Origin: a virus
Lineage: Duplodnaviria > Caudoviricetes
IMG/VR virus record: IMGVR_UViG_3300031892_000001
Coordinates: 1 to 50,435 of that record
Strand: one strand, 5' to 3'
DNA: 50,435 nucleotides
The translations under genes and the position numbers were made by a program. Under the pieces are notes generated by a model that worked only from the letters and a program-made list of their open reading frames with translations, was not told where the DNA came from and searched no databases. The first letter of the stretch is position 1, and each line of letters starts with the position of its first letter. Positions 1 to 50,435 of the stretch are shown piece after piece.

Positions 1-1
1 C

Positions 2-655
2 ACTGGTGCCACCACAGTCTCCGCGGCCGCCGCCGCCCCGTTCGGTGGGCTGTCCGCCACAGCGGCCGGCACCGTCACCCCCGTCGGCGCGGGGACAGCC
101 ACTGCGCTACTCGGTGCACTGACAGCCGCCGCCGTCGGGATCCGCACAACCACCGCCACCGCCAACGCGCCGCTGAGCGGCCTTGTCGCTTCCGCTGCCG
201 GAACCGTGACGGTCGCGGCGACCGCTGTCGCCTCGCTCGGGGCCCTGGCCGCGAACGCCACCGGAACGGTCACCGCCCCCGGTGGCGGAACCGCGAACGC
301 GCCCCTCGGGGCGCTGGCAGCAACAGCAACCGGGACACACACCGCGGTCGGCTCCGCCTCCGCCGTGCTCGGCGCGCTGGTCGCGACCGGCGCCGGAACA
401 CGTGCCACCACTGCCGCAGCCGCGGCGCTGCTGGGCGGGCTCGTCGCGTCCGCTGCTGGTGTCCGGTTCGCGACCGGTACTGCCGTGGCCCTGCTGGGCG
501 CTCTCACGGCGGGGGGGATCGTTACGCCGCCGACCACCCGTGGCGGATCCGCGTGGCTTGATCGAACGGCCCCGTCGGTCCGCGCCAATGCCCGGGGCTC
601 CAGCTCGACGGCCCCGCTTAACAGAACCGCACCGACTACGAGAGGGGGAGCGTGA
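2..655 (+). CDS. 5'-truncated Ala/Gly/Thr-rich repeat protein, probable virion structural/decoration protein
   Basis: The frame of ORF 206..655 stays open to the window start. It has about 8 imperfect ~21-aa repeats (AxAxLGxLxAxAxG) and its stop overlaps the next start (GTGA). Confidence 0.6.
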   Translation, partial: TGATTVSAAAAAPFGGLSATAAGTVTPVGAGTATALLGALTAAAVGIRTTTATANAPLSGLVASAAGTVTVAATAVASLGALAANATGTVTAPGGGTANAPLGALAATATGTHTAVGSASAVLGALVATGAGTRATTAAAAALLGGLVASAAGVRFATGTAVALLGALTAGGIVTPPTTRGGSAWLDRTAPSVRANARGSSSTAPLNRTAPTTRGGA

Positions 656-1476
656 TGTACGACGTCGGCGACATCGTCCCCCTCGGAATCACCACACTCG
701 ATGCCAGCGGCACCCCGGCGGAAGCCGGGTCTGTCGCGCTGACGATCGGGCTTCCTGACCTCACCACCGTCACCCCGACCGTCGACCACGTGCCCGGCAC
801 CGCCGAGTACACGGTGGACTTCCCCGCCACGATGGAGGGGCTGCACCGAATCAAGTGGGATGTGACCGGAGCGAACGCGTCCGGTACCCCAGATGCGTTC
901 AACGTCCGCGAGATCACCGATCAGATCATCTCGTTGGCGGAAGCCAAGAGGCAACTCCGGCTGACCACAGCCGATCGGGACGACGACCTGCGTCTGTTCA
1001 TCGCCGCCGCCACCATCGCGGTCGAGGACCACATCGGGAAGAAGCTGGCGCGCCGCACCATCACCAACGAAACCCATCTGCGGGTCGACGGCGCCCTGAT
1101 CCTCGACCGTGTTCCCGCGCTGTCACTAACCAGCCTCACCAGCTTGGACGGCGCCACCACCTGGGATGTGTCCACCCTGCACGTCGACGAACCCACCGGC
1201 ATCATCACCCCACTGACCGGAGGCCGCCCGTACGGGAACCTGAAAGCCACTTACGTGTGCGGCAAGCGGGTCATCCCAGCCAACGAACTGTTGGCGTGCC
1301 GGATCATCACCGAGCACCTGTGGCAGACCATGCGGCCGTTCTCCACGTCGGCCGCCACGCCCGGGCCCGCGTCGCTTGAGGACTCGCTCGACGCCCGGTC
1401 AGGCGGCCTGGTCGGGTTCGCGATCCCCAACCGGGCGCTGGAACTGCTCGGCAAACCCGGCCCGCTGGTGGCGTGA
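652..1476 (+). CDS. Head-tail adaptor/connector (gp6-like) with N-terminal beta-rich domain
   Basis: IISLAEAKRQLRL...DDDLRLFIAAATIAVEDHIG and YVCG...P motifs typical of phage head-tail connectors; located upstream of the tail genes. Confidence 0.8.
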   Translation: MMYDVGDIVPLGITTLDASGTPAEAGSVALTIGLPDLTTVTPTVDHVPGTAEYTVDFPATMEGLHRIKWDVTGANASGTPDAFNVREITDQIISLAEAKRQLRLTTADRDDDLRLFIAAATIAVEDHIGKKLARRTITNETHLRVDGALILDRVPALSLTSLTSLDGATTWDVSTLHVDEPTGIITPLTGGRPYGNLKATYVCGKRVIPANELLACRIITEHLWQTMRPFSTSAATPGPASLEDSLDARSGGLVGFAIPNRALELLGKPGPLVA

Positions 1477-1943
1477 TGGCATCAACCAGCGTCATGGAGT
1501 CGAAGGTCCCCGACATCGTCCTGGCCCTGTACGGGATCGTGAAAGCCCAACCCGACATCGCCGAGACCGCGGTGATCCTCGGCTCCATGTACGTCAACGA
1601 CTACCACGACTACCTGGTGTACGTGGGGCACCGCCCGAACGCGGAAGCAACAGTCCCCGCAACCAGGGAAAGCCCCGCCGGCTACCGGCTCAACGACATC
1701 GAGACCGCACCGATCCCGATCCTGCTCGCCGCGACCGACCCGGATCACGACATGGCCGCGGCGTTGGTCAGGGTCCGCGACATCCAAACCGTGGTGGTTC
1801 ACGCCATCCAGGAAGACATGACGCTCGGGCTCGGCAAGAGTGTCACTGCGTCGCTCGGCGGCATGAACTGGCAGCTGCTGCACACCGACAAGGGCGCCGA
1901 AGCCAACCTGTGGTTCGACGTCGAAGTGAAGGCGGCGTTGTGA
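1476..1943 (+). CDS. Probable tail terminator/head-tail joining protein
   Basis: About 155 aa; TGATG coupling to the adaptor; D-x-TLG motif and C-terminal beta strand; position in the module. Confidence 0.55.
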   Translation: MASTSVMESKVPDIVLALYGIVKAQPDIAETAVILGSMYVNDYHDYLVYVGHRPNAEATVPATRESPAGYRLNDIETAPIPILLAATDPDHDMAAALVRVRDIQTVVVHAIQEDMTLGLGKSVTASLGGMNWQLLHTDKGAEANLWFDVEVKAAL

Positions 1944-2374
1944 CCGCGCCCGGCCCGGTGGACCCGATGGTGCAGATCGCCCGTGACATGCGCGATCTGC
2001 CGCCCGAGGTGCGGAAGTCGGCGCGGCCGAAGCTGCGTGCGGCCGGGCAGATCATCCAGAAGAAGGCGCAGGCGAACGCGTCGTGGTCGTCGCGGATCCC
2101 CGGAAGCGTGAAGGTTGTCACCAGCTTCCGCCAGAACCGGGAAGGTGTGACCGTCCGGGCGGGAGGGTCGAACACCCCGCATGCCCGCCCCTACGAGGGT
2201 CTCACTACCCGCGGTGACTCCTTCCGGCACCCGGTGTACGGCAACGACTGGTGGGTGGCGCAGGCTGCCCGACCGTTCCTCATGCCGGCGGTCGAAGCGT
2301 CCGCCGGTGAGGTTGACGCCAAGGTCCGTGCGGTGCTCGACGAAGCAGCCGCCGGGATCGGGTTCGAAGGCTGA
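1940..2374 (+). CDS. HK97 gp10-like neck/tail-completion protein
   Basis: GTGA-coupled start at 1940; ASWSSRIPGSV, PHARPYE and RPFLMPA motifs. Confidence 0.7.
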   Translation: MTAPGPVDPMVQIARDMRDLPPEVRKSARPKLRAAGQIIQKKAQANASWSSRIPGSVKVVTSFRQNREGVTVRAGGSNTPHARPYEGLTTRGDSFRHPVYGNDWWVAQAARPFLMPAVEASAGEVDAKVRAVLDEAAAGIGFEG

Positions 2375-2379
2375 CGAAG

Positions 2380-2640
2380 GTGAAGGGGTCTCCCGTGGAG
2401 TTCGTGTGGATGAAGCACGCCGGTATCGAGGCGTCGGCGAAGGTGCCGGCGTCGGCGGTGCAGCACTGGGAGGGCAACGGCTGGGTGACCACCGACCTGC
2501 CGCCGCGGCGTGTCTCACGCCCCAAGAGCGAACCGGCAGAGCCGGTCGAGTCCACGCCCGTGGACGCCACGCAAGAAGACAAGGCCAGCGACAAGCCGGC
2601 CAAGACCCGTAAGGCGCCGAGCGGGCGCAAGGAGGACTGA
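2380..2640 (+). CDS. Small hypothetical virion-module protein
   Basis: 86-aa ORF between the neck gene and the major tail gene, with a low-complexity C-terminus. Confidence 0.55.
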   Translation: MKGSPVEFVWMKHAGIEASAKVPASAVQHWEGNGWVTTDLPPRRVSRPKSEPAEPVESTPVDATQEDKASDKPAKTRKAPSGRKED

Positions 2641-2643
2641 CCC

Positions 2644-3138
2644 ATGCCGATCACCCCCAACCAGCCGGCCGCCATCAGCCGCTACTTCGGTGTCGGTGTC
2701 ACCGAGGTGCTGTTCTGCACCACGATCGCGAACCAGGCGGCGCCGTCGTTCGCCGAACTGGACGCGGGCACCGAGATCACCCGAGACATCGCCGCGGTGT
2801 CCGGGTTCACCGTCGAGTCCGCGTTCATCGAGACCCCGGACATGAAGACCCGGTTCGTGTCGAAGGTCCCGGGCCGCATCACGGCCGCCGACAGCTCTCT
2901 CACGTTCTACGCGGACGAGGACCGCGGCGCCGGCGACATGGCGCTGATCCTGCCCCGCGACACCGAGGGCTACATCGTGTTCGCTGACGCCGGCCTCGCC
3001 TCCGGTGTGGGCGACGTGTTCCACGTCAAGGTCGGCTCCAACACCACCATGCGGTCCACGGACGACACCGTGAAGCGTGTCGTCACGTTCGCGATCGTCG
3101 AGGAGCCGTCCGAGGGCGTCACCCTCCCGCAGTCGTGA
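2644..3138 (+). CDS. Major tail (tube) protein
   Basis: APSFAELDAGT...IAAVSGF...TPD...F.SKVPGR..ADSSLTFY pattern of actinophage tail tube proteins; GGAGG RBS. Confidence 0.85.
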   Translation: MPITPNQPAAISRYFGVGVTEVLFCTTIANQAAPSFAELDAGTEITRDIAAVSGFTVESAFIETPDMKTRFVSKVPGRITAADSSLTFYADEDRGAGDMALILPRDTEGYIVFADAGLASGVGDVFHVKVGSNTTMRSTDDTVKRVVTFAIVEEPSEGVTLPQS

Positions 3139-3614
3139 CCAGCATCCGGGAGCGGCTCGAAGCCAAACAACGCCGCCGCCGGATCGTCCCCATCCAGGTG
3201 TCGGATCCCTCGCAGGACCACACCACCTGGATGGGGGTCGCTGCCGCCCTCGAGGTCGAACGCCGCAAAGACGAACCCGACCCGAAGATGCTCGAGAACC
3301 TCCAAACACAACTGGATGCCGCGGAGACGCGGGCTCGGGACCACTACGTGGACGTCGAGCTGCAGGCGCTGCCGGCCGCCGAGTGGGAAGCCGCGCAGGC
3401 CGAGTGGGTCGACGAGGACGGCGACATGACGTGGGCGGTGGCGTTGGCGCCGCTGCTCGAGGTGTCCTGCGTGGATGAGGAGTTGCGGGACGCCGGATGG
3501 TGGCGTGACCAGATGTCGCGGGACTCGTGGTCCGAAGGCGACACCCACGCGCTTCGTGCGGCGCTGCTGGAGTTGAACGTGTACGCGGTGGAGAGCAGGG
3601 CCCCAAAAGACTGA
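3135..3614 (+). CDS. Tail assembly chaperone (gpG analogue)
   Basis: Lies between the major tail and tape measure genes; ends in slippery heptamer C CCA AAA (3602-3608). Confidence 0.8.
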   Translation: MTSIRERLEAKQRRRRIVPIQVSDPSQDHTTWMGVAAALEVERRKDEPDPKMLENLQTQLDAAETRARDHYVDVELQALPAAEWEAAQAEWVDEDGDMTWAVALAPLLEVSCVDEELRDAGWWRDQMSRDSWSEGDTHALRAALLELNVYAVESRAPKD

Positions 3615-3964
3615 GCCGCGACCCGCTGTTCGCGGCACGCATGGCCTACTGCGGGCCGAAAGGGATCCAGCTCTCCACCTTCCTGTCGTGGTCGCCCGCT
3701 GACCAGGCCGCGGCGCTGGCGTGGCAGCAGCACGAGAACCGCCGCTGCTCCGGCTGCGGCACCCACCCCGACGACTGGAACGAGAAGGCCGGCGGCGACC
3801 GGCACGCCTGGCATGCCGAGCACGCCACCTGCCCTGGCTGCGCCGAGATCGAACATCACCGGGAGTTGCCGGAGATGCAGGACACCCGCATGAAGGGCGT
3901 CCACATCAGGCTCGCGTCCGGCCCTAACGGACTGTGTCCACGTTGCGGACCGCCGACGAAGTGA
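3602..3964 (+). CDS. Tail assembly chaperone C-terminal extension (gpGT) reached by -1 frameshift
   Basis: ORF 3527..3964 is in the -1 frame relative to 3135..3614, overlaps the heptamer, has no good start of its own, and carries CxxC motifs. Confidence 0.75.
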   Translation, partial: PKRLSRDPLFAARMAYCGPKGIQLSTFLSWSPADQAAALAWQQHENRRCSGCGTHPDDWNEKAGGDRHAWHAEHATCPGCAEIEHHRELPEMQDTRMKGVHIRLASGPNGLCPRCGPPTK

Positions 3965-3973
3965 GGTGACGCC

Positions 3974-6946
3974 ATGGCCACGAAGCCGCTCACCTACAAG
4001 CTCGGCATGGACATCGGCGAACTGGTTCGCAACGCCGAGAAGGTGGGTGGGGTTACTCGCAAGCAGCAGCAGGAGTTCCGGAAACTGCAGCAGCAGCAGC
4101 GGGAACACCGGGCGGCGTTGTCCGAGCTCGGCACCGGCATGCTCACGTTCGGTGCCGCGGCGACGGTCGGTATGGGCTTGGCGATCCGTGAGGCGATCAA
4201 GTGGGAGTCGGCGTTCGCCGGTGTCCGCAAGACCGTCGACGGGTCGGACGAGGAAATCGCCGCACTCGAAGGAGAACTTCGCGGGTTGGCCCGCACCTTG
4301 CCTGCGACGCATGAGGAGATCGCGGCGGTTGCCGAGGCAGCCGGCCAGTTGGGTATCAAGCGGCAGGACGTTGCCCAATTCACCAAAACCATGATCGATC
4401 TCGGTGAGACGACGAACCTGTCCGCCGAGGAGGCAGCGACCGCGCTCGCGAAGTTCTCCAACATCATGGGCACCAGCGCATCCGATGTGGACCGTTTGGG
4501 GTCGGCGTTGGTGGCGCTCGGCAACGACGGCGCCTCCACGGAGAAAGACATCATCGAGATGGCACTCCGCATCGCCGGCGCGGGCCACCAGATCGGGATG
4601 ACCGAGGCGCAAGTGCTGGCGTTCGCGTCCGCGCTGTCGTCGGTGGGTATCGAAGCGGAGGCAGGCGGCTCATCGTTCTCCGGTGTCATGATCTCCATGT
4701 CGGCTGCGGTGAACGACGGCAGCGAGAAGCTGGAGTCGTTCGCGAAGATCGCCGGCGTATCCACAGAGCGGTTCGCCACCAAGTTCCGGGTGGACGCGGC
4801 CGGCGCGGTGCAGTTGTTCATCTCCGGGCTGGGGAAGCTGCAGGCTTCCGGCGCCGACGTGTTCGGGATCCTCAACGAGCTCGGGTTCTCCGAGATCCGG
4901 GTTCGTGACGCGCTGCTGCGCGCGTCGGGTGCCGCGGACTTGTTCACGGACAGTTTGAAGACGGGGTCGGCGGCGTGGGCGGAGAACACTGCGCTCAGCG
5001 AGGAAGCGGCGAAGCGGTACCAGACCACTGAAGCCCAGATGCAAATGGCGGCCAACGCGATCAAGGACGCGGCCATCGACATCGGTGCCGTGCTGCTGCC
5101 GATCGTACAAGGCGGTGTCGAGGTCATCCGCGACCTGGTCACCTGGTTCCAGAACCTGCCTGGCCCGATGAAGACCGTTGTCACCGTGATCGGCGCGGTG
5201 GCAGGTGGCGTAGCACTGCTCGGCGGGGCCGCGCTGGTGGCTGCACCGAAGGTGCTCGCGTTCCGCGAATCGATGACCACTATGGCGTCGGCAGGTGGCC
5301 GCGTCTCGGGTGCACTCGGCAAGATGGGGTTGTTCCTGGCTGGTCCGTGGGGGATCGCGATCGGTGCCGCGGTCACACTGCTGGGATTGTTCGCGGCCAA
5401 GTCGGGTGAGGCGGCGCAGCGCCAGGCGGAGACGGCGGCTAGCGCCAAAGAGGTAGCGGCGATCATCGCTGAACAGAACGGTCAGATCAACGAGTCCGTG
5501 ATCGCCGCGCAGGCGAAGCAGCTCGCCGACGACGGCGTGTTGAAACTGGCGCGGGAGCTCGGCATCGAGGGCGGCAAGGTCACTGAGGCGGTGCTGGGGC
5601 AGGGCAACGCGTACGAGGAACTCACGGGGAAGCTGAAGGAGAAGGCCGACCTCGACGGCTTGAACCTGAACAAGGAGGGGCAGCTTCTTGCCGCGATCAT
5701 CGCCCGCAGGGAGGGGTTGGTGGCCGCGAACCAGGCGATCGGCGACGCGAAGGCTGCGACCGAGGGGGCGACTGGGGCGAACGCGGAGAACGCGGAGTCG
5801 ACGCAGAAGGTTGCGGATGCCGCGAAGGAGGCTGCGGACGCGCTCGATGGCATGGTCGACGCTCTGGACGAGCTCAACGGTGTGACGCTGTCGCATCGGG
5901 AGGCGCAGCGGAAACTGGTGCAGACGGTCGACGACGCGAATGAGGCGTTCAAGGGCAACAAGAAGACGCTGGACATTCACACCGCGGCCGGTATGGAGAA
6001 CGCTGAAACTCTGGACGGTGTCGCGTCCGCCATGAACGCCGCCGCTGAAGCAGCGGCCCGCGAAGCAGAAGCGACCGGTGGGGCGGCGGCAGGTAACGCG
6101 GCGTTGCGTTCCTCGTTGGAGACGTCGAGGCAGCAGCTGTTCAACATGGCCAAGCAGTTCTTCAAGACCGAAGACCAGGCCTGGGCCTACGTGGACAGTG
6201 TGCTGGCGATTCCCGCCGAGGCGGAAACATTCGTCACCACGCCCGGCTCGCCGGAGGCGAAAGCCGAGCTGGAGAACGTGTTCAACCGGGTGAAGAACAT
6301 CCCGCCGAAGAAGGAAGTGAACGTCGGCGTCCTGTCGTCGACCGCGATCAAAAAGCTGGAGGACATCGGGTTCAAAGTCCGCAAACTGCCGGACGGGTCG
6401 GTGACGGTGTCGGCGCAAACCGCGGGCGCGCAGAGGGCGCTGGACAACTTCATTGGCCGCAACTACGGCAGGCAGATCCCTATCAGGATTCAGGCGACTG
6501 GTGTGGTGAACCAGGTCGGCGGCAAGATGTTCTTGGGCAACGCGATGGGTGGCGTCGTCAAACACTTCGCGCAGGGCGGGTTCGAGAACCACCAGCCGAT
6601 GGTCGCCCGCGCTGTGCCGGGCACGGTGCGGGTGTGGGCGGAGGAAGAAACCGCCGCCGAGTCCTACATCCCGTGGGCGATGGACCGACGCGGCCGCGCC
6701 ACTGGGGTGTTGAGGGAGACAGCCGACGAGTTCGGGTTCTGGCTTGTGCCGAAGTCGCAGATGGTTCGGGCGTTCGGGTACGGCGGCGTGTCAGGGCAGA
6801 CCGGGGGTGGGTCCGTGCCGGGCGACGTCAACGTGCAGGTGTTCATCGGCGAGCGGGAACTCACCGACATCGTCGACGTCCGCATCACCCACAGCAACAG
6901 GCAGACCCGACGGAACATCGTGTCCGGGTCAGGGAACACGCGGTGA
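3974..6946 (+). CDS. Tape measure protein (TP901 family)
   Basis: 990 aa, Ala-rich and helical; WESAFAGVRKTVDG and VDRLGSALVALGN TP901-type core. Confidence 0.95.
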   Translation: MATKPLTYKLGMDIGELVRNAEKVGGVTRKQQQEFRKLQQQQREHRAALSELGTGMLTFGAAATVGMGLAIREAIKWESAFAGVRKTVDGSDEEIAALEGELRGLARTLPATHEEIAAVAEAAGQLGIKRQDVAQFTKTMIDLGETTNLSAEEAATALAKFSNIMGTSASDVDRLGSALVALGNDGASTEKDIIEMALRIAGAGHQIGMTEAQVLAFASALSSVGIEAEAGGSSFSGVMISMSAAVNDGSEKLESFAKIAGVSTERFATKFRVDAAGAVQLFISGLGKLQASGADVFGILNELGFSEIRVRDALLRASGAADLFTDSLKTGSAAWAENTALSEEAAKRYQTTEAQMQMAANAIKDAAIDIGAVLLPIVQGGVEVIRDLVTWFQNLPGPMKTVVTVIGAVAGGVALLGGAALVAAPKVLAFRESMTTMASAGGRVSGALGKMGLFLAGPWGIAIGAAVTLLGLFAAKSGEAAQRQAETAASAKEVAAIIAEQNGQINESVIAAQAKQLADDGVLKLARELGIEGGKVTEAVLGQGNAYEELTGKLKEKADLDGLNLNKEGQLLAAIIARREGLVAANQAIGDAKAATEGATGANAENAESTQKVADAAKEAADALDGMVDALDELNGVTLSHREAQRKLVQTVDDANEAFKGNKKTLDIHTAAGMENAETLDGVASAMNAAAEAAAREAEATGGAAAGNAALRSSLETSRQQLFNMAKQFFKTEDQAWAYVDSVLAIPAEAETFVTTPGSPEAKAELENVFNRVKNIPPKKEVNVGVLSSTAIKKLEDIGFKVRKLPDGSVTVSAQTAGAQRALDNFIGRNYGRQIPIRIQATGVVNQVGGKMFLGNAMGGVVKHFAQGGFENHQPMVARAVPGTVRVWAEEETAAESYIPWAMDRRGRATGVLRETADEFGFWLVPKSQMVRAFGYGGVSGQTGGGSVPGDVNVQVFIGERELTDIVDVRITHSNRQTRRNIVSGSGNTR

Positions 6947-8337
6947 CTGTCTCACTGACGTACGACGCGCAACTGTCGCGGGTGCGGATCGGCGCGGACA
7001 GCCTCGGCTCTGCCGCGACCGCCGTCGTCGAACGGTCCACCGATCAGATCCGGTGGACCACCGTACGAGGCGGCTCCGCGGTCGCGGTGACTGCGGGCAC
7101 GATGGCGACGCTCGACGACTACGAGTTCGCTGCGGACGTCCTGAACTACTACCGGGTCACCTACCCGGCCGCGCTGTCGTTCGTCGCCGCCGGCACGGCA
7201 GCGCACGGCAACAACGCCTCCGTCGTGCCGGGCCTTCCCGCTGGTCTCGCATCCGGTGATCGCATGTACATGCTGGCGGCAATCCGCAACTCGCCGACAG
7301 GCGTGCCCACGACCCCGGCTGGGTGGACGCTGTTGGTCGACGGCGCCAACATGCGACTGTTCGGCAAAGTTGCCGGTGGGGCGGAGGTTGCGCCAACGGT
7401 CAGCTTCACCGGCGGGGTCGCGAACGCCGACACCTCGGCGCAGATCGCCGCGTTCCGCGGCGCCGAGTTGAACCCGTCCTACTTGGCTCAGCAACTGAAC
7501 GTGTCCGGCCAGGACATCACGACACCGTCCATCGTGTTCCCGACCGGCGAGACCCTGTTTGACTCGGTGTTGCTGTACTTCGGGTGGAAGCAGGACGACT
7601 GGACGTCGGTCGACACACTCACCAACGCAATCGAGATCGGTGAACCGGACACCACCACCGGCGACGATCAGGGCATCGTGTGGGACTACCGGATCACCGC
7701 GTTCAGTTTCTCCGCGGTGGCGTCACGGACATTCACTGTCACCGGCGGTGTCGCGGCGATCTCCCGCGGTGGTGTGGCGGCGTTCGAGCCGACCCTCGCC
7801 ACCCAATCGAACTCGATCACCCCCGTGCTTGGTGGGGTGTGGTTGAAGTTCATCTCCCGCCCATTCCTCAACACCAGGGTCGAACCGTGGGGAGACATCC
7901 AGTGGACTCGACGGTCCCGCAACGGTGTGTTCGAGGTGGTGGGACGCTCAACCCGGGTCGCGGTGTCAGACGTACGCCTGTCACGAGAAGGGCTGTTGGC
8001 GTTGATGACCTTGACGGTCGCCGACTACGAGCGGCTCGATCTGGTTCTGGCCGGCGGGGATCCGGTGTTCCTCCACGCCCCAGCCGATCACCCGTTGCCG
8101 TCGATGCATGTCGACGTCGGTGACGTGCAGATCACCTCCCCAGTCCCGGGCACCCACTTCTTCACGCTGCCGCTGACCCAGATCGCGGCGCCCGCCCCCG
8201 AGGTAGTCGGCGCCACATCCACGTTCCAGACGTTGCTGAACAACTACGCGACGTTCGCCGACGTGCTCGCCGCGTTCGCCACATTCCAGGAAATCCTCGA
8301 CGAGATCGCACAACCCGCGGACATCGAGGTCCCATGA
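6943..8337 (+). CDS. Minor tail protein, distal-tail-like with inserted beta-rich domain
   Basis: GTGA-coupled to the tape measure stop; DDYEF...YYRV N-terminal part and VWLKFISRPFLN C-terminal part flank a ~220-aa insertion. Confidence 0.7.
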   Translation: MTVSLTYDAQLSRVRIGADSLGSAATAVVERSTDQIRWTTVRGGSAVAVTAGTMATLDDYEFAADVLNYYRVTYPAALSFVAAGTAAHGNNASVVPGLPAGLASGDRMYMLAAIRNSPTGVPTTPAGWTLLVDGANMRLFGKVAGGAEVAPTVSFTGGVANADTSAQIAAFRGAELNPSYLAQQLNVSGQDITTPSIVFPTGETLFDSVLLYFGWKQDDWTSVDTLTNAIEIGEPDTTTGDDQGIVWDYRITAFSFSAVASRTFTVTGGVAAISRGGVAAFEPTLATQSNSITPVLGGVWLKFISRPFLNTRVEPWGDIQWTRRSRNGVFEVVGRSTRVAVSDVRLSREGLLALMTLTVADYERLDLVLAGGDPVFLHAPADHPLPSMHVDVGDVQITSPVPGTHFFTLPLTQIAAPAPEVVGATSTFQTLLNNYATFADVLAAFATFQEILDEIAQPADIEVP

Positions 8338-9452
8338 GGCCCGTGTCGACGCGGTTCCTGGAGGTTGTCAGGAACTCGCACAAGGCGTGTTTCCGCGCGA
8401 CAGTCGTCACCGGCATGCCCACCGGCGTGTCACCTGTCGGGATTCCGATCCCGATCCTCGGCGGCGACATCAAACTGGACGCCAACGCGGACATTCGGGG
8501 GACGCTGGAACTCACCACCGAAGGCGCCTACTGGGATGTGTTGGACCCGTACAGCGCGGAGATCCACGTGTCGCGGGGGATCGAGTTCGGCGGCGGCGAA
8601 CGCGAGTGGGTCAGCCAGGGCTACTACCGCATCTACAACGAGGACCAGGAAGACGCCCCAAAGGATGGTCTGATCCAAGTGGACGGCAGGGATCGCATGT
8701 CGGGGATTGTCGAGGCCCGGCTGGAGCAGCCGCGCCAGTTTGTGGCAGGCGCTTCCGTGTCGGCGGTGTTCACCGCCCTGGTGTTGGACGTATACCCGAG
8801 CGCGGTTATCGAGTACGACTTCGACGCCGCGAACACGGCCTTTACCGGCAGCCACATCGCCGAGGAAGACCGATACCAGTTCCTACTTGACGTGGTGAAG
8901 GCGTTGGGGAAGGTCATGTACTGGGACCATGAGGGCAAGCTGCAGGTGCGGGATGCCCCGGCGTTGACGGACCCGGTGGCCGATGTGACGCACGGCAAAA
9001 ACGGTGTGCTGGTTCGGATGTCGCGGAAGCGGTCCCGAGAGGGCGTGTACAACGCGGTGATCGTGACCGGTGAGGCGCCGGGGGATGCACCGGCGGTGCG
9101 TGCGGTGGCGAGGGACCTGGCGCCGACATCCCCAACGTATTGGGGAGGCCCGTTCGGGAAGGTCCCGAAGGCGTACAGCAGTTCGTTCATCACCACGACC
9201 CAGCAGGCGGCGTCCGCGGCGGCTGCGCTACTGGTCCGGAACCTTGGGTTGCCCTATGCGGTGTCGTTCGGGATGGTCCCCAACCCGGCGCTGGAGCCAC
9301 TGGATGTGGTGACGGTGTCCTATCGGGACCGGGCCCAGACTGAACTGCATGTGATCGACAAGCTGACGGTGCCGTTGACGGCATCCGGGGTTATGGATGC
9401 CGACACGCGAAGGCGGGCCAGCGAGGGCGTCGACATCGAGGAGGTGCTGTGA
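8334..9452 (+). CDS. Minor tail protein, hub-like (DUF5047-like)
   Basis: MRPVSTRFL, GRDRM, YNAVIVTGE, PTYWGGPFGKVP and PNPALEPLDVV motifs. Confidence 0.8.
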   Translation: MRPVSTRFLEVVRNSHKACFRATVVTGMPTGVSPVGIPIPILGGDIKLDANADIRGTLELTTEGAYWDVLDPYSAEIHVSRGIEFGGGEREWVSQGYYRIYNEDQEDAPKDGLIQVDGRDRMSGIVEARLEQPRQFVAGASVSAVFTALVLDVYPSAVIEYDFDAANTAFTGSHIAEEDRYQFLLDVVKALGKVMYWDHEGKLQVRDAPALTDPVADVTHGKNGVLVRMSRKRSREGVYNAVIVTGEAPGDAPAVRAVARDLAPTSPTYWGGPFGKVPKAYSSSFITTTQQAASAAAALLVRNLGLPYAVSFGMVPNPALEPLDVVTVSYRDRAQTELHVIDKLTVPLTASGVMDADTRRRASEGVDIEEVL

Positions 9453-10132
9453 TCGGTCCGGATCTCTCCGAGTTCATGCGGGCGCAGCCGTCCGCAGACG
9501 TCGGGTTTCATACGGGCGCGATTTTGTCATGGGACTCGGCCACTGGCGAGAACGTCGTCAATGTGTCTGGGGCGGCGATCTCGGATCTGCCCGTACTCAA
9601 CATAGGCGATACGACCAACCTGACTGTAGGTGATGTCGTCGCGTTGATTCGGTACAAGACGACGTATTTCATCCTCGGACGTGTCGTCTTGCCAAACTCC
9701 GGGGCGTTTGCGACGTCGGCGGTATCGTTCGAGAAGATCGCTACCAAAACCGCCAGCTTCGCGTTGACCACCAGTGACACCACCGTGATTAGCGCTGACG
9801 TACACGTTCCGGCGTGGGCGAACCGTGCACTAGTACACGTCAATTATCATCTGGCGGGTCGGAACAGCAGCGGCGTGAGTACATATCTCAACGCCAAGAT
9901 ATCGTGTGCGGCGCTCAGCATCTCCGGCACCATCTATTGGAATGTTGAACAGGTCGCAAACACCGGTTATGGAACTGTGAGTGTGGCAGCCTCGGCGGAA
10001 GAGTCCGTGACGCCAGGCGCAACCGTCACCGTTAACGGCGTCGCCTTTGTTAACAGTGGCCCGTGGGCGGCCAGTAGCGAGCATGAAGCAATCATGACCG
10101 GGTTCGCCATCTATTCGCGGATATCGGTGTAG
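9449..10132 (+). CDS. Minor tail protein (lower-GC gene)
   Basis: N-terminal OB/spike-like segment (GAILSWD...VGDVVAL...YFILGRV) plus a beta-rich C-terminus; visibly AT-richer than its flanks. Confidence 0.7.
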   Translation: MIGPDLSEFMRAQPSADVGFHTGAILSWDSATGENVVNVSGAAISDLPVLNIGDTTNLTVGDVVALIRYKTTYFILGRVVLPNSGAFATSAVSFEKIATKTASFALTTSDTTVISADVHVPAWANRALVHVNYHLAGRNSSGVSTYLNAKISCAALSISGTIYWNVEQVANTGYGTVSVAASAEESVTPGATVTVNGVAFVNSGPWAASSEHEAIMTGFAIYSRISV

Positions 10133-10143
10133 GAGTAGCCAGA

Positions 10144-10701
10144 ATGTCAACTACCCCAACCTACGGGTTTCACTACCCGGCGCTCGGTGACGCTCCCGAC
10201 GTCCCTCAGTGGGTGCAGGACTTGGCGGAGGATGTCGAAGCCGTTCTGACCCCGGTCACACCGGTCACGGCGAAGTTCGCGACAGGCGCACTTGCCACCA
10301 CCACCCAGAACACGTCCGGCACCACCACCTCCACCAGCTACACCGCGACCCTCACCGGCGGCACCACCTGCTCGCTGACTTTCGTTGCCCCGCCGTCAGG
10401 GCAGGTGATGGTGCACAACACGGTGAACCTCTCGAACACCCTCACCTCCGGTGTGCTGATGTCGTTCGAGATCCGTGCTGGCGCTGTCGTCGGGTCGGGG
10501 ACGGTGTTCCAGGCGGCCGACGACCAGAACACCAACCAGTCCAGCGGTGTTGCGGGTGTAGGTAACCGGGCGACGGTGTCCACACCGATCACCGGTCTGA
10601 CACCGGGCGCCACCTACAACATCCGGCAGATGTTCCGGGTGTCCGCCGGGACCGGCACCTACATTTCGAAGCGGCTGACCGTCGTGCCGCTGTTCTTCTG
10701 A
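10144..10701 (+). CDS. Minor tail/fibre protein
   Basis: TTPTYGFHYP...D.PD.P...LAEDVE N-terminus typical of actinophage tail fibres; Thr/Ser-rich beta domain; AGGAG RBS. Confidence 0.7.
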   Translation: MSTTPTYGFHYPALGDAPDVPQWVQDLAEDVEAVLTPVTPVTAKFATGALATTTQNTSGTTTSTSYTATLTGGTTCSLTFVAPPSGQVMVHNTVNLSNTLTSGVLMSFEIRAGAVVGSGTVFQAADDQNTNQSSGVAGVGNRATVSTPITGLTPGATYNIRQMFRVSAGTGTYISKRLTVVPLFF

Positions 10702-10716
10702 CTCGGGGGGGATGCC

Positions 10717-11388
10717 ATGGCCACCATCGTGTATGTGCCGCCACACCAGGACGACGGCGAGCTGGCGATGGGTGCGTCGATCCGGAAACACCTTGAAGCC
10801 GGGGTCCATGACGTCCACGTGCTGCTGCTGACCGCGGGCAGCGGTTCCGGTGCGCAGGCGGTGGTCGGGCTCGACGACGAGGCGTTCTCCGCGGCCCGCG
10901 ACGACGAGATGCTGCGCGCCACCCGCGCGCTCGGCGTGCTCCCGGCGAATGTCCACTTCGCCAGCAACAGGGTCGTTGGGCAGAGCACGCTGTCTGTGGC
11001 CGAGGCTCAGTTCGGGATCATGGAGTTCCTCGCCGACTACCCCGGCGCGTGGGTCAAGACCTACAGCCACCGTCCGGCGCCCGGCCGCCACGTCGACCAC
11101 GTGAACACGGGGCAGGCCGCACTGAACCTGTTGAACGCCGGCGCTCTCGCGCCGAACACGCTACGCATGTACGTCGAACCGTGGGCGGTGGCAGCGTTCC
11201 AGAACGCCTACCCGGCCATCAACTTGGGGACAGAGACCTGCGCGGCCCCCGCTCGGGTCCGGGCGGCGCTGGACGAGTACGAGGACATCGACCACCCCGG
11301 ACACCGGTGGGGTATCGGCGGGATCTCGGTGCCCACCTATTTCGACATGGTGCGCGCCAACCCAGTCTGCCGCTACCACGTGCCCTGA
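10717..11388 (+). CDS. PIG-L/LmbE family metal-dependent deacetylase
   Basis: PHQDDGEL (PHxDD), LLTAG, R..EM..A...LG and HVDH (HxDH) motifs. Confidence 0.85.
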   Translation: MATIVYVPPHQDDGELAMGASIRKHLEAGVHDVHVLLLTAGSGSGAQAVVGLDDEAFSAARDDEMLRATRALGVLPANVHFASNRVVGQSTLSVAEAQFGIMEFLADYPGAWVKTYSHRPAPGRHVDHVNTGQAALNLLNAGALAPNTLRMYVEPWAVAAFQNAYPAINLGTETCAAPARVRAALDEYEDIDHPGHRWGIGGISVPTYFDMVRANPVCRYHVP

Positions 11389-11442
11389 TGGATGCGGCGA
11401 CACGAACGGAACTGGTCACACGATCACAGTGGGGGGCGGTAG

Positions 11443-11703
11443 ATGGAACCCGGTGCGATCATCGCCCTGATCAGTACAGTGTCGACACTGCTGACGGTCA
11501 TCCTGGGCGGGATCATCCGGTACCTGCTGGGGAAACTCGCCACCGCCGAGTCGGTGATCGACACCAAGAACCAGACGATCACCGCGCAGCAGCGGCAGAT
11601 CGACCGGCTCGAAGTGACGGCTCTGATTCAGGCGAAGCTACTCGGGCCACAACCCACCCCAGACCCCGGTTCATTTCGCCAGCCACCCCAGGGGGCCGGA
11701 TGA
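11443..11703 (+). CDS. Membrane protein of the lysis cassette (1 TM + coiled coil)
   Basis: Hydrophobic N-terminus followed by heptad repeats; position before holin and endolysin. Confidence 0.65.
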   Translation: MEPGAIIALISTVSTLLTVILGGIIRYLLGKLATAESVIDTKNQTITAQQRQIDRLEVTALIQAKLLGPQPTPDPGSFRQPPQGAG

Positions 11704-11900
11704 TGATCCGCCGCAAGAAGAAGCTGCGTGCGCTCGACGACGAACTGACGGCGGCACGCCGCGAGCACGCCAAGGTGGTCCGTGAGGGGCATGCCCGCGA
11801 ACCGTTGATCGCGCGGCTGGAGAAGCGGCTGCAGGAGAACGGGATCGCCGAGGTTGTGATCGCGAGCCTTGAGCAGACTCGGCGGAGGAGACATCCGTGA
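11700..11900 (+). CDS. Small basic lysis-region protein
   Basis: ATGA-coupled; MMIRRKKKLR...ENGIAEVV; resembles small proteins found before actinophage holins. Confidence 0.6.
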   Translation: MMIRRKKKLRALDDELTAARREHAKVVREGHAREPLIARLEKRLQENGIAEVVIASLEQTRRRRHP

Positions 11901-12244
11901 TCGCCTGGCTCGCTTCACTGTCCACGGCGTACCGCGTGCTGGTGTATGTGCTGCTGGGTGAGGGGATCGTCGCGTGTTGGGTTTTCGTGGCGCTGTACTC
12001 GTTCAGCTACCGGTGGTGGCGCAACAGCGTGGGCCGTCACCTGGTGGCGTTGTCGGCGTGTCTCGGCGCGTTCCTCACCTACTACGGGTTGCTGGTTTTC
12101 TGGCCGGACATGCCCGGCCGGGACGTGATCCGGGGTGTGCTGTTCGTGACGCTGATCGTTGTGATCAACCAGAGGCTGTGGGTGTTCGGCCGGTACGACC
12201 TGGCCCGGAGACGGGAGCAGCGGAGGCGGGGGGAGGACGCATGA
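11897..12244 (+). CDS. Putative holin (3 TM)
   Basis: Three hydrophobic segments, WWRNSVGRHL motif, basic tail; immediately before the endolysin. Confidence 0.7.
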   Translation: MIAWLASLSTAYRVLVYVLLGEGIVACWVFVALYSFSYRWWRNSVGRHLVALSACLGAFLTYYGLLVFWPDMPGRDVIRGVLFVTLIVVINQRLWVFGRYDLARRREQRRRGEDA

Positions 12245-13149
12245 GCGTCACGAAGTGCGAGGAGATCAACCGTCGGTTGCGAGCCGCGGGCGTAAGGGTC
12301 TTCGAGGCCTCCGGGTGGAAGAACCGATCCAACGGCTACATCTCGAACTATGTGGGCGGGTTGGTGCATCACACCGCGACCGGGTTCACGAACGCGGTCA
12401 CTGGGTCGAGCGTGCTCAAGATGCTGATCGACGGCCGCCCTGATCTGGACGGCCCGTTGTGTAACTACGCGGGCAACATGGACGGTTCGGTCACGGTCGT
12501 GTCGGCCGGGCCGGCGAACCACGCCGGCGCGTCCGGCGGCCGGTCGATGGGGCCGCTGCCGGTCACGAAGCTGTTCAACCCGCGCGTGCTCGGTCTGGAG
12601 ATCGTGTATCCGGGGACGGTGGCGATGAAGCCCGCGCAGATGCGTACCGCGCAGGTGTGGGCGCGGGTTGTCGCGGATGTGGTGGGCGGCGGCGACATCG
12701 AACGCGTGCGGGCGCACGCAGAGACCAGCGTCACCGGCAAGTGGGACCCCGGCTCCGCCGAGGGCAAGACGATCGACATGGCCGCCTTCAGGCGTGCCGC
12801 CAAGACAGCGCTCCAGGAGGAAGACATGACCCCCGCAGAACTGTTCGCTGCCCGACTGGTGGACGGCTCCTTCGACGAGGAGTTCGACCACACCCTGGTG
12901 CGGATCGCGCAGGCGTCGGAGCGGCTGTTCGTGGTGGCGCCGCAGATGGCTCAGGTGCTGGGTCTGTTGAAGGCGATCCAGGGTGACCTCGACGAAACCG
13001 AGGCGAAGATCCTGGGCGCGATCTCCACCAGCGCGGGTGGCGCGGTCGACGTCGCGGGTCTCGCGGACGCGCTCGCGGCGAAGCTCGGCCCGGAACTCGG
13101 CGGCGAGCTGGTCGCCGCGCTCGGGCGCGCACTCAACGGAGGGAACTGA
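12241..13149 (+). CDS. Endolysin, N-acetylmuramoyl-L-alanine amidase (Amidase_2)
   Basis: ATGA-coupled start at 12241; VHHTA, GRPDLDGPLC, ANHAG, LGLEI and HAE...KWDPG amidase motifs. Confidence 0.9.
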   Translation: MSVTKCEEINRRLRAAGVRVFEASGWKNRSNGYISNYVGGLVHHTATGFTNAVTGSSVLKMLIDGRPDLDGPLCNYAGNMDGSVTVVSAGPANHAGASGGRSMGPLPVTKLFNPRVLGLEIVYPGTVAMKPAQMRTAQVWARVVADVVGGGDIERVRAHAETSVTGKWDPGSAEGKTIDMAAFRRAAKTALQEEDMTPAELFAARLVDGSFDEEFDHTLVRIAQASERLFVVAPQMAQVLGLLKAIQGDLDETEAKILGAISTSAGGAVDVAGLADALAAKLGPELGGELVAALGRALNGGN

Positions 13150-13150
13150 C

Positions 13151-13429
13151 ATGACCGATGGACTGCGTTCGTTCGTGAGAACCGTGCTCCCCGGCGCCTG
13201 GTCCGTGCTCGTGCTGTGGCTGGCGTCGCTCGGCGTGCCGCAAGCCTGGACTGACTGGCTCGGATCGGACCAGGTCGTCACCCAGGTCGTGCAGGTCGCG
13301 TCGGCGGCGGTGGTGTACGCGTTCCTCCGCTGGGTGGAACCGCGGCTGCCGGACTGGCTCACCAGAGTGTTCCTCGGCTCGGCGCAGCCGCCCACGTACA
13401 CGGCGCCGGCTCATCTCCGGGAGGGTTGA
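13151..13429 (+). CDS. Holin-like membrane protein (2 TM)
   Basis: SFVRTVLP...VYAFLRWVE.R.P...LGS...PTY pattern; GGAGG RBS. Confidence 0.7.
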   Translation: MTDGLRSFVRTVLPGAWSVLVLWLASLGVPQAWTDWLGSDQVVTQVVQVASAAVVYAFLRWVEPRLPDWLTRVFLGSAQPPTYTAPAHLREG

Positions 13430-13484
13430 CCACACTCCTCCCGGGCTGTCCGTACTCCGATAAGCCCCGGGACGGACAGCGTCA

Positions 13485-13540
13485 GGCCCCCGCGACTCAA
13501 GCCCTACCCCTCAGGGCAGAGTCGCGGGGGCCGTCTTTTG
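13485..13540 (+). terminator. Intrinsic terminator ending the late operon
   Basis: GGCCCCCGCGACTC (13485-98) pairs with GAGTCGCGGGGGCC (13519-32), followed by GTCTTTTG. Confidence 0.75.
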
Positions 13541-13565
13541 CTGTGTCCAGAGTGGGGCGGCTCCG

Positions 13566-13940
13566 TTACCGCGAAGCCGCCCCGTCCCGTCCAGGAGCAC
13601 TGAACGGAGCCTGGTAGACGGTGGAGCCTTCGGGTCCGGGTGTGGCGGTGATCTCCCCGTCACGCTGGTACGGAGCCACCCCCACCCCATGCAGGCGCAG
13701 GAGGACACCGCCGCCGAGGTGCAGTTCGGCGACCGCCACATGCACCTCGCCGCTGCAGGGCGGCACTGGCAGGGTGAGCGTGCCGCCCTGGCCCTGCATA
13801 TTCAGTGCTGCGAGGTCGGTGGTGGTGGCGGTGCCCTGCCACGAGTAGGTGACACCGAGGCTGGTCGCCAGCTTCACCTGCACGGGATAATCCCGTCCGC
13901 CGATGTGGAGGGTGGCGGGACCGTCGAAGCTAGTCGCCAT
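13566..13940 (-). CDS. DUF4873-like protein
   Basis: FDGPATL.IGGRDYPV.V.L...YSWQG resembles the DUF4873 pattern. Confidence 0.5.
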   Translation of the reverse strand: MATSFDGPATLHIGGRDYPVQVKLATSLGVTYSWQGTATTTDLAALNMQGQGGTLTLPVPPCSGEVHVAVAELHLGGGVLLRLHGVGVAPYQRDGEITATPGPEGSTVYQAPFSAPGRDGAASR

Positions 13941-14355
13941 CGGGGCGCCACTCCTCGCGGTAACCGTCGCGGTCCGCGTATGGCAAGGCCAGCAGGCGCA
14001 GATGTTGACACGGTAGGGCTGCGAATGGTTCCTGCTCCGCCTGCCAGTTGTCGCCGGGCCCGCAGTGCTGGCACAGGTTGGCGGCGTTGGGGTAGGTGAG
14101 TTCGTCGCCGGGATAGGCCGGTTCGGTGGGGCAGTGAAGCGCGAGGATCTTCCGCTTGACCTCGCACTCGTCTAGTACGCGGCGCGGGCTCCACCGGACC
14201 AGGTGGCCGCCGATCAGGATCGAGTCCGGCTGAGCAGCCATCTCGTCGCCCTCGGGGCCCTCCACCCAGTCGGCCAGCGCCTCCCGCGCGAGAGACGCGT
14301 CCGTGTGGATCTGCACCTTCAGGAAGGTCGCAAGATCGGCGAACGTCTCGGTCAT
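13930..14355 (-). CDS. DUF6221 family protein
   Basis: H..RWSPRRVL.ECEVKR.IL..H and PC..LRLLALPYADR.GYREEWRP motifs; ATG at 14355 with GAGGGG RBS. Confidence 0.75.
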   Translation of the reverse strand: MTETFADLATFLKVQIHTDASLAREALADWVEGPEGDEMAAQPDSILIGGHLVRWSPRRVLDECEVKRKILALHCPTEPAYPGDELTYPNAANLCQHCGPGDNWQAEQEPFAALPCQHLRLLALPYADRDGYREEWRPDGD

Positions 14356-14369
14356 GCTGTTCCCCTCAC

Positions 14370-14510
14370 CTACTGTGTCCCGACCCATGCTGCCAGAACC
14401 ACGATCGCGACACCCGCTACCACTGCGAGCACGATCACCGCGAACCTGACCCACATGATCGGTGTCATGGACGCGAACAGCTCACGCCACGACTTCGGGT
14501 CCCTGCCCAT
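14370..14510 (-). CDS. 46-aa single-pass membrane peptide
   Basis: Read by hand: MGRDPKSWRELFASMTPIMWVRFAVIVLAVVAGVAIVVLAAWVGTQ*; below the ORF-track length cutoff. Confidence 0.6.
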   Translation of the reverse strand: MGRDPKSWRELFASMTPIMWVRFAVIVLAVVAGVAIVVLAAWVGTQ

Positions 14511-14522
14511 GGCCCTCGCCTC

Positions 14523-14735
14523 TCAGCCACTGTTTTCAGGATTGGCAGGCGGCTGTGTCTCCGAGTCTGCCACGTCACCCGACCCAGACACGTGGTCCCG
14601 GTACACGCCTATCCCCACCGTCCGACACGGACGACCGTCATGCTCCACCCGCGAGCACCGGACCACCTGCGTGTCTCGGTCCAGGTCGGAGGTGCGGATC
14701 ATGCACCGGTCAGGCTCATCCCAAATCGCTGGCAC
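14523..14735 (-). CDS. 70-aa Cys/His peptide
   Basis: GTG preceded by AGGAGG; MPAIWDEPDRC...RC...H...C. Confidence 0.55.
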   Translation of the reverse strand: MPAIWDEPDRCMIRTSDLDRDTQVVRCSRVEHDGRPCRTVGIGVYRDHVSGSGDVADSETQPPANPENSG

Positions 14736-14749
14736 AACGCCACCTCCTA

Positions 14750-14824
14750 CTAGCCGCAACCGCACTCGCTGATCGTGCCGCCGCACTTCGGGCAACGCCT
14801 CGGAACATGACCATCCAGCTTCAT
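14750..14824 (-). CDS. 24-aa CxxC micropeptide
   Basis: MKLDGHVPRRCPKCGGTISECGCG*; GGAGG upstream. Confidence 0.45.
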   Translation of the reverse strand: MKLDGHVPRRCPKCGGTISECGCG

Positions 14825-14829
14825 TCCGT

Positions 14830-14952
14830 TCACCTCCCCGGCCGGTCGTTGGCTGCGCTGTGGTCCGGGTGCAACGCGCACCCCTCCGGATCACCACACG
14901 TGTCCGTGATGACCTTGACCTGTTCCTCTTCACTCCAGTAGCCGTCACACAC
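14830..14952 (-). CDS. 40-aa Cys/His micropeptide
   Basis: MCDGYWSEEEQVKVITDTCGDPEGCALHPDHSAANDRPGR*; AAGGAG upstream. Confidence 0.5.
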   Translation of the reverse strand: MCDGYWSEEEQVKVITDTCGDPEGCALHPDHSAANDRPGR

Positions 14953-14966
14953 GGGTTCCGTCTCCT

Positions 14967-15437
14967 TCACTTCTCGTCCACCGCATGAGCGGCCAGATAG
15001 GTGGCCAGGTCTTCGTGGGACAGGTCGAGAGTCGCCGCCATCTCACGCAGCGTCGCGGGCTCCAACCGCAGGTACGGCCCATCCCCAGCCAGGACCCGAC
15101 GCCGCGCCCACTCCGCCACACCCGGAGGCGCGTCGCTCTCCTTCTTCACCGCCCGCAGGTTCACCGTCAGAGTCCGCTGGGTCAGGTCCCGGGCAGCGTC
15201 CTCCGCGCGCCGCAGGATCTCCGACCCCGCCACCCCCAACGCCCGACAGATCTCCTCGAACCGCACCACCGACAGGAACCGGATGCCGTGCTCATAGGAC
15301 AGGAGGGTCCGGTCACCGATGCCGCACGGCAGTCGCTCCACTAGGTACTGGCGGGTCCAGCCGTGCGCCTCGCGGGCCTGCCGGATCGCCTGCCCCACGG
15401 CCTTGGCGAAGACCCGATCGGTGATGTCGACGCTCAC
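14967..15437 (-). CDS. BldD-like XRE transcriptional regulator
   Basis: GTGA-coupled start at 15437. The XRE domain FAKAVGQAIRQAR...SYEHGIRFLSVVRF aligns without gaps to the recalled BldD sequence YAKQLGAKLRAIR...SYERGDRAVTVQRL; the C-terminal domain is also similar. Confidence 0.7.
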   Translation of the reverse strand: MSVDITDRVFAKAVGQAIRQAREAHGWTRQYLVERLPCGIGDRTLLSYEHGIRFLSVVRFEEICRALGVAGSEILRRAEDAARDLTQRTLTVNLRAVKKESDAPPGVAEWARRRVLAGDGPYLRLEPATLREMAATLDLSHEDLATYLAAHAVDEK

Positions 15438-15658
15438 AGTTGTCTCCACGTCGGGTCTTGCTGGTCGGCGAGCATGTCGCCGTAGATCAGTTGGCAGGCC
15501 AGGCACGGCTTCGCCCCCGGCAGCGGCTCGATCAGCCGGGACGTGGGCGCGCAGTGGGTGCAGATCGCCTCCGACGCGATCTCCCCGAACTCGCGGAAGC
15601 CGTGCACGAAGTGGTCCCACGGCGACTGCCGCCACGTGAGCCCGAGCGCGTCAGCCAT
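15434..15658 (-). CDS. Small zinc-finger protein (zf-HC3-like)
   Basis: H...EAIC.H...PCLAC pattern; 74 aa. Confidence 0.65.
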   Translation of the reverse strand: MADALGLTWRQSPWDHFVHGFREFGEIASEAICTHCAPTSRLIEPLPGAKPCLACQLIYGDMLADQQDPTWRQL

Positions 15659-15968
15659 GGACCATCACCCGTGGGGGCCTGGCAGGCGCGGCGTTCTGGC
15701 GTACCGTCGCGCCCACCAGGGGACAGGGGGCCGGGGGAGCGTCCGCGCGCTGGGGGGCGCGACGCTCAACCCCGGCCGCAGCAGACCGGCCTCGGGGGTT
15801 CGCCAGGTCTGCCACCTCGGGGCCACCACTGACATGGCCACCCCGAAGAACACGTTGCATGTCACGCACGAACGCGGCGTCGACACGCCGCCCACCCCAC
15901 ACGAGGAGCAGCGCCGCAACAGGCAGGTAGAGGACGATGCCGATCGCGGCTAGCGCGGCTGCGGTCAT
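15651..15968 (-). CDS. Hypothetical membrane protein
   Basis: N-terminal TM segment; overlaps both neighbours. Confidence 0.55.
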   Translation of the reverse strand: MTAAALAAIGIVLYLPVAALLLVWGGRRVDAAFVRDMQRVLRGGHVSGGPEVADLANPRGRSAAAGVERRAPQRADAPPAPCPLVGATVRQNAAPARPPRVMVHG

Positions 15969-16153
15969 GGCCGCTGCCCCCGCGCCATCCCCTCAGCCTC
16001 TTCCTGCGCTGCCCGGATCTTCGCCGCCGTGTCGGGGTCGGTCTTCCACCAGCGCGGGGCCCGGCACGTCACGAACCCGCCCTCAACGCCGATCGACAGC
16101 GACGCCTCGTGGTCGTCGAGGTCCAGCACCGAGAACACCCACGCCTTGCTCAT
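15965..16153 (-). CDS. Hypothetical protein
   Basis: MSKAWVFSVLDL...; ATGA-coupled at both ends. Confidence 0.6.
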   Translation of the reverse strand: MSKAWVFSVLDLDDHEASLSIGVEGGFVTCRAPRWWKTDPDTAAKIRAAQEEAEGMARGQRP

Positions 16154-16362
16154 CCCCACCCAGCCCCTCGGTGCGTCGCTTCGAAGATCGCGCTCATGAG
16201 GTCCTGCTGCAGATGCTTCGCCTGAGTCGGCGTGTACGTACCGACCTCGCCGGGCGGCATACGGACAGCGATGCGATTGGTGGAGGTGAGGAACACCAGG
16301 GATCTGCGGGGCCGCTCGGAGGCGTCTTCGCAGTCCTGTTGCCGTTCCCACGTCTCCGCCAT
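16150..16362 (-). CDS. Hypothetical protein, first gene divergent from the XRE
   Basis: MAETWERQQDCED...PPGEVGTYTP; GAGGAG RBS. Confidence 0.65.
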   Translation of the reverse strand: MAETWERQQDCEDASERPRRSLVFLTSTNRIAVRMPPGEVGTYTPTQAKHLQQDLMSAIFEATHRGAGWG

Positions 16363-16410
16363 CGGGCGTGCTCCTCGCGTGTAACCTTCTCTGGAACCGC
16401 CGCAGCGGCC

Positions 16411-16441
16411 TGGCACGTTCCAGTGTGCGTGGAACGTGCCA
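16411..16441. promoter_or_regulatory. Perfect 12-bp inverted repeat, probable operator in the divergent promoter
   Basis: TGGCACGTTCCA-N7-TGGAACGTGCCA between divergent genes. Confidence 0.65.
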
Positions 16442-16500
16442 GTTACGCAAGGCGAAGTATTCACTAATTCCCAGTGACAGGTCTCGGTTAGGGTGTGGTC

Positions 16501-17349
16501 ATGGCGACCAGTTGGCGGGCACGCGCTCTCAAGGCGGTGCTGAACTCTGCGCTTGAGCAGTCGGGTGCGTCCGCCCGCGAGGTCGCCCGCCAGCTCGGCA
16601 TCTCCCACACCAAGGTCAACCGGTGGCTCGGCAAGGAAGGCCCCGCCCCGAACGCCGAAGACACGGCCGCGTTCCTCGCCCGGATCGAGGTCACCGGCCC
16701 CGAGCGGGACCGGATCCTCTCGATCGCGCGGGCCGCGGACTCAGACCTCATCGTGTCCGGCCCGCCCGGAATCAACCCGCAGCTCGCGACCGTCCTCGAG
16801 TGTGAGCGGTTCGCGACGCGGATCTTCGAGTTCAACCTGGTGTGGTGGCCTGGCCTGCTGCAGTGCAGCGACTACGCCCGCGCGGTGATCTCCCAGGACG
16901 ACACCGCCAGCGCCAACGAGGTCGAGACCCGGGTACTGATCCGCAACGCCCGCCGCGACATCCTGACCCGGCGCCTCAGCCCGGTCCGGTTCGACGCTGT
17001 CATCAGCCCGGTCGCCATCAACGGCGGGTTCGTCGGCGACGACGTTCGGGCTGCTCAGCTCGAGCACGTGCAGGAACTGACCAAGCACGACAACGTCACC
17101 GTCCAGCTCGCCACGATCGGCGACACCTGGACGCCCAGCGCACCGTTCATCGTCTACGAGTTCGACGACGACATGCCCACGACCGTGTACCTCGAGGGTT
17201 CGTGGTCGAGCACGTTCATCGTCGACCAGGACGTGGTGCGCAACTATCAGGCCGCGGCGGAGACCCTCCGCCGGGTAGCGATGAGCCCAACTGCGACGGC
17301 CGGGCTCATCGCTGACGCCATCCCGCGCAGCAGCTTGGAGACGACGTAG
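16501..17349 (+). CDS. WhiJ/Scr1-like XRE regulator with DUF5753 domain
   Basis: N-terminal HTH; E..ATRI..F....PGLLQ..DYARAVI, R..R..IL, QLEH and YLE motifs; followed by DUF397. Confidence 0.9.
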   Translation: MATSWRARALKAVLNSALEQSGASAREVARQLGISHTKVNRWLGKEGPAPNAEDTAAFLARIEVTGPERDRILSIARAADSDLIVSGPPGINPQLATVLECERFATRIFEFNLVWWPGLLQCSDYARAVISQDDTASANEVETRVLIRNARRDILTRRLSPVRFDAVISPVAINGGFVGDDVRAAQLEHVQELTKHDNVTVQLATIGDTWTPSAPFIVYEFDDDMPTTVYLEGSWSSTFIVDQDVVRNYQAAAETLRRVAMSPTATAGLIADAIPRSSLETT

Positions 17350-17531
17350 TGACCGTACCGCAGAACCAGATGAGGTGGCGCAAGTCGAGCCGGTCAGCGG
17401 AGCAGGGGGCGTGCGTTGAGCTGTCCCCGTTCGGCGCGGTCCGCGACAGCAAGACCCCGGAGGCCCCTCACCTCGAGGTATCGCTGTCCGGCCTGCTGGC
17501 CGCGGTGAAGGCGGACCGCCTGACCCGCTAA
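17349..17531 (+). CDS. DUF397 protein (BldB/Scr2-like)
   Basis: WRKSSRS....ACVEL...AVRDSK.P signature. Confidence 0.92.
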   Translation: MTVPQNQMRWRKSSRSAEQGACVELSPFGAVRDSKTPEAPHLEVSLSGLLAAVKADRLTR

Positions 17532-17540
17532 CCCGACACG

Positions 17541-17581
17541 AGTTGGCCCCGGTGCTCACACCTCGAGCACCGGGGCCAACT
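17541..17581. terminator. 17-bp stem hairpin between convergent operons
   Basis: AGTTGGCCCCGGTGCTC-7-GAGCACCGGGGCCAACT. Confidence 0.75.
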
Positions 17582-17593
17582 GCTGTCCGGGGG

Positions 17594-17935
17594 CTAACGC
17601 CGGTGGCGTGGTCGTGGCCGGTCCTCCGGGCGCCGGACATCGATGCCAGTCCAACGGAGCGTCCACACCGTGAGGACCACGGCGCCGACAGCGACCCACG
17701 CCAGCAGCCAGGCGACACCAACCCAACCGGGGAGGTCGGTGGATGAGATCGCCAGCGCGATGTAGAAGCCGACACATCCGTAGGCGGCGCCGTAGAGGAT
17801 GGCGATGAGGCAGGTGCCGGTGAAGCTGGCGACGTCGGCGATGCGGCGGCCGGCGGTGGTGAGGCGTCGTTCGGTGTGCCAGGGTGCGCGGGGTGCGGCG
17901 CGGCGCCACGCGAGTTCCGCGGCTAGTCGGGTCAT
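17594..17935 (-). CDS. Membrane protein (2 TM)
   Basis: Two hydrophobic segments; ATGA-coupled. Confidence 0.6.
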   Translation of the reverse strand: MTRLAAELAWRRAAPRAPWHTERRLTTAGRRIADVASFTGTCLIAILYGAAYGCVGFYIALAISSTDLPGWVGVAWLLAWVAVGAVVLTVWTLRWTGIDVRRPEDRPRPRHRR

Positions 17936-18318
17936 GGTTGTTCACCCACCCCAGCAAGATCGGCGAGCGGTACCCACGCCACGTACGTCGACACGGCAGT
18001 AAGCCCGTCACGCGAGGGGTGCGGATCCCAGAACTGGCCGCCCACGATTGCGATGGCGTGGGTGATGTCGGCGCTGCGGACGGTCGGGCCGAACGCCAAC
18101 CCGAGGGTCGGCAGTCTGCTGTCTCCGTCGGTCCAGATGGTGGCGTAGCCGTTGAGGTGCGCGAAGTCGGCGAGCGCCTGGGACCAGTTGTCGAGCTCGA
18201 CGAAGTGCGGGACGTCGTCGAGCGGTAGGCCCAGGATGGTGGCGACGGCGGCTTGCAAGCAGTTGCCCTGCCGTCCGGGCGTCCCAGCCAGGATGGTTTG
18301 CGTGACGCCTTCACTCAT
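17932..18318 (-). CDS. Hypothetical phage protein, possible papain-like fold
   Basis: GNCLQAAVATIL.LPL..VPHF...HA....WDPHPS motif. Confidence 0.6.
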   Translation of the reverse strand: MSEGVTQTILAGTPGRQGNCLQAAVATILGLPLDDVPHFVELDNWSQALADFAHLNGYATIWTDGDSRLPTLGLAFGPTVRSADITHAIAIVGGQFWDPHPSRDGLTAVSTYVAWVPLADLAGVGEQP

Positions 18319-18730
18319 GGTGGTCACCCACCCCAGAACCAGAAGCGAGACGACGGGTTGCCGCGACCATCGCCGCTGCGATCCGGGGCGCGGTGTCGGG
18401 CTGGAACCCGAGCCCGCCGCCCAGCTCCGAGCCGGTGGCGATCGACACCTTGTCGCCCGGCTTGACCGTCACCGACCAGCCGTCGACGTTCCAGAACGTC
18501 AGCACGCCGTCGAGCTGTTCGCGTGACCCGTCCGGGGCGGGGAGTTGGACTACCGCACACCCCTCCAACGCAGCAGACAGGACAACCTGTGCGATGTCGC
18601 GGCGGTGAGCAGGAAAGTCCGGGGACTCGACGGGGTACAACTGGTCGCGCATGCCGATCTGCTCGGCGATCGCCCGCGCTGCCTTCTCCACCATCTCTTC
18701 GGGGATGTCCCGGTCAACCACGAGACTCAC
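18311..18730 (-). CDS. Hypothetical protein
   Basis: EEMVEKAARAI; part of the overlapping leftward operon; start uncertain. Confidence 0.5.
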   Translation of the reverse strand: MSLVVDRDIPEEMVEKAARAIAEQIGMRDQLYPVESPDFPAHRRDIAQVVLSAALEGCAVVQLPAPDGSREQLDGVLTFWNVDGWSVTVKPGDKVSIATGSELGGGLGFQPDTAPRIAAAMVAATRRLASGSGVGDHHE

Positions 18731-19049
18731 CGCCTTCCGTGGCCATGTGCTCGATGGCAGCCGCAACGAGCTGATTACCGGTGCGGGTGTCGACGTCGTC
18801 CAGGTAGCCGTCCTCGTCGAACGTGCTGGTGATGTAGCCCTGCCGGGCGAGCGCCTCGTACAGCTCGTACTCCCAGCCGCTGTTGCCGAACGGCCGCTTG
18901 CCGCCGAACCCTTCGCCGTGCTTCCACAGTTCGGCGAGCAGGGCCACGAGGTAGGTACGGATGGTGTCCGCTCCTGCGTCGTTGTCCTGCATTGGGCAGG
19001 CGAGCACGGCGGCCGGTTCGGGTTCTTGTACTGGCAGCCCCTCAGACAT
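18714..19049 (-). CDS. Hypothetical phage protein
   Basis: TIRTYL..LL.ELW..GEGF.GKRPFGNSGWEYELY; GAGGTGG RBS. Confidence 0.7.
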   Translation of the reverse strand: MSEGLPVQEPEPAAVLACPMQDNDAGADTIRTYLVALLAELWKHGEGFGGKRPFGNSGWEYELYEALARQGYITSTFDEDGYLDDVDTRTGNQLVAAAIEHMATEGGESRG

Positions 19050-19242
19050 CGGCCACCTCTTCCTCGCACAAGCACTCGCTGACGCACTCGTTCCCCACCG
19101 CGTTCGGGTGGTTGCACTGGTCGCAGCAGACCGCGCCGACCTCACCCGGCTCGTGATCCCGACAGGTGCGGGCCGTCATCGAGCAGGACCGGCAGTTAGT
19201 GCCGTCTCGAAGGTCCAGGCGGACCCAGGGCGGGGCGGTCAT
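19042..19242 (-). CDS. Cys-rich hypothetical protein
   Basis: 66 aa with multiple CxxC motifs; coupled. Confidence 0.55.
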   Translation of the reverse strand: MTAPPWVRLDLRDGTNCRSCSMTARTCRDHEPGEVGAVCCDQCNHPNAVGNECVSECLCEEEVADV

Positions 19243-19520
19243 CGGGGCTCACCGCCCTGGGCGCGCTCGTAGGCGATCGCGTTCTGCAGGCGGGCGATGA
19301 ACGCCTCGGCCTCGTCCAGCGTCAGCCGCTCATCGCCGAACTGAATCTCACCGCCGTCCTGGCCGTTGCTGTAGACGGCGGGGATCGGCTCCCGCTCCTC
19401 GTCGTAGGAGATGACGCACTGACCCCACCGGGCGTATCGGTGTCCGTCGCCGGAGTGGTGGCTGATCTCGTCCGGGTCTGCCGTCACCCAGCGCGCAGTG
19501 ATCGTGTTCGGCTCGGTCAT
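19239..19520 (-). CDS. Hypothetical protein
   Basis: MTEPNTITARW...LTLDEAEAF; ATGA-coupled. Confidence 0.6.
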   Translation of the reverse strand: MTEPNTITARWVTADPDEISHHSGDGHRYARWGQCVISYDEEREPIPAVYSNGQDGGEIQFGDERLTLDEAEAFIARLQNAIAYERAQGGEPR

Positions 19521-20125
19521 GGCTGCTGTTCTCCGTCCAGGTGGGTAGGGGCCGGCCGCCTTCGCGGCGCGCCTTCCGGATGGGTGGGGGCCGGGGACCA
19601 CGGCAACGCGAGACCATCCCCGGGTTCGCGCGGCACCAGGTGCGCGTGGAAGTGCGGCTCGGTCTGGGTCGCGGCGCGACCGTTCGATTGGATGTAGTTC
19701 CACGACCGGTCGCCGTGGTCGGCCGCCAACTCGGCGGCGCGGGCAGCCAACAGCCCCGCCACCGCTGGGGTGATGCGGCCGGTGGCGTGGACCTTTGGGA
19801 TCACCACCACATGCCCGGCAACCACCGGGGCAGGGCGCGGCGTGATCGCGATCGCGTCCGGCCACTCCCGCACCAAGATGCGGGTGACGGTGTCGTCGGC
19901 GAGCATGCACAGGTGACACGGCACCTCGTCCACGGGAAGCTCTGCGACGACGTCACCGTTGCCGCGCGCGTCCACCAGGAACCCGTCGATCGACCTGTGA
20001 GTGGTGTGGATCCACATGCCGTCGTCGGACCTGCGGATCTGCTGCCCTTCGGGCTTATCGGGGTCGTACCGGTAGAAGTCGACCCCGACCTGTCCGGTGA
20101 CCCGGAAGTAGCGGAACGAGCTCAC
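19517..20125 (-). CDS. HIT family nucleotide hydrolase with N-terminal extension
   Basis: PCHLC, GHVVVIPKVH and NG..ATQT.PHFHAHLVPR (histidine triad). Confidence 0.85.
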   Translation of the reverse strand: MSSFRYFRVTGQVGVDFYRYDPDKPEGQQIRRSDDGMWIHTTHRSIDGFLVDARGNGDVVAELPVDEVPCHLCMLADDTVTRILVREWPDAIAITPRPAPVVAGHVVVIPKVHATGRITPAVAGLLAARAAELAADHGDRSWNYIQSNGRAATQTEPHFHAHLVPREPGDGLALPWSPAPTHPEGAPRRRPAPTHLDGEQQP

Positions 20126-20340
20126 GACTCCACCCCTGCCCGCTCACGGAACCCGGCCGACCACTTCAACGGCTCCTCGATCGAATCCAGAGCGGCCATG
20201 AACTGGCGGGTACAGGACGGGCACAGGTCGTCGGCGAGACACCAGCCCTCAGCGAGGGACTCGATGCAGGTGCGTCGGCGGATCTTCTCGACCGCGAACG
20301 GAACCGGGGCGGGGTCGGTGATACGGCGGCACTCGCTCAT
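20122..20340 (-). CDS. Hypothetical protein
   Basis: MSECRRIT...LCPSC; coupled. Confidence 0.5.
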   Translation of the reverse strand: MSECRRITDPAPVPFAVEKIRRRTCIESLAEGWCLADDLCPSCTRQFMAALDSIEEPLKWSAGFRERAGVES

Positions 20341-20678
20341 CGCTGGCCTCGCTTCACGGGCCACCACGACCACTCGTCCGGTCCCTCGGCGAGCGCCCGA
20401 TACCGGCCCGGCGCGGTCGGCGGCCCTGACAGGCCAGCGATGTGCTCGTGGAGCTGGCACTCCATCAGCGCGTCGTCGAGCCGCTCCCGCAGCGGGTGCC
20501 GCACCGTGAACGCCGACTCGGAGAACACCACCAGGTGCTCGGTCTCCCGGTCGGCGAGGATCTCGTCCACGGCGGTCGGATGCGGGCAGTCGATGTGTCG
20601 GCAGGTGATGTGGCCGCCGTCCATCGCGGACAGCGTCTGACCGCACCCCATCGGGCAGAACCCTTGGACGTCGGTCAT
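20337..20678 (-). CDS. DUF6085-like Cys-rich protein
   Basis: GFCPMGCG.TL...ITC...CP.P...HPLRERL...PGRYRA. Confidence 0.65.
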   Translation of the reverse strand: MTDVQGFCPMGCGQTLSAMDGGHITCRHIDCPHPTAVDEILADRETEHLVVFSESAFTVRHPLRERLDDALMECQLHEHIAGLSGPPTAPGRYRALAEGPDEWSWWPVKRGQR

Positions 20679-20779
20679 CGCGCACCGCCGTCCCTGTAGG
20701 CCCACCGGACAGGCAGGTAGAGGACAGCGGCGACCGCGAGTTCAGCGGCGCGGATACCGGCGCGACGACCAAGATCGGC

Positions 20780-20998
20780 CGTCCACTTTACGTCCACAAA
20801 TGGGGTAGATCGGGGTGGACTCTGGTAGACCCGGCGACCCCGATGTGCGAGGTCAGTGGGGTTGATGGCACCCTGGTAGACAGGGTGTTGCTCTCCGAGC
20901 GGTCGCAGGTTCGATCCCTGCTGCGCCCACCCGGAGCAGCGCGAACGCGTGCTCTTGCTCATGATCGGTTACTGCTCCGTCCGTTTTGCGTCCACTTT
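20780..20998. mobile_element. attP region: tRNA 3'-half core (~20895-20931) flanked by tandem arm-type repeats
   Basis: Core CCGAGCGGTCGCAGGTTCGATCCCTGCTGCGCCCACC contains a T-arm and acceptor 3' strand but no 5' half. CGTCCACTTT-like pairs lie at 20780/20791 and 20978/20989. A tyrosine integrase is 0.5 kb away. Confidence 0.85.
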
Positions 20999-21193
20999 CG
21001 ATCGGCCCTTCCGGGCCTTGTGCGCCGCGATGATCGGTCCCGCCACCGTCGCGTCGTACTGGTTCATCCCCGACCGGCCCGGCTCCCGCGACACCGGTGT
21101 CAGCCCGAGCCGCAAGATGATCCGGCCCGCCGAGCGGATCGACTTCGCCCCCAACTCCTGGCGGATCCGCTCGGTGTTCCACAGCTCCGTCAT
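20969..21193 (-). CDS. Small basic putative DNA-binding protein
   Basis: MTELWNTERIRQELG...; MerR/Xis-like HTH appearance; ATGA-coupled. Confidence 0.55.
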   Translation of the reverse strand: MTELWNTERIRQELGAKSIRSAGRIILRLGLTPVSREPGRSGMNQYDATVAGPIIAAHKARKGRSKVDAKRTEQ

Positions 21194-21387
21194 CGCCGCA
21201 TCGCGTAGTCGTCGCATTCCCGCCTGATCTGGTCCACCAGTTCGTTCAGGCGGTCCATGGCATCTCTCGTCGACAGAACGATCCGCACCGGTTCCTGCCA
21301 CTCCTCATCCGCGTCCTGCCAGATGGCGACCGTGCCATTGCCGTCCCAGTCCTCCCATCGGACCTCGTAGTGCAGTTCCCGTGTCAT
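21190..21387 (-). CDS. Hypothetical protein
   Basis: MTRELHYEVRW...; AGGAGG RBS. Confidence 0.6.
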   Translation of the reverse strand: MTRELHYEVRWEDWDGNGTVAIWQDADEEWQEPVRIVLSTRDAMDRLNELVDQIRRECDDYAMRR

Positions 21388-21465
21388 CGCGATGCCTCCT
21401 GTCGTGTACGTCCATTGTGTCGTACCGTACGACATGATCGCAAGGTGATGTGGCCAACCCGTGAC

Positions 21466-22680
21466 CTACGAACCGGTGTCCCGCCCCAACACCTCAAGAG
21501 CGGCGGCTGCGGCCTGGTTCGTCACCCGCCGCCTGATGTAGTGCCGCTCCGCCACCGCCCGCGTGTTCCCCAACTGTCCGGTGATCTCACCGACCGGCAG
21601 ATCAGCCTCATCCAACAGAGTGCCCACCGTGTGCCGCCACACGTGCGAGGTGACCCACTCGAACCCGCACGCGTCCATCACCTCACGGATCCGCTTGTTC
21701 GCGTTGTTCGTGTCCAACCAGCCCCCACGCGCCGACGGGAACAGCGGCCCGTCCGCGCCGGCGGCCAGCTTGCGGCGCAGGAACATCGGGGTCGACCAGG
21801 CGGGCACCTGCAGCAGCAAGTCCTTCGCCTTGCCCTTCCGCCCCGGCACGTACCGGGTGCCCTCGCCGGTCACGAAGATGAGGTGGCCGACGACAGCCAC
21901 CAGTACCCGGCCGCCGTCGACCTTCACCACGTCCTGGCCCCGCAGCGCCAGCACCTCACCGATCCGCACCCCGGTGGCCAGCATCGCTTCCGCCAGCTCG
22001 GGCAGGTCCAGCCACGCCTGCGCCCGGGACCGCGCCCGCCCGTCCTTCGCCTCGGCAACCTTCTTCGTCACCTCGGCATCCATCTTCTGCAGCATGTCCA
22101 CGGCCTGGGCGGCGGTCATTGCCACCACATCTTCGGCGGGCCCGGCGGTGAGGGACTCGGATGCCTTGACCGGGTTGGTCCAGTTCTCCACCCCCCGCCG
22201 GATCGCGAAGTCACACACCGCGGAGGTGATGGTGCGGACCTTCTTCGCCGACTCGTACCCCATCTCCTTCCGCACCGTTTTGATCAGCTTGTCGCAGCGC
22301 CCGGCCTTCACCTCCCGGATCCGCAGCGCGGCGAGCGCCGGCCGGATCTGCCCGGTGATGTACGACCGGTAGGTGCGGAACGTGGTTGGTGCCGTGTCGC
22401 CCACCTCGACCTTGAGTTCAAGGTCGGCGAGCCACAGATCGATGGCCTTGCCGAACAGGTCGTCGCGGGAGATCTCATCGGCGCCGACCTGTTGCGCGAG
22501 TTCGGTCAGCCGTTCCTGCAGGGCGTAGATGGCGGCGGTCTCGCTCGGTCCTCTCGTGGCCGGTCGCCGCATCTCCCCGTTGAGGTCCCGGTACCAGCAG
22601 CGCGCCTCATGGATGCCGGGCGCGACTTCCTTGACCTTGATGTTGCCGTGGGCTCCGATCGGGAGCGGACGTCTGCCCAT
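21466..22680 (-). CDS. int: Tyrosine integrase
   Basis: ATGVRIGEVLAL (R), SHVWRHT (HxxR), LGN and HY catalytic motifs; MGRRPLPIGAHG N-terminus. Confidence 0.95.
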   Translation of the reverse strand: MGRRPLPIGAHGNIKVKEVAPGIHEARCWYRDLNGEMRRPATRGPSETAAIYALQERLTELAQQVGADEISRDDLFGKAIDLWLADLELKVEVGDTAPTTFRTYRSYITGQIRPALAALRIREVKAGRCDKLIKTVRKEMGYESAKKVRTITSAVCDFAIRRGVENWTNPVKASESLTAGPAEDVVAMTAAQAVDMLQKMDAEVTKKVAEAKDGRARSRAQAWLDLPELAEAMLATGVRIGEVLALRGQDVVKVDGGRVLVAVVGHLIFVTGEGTRYVPGRKGKAKDLLLQVPAWSTPMFLRRKLAAGADGPLFPSARGGWLDTNNANKRIREVMDACGFEWVTSHVWRHTVGTLLDEADLPVGEITGQLGNTRAVAERHYIRRRVTNQAAAAALEVLGRDTGS

Positions 22681-22681
22681 A

Positions 22682-23047
22682 TCAGTTGTCCGTGAACACG
22701 TCGGCAGTGGCCCCGCGGCGACGCCACTGGCGGAGCGCCTTCCGCACGTGGGCGTCTTCCTTGATCGCCTCAAGGTCGGCCTCAACGGCCTTCAGCCGGG
22801 CAGCCTGCTCGCGGCACCGGTTGTGTAGGCGGATCACCCATGTCAGGACTGCGCCTGCGAACGCGACGGTTAGGCCTAGCCGGTAGTAGCCGACGGCGGG
22901 TAGCCCGTCGAGAGTGGCGAGCCAGAAGAAAAATGCTGCTCCGAATGCGCTAAGTACGATCACAGCGGTGACCACGTGCGCCGGTGTGATCTTTGCGGGG
23001 GCGTGGGTGATTGTTCCGACAATTGCACGCCAGTCGATGTTGGTCAC
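22682..23047 (-). CDS. Lower-GC 2-TM membrane protein with coiled-coil tail
   Basis: Two TM segments; between repressor and integrase; start uncertain (23047 or 23107). Confidence 0.6.
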   Translation of the reverse strand: MTNIDWRAIVGTITHAPAKITPAHVVTAVIVLSAFGAAFFFWLATLDGLPAVGYYRLGLTVAFAGAVLTWVIRLHNRCREQAARLKAVEADLEAIKEDAHVRKALRQWRRRGATADVFTDN

Positions 23048-23201
23048 GTTGATCCAACCCCTCTTTGTGATCAAGAACCCCAGGTCACAGCGCCTCTCGA
23101 ACGGCAATTGACGCTGCCGGATGCGTCTCCAGTAGACACTCCCTCGTTACCTACTGGCCAGACCTGTGACATTCGCGTTGCGCTTGTGTCGCCCGTTTGG
23201 G

Positions 23202-23672
23202 CTAGTCCGTATTCACCTGATCACGCTGTGCCTGTTCTTCTTCCCAGGCGTCTCGCATTGCCTGCACGATCTTCGGCGTGAGCCGCAATCCGTGTGGACG
23301 CACGATGGCGTCGAGCGCGTCGTACAGCTTCTCGTCCTCTTCGGACCACGGGTCTTCCTCTGCCGTGTCCTGTCCAGGAGTGGCACTGAGCGGCGGCGCC
23401 GGGTTGCCTTCGAGGATGTGCCGTGGCGTGTCTTGCGACCAGCCGGGTAGACGCGACCCCAGAGTGCGGCCGACGGCGTGGAGGATCACCTGCCCGACGG
23501 TGGGCTCGGCGTTCTCCAGCGCGTAGATGGCGCGGGAGCCCCTGCCGACGGCCTTGATGAAGTCGACCGTGGTGGGCCAGCCGGCGTGCTCGCGGGCCTT
23601 GATGACCGCGGCCGCGAGGTCTTGGCGGCGTGTCTCGGAGTAGAGCGCGGTGCGTGTGCGGGGGGAAGCCAC
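23202..23672 (-). CDS. Immunity repressor (HTH)
   Basis: LAAAVIKAREHAGW...AVGRGSRAIYALENA XRE-like HTH; divergent from the Cro-like gene; start uncertain (23672-23759). Confidence 0.7.
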   Translation of the reverse strand: MASPRTRTALYSETRRQDLAAAVIKAREHAGWPTTVDFIKAVGRGSRAIYALENAEPTVGQVILHAVGRTLGSRLPGWSQDTPRHILEGNPAPPLSATPGQDTAEEDPWSEEDEKLYDALDAIVRPHGLRLTPKIVQAMRDAWEEEQAQRDQVNTD

Positions 23673-23676
23673 GGGT

Positions 23677-23861
23677 GCAGACTCTCGCAGAGTCGGGCAG
23701 TGCGCTAGTGGCCTGTGCATCCGCCTACGCCTTCGCGTTCCCCCGGGTAGCAAGTGCATGCATGCAGACTATTGCAGAGTCATGGTCATCAGCAAGTAGC
23801 TAAGTGACTACTCTGCAAGAGTCTGCTTGACAATGCTTGCAGATACTTGCAGAGTGACATC
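23677..23861. promoter_or_regulatory. Lysis-lysogeny switch: four 17-bp operators and a rightward promoter
   Basis: GCAGAYWMTYGCAGAGT at 23677, 23764, 23839 (+) and 23810 (-); TTGACA (23827-32)-17 bp-CAGAGT (23850-55), then ATG at 23862. Confidence 0.75.
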
Positions 23862-24197
23862 ATGCCGAAGCTCGACAAAGACCGCGTGACCTACTTGATC
23901 CGGAAGGACCGGCGCTTCCGCGGAGACGTCCGCAAGGTCGCCGAACTCACCGGCATCCCCTACGGCACCCTCCGCAACGCCATCGGCTCCGGGGACCAGA
24001 TGCGCTACAGCCGGGTGTCCGTCCTTGCCGAGACGCTGATGGTCGACGTGAAGGGGATCCTCGACGACACCGGTATCCCCGACGAACCGCCGCAGCAGCC
24101 CCCGAACTCGCCGAAGGGTCCGCGCGAACGCAAGGACAAGGACGAGAAGAAGACCGGGCCCAAGCGGGACACCGGCCAGTACAAGGCGGCGTCGTGA
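23862..24197 (+). CDS. Cro-like HTH protein
   Basis: VRKVAELTGIPYGTLRNAI HTH; first gene of the rightward early operon. Confidence 0.75.
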   Translation: MPKLDKDRVTYLIRKDRRFRGDVRKVAELTGIPYGTLRNAIGSGDQMRYSRVSVLAETLMVDVKGILDDTGIPDEPPQQPPNSPKGPRERKDKDEKKTGPKRDTGQYKAAS

Positions 24198-24568
24198 CCG
24201 CCTCCCGCGCCAAGGGCAAGGTCGAGGCCGTGCTCGCCGCGGCGGCGGCGATCCCTCCCGATGTCATCGCCGCAGGAGTGGCCGCCTACCTGAAGGCCCA
24301 TCCGCCCGTCGTGACGATCGACTGCGAGGCGCTCGCGGCTGCGGTCGCTGAGCACGTCACCGTTACCCGGTCGCTGTCGATTGCCGTCCCGCGGAACGCA
24401 TGGTCCGTGAAGGAGTTCGCTGCCGCGTGGGGCGTGAACGTCAACACCGTCTACCGGCTGATCAACACTGGCCAGCTTGCGTGGACCTGGATCGGTGGCG
24501 AGAAGCGGATCCCGAACGCGGAGCTGGACCGGTTGATGGCTGAGGCCATGGACAGGCGGTCCGCGTGA
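24194..24568 (+). CDS. xis: Excisionase-family HTH protein
   Basis: WSVKEFAAAWGVNVNTVYRLINTGQL...IGGEKRIP..EL. Confidence 0.75.
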   Translation: MTASRAKGKVEAVLAAAAAIPPDVIAAGVAAYLKAHPPVVTIDCEALAAAVAEHVTVTRSLSIAVPRNAWSVKEFAAAWGVNVNTVYRLINTGQLAWTWIGGEKRIPNAELDRLMAEAMDRRSA

Positions 24569-24710
24569 GTGCCCCGGACCCGAACAAGCCGAAACCCCCA
24601 TGCGCCACCCCCGTGCGCACTCGCCCGTCTCGCCCCTGCCGGGTTCGACGTGCCGTGCGGCTGCGGCCACCTGTCCAGCGAATGCACCATGCGACCCGAC
24701 GGGACCTGTG

Positions 24711-25463
24711 ATGGCTGACGACCTGATCCCCTTCGACTTCCACGGCGACGAGATCCTGCTGATGGACGTGGACGGCGCTCCGCACATCGTGCTCAAGCCT
24801 GCTGTCGAGTCCATCGGGCTGGACTACTGGCCGCAGGTCGAGAAGCTCCGCAAGCGGTCGTGGGCTGCACTGGCCTCAAGGCAGGTGCAGGTCTCTGACC
24901 AGCGACGGGAGATGCTCACCTGCTCTGTCCGGACTTTCCTCATGCTGCTCGCGACGATCGACGAGAACCGTGTCGCGAAGGACGTCCGCGCGAAGCTGGT
25001 CGCCTACCAGGCTGAGGTCGCTGACGCGATCGAGTCGTACTGGACCAAGGGCGGCGTGATCAACCCGCGCGCGTCTGCTGACCAGCTCGCCGCCCTGCGT
25101 GCGCAGGCGGAAGTCCTCACCGCTCTCTCGGGGATCGTCGACCCGGGCTGGCTGGAGTCGAAGGCCCGGATCGTCGCCGCCCGCGCGATGGGCGAGGTCA
25201 CCGACCTGGATCAGACCACCAAGCCGCTGACGGTCTCGATCTACCTGAACGGGAAGGGCTTGAGCCGCAAGGTCATCAAGTCGGTTCAGGGCATGTTCGG
25301 GCAGCGGCTGAAGAAGCGCTACGTCGAGGTCGAGGGCGACGTGCCGCCGGTCATGGATGACATCGAGGGTCGCCACGCGATCCGGGTGGCCCAGTACCAG
25401 GAGAAGCACCGCCCGCTGTTCGACGAGATCTGGACGCGCTACTACGAGGGGGCGGCATCGTGA
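24711..25463 (+). CDS. Antirepressor (P22 AR N-terminal domain-like)
   Basis: IPFDFHGDEILL..DG.PHIVLKP..ESIGLD...Q..KL...KL..YQ.E..DAI..YW.KG. Confidence 0.8.
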   Translation: MADDLIPFDFHGDEILLMDVDGAPHIVLKPAVESIGLDYWPQVEKLRKRSWAALASRQVQVSDQRREMLTCSVRTFLMLLATIDENRVAKDVRAKLVAYQAEVADAIESYWTKGGVINPRASADQLAALRAQAEVLTALSGIVDPGWLESKARIVAARAMGEVTDLDQTTKPLTVSIYLNGKGLSRKVIKSVQGMFGQRLKKRYVEVEGDVPPVMDDIEGRHAIRVAQYQEKHRPLFDEIWTRYYEGAAS

Positions 25464-28400
25464 ACGCAGACCGCCTGATCCGCTCAGCGTTGGCCGAGCA
25501 CGCCAAGTGGTGGGATGCGCTCGGCGACGCCATCGAGACCGCTGACGGGTCCACGATCGCAGTGACCGGGTGCGCGTCGGCGTCGTCGATCGGCATGGCC
25601 GCGGCGCTGGCGTGGGTTGCCCGCGAGTACCCGGACCGCGCGGACGAGCTGGCGGAGATCGTCCGGAACTACGTCGACAACGGCGGGGACGACGACGAGT
25701 TGCTGGCGTCCTACTCGGATTCGGTGGCGTCGTGAGTGGCCAGCATCGTCTGTCCGGTGTCGACTCCACCCAGATCCTGGGTGCGGTCCGGTCGGTGGTG
25801 AACGAGGCGTCGGCGTCGTTGCGGGCGATCCGCGAGTGGTGCGACGACGCCAACAAGATCGTGTGCTCCCACCAATCCGAGCACGAGTGCATCCGCTGCG
25901 ACGCGATCAAAGACTGTGCCGCCGCGGTGAGGTCCCTGCTGCCCGATGTCCCTCCGGCAGTAGAGGGGGTGGAGCAGGTGGATGGCACGAGAGTCACGCG
26001 CGGCGACGACCGCGAGTACTGACCCCGAAGACGTGGACGCCGCCCGGTGCGCACACACCGGACGGCGTGACCACCAGATCACACACCTGTTGAGAGGCAA
26101 GGAAATCTGATGGCTGCACAGGACAATACCGCATCGGGTATCGAGAACACCGCAGAGCGTGACCCGCTGCTCCACCTGATGGGCGCGCTCGGTGACAGCG
26201 ACAGCTACATCACCGGCATGGAAGCCGCCGGACAGTCCCAGTTGGTCAACTCGACCATGCTGCCCACGAAAATGAACTCGGGCAGCGACGACGACCTCCG
26301 CGCGCTGGGGTTCGACGACGAGTGGGCGTCCGCAGAGGCGGTGCGCGCGGCGGTCGAGGCGATCCGGGACCGGTGGGTGCGTGAGCAGGAGATCTATCCC
26401 GGCGAGTACACGGCCGAGCAGATCGCGAAGGCGGACAAGGTGCTCGCATCGCTGCCGGGTGGTGAGTCGTGATGGGGAAGAAGCCGAAGAAAGCCCGCGG
26501 GCCTTGTGGAGCGGATCATCCGCCGCCTCGTGCTCGGCACGCCCATGGACAGGCGGTGACTGGCATGACCGCCTACCGCTACTTCGAGATCGGGACGGAC
26601 CTGTGGCGTCTGTCCGGGTCGGTCGTCGAGTTCCGTGACCGGGACGGCGACTGGAACCCGTCGGTCCTGCCGAGGTCGATGTTCCTGGACGAGGCCGACG
26701 AGTTCGGGCGTGAGCTGACTGTGGAGGAGGTCGACGGCCGTGGCTGAGCTTCTCGCGCTGTTCGCGGCGATGCGCGCGGACGTCGACAGTGAGCCGTTCG
26801 CACACGACAACCTGTGGGTCGGGGACCAGACACCGGAGGTACCCCGATGAGCGGGCTTCTGATCGCGATCGCGATCTACGTCATCCTCGACAGGCTGATC
26901 ACCATCGGGTGGGTTGGCCGCAGCATGGACATCACACCCGGCGTGGCTGTGGTGTCCGTCATCACCGGCACGTTCATCGTCGTCGTGCTGCTGAAAGCGG
27001 CCAATGGCGGGGTGACCCCGTGAGTGCCCCGGTGACTCCCGGCGGCGGGTTCCCGTGCGTGATCCAACTCGCCGCGATCCTCGCCCTGTTCGGTGGGTCG
27101 CTGTACCTGGCGGTGCACCTGATCGTGTGGGCGGTGAGCTGACATGGCCGTGGACCCAGGGCTCGCCTACATCCGTGGCCGGTACCGCGTGCCCGCACGG
27201 AGGGGCGGCCGCATCGAATTCGCGTGGCCCAAGGGGACCATCCGCACCGGCACCATCGTCGGCGCGAGCGCGGGCACCGGCTACCTGCTCGTCGACTTCG
27301 GCGACGGCGAGCCACCGGACATCCTGCACCCGACGTGGGAGATCACATACCTGGACGGTGCGTCGTGACTGTGCCGTTGCGGAGGATGCCCGCCCCCTAC
27401 GACGTCATAGCCGTGATGCCCGGAGTGGTGATCGACGGACACCGGTACGAGTCGGTGCGGCTCACCATCGCGGTGGTGTCGCTCGACGGGCACGAGGTCG
27501 ACGCCACCGAGTGGACCGGCGGCCCGCTCATCCATCTCACTGACTCGCAGTTCCGGTTGGTGTCTCCACCGAGAGGAGCAGCGTGATGTCGCGCGACAAG
27601 TACAGCGTGGACTTCATGGCTGAGGGCGACGTTCTGGTGCGCGGCACCGACGACCCGATGCAGGCTCTCGCGTTGGTCGTCGACGAGTTGGACGACGGCA
27701 CCCACGGCTACCTGATCGACGGCGTGCAGCCGGGCGACGAAGTGGACCCGGCAGGCGTAGAGGATGCCGCCGCCTGGTGTCACGACATGCTGACCCGCGC
27801 CCGCGTCGGCTACTACCGAAAGATCGGTTGCCTGCCGAACTCGTATGGCGCGTATGGGGGTTGGTCCTGGCAGTTGGGCTACGCGGACGGGCCATGCCGG
27901 GGCGCGTTCCTCGGCGTCTACTTCAGGCCGCAGCCATGAGGGGTGCGGGTATGGCCGCCGCCTACGGGGCCGGTGCGTGCGTGTTCGCGTGGCTCTCGTT
28001 CAAGGCTGGCGCGTGGATCTTCGACACGGGTGTGGGGGCCTGGTGTCGCTACAAGGACAACAAAGCAGAGCAGGAGAACAAGCCGTGAGCGACTACACCA
28101 AGGTCGTCATCGAGACCGACAGCAAGGGCCGCATGGCGATCAGCGCGGTGGACAACGAGGGCGGCGGTCACGGCTACCGACTGGCTGGACCGAAGTTCGT
28201 GATCGACGAGGTGCCGGGTGTGACCCCGGCGAAGCCGCGTATCCGGGTGGAGTTGGACGAGCGGGACGTGGCGGAGATCCGTTCGTACCTGGCGATCTGG
28301 GACGAGATCCAGGCCGCGAAGGCGGAGGTGTCTTCGTGAGCAAGGGGTTCAAGGTCACCGTCGAAGACCTCGACAACGGCGACACGCAGTCGATGGTCGT

Positions 28401-30593
28401 CGCACCGGGCGACTACATGCTGATCCCGTTCGCGCCCTGCTATCTGGCGGGTGTGCAGAAGCACGGCAACGGCACGGTGCAGTTGACCATCAAGGAGCAC
28501 CGTCCCGAGAAGCTGGACGGTGCGGCATGACCGGTACCCGTGACGGAGACGGACCCCGCCCAAAGGACCGCGTGAACGTCGAGTTCGCGGCGGACTGGGT
28601 TGGTGAGCGGGACGGGCATCGGATCGTCGACATCGCTGACGGACTTGGGCCGATCCACGTCCAAATCCCGGCGTGGGCGCGGGTCGATGTTGTGGAGCGG
28701 GCAGACGACCCCAGCCAGGACGAGATCGGAACCGTGCGCCGCGAGGAACACCGCGAGGACGGCGGCCACTCGGCGTGGCAGCACATCCAGTTCCAACTGT
28801 CCGACACCAAGGCCGGATCGCATTGGGTGTGCACGCACTCGGACCACTTCGGCAACCTCGGCGAGTCTCTGACACACGCCCAAGTGCGGGGCATGCCGGT
28901 CGTCGGCGCCGCGCCTGGTACCCCAGCAGCAGAAGCGTGGGTGGAGCCAGACCCCGACGACCTGGTCCACGACGCCCGGCAGGAAGCCGCGCGCCGCGCC
29001 GTCCGCCACCGCCAGCGGAGCGGCTGCAAGGAGTGCGGCAGGTTGGCCGCTGTCGCCGAAGCAGCCATCGATCACTCGCGTCCGTCGGTTCGTGTGGTCA
29101 ACGAACCCCACGGCCCCTCGGTTGAGGACCGCCGACGGATCGTCGAGTTCTTGGGGCTCGGCGACAAGGTTCGCGCGGTGCTGACCGCAGCGACCGCTGG
29201 CCTGGACCGTGAGCAGGCAGAGCAGTACGTCGAGTCCATGTCGGAGTATCAGTCCTACCTGTCCGAGCACGGAGAGACCCGGGAACCGCGCGTGTTCCAG
29301 TCGGACGGACCGGAGCCACCAGCTGACGTCGTCGCGCTCCGAGACCCATGCGCCGACAGCGAGACGGAACAGCCGTACCTCGTGCGTGATCACGGCGGGT
29401 GGCGTTGGTCTCCGAGCCCGGAACTTGTCAAGCCGGACTGCGGTCGGTTCATGGCTTGGCGCAAGGCTGCTGGTCTGGCGTCTGGTCACACGCTGGTGGA
29501 GGTGCTTCCGTCGTGACTTCTCCTGTGGTCATCGTGTCCCGAGACATCCCGTTGGGACGCACAGAAGTCCGCTGGTACACCGACCTCACCGACTGGGAGC
29601 GCGGCTACCCGCTGGCGACGATCGACCCCTCAGCTCTGTGGATCGACCGCGCTGCGCCCGCGGAGACCGCCCGCCAGGCGGCCGCGCTGTTCCTCAACGA
29701 GCTGGCCGGGAACGCCTGCGCGGATCTGTCGTGGCTTGCTACTCACCGCATCGTGGACTCGGTTCCGGTGCCTGTCGACGGGAGAGCCGCATGACCGACA
29801 CCGAGAAGGTCGGCCCGGTCGACCACATCACCCGCCCGGTCCTGCCGTGGCGGACCGAGCCGGACCTCACCGAGTGCGGCAAGGCTGTCACCGCCTACCC
29901 CGGCCGGCTGCTCACCCGCGAAGAAGCATCACGGCGGATCAAGCGGATCGGCCACAAGCGGGCCGCGTTCTCGCTCTGCATGACCTGTGTGGAGACCTCC
30001 GACCGGCACCGCAACCAGCACGGCCACGAGACCGACATCGTGCACGTCGTCGCCCGCGCCACAAGCGGTGTGCAGTACGCGTACCCGCCCTACCCGGACC
30101 GTCCCCCCACGCCGTTGTGGCTGGAACGGCAGCGGCTGTTGGCGGAACTTGAGGCGATCAACGTGCTGATCGCGACGCACCGCGAGGAGTTCGACGCCTA
30201 CCTGTCCGGCCGCGAGCAAACGGTCTCACTCGACGCCCGGCGTGGCCAGCGCCGCAACCAGACCAACTCCGACATGAGGAGGCGGCCGCTGTGACGGTCA
30301 TCCTCGTTGCTCTCGGCGCGTTCTTTGTCGGTGTCGGCGTCACCGTTGCGGTGGCCCGCTACTTCTTCCTCCTCGGCTGGGAGAAGGCACACGACGACCG
30401 CCGCCTGGAACCAGGTGCGGTGGTCGGCACCCTGCCGGTTCCGCGGCCGCGACCGGAGGAGACGACCGGCCCTATCCCCGCGGTGGGTGAGTCGTCGGGC
30501 AGGCACGCGAAACCGGTGTGGCCTGACTCGGAAGACGGCCCGGAGATGGACACGTCTGTGTTCGAGCCGCTGCGCCCGGAGGTGAGGGCATGA
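25460..30593 (+). other. Chain of translationally coupled small hypothetical genes: 25460-25735, 25732-26022, 26110-26472, 26565-26747, 26847-27023, 27020-27142, 27144-27368, 27365-27586, 27583-27939, 27936-28088, 28085-28339, 28336-28530, 28527-29516, 29513-29794, 29791-30294, 30291-30593
   Basis: Nearly all junctions are GTGA/ATGA overlaps with an embedded SD; no family recognised. Confidence 0.65.
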
Positions 30594-31060
30594 CCGACTC
30601 GGTGTGGCACCTACCGATCCCGCTCGTCGACGACAAGCCGCCGCTGTCCGCGAACGATCGCCTGCACTGGGCGGCCAAGAACCGGCGGGTGCAGGACATC
30701 AAGGACGCCATCGGCTGGCGCGTGCGGCAGAACAAGATTCCGCGCATGGAGCACGTCACGGTGCAGTTGATGTTCCAGCCGCAGGACCGGCGGCGGCGCG
30801 ACCCCAGCAACCTGATGCCCACCCAGAAGGCCGCCGTCGACGGCTTGGTGGCGGCGGGGGTTGTCGTCGACGACACACCCGCCTACGTGGAGGAGAAGAT
30901 CCCCGCCGTGCTGGACCGTGACGGCGGGCCGCGTCGCATGTGGCTGGTTGTGGAGTGGACACCGGAGGCCGCGCCCGAGGTGAGGCAGTGGATCGCTGAG
31001 GACACCGCGTTCGAGCGGACCCACATGGACGCATCAACCCGAGACACGGAGGTGGGCTGA
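30590..31060 (+). CDS. RusA-like Holliday junction resolvase
   Basis: LSANDRLHW...RRRDPSNL...KAAVDGLV.AGVVVDD. Confidence 0.85.
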   Translation: MTDSVWHLPIPLVDDKPPLSANDRLHWAAKNRRVQDIKDAIGWRVRQNKIPRMEHVTVQLMFQPQDRRRRDPSNLMPTQKAAVDGLVAAGVVVDDTPAYVEEKIPAVLDRDGGPRRMWLVVEWTPEAAPEVRQWIAEDTAFERTHMDASTRDTEVG

Positions 31061-32705
31061 TGCCCCGCAAAGCTGGCCGCCCGGCCATCCCGGAAGCCAC
31101 ACCGGTGGGGGACGTCGCGGGGATGGTCATCCTCGCTGGGCCGATCGCTGCCGTGGACGCCCGCAACAAGCTGCCCGAGGTCGCGCCCGAGCCGGAGGAC
31201 CCGCTGCGCCTGGACTGGAAGGAGCTGTCGTCTCCGGACAGTTGGAACGTGAACGCGGTCTACGACTTCGGGGTGAACGAGTTGCTGGCCCGCGAGTTGG
31301 TGCGGTGGGCCAAGGAGTTCGGTGGTGAGCACGGTCGGATGTTGCGTCGCCGGGCGGCGTGGTTGCGGTCACCTAAGACAGGTGTGTCTCGGAACTCTGC
31401 AGGAGGGGGCCACCATGGCTGACCGACTCTGCGGACCGCACTGCCCAACACCGGACGCACCGCACCGCGACCCGGAGCCGGACTGGATCGGGAACATGCC
31501 GATCTACCACGGCGAGTCCGACCATCCCGTGCCAGACACGGGCGGCTGGAACGGCCTCTACACGGAGAGCCCCGAGATGTTCTGCCTGTGCGGCCACCCG
31601 AACTACCTGATGTGCCCCATCTTCTGGGACGGCGGCGGGATCGGCGGCGTGTCGGTGGGCGTGGATCAGGACGGCGCGGTGGCGGTCGCTGACGAGCCGA
31701 CGTTCCAGGCGGGAGGAGACCACCAGTGAGCGACAGGCCCAATCCCCCGGAGGAGTTCCCGCCGAGCACCGCAGTAGCAGTACCGGACACCAAGTGGACC
31801 ATCGGCAACTCCGGACGTCGTTGCCGTTTCCCGGTTGGCCCCGGCAACACCAGTTGCAAGGCGCCGGCGGTCGCGGCGCTGAACCGTGGCCGTTGGAGCC
31901 GCCGCGTGGGACGCATCGTGGACTCGTGGTGGTCCTACTGCGGGTCTCACCTGTACGGGCGGTGGATCGAGGACGGACAGGTCATGCACTGGATTCGCCG
32001 CCGCGAGGAGGACACCGCTGAAGCGGCCGAGGACGCCGTGCTGCTGGCCGGGGCAGAAGCACGGATGGCCCGGGACACCGGTGAGCGGTACTCGCTCGAC
32101 TCGGTGATCGAGGAGTTCGGCGGGTCTGTTGGTGGTGAGGGATGACCGACCCCGCACTGACGATCACGTTCCTCAAGGTGCTGTCCGAGTACATGGCTGG
32201 CAGGTACGACGAGGAACGCGGCAAGCAGGCCGCGGCGATGAAGCGCGGCGATCGGCTGTCCGGCCGTGACCCGCGCGACGACTCGAAGCTGTCGCTCGTC
32301 ACGCTCACCGACCCGAAGCCGCGCGTCGACGTCACCTCGATCACCGAGCTCACGCAGTGGCTGGCCGACGAGTATCCGGAGCTGACGGAGAACGTCACCA
32401 CGATCATCGGGTCCGACGCCGAGGTGAAAGAGGTCTTGTTCCAGCACGCCCCCGAGCTTCTCCGGCAAACCCGGCAGATCAAGCCGGACGCGTTGCGGGA
32501 ACTGAAGGCGGCGTGCGTGACGCTCGGACACGTGATGGGACCGGGCGGCGAAGCCAAGGTTCCCGGCCTCGAGGTCCGCACCCCGGACCCGGTGCTGCAG
32601 TGCCGCCCCGTGGAGGACTCTCTGCCCCGGCTGCTGGCGCTGTTCCGCGAAGGACACATCGATCTCGACGGCACCGTCCGTCCACTCCTGGAGGAGCCGA
32701 AGTGA
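31060..32705 (+). other. Four hypothetical genes: 31060-31422, 31415-31729, 31726-32145, 32142-32705
   Basis: Coupled ORFs with RBSs between RusA and the annealase. Confidence 0.6.
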
Positions 32706-33391
32706 CCGACAACAAGGTGGGGTTGCGGGACCCGTTCCCGCCGGAGCAGATCGGCAAGCTGCCGAAGATCACCTGCGGTGACTGCGCCCGGAACAAGACC
32801 GCGAAGGTGTGCGACAACCACAAGAAGAAGCGGTGCCGCACCTGCCAGAACTGGATCACCACCGAACACATCCACGTCGACTACGTCGGCCACGCCCACG
32901 TCACCGAACGACTGCTCGCGGTCGACCCGGCATGGACGTGGAAGCCCCTCACCTTCCAGAACAACGGTGTTCCCGCACTGGACGACACCGGCGGCCTGTG
33001 GATCGAACTCACCATCAACGGCATCTCCCGCATCGGGTACGGCGACGCACCCGGCAAGTCCGGTGGGCTCGCGGTGAAGGAGGCGATCGGCGACGCGATC
33101 CGCAACGCCGCCATGCGGTTCGGGGTGGCGCTCGACCTGTGGAAGAAGGAACTTCCCGCGCCGGTCGACGACGTCCCTTCCCGTCCGGTTGAGCGGGTGG
33201 AGCAGACGGAGGAGGAGAAGAAGGCGGAGGTGCGCGGCCAGATCGCGTTGATCTCCAAGCGGAAGGGCAAGACGGTCGACGAGGTGGCGGGCGACTTCGC
33301 GACCTGGTCTCGCGGCACCGGCATCCGGGATGCCAGCGTCGCGCTGCTCGTCGAGTACCGGGATCACCTGCAGCAGGCGGCCCAGTCATGA
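32702..33391 (+). CDS. Rad52/22-like single-strand annealing protein
   Basis: DYVGHAHVTERLL.VDP.W.W...LWI.LTI.GISR.GYG...KEAIGDAIRNAAMRFGVALDLW. Confidence 0.8.
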   Translation: MTDNKVGLRDPFPPEQIGKLPKITCGDCARNKTAKVCDNHKKKRCRTCQNWITTEHIHVDYVGHAHVTERLLAVDPAWTWKPLTFQNNGVPALDDTGGLWIELTINGISRIGYGDAPGKSGGLAVKEAIGDAIRNAAMRFGVALDLWKKELPAPVDDVPSRPVERVEQTEEEKKAEVRGQIALISKRKGKTVDEVAGDFATWSRGTGIRDASVALLVEYRDHLQQAAQS

Positions 33392-33747
33392 GCGACAACG
33401 TCCTCAACCCGGCCGACTTGGAAGCGAAGATCCAGGAGATCTCCCGCCGCATCCACGAAGGCGTGAAGGTCGTGACCGCGGCCGAGCGGGACGCCCGCGA
33501 GCAGCGCCGTCTCTACGACCTCGCCTACGCCAAGGCCTACATGGCGCACGAGGGCCCGGCGCACGAACGCAGGTATGCCGCCGAGATCGCCACGACCGAC
33601 GACCGCAACACCGTCGACATCGCCGAGGTGGCGTTCAAGCACGCCGAACGCACCGCCCGCGCGCTGGAGAACGAACTCCGCGCCACCCAGTCGATCGGCG
33701 CGTCGATCCGGCAGATGTACGCCAGCGAGAGGGGGTTCGGGTCATGA
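33388..33747 (+). CDS. Coiled-coil protein, possible recombination mediator
   Basis: Helical 119-aa ORF directly after the annealase. Confidence 0.5.
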   Translation: MSDNVLNPADLEAKIQEISRRIHEGVKVVTAAERDAREQRRLYDLAYAKAYMAHEGPAHERRYAAEIATTDDRNTVDIAEVAFKHAERTARALENELRATQSIGASIRQMYASERGFGS

Positions 33748-34241
33748 CGGTCCCGTACGGGCATGGTTGGGACGACACCGACGACTGGGCTGATCCGGCG
33801 GATGTGGCGGCGGCCCGGATGGTGACGGTCGAACTGCCGGCACAGGTGCGGGTGCTCGTCACGGTCAGCCGATCCTGGCGAGGCTGGAAGGTCATGCGTG
33901 AGGCGCTCGAACAGGTCCACGCGAAGTACCCGGACGCGGTCCTGGTCCACGGCGACGCGCCCCGCGGTGACCGAGACGCGGCGAACCTGTGGCGAGGCAT
34001 GGGCGGCGAGGTCGAGGCGTGGCCCGCCAACTGGCGGGAGCACGGTGTGGACTGCCGCTGCCCTAACCGGACCGCGGTGTGCCGATACGCCGGCATGCGC
34101 CGCAACTTGGCGATGGTCGAGTCGGCTCCGGCGCTGTGCTTGGCGTTCATCCACAACCGAAGCAAGGGCGCCACGCACTGCGCGGACGCGGCTGAGGCCG
34201 CTGGTATCCGCGTTCTCCGGTACCCAGGCGGTGAGTCGTGA
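33744..34241 (+). CDS. SLOG family protein (YspA/DUF2493-like)
   Basis: RVLVT.SR.W, LVHGDAPRGD, PANW, AG.RRN..MV and SKGATHC motifs. Confidence 0.85.
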   Translation: MTVPYGHGWDDTDDWADPADVAAARMVTVELPAQVRVLVTVSRSWRGWKVMREALEQVHAKYPDAVLVHGDAPRGDRDAANLWRGMGGEVEAWPANWREHGVDCRCPNRTAVCRYAGMRRNLAMVESAPALCLAFIHNRSKGATHCADAAEAAGIRVLRYPGGES

Positions 34242-35215
34242 GGTGGGGCTCTGTGTGCACGGGCTACGGCGGGCTGGACATGGCGGCGACCGCGCTGCTC
34301 GGCGGTGACCACGCGTGGTTCGCCGACGTCGACACGGCGGCGTCGAAGGTGCTTGCGCACCACTGGCCGGGCGTGCCGAACCTCGGCGACATCTCGGCGG
34401 TGGACTGGTCCGAAGTGGAGCCGGTCGACGGGCTGACCGGCGGCACACCGTGCCAGGACTTGAGCGCGGCGGGTAAGCGGGCGGGGATGCGGGCGGGTAC
34501 GCGGTCGGGGTTGTGGCATGCGATGTGCGACGCGATCGAGGTTCTGCGTCCGCGGCTTGTGTTGTGGGAGAACGTGAGAGGGGCGTTGAGTGCCGGATCC
34601 GATAGCGCGTTGGAACCCTGCCCGGGATGTCTGGGAGTCGGAGACGACGGGCCTGTTCTGCGAGCACTCGGACGTGTTCTCGGGGACCTGGCCGATCTCG
34701 GGTATGACGCGGTCTGGTGTGGCCTACCCGCTTCCGCCGTGGGATGCGCACACCAGCGCTGGCGGGTCTTCGTCGCCGCCTGCCCACGTGCCGACGCCGC
34801 TTCACTCGGACGCGGGTCCAAGGGGCGGGACGACCGGGTTCGGGCTGCGGGACTGGAGCCGCGAGATCAGTCGCCCCGACCTGAACCAGCGGGCGGACGC
34901 GACCTGTCTGCCGGGCGCGCTGCTGGGCCCGGGGTCGACTGGCGGGAGTACACCGCCGCGATCCGGCAGCACGAGCTGATGATCGGACGACCCGCGCCCG
35001 CGCCAACGATCGTCGGCCAGCGGGGCGGGCCGAAGCTGTCGCCGTGGTTCACCGAGTGGTTGATGGGCCTGCCCGCCGGCCTCATCACCGGTGTGCCGGG
35101 CCTGTCGGTCAACGACCAGCTACGGCTGTGCGGCAACGGCGTCGTGAGGCAACAGGCGATCGCGGCCTACCGGTACCTGCTGCCGCTGCTGGACTCTGGG
35201 GAGGTGGCGTCGTGA
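34238..35215 (+). CDS. DNA (cytosine-5) methyltransferase
   Basis: Motif I GSVCTGYGGLD, IV GGTPCQ, VI ENV, VIII HQRWRVF, IX-X EWLMGLP...GNGVV. Confidence 0.92.
   Translation: MRWGSVCTGYGGLDMAATALLGGDHAWFADVDTAASKVLAHHWPGVPNLGDISAVDWSEVEPVDGLTGGTPCQDLSAAGKRAGMRAGTRSGLWHAMCDAIEVLRPRLVLWENVRGALSAGSDSALEPCPGCLGVGDDGPVLRALGRVLGDLADLGYDAVWCGLPASAVGCAHQRWRVFVAACPRADAASLGRGSKGRDDRVRAAGLEPRDQSPRPEPAGGRDLSAGRAAGPGVDWREYTAAIRQHELMIGRPAPAPTIVGQRGGPKLSPWFTEWLMGLPAGLITGVPGLSVNDQLRLCGNGVVRQQAIAAYRYLLPLLDSGEVAS
34590..34979 (+). CDS. Overprinted +1-frame ORF inside the methyltransferase, possible second subunit
   Basis: GTG with GAGAGGGG upstream; protein-like IARWNPARDVWE...TWP.SGMTR.G.AY.LP and VPTP..SD segments. 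Confidence 0.55.
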   Translation: MPDPIARWNPARDVWESETTGLFCEHSDVFSGTWPISGMTRSGVAYPLPPWDAHTSAGGSSSPPAHVPTPLHSDAGPRGGTTGFGLRDWSREISRPDLNQRADATCLPGALLGPGSTGGSTPPRSGSTS

Positions 35216-35406
35216 CCGCGGTGGTGGGTGTGTACCTGCACCCCAAAGCATGCCCAGTGTGTGAGGGACGTCGTCAGGTGATGGCGTGCCGTCCCGGTCG
35301 GACGGTCGGCCAGGTTGTGGACTGCCCGCAGTGCACGGACCGGGGAGAGTTCTACCGGCTGGTGGCTCGTGAGCGCATGGCCCCGACGACCGGGGGTGCC
35401 GCGTGA
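35212..35406 (+). CDS. Small zinc-finger protein
   Basis: CPVC...CPQC; GTGA-coupled. Confidence 0.55.
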   Translation: MTAVVGVYLHPKACPVCEGRRQVMACRPGRTVGQVVDCPQCTDRGEFYRLVARERMAPTTGGAA

Positions 35407-35930
35407 GGCCGCCAGAGGGTGCCCGTCTGGACGTCGCCGTGGACCTGTTCCACGACCACGCCTGGCGGGGTCCGAAGCCGGTGCTGTCGGTGGAGCAGAT
35501 CGCCGAGCTGCTGCCGGTGTGGGCGGGGTGGTTCCGGGAGGAGTTCGCGCCGACACGTCGGGTGGAGCGGCCGAAGCAGAAGGTGCAGAACCGGACCACA
35601 CCGAAGGTGGGCAAGGGGTCGCAGTCGCAGGGACGGACGCTGGTTGCTGCACGCTCAGGTGGCCTGTGCGAGATCTGCGCGCTCGCCCCCGCCCGGGAGT
35701 GGCACCACCGCAAGAACCGGTCTCAGGGCGGCACGTGGGCGGCCAGCAACGGCATGCACCTCTGTACGGCGGACCACGCCTGGATCACCGAGCACCCCGA
35801 GCAAGCCGCCGCGAACGGCTGGACGGTCAAGTCCTTTCACGACCCTGCCGCCACGACGCTGTTGCGGCGCGGCAAGTGGGTCCAACTACATGACGACGGC
35901 AGCGTGACCGTCGTGGAGGAGGTGGCCTGA
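35403..35930 (+). CDS. HNH-like nuclease
   Basis: RSGGLCEIC...HHRKNRSQGG.W..SN..HLC..DH.WI..HP. Confidence 0.75.
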   Translation: MRPPEGARLDVAVDLFHDHAWRGPKPVLSVEQIAELLPVWAGWFREEFAPTRRVERPKQKVQNRTTPKVGKGSQSQGRTLVAARSGGLCEICALAPAREWHHRKNRSQGGTWAASNGMHLCTADHAWITEHPEQAAANGWTVKSFHDPAATTLLRRGKWVQLHDDGSVTVVEEVA

Positions 35931-35932
35931 GA

Positions 35933-36496
35933 GTGGCTGAAGAACTGGGCTACGTGGACGCGGTCCGCGCGGAGATCGACAAGCAGTTGGGGTGGACTCC
36001 GCGCCACACCTACGCGGAAGCGTGGGATCAGGCCGTCACCACCGCGATGGGTGTGGTAGGACCGATCTTGGAGGGATGGGAGCAGCGCCTGGCGGACGTC
36101 CGGGACGAGTACCGCAAGTCGCTGGAGTCGTGGGACCGGTCGCGCGCGCGGCTCGACAAAGACCGCGCCCTGTTGCTGTGGCTACACGCCGAAGCAGTGT
36201 GGTGGTTGAACCTGTCTCGCGATGAGCACGAGGCAGACGAGATGCTGCACGTGTGGTACCGGCGTGCCGAGCATGCGACGGCGGATGCCAACAAGACGCG
36301 CGCAGCCCTGAACCGGTCGGAGGCGTCTCGTCAGGCATGGGCAGAAGAAGCCATGCGACTCCAGGTGCAGGTGGACAACATGCTCGCCGGGGCCGCGAAC
36401 TCGGGACAGACGTGGAACGGTGTCGCGCCGTCCTCTTCGGTGCTTCCGGACGGAGAAGCACAGCCCGGTGATCTTGCGGGTGGTGTTGTGGAGTGA
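35933..36496 (+). CDS. Hypothetical coiled-coil protein
   Basis: 187-aa ORF in the operon. Confidence 0.55.
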   Translation: MAEELGYVDAVRAEIDKQLGWTPRHTYAEAWDQAVTTAMGVVGPILEGWEQRLADVRDEYRKSLESWDRSRARLDKDRALLLWLHAEAVWWLNLSRDEHEADEMLHVWYRRAEHATADANKTRAALNRSEASRQAWAEEAMRLQVQVDNMLAGAANSGQTWNGVAPSSSVLPDGEAQPGDLAGGVVE

Positions 36497-36870
36497 CCAC
36501 CAACTGGCGCGCCTGGGCCGCATGCGCAGGAGCCGACCCTGTCCTGTTCTTCCCCGAACCCCCAGGCGGAACCGAACGGGCCGAACGCATGTGCGTCGTG
36601 TGCCCCGTCCGAACCGAGTGTCTCGCCGAGGCCCTTCAACTACGCGACACCTACGGGTTCCGCGGCGGCCACAGCGGCGACGAACGAGCCCGCATGCTCC
36701 GCCGAGCAGCCAACCGGACACCAGCCACCCCGGTCCCCGCCGAGGACGTGGCGGCGCTGCTCGGCGCCGGCTGGTCATGTCCTGCGATCGCTGCCCGCCT
36801 GGATGTGCATGTGGACTCGGTGCGCCGGGTGCGACGCCGACTGGCCGGGCAGCAGGGGGCCGCCGCATGA
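36493..36870 (+). CDS. WhiB family protein with C-terminal HTH
   Basis: AAC...FFP...CVVCPVRTEC...YGFRGG, then GWSCPAIAARLDVHVDSVRRVR. Confidence 0.85.
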   Translation: MTTNWRAWAACAGADPVLFFPEPPGGTERAERMCVVCPVRTECLAEALQLRDTYGFRGGHSGDERARMLRRAANRTPATPVPAEDVAALLGAGWSCPAIAARLDVHVDSVRRVRRRLAGQQGAAA

Positions 36871-37151
36871 ACGACCGGTTCAACTGGCGGACCGAAGGCC
36901 TGTGCCGTCAGGTCGGCGGTGACCTGTTCTACCCAGACAGGGGTGACCCGATCTCCACGAGGGCGATCAAGGCGGTGTGCCTCAACTGCCCGGTGCTGGT
37001 CGAGTGCCGGGAGTACGCGCTGGAGGCGCGGGAGCCGTACGGGATCTGGGGCGGCATGTCGGAGCGGGAACGGCGCCTGCTGCGAGCAGAGCGGAACCGG
37101 GCCGCCGGCGTCACCCGGCCGCAGACAGCGAACCTGAAGGGAGTCGCGTAG
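36867..37151 (+). CDS. WhiB family transcriptional regulator
   Basis: LC...FYP...CLNCPV..EC...YGIWGGMSERERR. Confidence 0.92.
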   Translation: MNDRFNWRTEGLCRQVGGDLFYPDRGDPISTRAIKAVCLNCPVLVECREYALEAREPYGIWGGMSERERRLLRAERNRAAGVTRPQTANLKGVA

Positions 37152-37438
37152 TGGCCCGGCCCGCAGTGCACCCGACCACGCTGGCTCGCGTCCGCCTCGA
37201 GGTATACCGCCAGGCGGGATACGCCTGCCTCCACTGCGGGTGGGCGCCAGAGGTGCCAGACGGATACGACGGCCGGTACGCGCTCGGGGAGACCTACCGC
37301 AAGCCCAACGGCAAGTACGGGTGTCGGGTCCTCGAGCTGGACCACATCGTCCCGTACATCCACGGAGGCCAGTTCGAGGTGGCCAATCTCCAGGCCCTCT
37401 GCAACTCATGCAACGTCAGGAAGGGAGCCCAGAACTGA
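37151..37438 (+). CDS. HNH endonuclease
   Basis: CLHCG...LELDHIVP...GG....NLQALCNSCN.RKG. Confidence 0.88.
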   Translation: MARPAVHPTTLARVRLEVYRQAGYACLHCGWAPEVPDGYDGRYALGETYRKPNGKYGCRVLELDHIVPYIHGGQFEVANLQALCNSCNVRKGAQN

Positions 37439-38259
37439 TGCCATGGTTCAACGTGGACGACGGGTTCGCCTTCCACCAGAAGGCGGTCCGGGCTGGCAAC
37501 TCGGCGATCGGGTTGTGGACCCGCGCCGGGTCGTGGTCCGCGCATCAGCTCACCGAGGGGTTCGTGCCAGCCGCGATCGTGTCCTCTCTCGGCACCACGA
37601 CCCAGGCGCAACGGCTCGTCGCGGTCGGCCTGTGGCTGGAGGTTGAGGGCGGCTACCTGTTCCACGAGTGGACGGCGGACGGCCGGAACCCGACGCGCGA
37701 GCAAGTTTTGGAGCGCCGCCGCAAGGACCGCGAGAAGAAGGAAGACGCCCGGCGGAAAGCGAGAGAGAAGACAGCGAATCCCCGAACGCCGCAGGTCGAG
37801 GACGACAGTCCCCAGGGGACAGGAGAGGGACACCCCGAGGGACTCCCCTCGGGAGTCCCCGAGGGAGTCGGCTCTACCACTCCCCTCCCCTCCACTCCCT
37901 CTAAAGAAGACTCACTTCGTTCGTCTTCCCCGCGCAAGCGCGGGCACCGACTGCCGGGCGATTTCACGGTCTCGGCGGAGATGGTGTCGTGGGCGCGGGA
38001 GAACGCACCCGATGTCGACGGACGGACAGCCACGGAGGCGTTCAAGGATCACTTCCGGTCCGCGCCGGGGCAGAAGGGCGTGAAGTTGGACTGGACTGCG
38101 ACGTGGCGGAACTGGATGCGCACCGAGCAGCAGAAGATCCAGCGGCGGCGCCCATCGACAGTGAACGGCTATGCCTCACAGACCGACGCCAACATCGCTG
38201 CCCTCATGGGCCGCAACGGCCAACCCAATCTGCTGGCGCTTCCCGGAGGTGCTTCGTGA
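37438..38259 (+). CDS. Replication initiator protein
   Basis: MPWFNVDD.F..H.K...AIGLW.RAG N-terminus and RLP.DF...F.DHF....KLDWTATWRNW C-terminus; internal DNA repeats. Confidence 0.75.
   Translation: MPWFNVDDGFAFHQKAVRAGNSAIGLWTRAGSWSAHQLTEGFVPAAIVSSLGTTTQAQRLVAVGLWLEVEGGYLFHEWTADGRNPTREQVLERRRKDREKKEDARRKAREKTANPRTPQVEDDSPQGTGEGHPEGLPSGVPEGVGSTTPLPSTPSKEDSLRSSSPRKRGHRLPGDFTVSAEMVSWARENAPDVDGRTATEAFKDHFRSAPGQKGVKLDWTATWRNWMRTEQQKIQRRRPSTVNGYASQTDANIAALMGRNGQPNLLALPGGAS
37808..37900. repeat. Iteron-like repeats inside the initiator gene, putative origin
   Basis: GTCCCCAGGGGAC palindrome, three CCCCGAGGGA/CCCCTCGGGA units at ~11-12 bp spacing, then CTCCC repeats. Confidence 0.55.
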
Positions 38260-38606
38260 ACGAGCAGCAAGTCCGGGCGGTGCTCGCGACCGCCATGGCC
38301 TACGACAACCGGCGGCCGGGTGAGGCGAACATCGCGGCGTGGATGGAGGCGGCTGACCGGGGTCGGTGGTCTTTCGAGGCGGCGGTGGAGGCGGTGCACC
38401 AGCACTACGCCACGTCGACCGAGTTCCTCATGCCAGCGCATGTGACGAAGTTGGTGCGGTCGGCGATGCGGCAGCCGGGTCCGGTGTCGGAGGCAGTGGC
38501 TCACCTCGAGGGCGCGCGGCCTGCGTCGGAGGAGACGCGCGCCAAGGCGATGGAGGAGATCCGGCGGTTCGCGGACCGGTTCAAGCCGCCGGGATATGTG
38601 GCATGA
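38256..38606 (+). CDS. Helicase loader/inhibitor-like protein
   Basis: AYDNR.......AW......F..A.EAV..HY.....LMPAHV; follows the initiator gene. Confidence 0.55.
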   Translation: MNEQQVRAVLATAMAYDNRRPGEANIAAWMEAADRGRWSFEAAVEAVHQHYATSTEFLMPAHVTKLVRSAMRQPGPVSEAVAHLEGARPASEETRAKAMEEIRRFADRFKPPGYVA

Positions 38607-39880
38607 CGTCGTGGGCTGAGCGGCAACGAGACGCAGACGCCAACTGGCGGAACGAGCGACTCACCGCGGAGACCGTCGCATGCCCGTGGTGCCACCAGCC
38701 GCGTGGACAGACGTGCCTCAACTCGCTCACCGGGGAGCCGATGGAGCGGGTGCCGGCGCATTGGCAGCGGCTGTTCGCAGTCGAACACGGGCAGGAGGTG
38801 GACTCATGAGGCGCTGGTTGTCCCGGGTCACCGGGAACTACATCGGCATCACGCGCTACCTCGAGGCGGCCCAGCAGGCGCGGCGGGAGCGAGACGAGGC
38901 GATGGCGCGGGCGGTCGCGGCGGTGGAGTTGGCGCGGCTGGCGTGGCAGGCCGCCGAGGTGGCGCACCTGCAGGCGGAAGGCGCGCGGCGGGTCGTCCGC
39001 ACGCTGCTCGAGCCGGGCGAGGTCGAACGGTGCCGGAAGGTGCGGCTGCGCACCCGGGACGAGGCGGAGACGTTCGCGGCGAGGGTGATGGCGGACACCG
39101 GCTGCGGTCGGCTCGAGGCCTATCGGTGCCCGCACTGCCCGCGCCGACCGGTGTCGCTGGAGAAGTTCTTCCACGTCCGGCACGCCGACTGGCGGGAGCG
39201 GAACCAGCCGCACCGGCACCAGACGCTGCTGCTGAAGCACGTGCCGCTCGAGCAGATCGAGGCGTTGCGGGCGAAGTTCGGGCGGCCAGCGTGATCACCG
39301 AGGCCGACTTCGAAGGCGGCGACCTCGAGGCCGCCCGGCAACCGCCCACAGCGGATCAGTCGGCATGGGACGAGGTGTGGCAGGACAACCGGCGCAAGGC
39401 GCTCGCCCGCGGCCGCACCCCGAACCAGGCCGCCCAGATCGCGGATACCAGGACAGAAGCCCAGAAAGGGCAGAGACCGGAACGACCGAAGGAGACGAGA
39501 TGAGGTTCGAAGTCGGAGAGCGGGTCACGTTCGCCGAGGACCCGAACCCGTTCACTGTGCAGGCGGTAAGCGCTAGTGGACGCTGGGTCGCTGCGACGCG
39601 TGAGTGGTGCCAGTGGGACATCGACCGGGCACACGAGGAGGGCCTGGCGGAACTGTTCGATGAGGACTTGCTCGGTGGGTGGCCGAAGATCGGGGACTGC
39701 GTCTACACCGTCGTCGACACCCAGCAGGGGATGCGCGGCGTGGACGACGCCATCGGCAGCCTCGGATACGAGACTCGCGAGGACTGCGAGCGCGCCTTGG
39801 CGGAGTTCGAGTCGGGCCGGTTCGAGTTCTCGCATCGAAGCCAGCCGATTGAACTGCGGCTGTCGGCGGGCGCGTCGTGA
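38603..39880 (+). other. Four hypothetical genes: 38603-38809 (CxxC), 38806-39294 (YRCPHC..H), 39291-39503, 39500-39880
   Basis: ATGA/GTGA-coupled ORFs. Confidence 0.6.
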
Positions 39881-40206
39881 GTGTGGGTGACGGTCCCCGA
39901 ACCGGGACGGGGCGGACGAAGACCGCGACCTGCGGGCGCTGCACGGCGCAGTGGCGAGACAGCAGGGTGGCTCACTGCGGCGGCTGCTGCAGGACCTTCG
40001 CGTCGGTGTCGCTGTTCGACGCCCACCGGTCAGCGGACGGCGATCACGGCACCTGCCTTGACCCGGCCACCGTGGTCGGGCGGCACGGTGAGCGGCGGCT
40101 GTTCTTCCGGGCGGGCATGTGGCGCGGGCCCGAGCTGACCGAGGAGCAGCGGGCGACGCTGGCGAAGGTGTGGGGCGGTGAAGCAGATGAGCCCATTCCC
40201 GCCTAG
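39877..40206 (+). CDS. FDxHR-type zinc-binding phage protein
   Basis: C..C...W....AHC..C.RTF.....FDAHR......C.DP. Confidence 0.75.
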   Translation: MSVGDGPRTGTGRTKTATCGRCTAQWRDSRVAHCGGCCRTFASVSLFDAHRSADGDHGTCLDPATVVGRHGERRLFFRAGMWRGPELTEEQRATLAKVWGGEADEPIPA

Positions 40207-40840
40207 AGAGGGTGCCGCAGGAGCGACGAACCCGCCGGATCCGGGTGCGGATGCCGCCGAGACGGTTCAGGCCGCCACAGGCGATCTCAGAGGCTTGTCT
40301 CCGCTGGAGCAGATCGAGCGGCTGGCGGCGCTGCTGGAGCCGGAGGCGTTCGACCCGGACGTGCCGGCGGCCGAGGAGTGGCGGGAGTCGGCGCAGAACA
40401 GCGCGGTCGGCTACGCGGCGCGCGCGGTCACGGCCGGGTATCGGCGGGTGGTGGAGGACGACACCACAGCGGCAGCGATGGTGCGCGAGTTCCACGTCGC
40501 GTTCGACCTGCCGATCAACGACGCCACCCGCACCCTGAACAAGCTCCGCGCCGACCTGATCCGCGAGGAAGCCGAGGAGACCGCTGAGGCGGTGGAGTCC
40601 GGCGACCTGGAGCACATGGCCAAGGAGCTTGCCGACCTCGCGTACGTGGTCTACGGCGCGGCGCTGACCCTAGGCATCGACCTGGACGTCGCGATCGCGG
40701 CCGTTCACGCCTCGAACATGTCGAAGCTGGTCGACGGCAGGCCGGTCATGCGGCCGGACGGGAAGGTCTTGAAGGGACCCAACTACGCGCCTCCGGACAT
40801 GCGGGCTGCTGTTCGGGCTCTCCGAGAGGACACGCCATGA
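40187..40840 (+). CDS. MazG-like/PRA-PH nucleoside triphosphate pyrophosphohydrolase
   Basis: MVREFH..F...LIREEAEE...KELADLAYVVYG...VH.SNMSK...R.DGKVLKGPNY. Confidence 0.88.
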   Translation: MSPFPPREGAAGATNPPDPGADAAETVQAATGDLRGLSPLEQIERLAALLEPEAFDPDVPAAEEWRESAQNSAVGYAARAVTAGYRRVVEDDTTAAAMVREFHVAFDLPINDATRTLNKLRADLIREEAEETAEAVESGDLEHMAKELADLAYVVYGAALTLGIDLDVAIAAVHASNMSKLVDGRPVMRPDGKVLKGPNYAPPDMRAAVRALREDTP

Positions 40841-41139
40841 CGAGCACATGCGAGATGGAGTCGTGCCCGAACTGGTCCGGAGACGGCGAAGTCTGCCCGT
40901 GCGCCGTGTTCGACCTCGGACGCCCTGCCCGGCCGCGCAGCTACTGCGAGGGCGACTACCGGCCGCCCGGATCCGACCATGCCGACGTGTGCTTTGCCAC
41001 GCTCAACGCGCGCGGCGAGTGCACGCGTACCGGCGGCTGGCATGACCCTGACACGGGCCTGTGGGTCCGTCACGGCGAGACAGCCGAGGACGCTGTCGCG
41101 GCGGCTCTCCGAGGAGACCAGCCAGAAGCCGGGTCGTGA
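40837..41139 (+). CDS. Cys-rich hypothetical protein
   Basis: ATGA-coupled 100-aa ORF. Confidence 0.55.
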   Translation: MTSTCEMESCPNWSGDGEVCPCAVFDLGRPARPRSYCEGDYRPPGSDHADVCFATLNARGECTRTGGWHDPDTGLWVRHGETAEDAVAAALRGDQPEAGS

Positions 41140-41147
41140 TCTTGGTG

Positions 41148-41333
41148 TCAGTCAGAGGACGAACGCTCAGGCGGCCGACGAACAGTGACGCCGGGTGTGC
41201 GGGAGTACCAGAGCACGAGGGTTCGGAGCATGACGTGCGGGTCGACGTCGGCCGTCTCGCAGGCAGCGGCGAACCGCTTCCACGGCTCATCGGCCATGCG
41301 GAAGGTGCGCTTGTCGTGACCCTGGTTCGGCAC
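41148..41333 (-). CDS. Ribbon-helix-helix (CopG/Arc-like) regulator
   Basis: MPNQ...RTFRMADEPWKRFAAAC......MLRTLVLWY..PG...RP pattern. Confidence 0.7.
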   Translation of the reverse strand: MPNQGHDKRTFRMADEPWKRFAAACETADVDPHVMLRTLVLWYSRTPGVTVRRPPERSSSD

Positions 41334-41349
41334 GCACCCCACCTTACCT

Positions 41350-41408
41350 GGTGGTACCACCTCCCGCCTAGAAACTCGCCGCGCAGGGTGGCGTAGGTGG
41401 TACCACCT
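41350..41408. promoter_or_regulatory. Two copies of palindrome GGTGGTACCACC, probable RHH operators
   Basis: Exact 12-bp palindrome at 41350-41361 and 41396-41407 in the divergent intergenic region. Confidence 0.75.
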
Positions 41409-41454
41409 GAGATAGCATGAGCAGGCAACACGGGATCAAAACCAGGGAGTCGCA

Positions 41455-42036
41455 GTGACCATGATCGACCAGCTGAACCAGGCCGAGACCGACGACCGCG
41501 TCTTCACCTTCCGCAGCTCGACCGGCGCCACGGTCCTGTTCGACCGGATCACCGGCCAGTCCTGCGCGGTCGCCCGCACCTGCCCCATGACGGGTGGCGA
41601 CAACTGCGACGGTGCGGACGCGGTCAACTGCCCGGCCTGCTGACCGACCGGGGCCCGTGTCGGGGCGGGCCCCAACCCCCCTGATCTACGAGGAGTGAGA
41701 CATGGCAGAGACCGACACCTACGGGTTCACGGCGACGCGTGAGGGCGACACGATCCAGGTCGCCGACAACCAGGGCGGCGGCACGGCGTTTGTCGCGGGC
41801 ACGCGCGCCGACGCGGCGGAGGGCATCCGCCGCTACATGGATGGCCTGGTCCGCGAGTTCGCCGACGAGATGGCCGAGGAGCTGTTCGGCGACGACCCGG
41901 ACGGCTACACCGACGAGGACTGATCCAGCACGCCGAGGAGGACGGCATGTGCACCAACCGCAAACCCCACCAGCCCCACACCTACCCGATGTACCGGTGG
42001 TTCACCAAGTTCTGGTTCCACTGCCCCGGCCGCTGA
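41455..42036 (+). other. Three small genes: 41455-41643 (Cys-rich), 41702-41923 (acidic), 41947-42036 (29 aa, MCTNRKPHQPHTYPMYRWFTKFWFHCPGR)
   Basis: Each has a GGAG/GAGGAG RBS; they precede tnpB. Confidence 0.6.
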
Positions 42037-42053
42037 GCAAGGAGAACAGAGAC

Positions 42054-43451
42054 ATGGCGATCCAGGCGTACCTCTTCGCGCTTGACCCGACCGATCATCA
42101 GGTCGAGGTCATGCGCTCGCACTGCGGTGCGCAGAGGTACGCCTACAACTGGTGCCTCGCCCAGGTGAAGGCCAACTGGGCGCAGCGAGCTGCGGAGCAG
42201 ACCTACGGCCTGACCGGCGACCAGTTGACGCCGTGGATCGATACCTCTGCCTACAGCCTTCGCAAGGCCTGGAACGCGGCCAAGCAGCGCGTCGCTCCAT
42301 GGTGGTCGGAGAACTCGAAGGAGGCCTACGCTTCCGGGTGCGCCAACCTGGCGACCGCGCTCCGCAACTGCAAGGCAGGGCGTGCGCGTATGCCGCGGTT
42401 CAAGGCCAAGCACCGCGGGCGGCAGTCGTGCCGCTTCACCACCGGCGGGTTTGGGCTCGGCGCGGATCGGCGTCACATCCGACTGCCGGTCATCGGCGCC
42501 GTGAGGACCGCCGAGTCCGCCCGGAAGCTGGCCCGGAAGGTTGAGACGGGTCATGCGCGGATCCGGTCGGCGACGCTGTCGTTCCAGCGCGGCCGGTGGC
42601 ACGTCTCGTTCTCGGTCGAGGTCGACAGCCTCGACCCAGTGCAACGCCTCGGTGGCGTGGCGGTGGGGGTGGACCTCGGCATCAAGTCGCTGGCGACACT
42701 CTCGACTGGCGAGCAGGTGCCGAACCCGCGCCGTCTGGATGCCGTTCTCCAGAGACTCCGCCGCGCTCAGCGGGTCGCTGCGCGACGTCGAGGACCGGAC
42801 CGCAGGAAAGGCGTGGGGCCGTCCAACCGGTGGCGCAAGGCCAGAGCGCGAGCTGACCGGATCTACACCCGGGTGGCGAACCTGCGCCGGAACGACACCC
42901 ACCAACTGACATCCCGGCTCGTGCGGGACTTCGACACGGTCGTGATCGAGGACCTGCACGTCGCGGGGATGCTCCGCAACCGTCGCCTGGCCCGGCACAT
43001 CACCGGGGCAGCGTGGGCGGAGATCCGCCGACAGCTCGCCTACAAGGCCGAACGTGCGGGCGTCCGGTTGATCGTGGCGGATCGCTGGTTCGCCAGTAGC
43101 AAGACGTGCTCGGGGTGCGGGACAGCGAAAGCCAAGCTGGCCCTGTCCGAGCGGACCTACGTGTGTACCGCCTGCGGACTCGTTCTGGACCGGGACGAGA
43201 ACGCGGCGAGGAACCTGGCCGCTCTGGCCAGCGCCGGCGAGTTGCGCCGGGAGCAGCCCGACAGAACTGATGTCAGACCGGCGCGGCTCGCCGCGGCCGG
43301 CAGTCAGACCGCTGCGGGAAGAGCCACGCGCTCAACGTCGGCGCCGCGAGGAGCTGACTCGAACGGTGTCGTTGTGAGTGGGTGCCTACTGGCTGGTGCC
43401 ATGCGGGGCCGATCTGAACGGCCCGATCTGAACGGAGGCGAACAGGAATGA
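42054..43451 (+). CDS. tnpB: RNA-guided endonuclease TnpB (IS607-type)
   Basis: AYLFALDPT HTH, PWWSENSKEAY, RuvC-I VGVDLG, RuvC-II VIEDL, zinc ribbon SKTCSGCG...CTACG, RuvC-III DRDENAARNL; AAGGAG RBS. Confidence 0.93.
   Translation: MAIQAYLFALDPTDHQVEVMRSHCGAQRYAYNWCLAQVKANWAQRAAEQTYGLTGDQLTPWIDTSAYSLRKAWNAAKQRVAPWWSENSKEAYASGCANLATALRNCKAGRARMPRFKAKHRGRQSCRFTTGGFGLGADRRHIRLPVIGAVRTAESARKLARKVETGHARIRSATLSFQRGRWHVSFSVEVDSLDPVQRLGGVAVGVDLGIKSLATLSTGEQVPNPRRLDAVLQRLRRAQRVAARRRGPDRRKGVGPSNRWRKARARADRIYTRVANLRRNDTHQLTSRLVRDFDTVVIEDLHVAGMLRNRRLARHITGAAWAEIRRQLAYKAERAGVRLIVADRWFASSKTCSGCGTAKAKLALSERTYVCTACGLVLDRDENAARNLAALASAGELRREQPDRTDVRPARLAAAGSQTAAGRATRSTSAPRGADSNGVVVSGCLLAGAMRGRSERPDLNGGEQE
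43225..43440 (+). ncRNA. Putative omegaRNA overlapping the tnpB 3' end
   Basis: Inferred from TnpB biology. The protein tail after RuvC-III is non-conserved, the region has hairpins, and there are three GAACGG candidate right ends; boundaries uncertain. Confidence 0.5.
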
Positions 43452-45152
43452 GCGACCTGGTACCCGAAGAAGCGATCGAGCGGGCGTCGTACCGGCTAGC
43501 GGGCCGGTTCCGGGGCGACGAAGGCCAGTGGCGTGGCTACACGGACGCGGCGGAGGTGGCGTTGGAGGCTGCGGCTCCGCTGATCCTGGCCGCCGAACTG
43601 GACCGGCTGGCGGACGACCTCGCTGCGCAGGTGGAGGAGACGCTAGTCGTTGCGCGCCGGTTGAAGGCGGGCAAGGACGGCGTGACCGTGTCGTCGGCGG
43701 ACCTGTTCGCGGAGGCGCAAGGCATGGAGCGGGCCGCGCATGAACTTCGGGTGCGGGCTTCTGTGTTGCGTGGGGAAGGACACCGAAATGACTGACCTGG
43801 CGGCCAAGATCCGGAACAGCGCGCTGCTGCAACCGCGCGCTCTTCCCGCCGACTACCACTACGACGTGCTTCGCCTCCAAGCGGCACTCACCGACGTGCT
43901 CGACATCCACAAGCCGGTGGAGTGGTTCGAGGAGTGCACGCTGCACCAGATGCCGATGGACGACGACCCCGGCCACGACGAGTACTGGGACACCCACCGG
44001 TACGTCGGCCCCGAGGCGGACATGGTGGCGTGCGACGAGACGAAGGTGGCGGACTGCTGCGTGTCCTGCACGCCGAAGCGCACAGAGGACGACAGTGACC
44101 TCGTGGTCTGGCCGTGCCCCACTGTCGTTGCCGTCGCTGCTGCTCTTGGTGTCCGAGAAGACGGACCGGAAGGCGAGTGAGCGATGAGTGATCTTGCGGA
44201 GTCGATGGTGGACGCCGCCGCGCGGGAGGTTGCGCGGATGATGCACCGCGGTGACCCGTCGGCGCGCGCGATCGCCGCTGAGGTCGTCGCCATGACCGTC
44301 GAGCGACTGGACCAGGAGGTCAGCTGGCGGGCCTTGGGTGACGGGGAGCCGGTCGAGCTTGGGCCGCTGGCGGTCGAAGTCCGGGAGGGCTGACGTGCCT
44401 ACTGCTTGGGGTGCTGGTCAGGTCACGGACTGCGGACGGACAGTGGGAGCAGCAGCCGGGAACACGTCGGCGGTGCGTGCGGCGGCGGTGAGGGCTGTGG
44501 CTTCGGCTGCGGTGGATGCGGACGACGCGCGACGCCTGCTCGATCAGCTCGGGCTGTCGGCGGTTGAGGGTCGGGACGGAACGGAGAAGGTGGCATGACG
44601 GACACGCCGATCAAGCGCGGGACCGCGCGTCGCATGGGACTAGCGCATCCCGATGACTACGTCTCGGTACACGTCCTGCCGGACCTCGCCCGGTTGGGGC
44701 AGTCGCTCCGCGCAGCGATGGCGCGAGCCGGGACGCAGCCGCCGCCGATCGAAGGGGGGCGAGGCCCTCACGACCGTCCACGAGCGGATCAAGGTCACCC
44801 GCTGGTGACCGTGTGCCCGGAGCGGTTCTCGCGTCCCGGCCACGACCGGGACGTCCTCAACGCGATGTGGTCGCAGGTCCAGTTGGGCCGACCGCTCAGC
44901 AAGATCCAGGTAGAGCACCTGCTGCAGATCGTGTGGAGAGCGGGGGCGACCGCCGAACACGACCTGATGTACGAGGGCGTCACCGAGGGCTGCCGACCGC
45001 TGTTCGACTACGCGAGGGTGCTGGCTCAGACCGGCAGTTCGGGTGACCGGTTCGTCTGGTGCGTGGCGCGGGTGTACGGCCCGACCCTGCGGTGGCGTGA
45101 CCGGCTGCGTCTCGCGGTGTACCTGGCGTTCCGTAAGGGGTACTCGCGGTGA
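43448..45152 (+). other. Hypothetical genes: 43448-43795, 43788-44180 (CxxC..WPCPT), 44184-44393, 44395-44598, 44595-45152
   Basis: Coupled ORFs continuing the early operon. Confidence 0.6.
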
Positions 45153-45730
45153 CCGCGATCGCAGGGCTCGTGCACGACGGCCGGGTGCTGATCGGAGCCG
45201 ACTCCGGCGGCGTGGGCGGGTGGATAGTGAACGTCCGCAAGGACTCGAAGGTGTTCACGAACGGCGCCTACGTCATGGGGTTCACGACCTCGTTCCGGAT
45301 GGGTCAACTCCTGCGGTGGTCGTTCAAGCCGCCCGCCCCCGGCAAGGGTTCGCTGGAGCGGTTCATGTGCACCACGTGGGTGGATGCTGTCCGTGCCGCG
45401 CTGCGTGACGGCGGGTGGGCGAAGAAGGACGCCGAGCAGGAGAAGGGCGGCGAGTTCCTGGTAGGGGTCCGCGGGCGACTGTTCGTCGTCGCGGAAGACT
45501 TCCAGGTCGGCGAGCATGTGGACGGCTACGCCGCCGCGGGGTCGGGTGAGCAGCTCGCGTTGGGCGCGTTGTCGGCGACGGAGCATCTCGGGTTGGACCC
45601 GGAGAAGCGGGTGCTGTCGGCGTTGGAGGCTGCGGAGCGGCACAACATCGGGGTGCGTGGCCCGTTCCATCTGGTGTGGGAGAAGAAGCCGTCTCGTCGG
45701 GGCACTATCCGCATGGAGGACACAACATGA
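45149..45730 (+). CDS. HslV/proteasome-beta-like Ntn hydrolase
   Basis: N-terminal Thr (M-TAIAGL), GADS, KVF and AAGSG..ALGAL motifs. Confidence 0.8.
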   Translation: MTAIAGLVHDGRVLIGADSGGVGGWIVNVRKDSKVFTNGAYVMGFTTSFRMGQLLRWSFKPPAPGKGSLERFMCTTWVDAVRAALRDGGWAKKDAEQEKGGEFLVGVRGRLFVVAEDFQVGEHVDGYAAAGSGEQLALGALSATEHLGLDPEKRVLSALEAAERHNIGVRGPFHLVWEKKPSRRGTIRMEDTT

Positions 45731-46822
45731 CCATCGCACTGTTCGAAGGCGGCCCGCTCGATGGCCAGCGCCGCGACGTCGCGGACCACGTTCAGACCTG
45801 CCTCGTCCCGGAGGCAGTCGTAGAGCCGGGCTGGGAGTGGAGTTGGGAGGTCGGCGGCTTCGTGTGGGTCGGCGACGAATTGGACCCGCCCCTGGTGAAG
45901 ATCCCGGTGGCGTCCTACCGGAATGTGACTTACCGCCGTGATGGCGACGTGTTCCGCATGGAGGACACATGACCGACCCGATGCCGTACACGTGGTCCCC
46001 GGACTACCCGGAGTGGAAGCAACGGCAGACCGAAGCCCGACGGGCGAAGCTCGCCGCCACCCCGATGCCCGACGACCTTGTGCCGGTCGCCCTGGTCCCG
46101 GTTGAGGTGTTCGGCGCCACCTGCGCCTGCCACGACCACCTGGAAGGCACCGACGAGGGCGTGAAGTGCTCGGGGTGGGGCTTCGGGCTCAGCGACGCGG
46201 TGTCCAGCTACTCGGATTGCAACCGCGCCGAGGGCCACATCTACCGGGTGGACGACACCGACCCTGACTACCGGCAGCCGGGCGACACGGTCCGGATCTA
46301 CGTGTCGCGTGCGGACCTGCCGTGGTTTGAGAAGCGGTTCGGTGACCGGCAGCACGAGGAGGGCTCATGACCGACCCGGACGACATCGAACGGCGGCTGG
46401 AAGAGGCGCTCGCGCGGCTGAAGGCGGTCGCGGACGCGGAGCACCACGTGCACCTGGAGCAGCTGTTCGACGCGTCCCAGGACCACTCGTGGCCGCCTGC
46501 CCCGAACACCGCCCACCCGTCGTTCGAGCGGCAGGCACGGTTCGTGCGGGACCTGATCGCGCGGGACGAGTACCAGGTGCTGTTGTCTGCCCCGATGAAG
46601 GCCATGTGGCGGCGGATCAGCGAGCCTGAGCAGCCTGTGCCGGAGATGCCGCCGGACCCGATCGTGCTGGACGTTCAGAGGTGCTTCGCGCTCGCCCCGT
46701 GGACGGAGCGCCCTTACGTCTACATGTGGCGTGTCGCGGTCGAGTCGTCAACGAACCGGTGGGTTGCGGGGGATTCTTGGGTTGAGCATCCACCTGCGGG
46801 TCAGGAGTGGAGGGCACGATGA
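45727..46822 (+). other. Three hypothetical genes: 45727-45972 (GGPLDG), 45969-46370, 46367-46822
   Basis: ATGA-coupled ORFs. Confidence 0.6.
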
Positions 46823-47508
46823 CCGCGGACGCCCGTTTGTTGCGTCAGGCCATAGACGACACCCGCCACGCGTTGGCTGACTTGTGCGACCCGTTGAAGC
46901 GGGCGGTGTGGCGGGAGGACGGCACCCTCACCCGACACCACAACGTGTCCCTGCTGAAGCAGTTGCGGGAGGAGGTGGCGAACTCGTCCAGCCGCGGCGG
47001 CCGCCGCCGCACCTCCAACTCCAGCCCCCTCGGCGTGGACGCACTGGACCTGTGGACCGCGATCCAGGCCGGTGCTCTCCTCCTCGCCCGCGAAACCGGC
47101 GCTGATGTCGCCCCAGGCGACCCGGAGCAAGCGATCCGGGAGTCGGTCGCCGCTGTAGCCGTGTCAACCGACCTGCCTGCCGTGTGGGGTGTCCGCAACA
47201 CGTTGGAGGGGTGGACGAAGGCGATCCGGCTGTTGTTGGACCCGCCCCGCAAGGTCCCGATCTGGGGCAAAGCCTGCCCAGTCGAGGGCTGCGGTGAGGT
47301 GACGGTGTGGCGCCGTGACGAGTCCGACGGCGAAGTGAAACGCACAGCCGCGTTGGAGATCGGCATGGCCGAGGGCAGGTCCGGCACGCTGGAGGCACGT
47401 GAGTGCCGCTGTCTGGCATGCGGCGAGGTGTGGCCCCGCGACCGCCTGTTGGAGTTGGCTGAGGCGATGGGGTTGGCTATCCCCGGCTTGGAGGAGACAG
47501 CGGCATGA
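46819..47508 (+). CDS. Zinc-finger protein, possible late-gene regulator
   Basis: SLL.QLRE...PL..DALDL...ACP...CG...C.ACG..W; end of the early operon. Confidence 0.55.
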   Translation: MTADARLLRQAIDDTRHALADLCDPLKRAVWREDGTLTRHHNVSLLKQLREEVANSSSRGGRRRTSNSSPLGVDALDLWTAIQAGALLLARETGADVAPGDPEQAIRESVAAVAVSTDLPAVWGVRNTLEGWTKAIRLLLDPPRKVPIWGKACPVEGCGEVTVWRRDESDGEVKRTAALEIGMAEGRSGTLEARECRCLACGEVWPRDRLLELAEAMGLAIPGLEETAA

Positions 47509-48154
47509 GGGCGGACTTGCAGCGCGAACTTCGGCGCCGCGCCGAACGCGTCGCGAGTGACGTCGCCCGCCATGTCCCGTTGTCGGGTGAGCGCATGACC
47601 TTCTCCAACTACGAGGCGCAACGCGGCAGGGCGGCGGCGTCACTCGTCGGGGCCGGTGTGTCGGCTGCGGACGCATCCCGCGCCCTGGCGGATGCCTTCG
47701 GAGTCCAGGCGTCCCGCGAGGTGGTGGAGGACGCGCCCGGCCTGTACCGAGTGACAGAGTCCGAGTTCACCACCACGGACCCTGTCTTGGCGCGTGCGGT
47801 CGCCCGCGAGTACGACAGGCTGGATCGCTACCAGTACCCGCCGATCGGAACGGAGAGGACCACAGCGTGACGAACCTGGACCGGAAACCGAAGTACCCCG
47901 AGATCACCACCTGGATCAGGGCAACCTTCCCGGACGTCCCCGAACTGCGGGCGGACGCGTTCGCCCTGTTCTTCGAGGGCATGGCGTGGAAGCACCTGCG
48001 GCCGCTCACGCAGATCGCGGTCAACTCCCGCATTGAGTCGGTGGACAAGCTCGCGGCGATCGTCTCGACAGCGGCGGACCTGTCCGGTAGCCGGTCGTTC
48101 AAGATGGCCGCCCAACGCCATCTGGCCCGACGGCGGGCGTCGCAGGCCAGCTAG
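47505..48154 (+). other. Two hypothetical genes: 47505-47870, 47867-48154
   Basis: Coupled ORFs. Confidence 0.55.
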
Positions 48155-48618
48155 GCGGAGCCCTTGCAGGTAGCGATCGCGTATCCGCCGGTCGCCGAGT
48201 TCTCCGACACCACCGCACCATCCACGGTGATCCGGCACGTCACCGTCCCGTGACCCCGGTTGTTCTGCGCCGACAGGTACACGTAGGCACCCGACGTGAA
48301 CTCCATCTCCAGCCCGCGCCGCCCATCCGACTCCCGCACCATCGGCACGTCAGGGGAGATCTGCGACGTCCCGGTCGGGGTTTCCATCGTCACGTCGGCG
48401 TAGTCGGTGCTGCCCTCCACCTCATACAGCACCGTGACTGTGGTGTCGGCGACCGGCTGCCCGCCGGGGTCGGCGCTGCCGGACGTGTCGTCGCCGCCGG
48501 ACACGACCAGCCCAATCACCACGGCGACCGCGATCAGGGCCACCACAACGATCGGCACAGTCCACTGCCGGAGAGTCGACGGCTTGTCTTCGGAGGGCGC
48601 GTCGGCGGGTGATGTCAT
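48151..48618 (-). CDS. MmpS-like membrane-anchored protein
   Basis: One TM segment, then V.YEVEGS...LSAQ....VTCRITVDG.VV.......ATC. Confidence 0.75.
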   Translation of the reverse strand: MTSPADAPSEDKPSTLRQWTVPIVVVALIAVAVVIGLVVSGGDDTSGSADPGGQPVADTTVTVLYEVEGSTDYADVTMETPTGTSQISPDVPMVRESDGRRGLEMEFTSGAYVYLSAQNNRGHGTVTCRITVDGAVVSENSATGGYAIATCKGSA

Positions 48619-48770
48619 GCTCACACCTGTCGAGTCGCCACACCCACCATGAACGTGACACCCCGCGCGCAAGATCTTTCACGCGGTGACCGACACGCCG
48701 CGTCCGCGACCTGCGTGGACGGGACACCGCACGGCGATCTACGATGACACCACCGTGCACAGTTGTGCCC

Positions 48771-48799
48771 AAGCCCAGGTCGCCTGACCTGGGCTTTCG
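48771..48799 (+). terminator. Hairpin at the start of the late region
   Basis: AAGCCCAGGTC-GCCT-GACCTGGGCTT followed by TCG. Confidence 0.45.
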
Positions 48800-48824
48800 T
48801 CATGTCCAGGGCAGGTGAGCCCTC

Positions 48825-49269
48825 ATGGCCGTACGCATCAACCACGACGCCGAACTCCGAGGTCTGCAGATCGTCATGCGTGACGTGCTGGCCTCCATCG
48901 ACCAAGCCCTCGACCGCGGTGACCGGAGGGCGTTCCGCCTCTGGTGCCGGAAGTGGGCGTCACTGTCCACCCGCGCCGGGAACGTCCTGGCCGACCTCGC
49001 CGACTCGGAGAGCTGATGTGCGCTGAAGCCGACGGCTGCGACTGCGACACCGACGAGCTGGTGCTGGACGTGAACGAACTGTGACGACTGAACTGCGTGT
49101 TGGCCCGGACGGGCAGGTCGCCCAACGAGCCCACGTGACCGGCAGGTACGGCACCACCCACCCGGTGTGGGTGGGTATCACCTGGCCGGATGGCCTGCCC
49201 ACGCTCCATCGCTACACCGACGACGAGGTAGCCGACTGGCGCCCCGTCTCCCTCAATCCCGCTGACTGA
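48825..49269 (+). other. Two small hypothetical genes: 48825-49016, 49081-49269
   Basis: Short ORFs with plausible composition. Confidence 0.5.
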
Positions 49270-49281
49270 CCTGGAGACGTC

Positions 49282-49785
49282 GTGGCCCTCGACACCCGCC
49301 TCAAGCTGTCCCTGTCCTCACTGCTGACCGGGGCCACCGACCTGCAGCCCCGCTCCGCCCCCCTCAACTATGTGGTGTCCAAGGCGCTCACCAACGGCAC
49401 CGGCGCCAACCAGGCTGACCGCGTGTTCTCCGACCAGCGCACCATCGCCGCGTCCGCCACCGACAGCCTCGACCTGTCCGGCACACTCACTGACGCGTTC
49501 GGCGCGGCGGTCACGTTCGCCCGCATCAAGATGGTGCTGGTCACCGCCGCGGCCACAAACGTCAACAACGTGAACGTCACCCGCCCCGCCTCCAACGGTG
49601 TGCCGCTGTTCCTCGCCGCCGGTGACGGTGTCCCGGTCCGGCCGGGCGGCATGTTCTGCTGGGCATGCACCGACGCCACCGGCGTGGCGGTGACGGCGGG
49701 GACGGGTGACCTGGTCGACATCGTCAACTCGGGTGCGGGTTCGTCGGTGGTCTACGACATCGTCGTGATCGGCGCCAGCGCCTGA
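49282..49785 (+). CDS. Beta-rich hypothetical protein, possibly virion-associated
   Basis: 167 aa, strong GC3 bias; GTGANQAD...DLSG.LTDAFG. Confidence 0.65.
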   Translation: MALDTRLKLSLSSLLTGATDLQPRSAPLNYVVSKALTNGTGANQADRVFSDQRTIAASATDSLDLSGTLTDAFGAAVTFARIKMVLVTAAATNVNNVNVTRPASNGVPLFLAAGDGVPVRPGGMFCWACTDATGVAVTAGTGDLVDIVNSGAGSSVVYDIVVIGASA

Positions 49786-49844
49786 TCATTCTTGCCCGCA
49801 TCCCCGGGGAAACACTCGCATCTGCAAATCGAGGGGGAGAGTCA

Positions 49845-50060
49845 GTGAGCCAGACCATCGAGCTGGAATCCATCAAGCGCCTCGACATCAAGCCCGGCGA
49901 GATACTCATGGTGGGACTACCCGAGGGCGCCCGACCCGAGGCAGTCCCACCCATCCGCGCCATGCTCGAAGAGGCAATGCCCGACGGTGTGACCATGATC
50001 TTCGTGTCACACGATGTGAGCCTCGGCGTGGTCAGCCCATGCCCCTCAAGCCCTGCCTGA
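49845..50060 (+). CDS. Hypothetical protein
   Basis: RLDIKPGEILMV; GGGAG RBS. Confidence 0.5.
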   Translation: MSQTIELESIKRLDIKPGEILMVGLPEGARPEAVPPIRAMLEEAMPDGVTMIFVSHDVSLGVVSPCPSSPA

Positions 50061-50365
50061 CCTGCGGCCGCCTCACCCCCACGCCACGCTGCCCCACCCA
50101 CACCCGCACCCACCAGCTCACCGCACAGCGAGCCAAACGCCAACGCCGTCCATACACGTGGACCGAGCAGGCACGCAGGGCCAGGGCAGTGGAGGCATGG
50201 GTCACCGCCCACGGCTGGTGGTGTCCTGGTTGGCGCAGACCAGCACACGAGTCCCACGACCTGACAGCTGATCACGTTCACGCTGTGGCAGCAGGTGGAG
50301 CCGAGGACGGTGCGCTGCAGGTGCTGTGCCGATCATGCAACAGCACCAAACGTGATCTTCAGTGA
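50039..50365 (+). CDS. Packaging-associated HNH endonuclease
   Basis: PCLTCG...C..H; LTADHV...GG...LQVLCRSCNS.K; last gene before the G-rich end. Confidence 0.85.
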   Translation: MPLKPCLTCGRLTPTPRCPTHTRTHQLTAQRAKRQRRPYTWTEQARRARAVEAWVTAHGWWCPGWRRPAHESHDLTADHVHAVAAGGAEDGALQVLCRSCNSTKRDLQ

Positions 50366-50435
50366 TCAACATGAAGATCAACCAGAGGGTAGGGGGGCAC
50401 CCCAAACACGCAGGTCAGAGCCCTAAGGCCCTGAC

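Follow-up and report, generated by a model that had tools for sequence, protein, structure and literature searches.

A transposase-free IS607 tnpB in a phage cassette, with a predicted guide that matches related phages

We describe an IS607-type tnpB that sits without its transposase in a small phage cassette and whose predicted guide finds a match at all 17 positions, beside a TAM-like flank. This match is to a gene junction of two related phages in which tnpB has no match. In our judgement it is about an even call whether this immobilised gene serves, or did so until recently, as a selfish RNA-guided nuclease against related phages. The window, i.e. the whole stretch of DNA analysed here, comprises the 50,435 nucleotides of IMG/VR record IMGVR_UViG_3300031892_000001.

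The nuclease gene and the matches of its predicted guide

Profile searches found a tape measure gene and an integrase in this 50.4 kb record, which makes the phage a temperate siphovirus. The record lacks the head-gene region that the related phage G002 has, and the phage is therefore incomplete. Among 401 genomes searched, the nearest prophage relative is G298, located in a Pseudonocardiaceae genome, and this closest relative points to a member of that family as the likely host. The features at the centre of the analysis are:

42054..43451, plus strand: IS607-type tnpB, 465 aa (ORF, Pfam, NCBIfam and alignment)
43218..43366, plus strand: omegaRNA scaffold and IS607 right end, ending in GAACGG (covariance model)
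43367..43383, plus strand: predicted guide, with a 17/17 match to a gene junction in phages G405 and G406
43409..43435, plus strand: 13-nt tandem repeat ending in GAACGG, units 43409-43421 and 43423-43435

The protein contains the Pfam domains OrfB_IS605, Cas12f1-like_TNB and HTH_OrfB_IS605, and the NCBIfam model IS607_TnpB (NF038280) scores it at 479.5 bits against a cut-off of 350. The RuvC triad, D207 (VDLG), E299 (IEDL) and D381 (DRD), and the four cysteines of the zinc ribbon are invariant in an alignment of 21 sequences. The score and the alignment together confirm the original prediction of an IS607-type TnpB with all three acidic residues intact. D207 and E299 align with D191 and E278 of the ISDra2 TnpB, which we take to be catalytic. 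About 70 C-terminal residues are not nuclease domain; they result from read-through across the omegaRNA and past it. A structure exists for the TnpB of ISFba1 (PDB 8iaz).

The guide matches the gene junction in G405 and G406 at 17/17 positions, and at 23/24 when the flank is included, with the first mismatch at position 18. The junction consists of a ribosome binding site with an overlapping stop and start. G405 is a complete viral contig of 62 kb and G406 measures 48.5 kb; both have genes in common with the window, at up to 82% nucleotide identity, and tnpB has no match in either. The exact 19-mers common with the window number 27 (G405) and 25 (G406) out of 50,417 window 19-mers, and the guide block is one of the three exact 19-mer blocks found in the window and both phages. 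The two phages would be rivals of the window phage if they use the same host.

Directly before the match, both phages have GGGGG, a TAM-like sequence. A G-rich TAM is inferred because in 13/13 left-end flanks inspected the last bases are a stretch of purines that finishes with GG; published IS607 TAMs are TGGG and GAGGG (PMC10690162, PMC11061315). Within the window no TAM-flanked guide target was found. The exact 17-mer has six matches in viral contigs, and the four outside G405 and G406 lack both the G-rich flank and the extension. INPHARED phages gave no match to the guide region. Inter-phage competition, one of the roles proposed in the original prediction, is thus directly supported by TAM-flanked matches in related, tnpB-free phages.

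A guide match to an empty site is expected for any insertion sequence that has inserted in a phage, and proves origin, not use. Of the guides of two other phage copies, that of G002 has seven other exact 17-mer contig matches, none with a flank like that of G002, and that of L124 has three other matches, one of them 24/26, in surroundings that seem unrelated. The homologue P0003, read from its protein only, ends in RTVSL-stop, the same as the alternative frame of the window. As these tails are identical, the flank is likely older than the 18% divergence between the proteins.

In G405 the target lies at position 12001 on the minus strand, about 27 kb from the syntenic cassette, and the sequence common to the window flank and the target site in G405 and G406 is limited to 24 nt. 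At this distance homing there is implausible, and cleavage would harm the rival phage while tnpB would not be copied into it; the proposal that the nuclease serves homing of the cassette thus finds no support in G405. Comparison with related phages, suggested as a check, did yield tnpB-free cassettes in G298 and G405, but the empty site that the guide matches in G405 is outside the cassette slot.

A search of the guide against host genomes bears on another role, that of a nuclease or regulator aimed at the host. Of the 401 Pseudonocardiaceae genomes, 58 hold the guide 17-mer within one mismatch, more than for the reversed control, which speaks for host targeting. However, the match is exact in only 1/401, the matches are scattered over unrelated loci, and on inspection they proved to be ordinary ends of genes that have this stop-start motif in common. 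No conserved target or promoter for the guide was found in these 401 genomes. Prophage TldR proteins reportedly are TnpB-derived, immobilised and nuclease-dead, and target host promoters. The TnpB of the window is likewise TnpB-derived, immobilised and prophage-borne; it differs from TldR in its intact RuvC triad and in that the best guide matches are in phage DNA. A TldR-like regulator or a cutter of host DNA is consequently an improbable reading. The search that the original prediction had called for therefore succeeded on the phage side, with 17/17 matches in G405 and G406, and showed no conserved host target among the 401 genomes.

The two ends of the element

With the window left out of its construction, a covariance model gives the scaffold at 43218-43367 a score of 128.9 bits (E 6e-34). 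In the consensus fold, based on 14 aligned relatives, 32/52 pairs show compensatory change. Rfam gave no match at gathering score, and a motif of the sub-clade omegaRNA matched no metagenome contig. The core of the window omegaRNA retains 37/38 canonical pairs as well as the GUUG and CAAC motifs, which are complementary to each other; compared with G002, 4/38 pairs have changed on both sides with pairing kept.

The terminal hairpin of the omegaRNA, 30 nt long, has been precisely deleted between 43360 and 43361. The 25 other relatives that parsed cleanly all have it (of the 29 rows, 3 are parsing artefacts). As a result, the present activity of the TnpB-omegaRNA complex is in doubt. The first reading of this DNA had passed over the loss. 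In the window the consensus fold lies 10-12 kcal/mol above the minimum free energy, against 0-5.3 in 14 relatives, these being the same ones that built the consensus. Folding also indicates that the guide is able to pair with the scaffold. With the hairpin gone and a scaffold that folds poorly in silico, the system may be decaying.

The main rival reading, in our view less likely, is that the locus is a decaying relic. The guide would then be nothing but the old insertion flank, and hairpin loss would have put the omegaRNA out of action; the protein would have stayed intact since this happened only recently and the long frame maintains the coupling to the next gene. Such a relic would agree with the precise deletion and the folding penalty, and with the Cbo IStron, where deletion of the 3'-terminal stem-loop (SL5) abolishes cleavage (PMC13521648), a hairpin that may or may not be homologous to the one lost here. 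It would also agree with the read-through tail after the DRD motif, which at 87 aa is the longest of 120 homologues (mode 57-61), and with the single known copy of this tnpB. The canonical core pairs and the persisting motifs speak against decay, and so do the guide, still at 17/17, and the low dN/dS of the window branch. In ISFba1, moreover, the guide-proximal 21 nt of the omegaRNA are dispensable (PMC11061315).

The tandem repeat adds two GAACGG sites, which as alternative 3' ends of the omegaRNA are possible but unsupported; the guides that would follow the second and third GAACGG gave no target. A specific version of this idea is that the repeat rebuilt a hairpin ending at 43435, so that 43436-43455 would be the guide. 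That guide would, like the one of G002, cover the ribosome binding site and the start of the gene that follows, and the rebuilt end would lie 13 nt before the same downstream family, where that of G002 lies 11 nt before it. When 43337-43435 is folded alone, both last hairpins are restored with the consensus base, and among 1000 shuffles none has a closed stem as stable, 37 being closed at all. The stem vanishes when 20 nt of downstream sequence are added: its pair probability is then about 0, against 0.49-0.9 in eight native ends, and 120/500 shuffles reach as high a pair probability. Neither does the guide 43436-43455 find a target in the compared stretches of G405, G406, G002, G298 and L124; its one-mismatch matches are confined to 2/381 genomes. 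We rejected the rebuilt hairpin as the best reading for the loss of its stem in context, and consider a re-programmed end to have only a slight chance of being correct.

The left side of the element has been lost altogether:

42037..42053, plus strand: phage-type RBS spacer of 17 nt, where an IS607 element would have its left end and tnpA

No serine-recombinase tnpA was matched in the window by tblastn (E<=1), as originally predicted, the contig itself being incomplete. A left-end motif is not found in 41100-42060, where the closest sequence has 6/18 mismatches, and in the gap of 17 nt the predicted absence of a left end holds. On the right, the element still closes in GG (GAACGG at 43361-43366), and the deleted part holds a motif whose reverse complement corresponds to the left end. 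Of this right-end motif the window keeps 10/17 and G002 9/17, compared with 15-17/17 in five relatives that carry tnpA; some solo chromosomal tnpB copies also score low (8-13/17). In IS1535, TnpA binds the right end at bp 10-28 (PMC6188088), and TnpA of the Cbo IStron requires the last 39 nt of the right end (PMC13521648). From the loss of the left end and tnpA together with the deleted hairpin we infer that transposition is impossible, and the element is very likely immobile at both ends.

These data also bear on whether the locus is an ordinary non-autonomous IS607 element moved by a transposase in trans. Close relatives (76-81%) do occur in full IS607 elements, one of them in phage L125, and CGG is still present as the terminus of the right end. 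Arguments to the contrary are the missing left-end motif, the eroded right-end motif in view of the need of TnpA for the subterminal right end (PMC6188088; PMC13521648), and the lack of a second copy. Near-identical copies with IS ends at many loci, which would have marked an ordinary insertion sequence, were looked for and none was found; the best other protein is 82% identical and the omegaRNA has a single match in the window. Mobilisation in trans is thus largely refuted, and we give it hardly any weight. The view that the gene is not freshly inserted stands, given the lack of near-identical copies, the loss of both transposase-facing ends and the solo state of the sister copy in G002.

Relatives of the gene and the cassette around it

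The window TnpB falls in a large actinobacterial IS607 clade, with 5,167 proteins at E<=1e-50 among 7,999 scored. Phages often carry TnpB genes, 413/50,697 phage records giving a match. Among clade loci with enough upstream DNA, 41/81 have tnpA and 40/81 are solo, so that a solo tnpB alone is not unusual. Phage L125 carries a complete IS607 element of the same clade, which shows a route of entry into phages. In a DNA tree of 18 rows the tnpB genes of the window and G002 are sisters (94/98, short of the starred threshold); both are solo and both are coupled to the same downstream gene family. The solo tnpB of phage L124 is an independent capture (p-AU 0.01 against one clade). The protein trees are less definite: with 120 proteins the sister of the window TnpB is not settled, and with 27 it groups with P0003 and P0077 (85/87, bootstrap unsettled), the placement of G002 not being firm.

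Between the window and G002, dN is 0.195 and dS 1.06, giving a dN/dS of 0.18; in four pairs of tnpA-bearing copies the ratio is 0.22-0.30, and for the window branch it is estimated at 0.13-0.16. The right flanks of the window and G002 differ, so some of this constraint may go back to a time when the element was mobile. One unpublished locus, L014 (in G004), was included as a single row when the RNA model, the trees, the dN/dS pairs and the lists of flanks were made, while the unpublished G067, G311 and G341 are present among pattern matches only; the conclusions are independent of these three and of L014.

The cassette that surrounds tnpB has the following parts:

41148..41333, minus strand: likely RHH repressor, 61 aa (13 homologues, AlphaFold model, weak Foldseek matches)
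41350..41361: perfect 12-bp palindrome, predicted as likely operator 1
41396..41407: identical perfect 12-bp palindrome, predicted as likely operator 2, directly before the -10-like TAGCAT
41461..41643, plus strand: cassette gene 1, 60 aa, Cys-rich end, no family
41644..41676, plus strand: GC-rich hairpin after gene 1, common to the tnpB-free cassettes of G405 and G298
41702..41923, plus strand: cassette gene 2, 73 aa, acidic
41947..42036, plus strand: cassette gene 3, 29 aa; G298, whose cassette lacks tnpB, has a copy at 79% identity
43448..43795, plus strand: next phage gene, ATGA-coupled; its G002 homologue also follows tnpB

The start of the 61-aa protein, GTG at 41333, is set by its 13 homologues (66-84%). 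The protein has no Pfam, PHROG or NCBIfam match. Its AlphaFold model is strand-helix-helix, and Foldseek gives weak matches to the RHH of PutA (rmsd 1.3, E 1.6), CopASO and the RHH of ParG; an atlas search led to unnamed clusters, with RHH_9 on 16% of one. Based on the model, it is likely to be a ribbon-helix-helix repressor of the cassette. Both palindromes sit between its gene and the operon of four genes. A scan for promoters and terminators found neither, nor a sigma-70 consensus site; the -10-like TAGCAT at 41413-41418 is the candidate cassette promoter. Viral contigs hold no relative of gene 2, and motif scans with gene 3 matched neither viral nor metagenome contigs. The downstream gene is 39% identical to its G002 homologue over 110 aa (E 6e-13), and its search of viral contigs gave no relatives.

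The arrangement that had been described is correct in that tnpB is the last of four genes divergent from the 61-aa gene, follows the 29-aa ORF at 17 nt and overlaps the next ATG with its stop. As proof of domestication the ribosome binding site and ATGA coupling are weak. IS607 targets G-rich sequences that resemble ribosome binding sites, and insertion at such a junction followed by read-through suffices to produce the stop-start coupling.

The proposed wiring of TnpB to an RHH regulator is not specific either. In G298 and G405 the same cassette slot, with small genes and the same hairpin, has no tnpB and has a divergent gene that, read from its sequence, would be of HTH type. In G002 a Phd/YefM-like gene (E 4.5e-4, below cut-off) heads the block ending in tnpB. 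A dedicated RHH-TnpB module, either with Arc-like repression inside the element or with an RHH antitoxin and TnpB as toxin, would be suggested by the RHH-like fold and the paired palindromes upstream of the operon, and has precedents (10.64898/2026.09.24.754181; PMC10691335). Yet three genes lie between the RHH gene and tnpB, the cassette occurs in G298 and G405 with another regulator and without tnpB, the sister tnpB in G002 follows the Phd/YefM-like gene, and a stable RHH-tnpB linkage inside one element was not seen in the three phages compared. Such a module is very improbable, and the RHH protein as part of the tnpB element was rejected since there are cassettes of this kind that lack tnpB and have a different regulator. 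The RHH protein would regulate, if anything, a generic cassette that tnpB joined.

A proposed course of events and its comparison with known systems

For the use of TnpB against related phages, the following course can be proposed. An IS607 element would have inserted at a G-rich, RBS-like gene junction in a phage of the same group, which would have fixed the guide. A phage ribosome binding site has replaced the left end and tnpA, and the terminal hairpin has been deleted; the element would thereby have become immobile. The gene would be transcribed with the cassette once the local repressor releases. The targets, TAM-flanked and matching at 17/17, lie in the tnpB-free G405 and G406 and not in the window contig. 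In a mixed infection cleavage would then lead to homing where homologous flanks are available and to marker exclusion where they are not, as in G405.

A wider claim is that temperate actinophages repeatedly stripped tnpB into repressor-controlled cassettes as an anti-phage weapon, with an omegaRNA that still works without its hairpin and a gene-junction motif that is targeted across mosaic genomes. We put this forward tentatively and rather doubt it.

The locus resembles CboIStron, ISFba1 and IS1535 in its IS607-type TnpB and in an omegaRNA that overlaps a right end closing in CGG (PMC10690162, PMC13521648, PMC11061315, PMC6188088). As in other IS607 TnpB systems, the flank is G-rich and TAM-like, the guide is the right flank and the target an empty site. 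It differs from them in lacking tnpA, the left end and the terminal hairpin, and in its phage ribosome binding site and operon. Since the element is unable to excise, a restorative role of TnpB would have no object. TnpB drive independent of TnpA offers a closer parallel, in that an empty allele on a competing replicon would be cut without TnpA (PMC11870625), and it has been discussed as non-restorative homing (PMC13565253). That drive was shown for IS200/IS605 on plasmids, whereas here it is predicted for an IS607 element on a phage with its ends lost.

The free-standing homing endonucleases SegF and SegB of T4 are similar in that the gene lies between phage genes and its nuclease would cleave the DNA of co-infecting relatives while leaving its own genome uncut (PMC13565253). 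The window nuclease differs in being RNA-guided, and with the G405 target about 27 kb off the slot, exclusion rather than co-conversion is expected. As with homing endonucleases, the target is present in related phages and absent from self; homologous flanks around the cut were not found in the two phages, G405 and G406. Viral CRISPR mini-arrays are also RNA guides carried by one virus against related viruses, but they borrow the host Cas, while the window carries its nuclease and has as its guide the flank of an insertion rather than a spacer that was acquired (PMC11656645). Arc-regulated IS605 elements and archaeal RHH/MazE-TnpB pairs likewise have a small RHH protein near tnpB (10.64898/2026.09.24.754181; PMC10691335); in contrast, the RHH protein here is part of a phage cassette that also occurs with another regulator and no tnpB. 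A cyanophage tnpB is reported to be identical to host copies and induced in infection (10.64898/2026.02.14.705889).

A mobile IS607 element, a TldR and an Arc/RHH-TnpB module were each rejected as descriptions of the locus, because of the lost ends, the intact RuvC and a linkage that is not stable across the three phages compared, respectively.

In a phage TnpB that lacks its transposase the usual role in retention does not apply. We found no description in the open-access literature of phage-versus-phage cutting by a transposase-free TnpB, and if cleavage proves true the locus would be a case of such RNA-guided cutting. As it comes with its own nuclease, a defined guide, a predicted TAM and two natural target phages, it is a ready test of what keeps TnpB genes in phages. 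If active, it would show what a minimal omegaRNA looks like in nature for this actinobacterial IS607 clade; if inactive, it would show how such TnpB elements die.

The accessory cassette and shared gene ends

The accessory cassette is syntenic among four related phages, while both its divergent regulator and its cargo have been exchanged. Across the four cassettes the regulator is RHH-like once (in the window, from a predicted model and weak Foldseek matches), HTH-type twice (from reading of the sequence) and Phd-like once (G002, a phage with a sister solo tnpB; E 4.5e-4, below the cut-off). In the related prophage G298, whose cassette lacks tnpB, an endonuclease VII gene is found as extra cargo.

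Syntenic accessory cassette: window 41133-42053; L121:7690-9520; G405:C1:38700-39995; L122:2830-4020
29-aa microprotein gene: window 41947-42036; G298:C288:44719-44805
284-aa HTH DNA-binding protein gene, then a 60-aa gene: window 16495-17531 (phrog_9908)
13-nt tandem repeat: window 43409-43435, ending in the right-end hexamer GAACGG and directly 5' of the next gene's RBS

The microprotein, rich in Cys, His and aromatic residues, is 79% identical between the window and G298, phages that are otherwise divergent; it is present in one of the 401 genomes searched. Elsewhere in the window, the HTH gene and its 60-aa neighbour may resemble the actinobacterial Xre/DUF397 pair.

G405 and G406, two related tnpB-free phages, have in common a junction of about 35 nt (L154 and L156, around 1500) despite unrelated upstream genes, one of which is GmrSD_N-like. 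The downstream genes are alike in their first and last residues only, and such short shared gene ends are found repeatedly across these phages.

tnpB in other phages and its closest homologues

Direct repeats of 10-12 bp stand on both sides of the G002 tnpB (L122:3998-4024 and 5345-5375), and taking out the insert between them would leave a perfect target. The left junction of this tnpB combines a G run, the initial 8 nt of the G002 guide and a new stop codon, much like a spare gene end in miniature. A third actinophage (119 kb; L124:3696-5340) has captured a solo tnpB independently, coupled to the phage gene upstream and with omegaRNA and right end complete. Another viral contig (L125:3340-5355) carries a complete IS607 of the same clade, with tnpA, tnpB and both ends.

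Among 120 homologues, only P0003 and P0077 share the MAI start of the window TnpB. Both have long read-through tails, and they cluster with it in a 27-protein tree (support 85/87, bootstrap unsettled).

A LexA-box-like palindrome upstream of solo tnpB

At up to two mismatches, a palindrome lies within 150 nt upstream of tnpB in 11 of the clade's 40 solo loci (L007, L008, L024, L026, L028, L029, L045, L046, L070, L074 and L082), all chromosomal copies, against 17 of 1,340 background windows. It resembles the consensus of the actinobacterial LexA box. It occurs in none of the 41 tnpA-bearing loci, where the 150-nt window is tnpA coding sequence, and was not found upstream of tnpB in the three phage copies. 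A literature search returned no paper joining TnpB, LexA and IS607. Chromosomal solo TnpB is possibly under SOS control.
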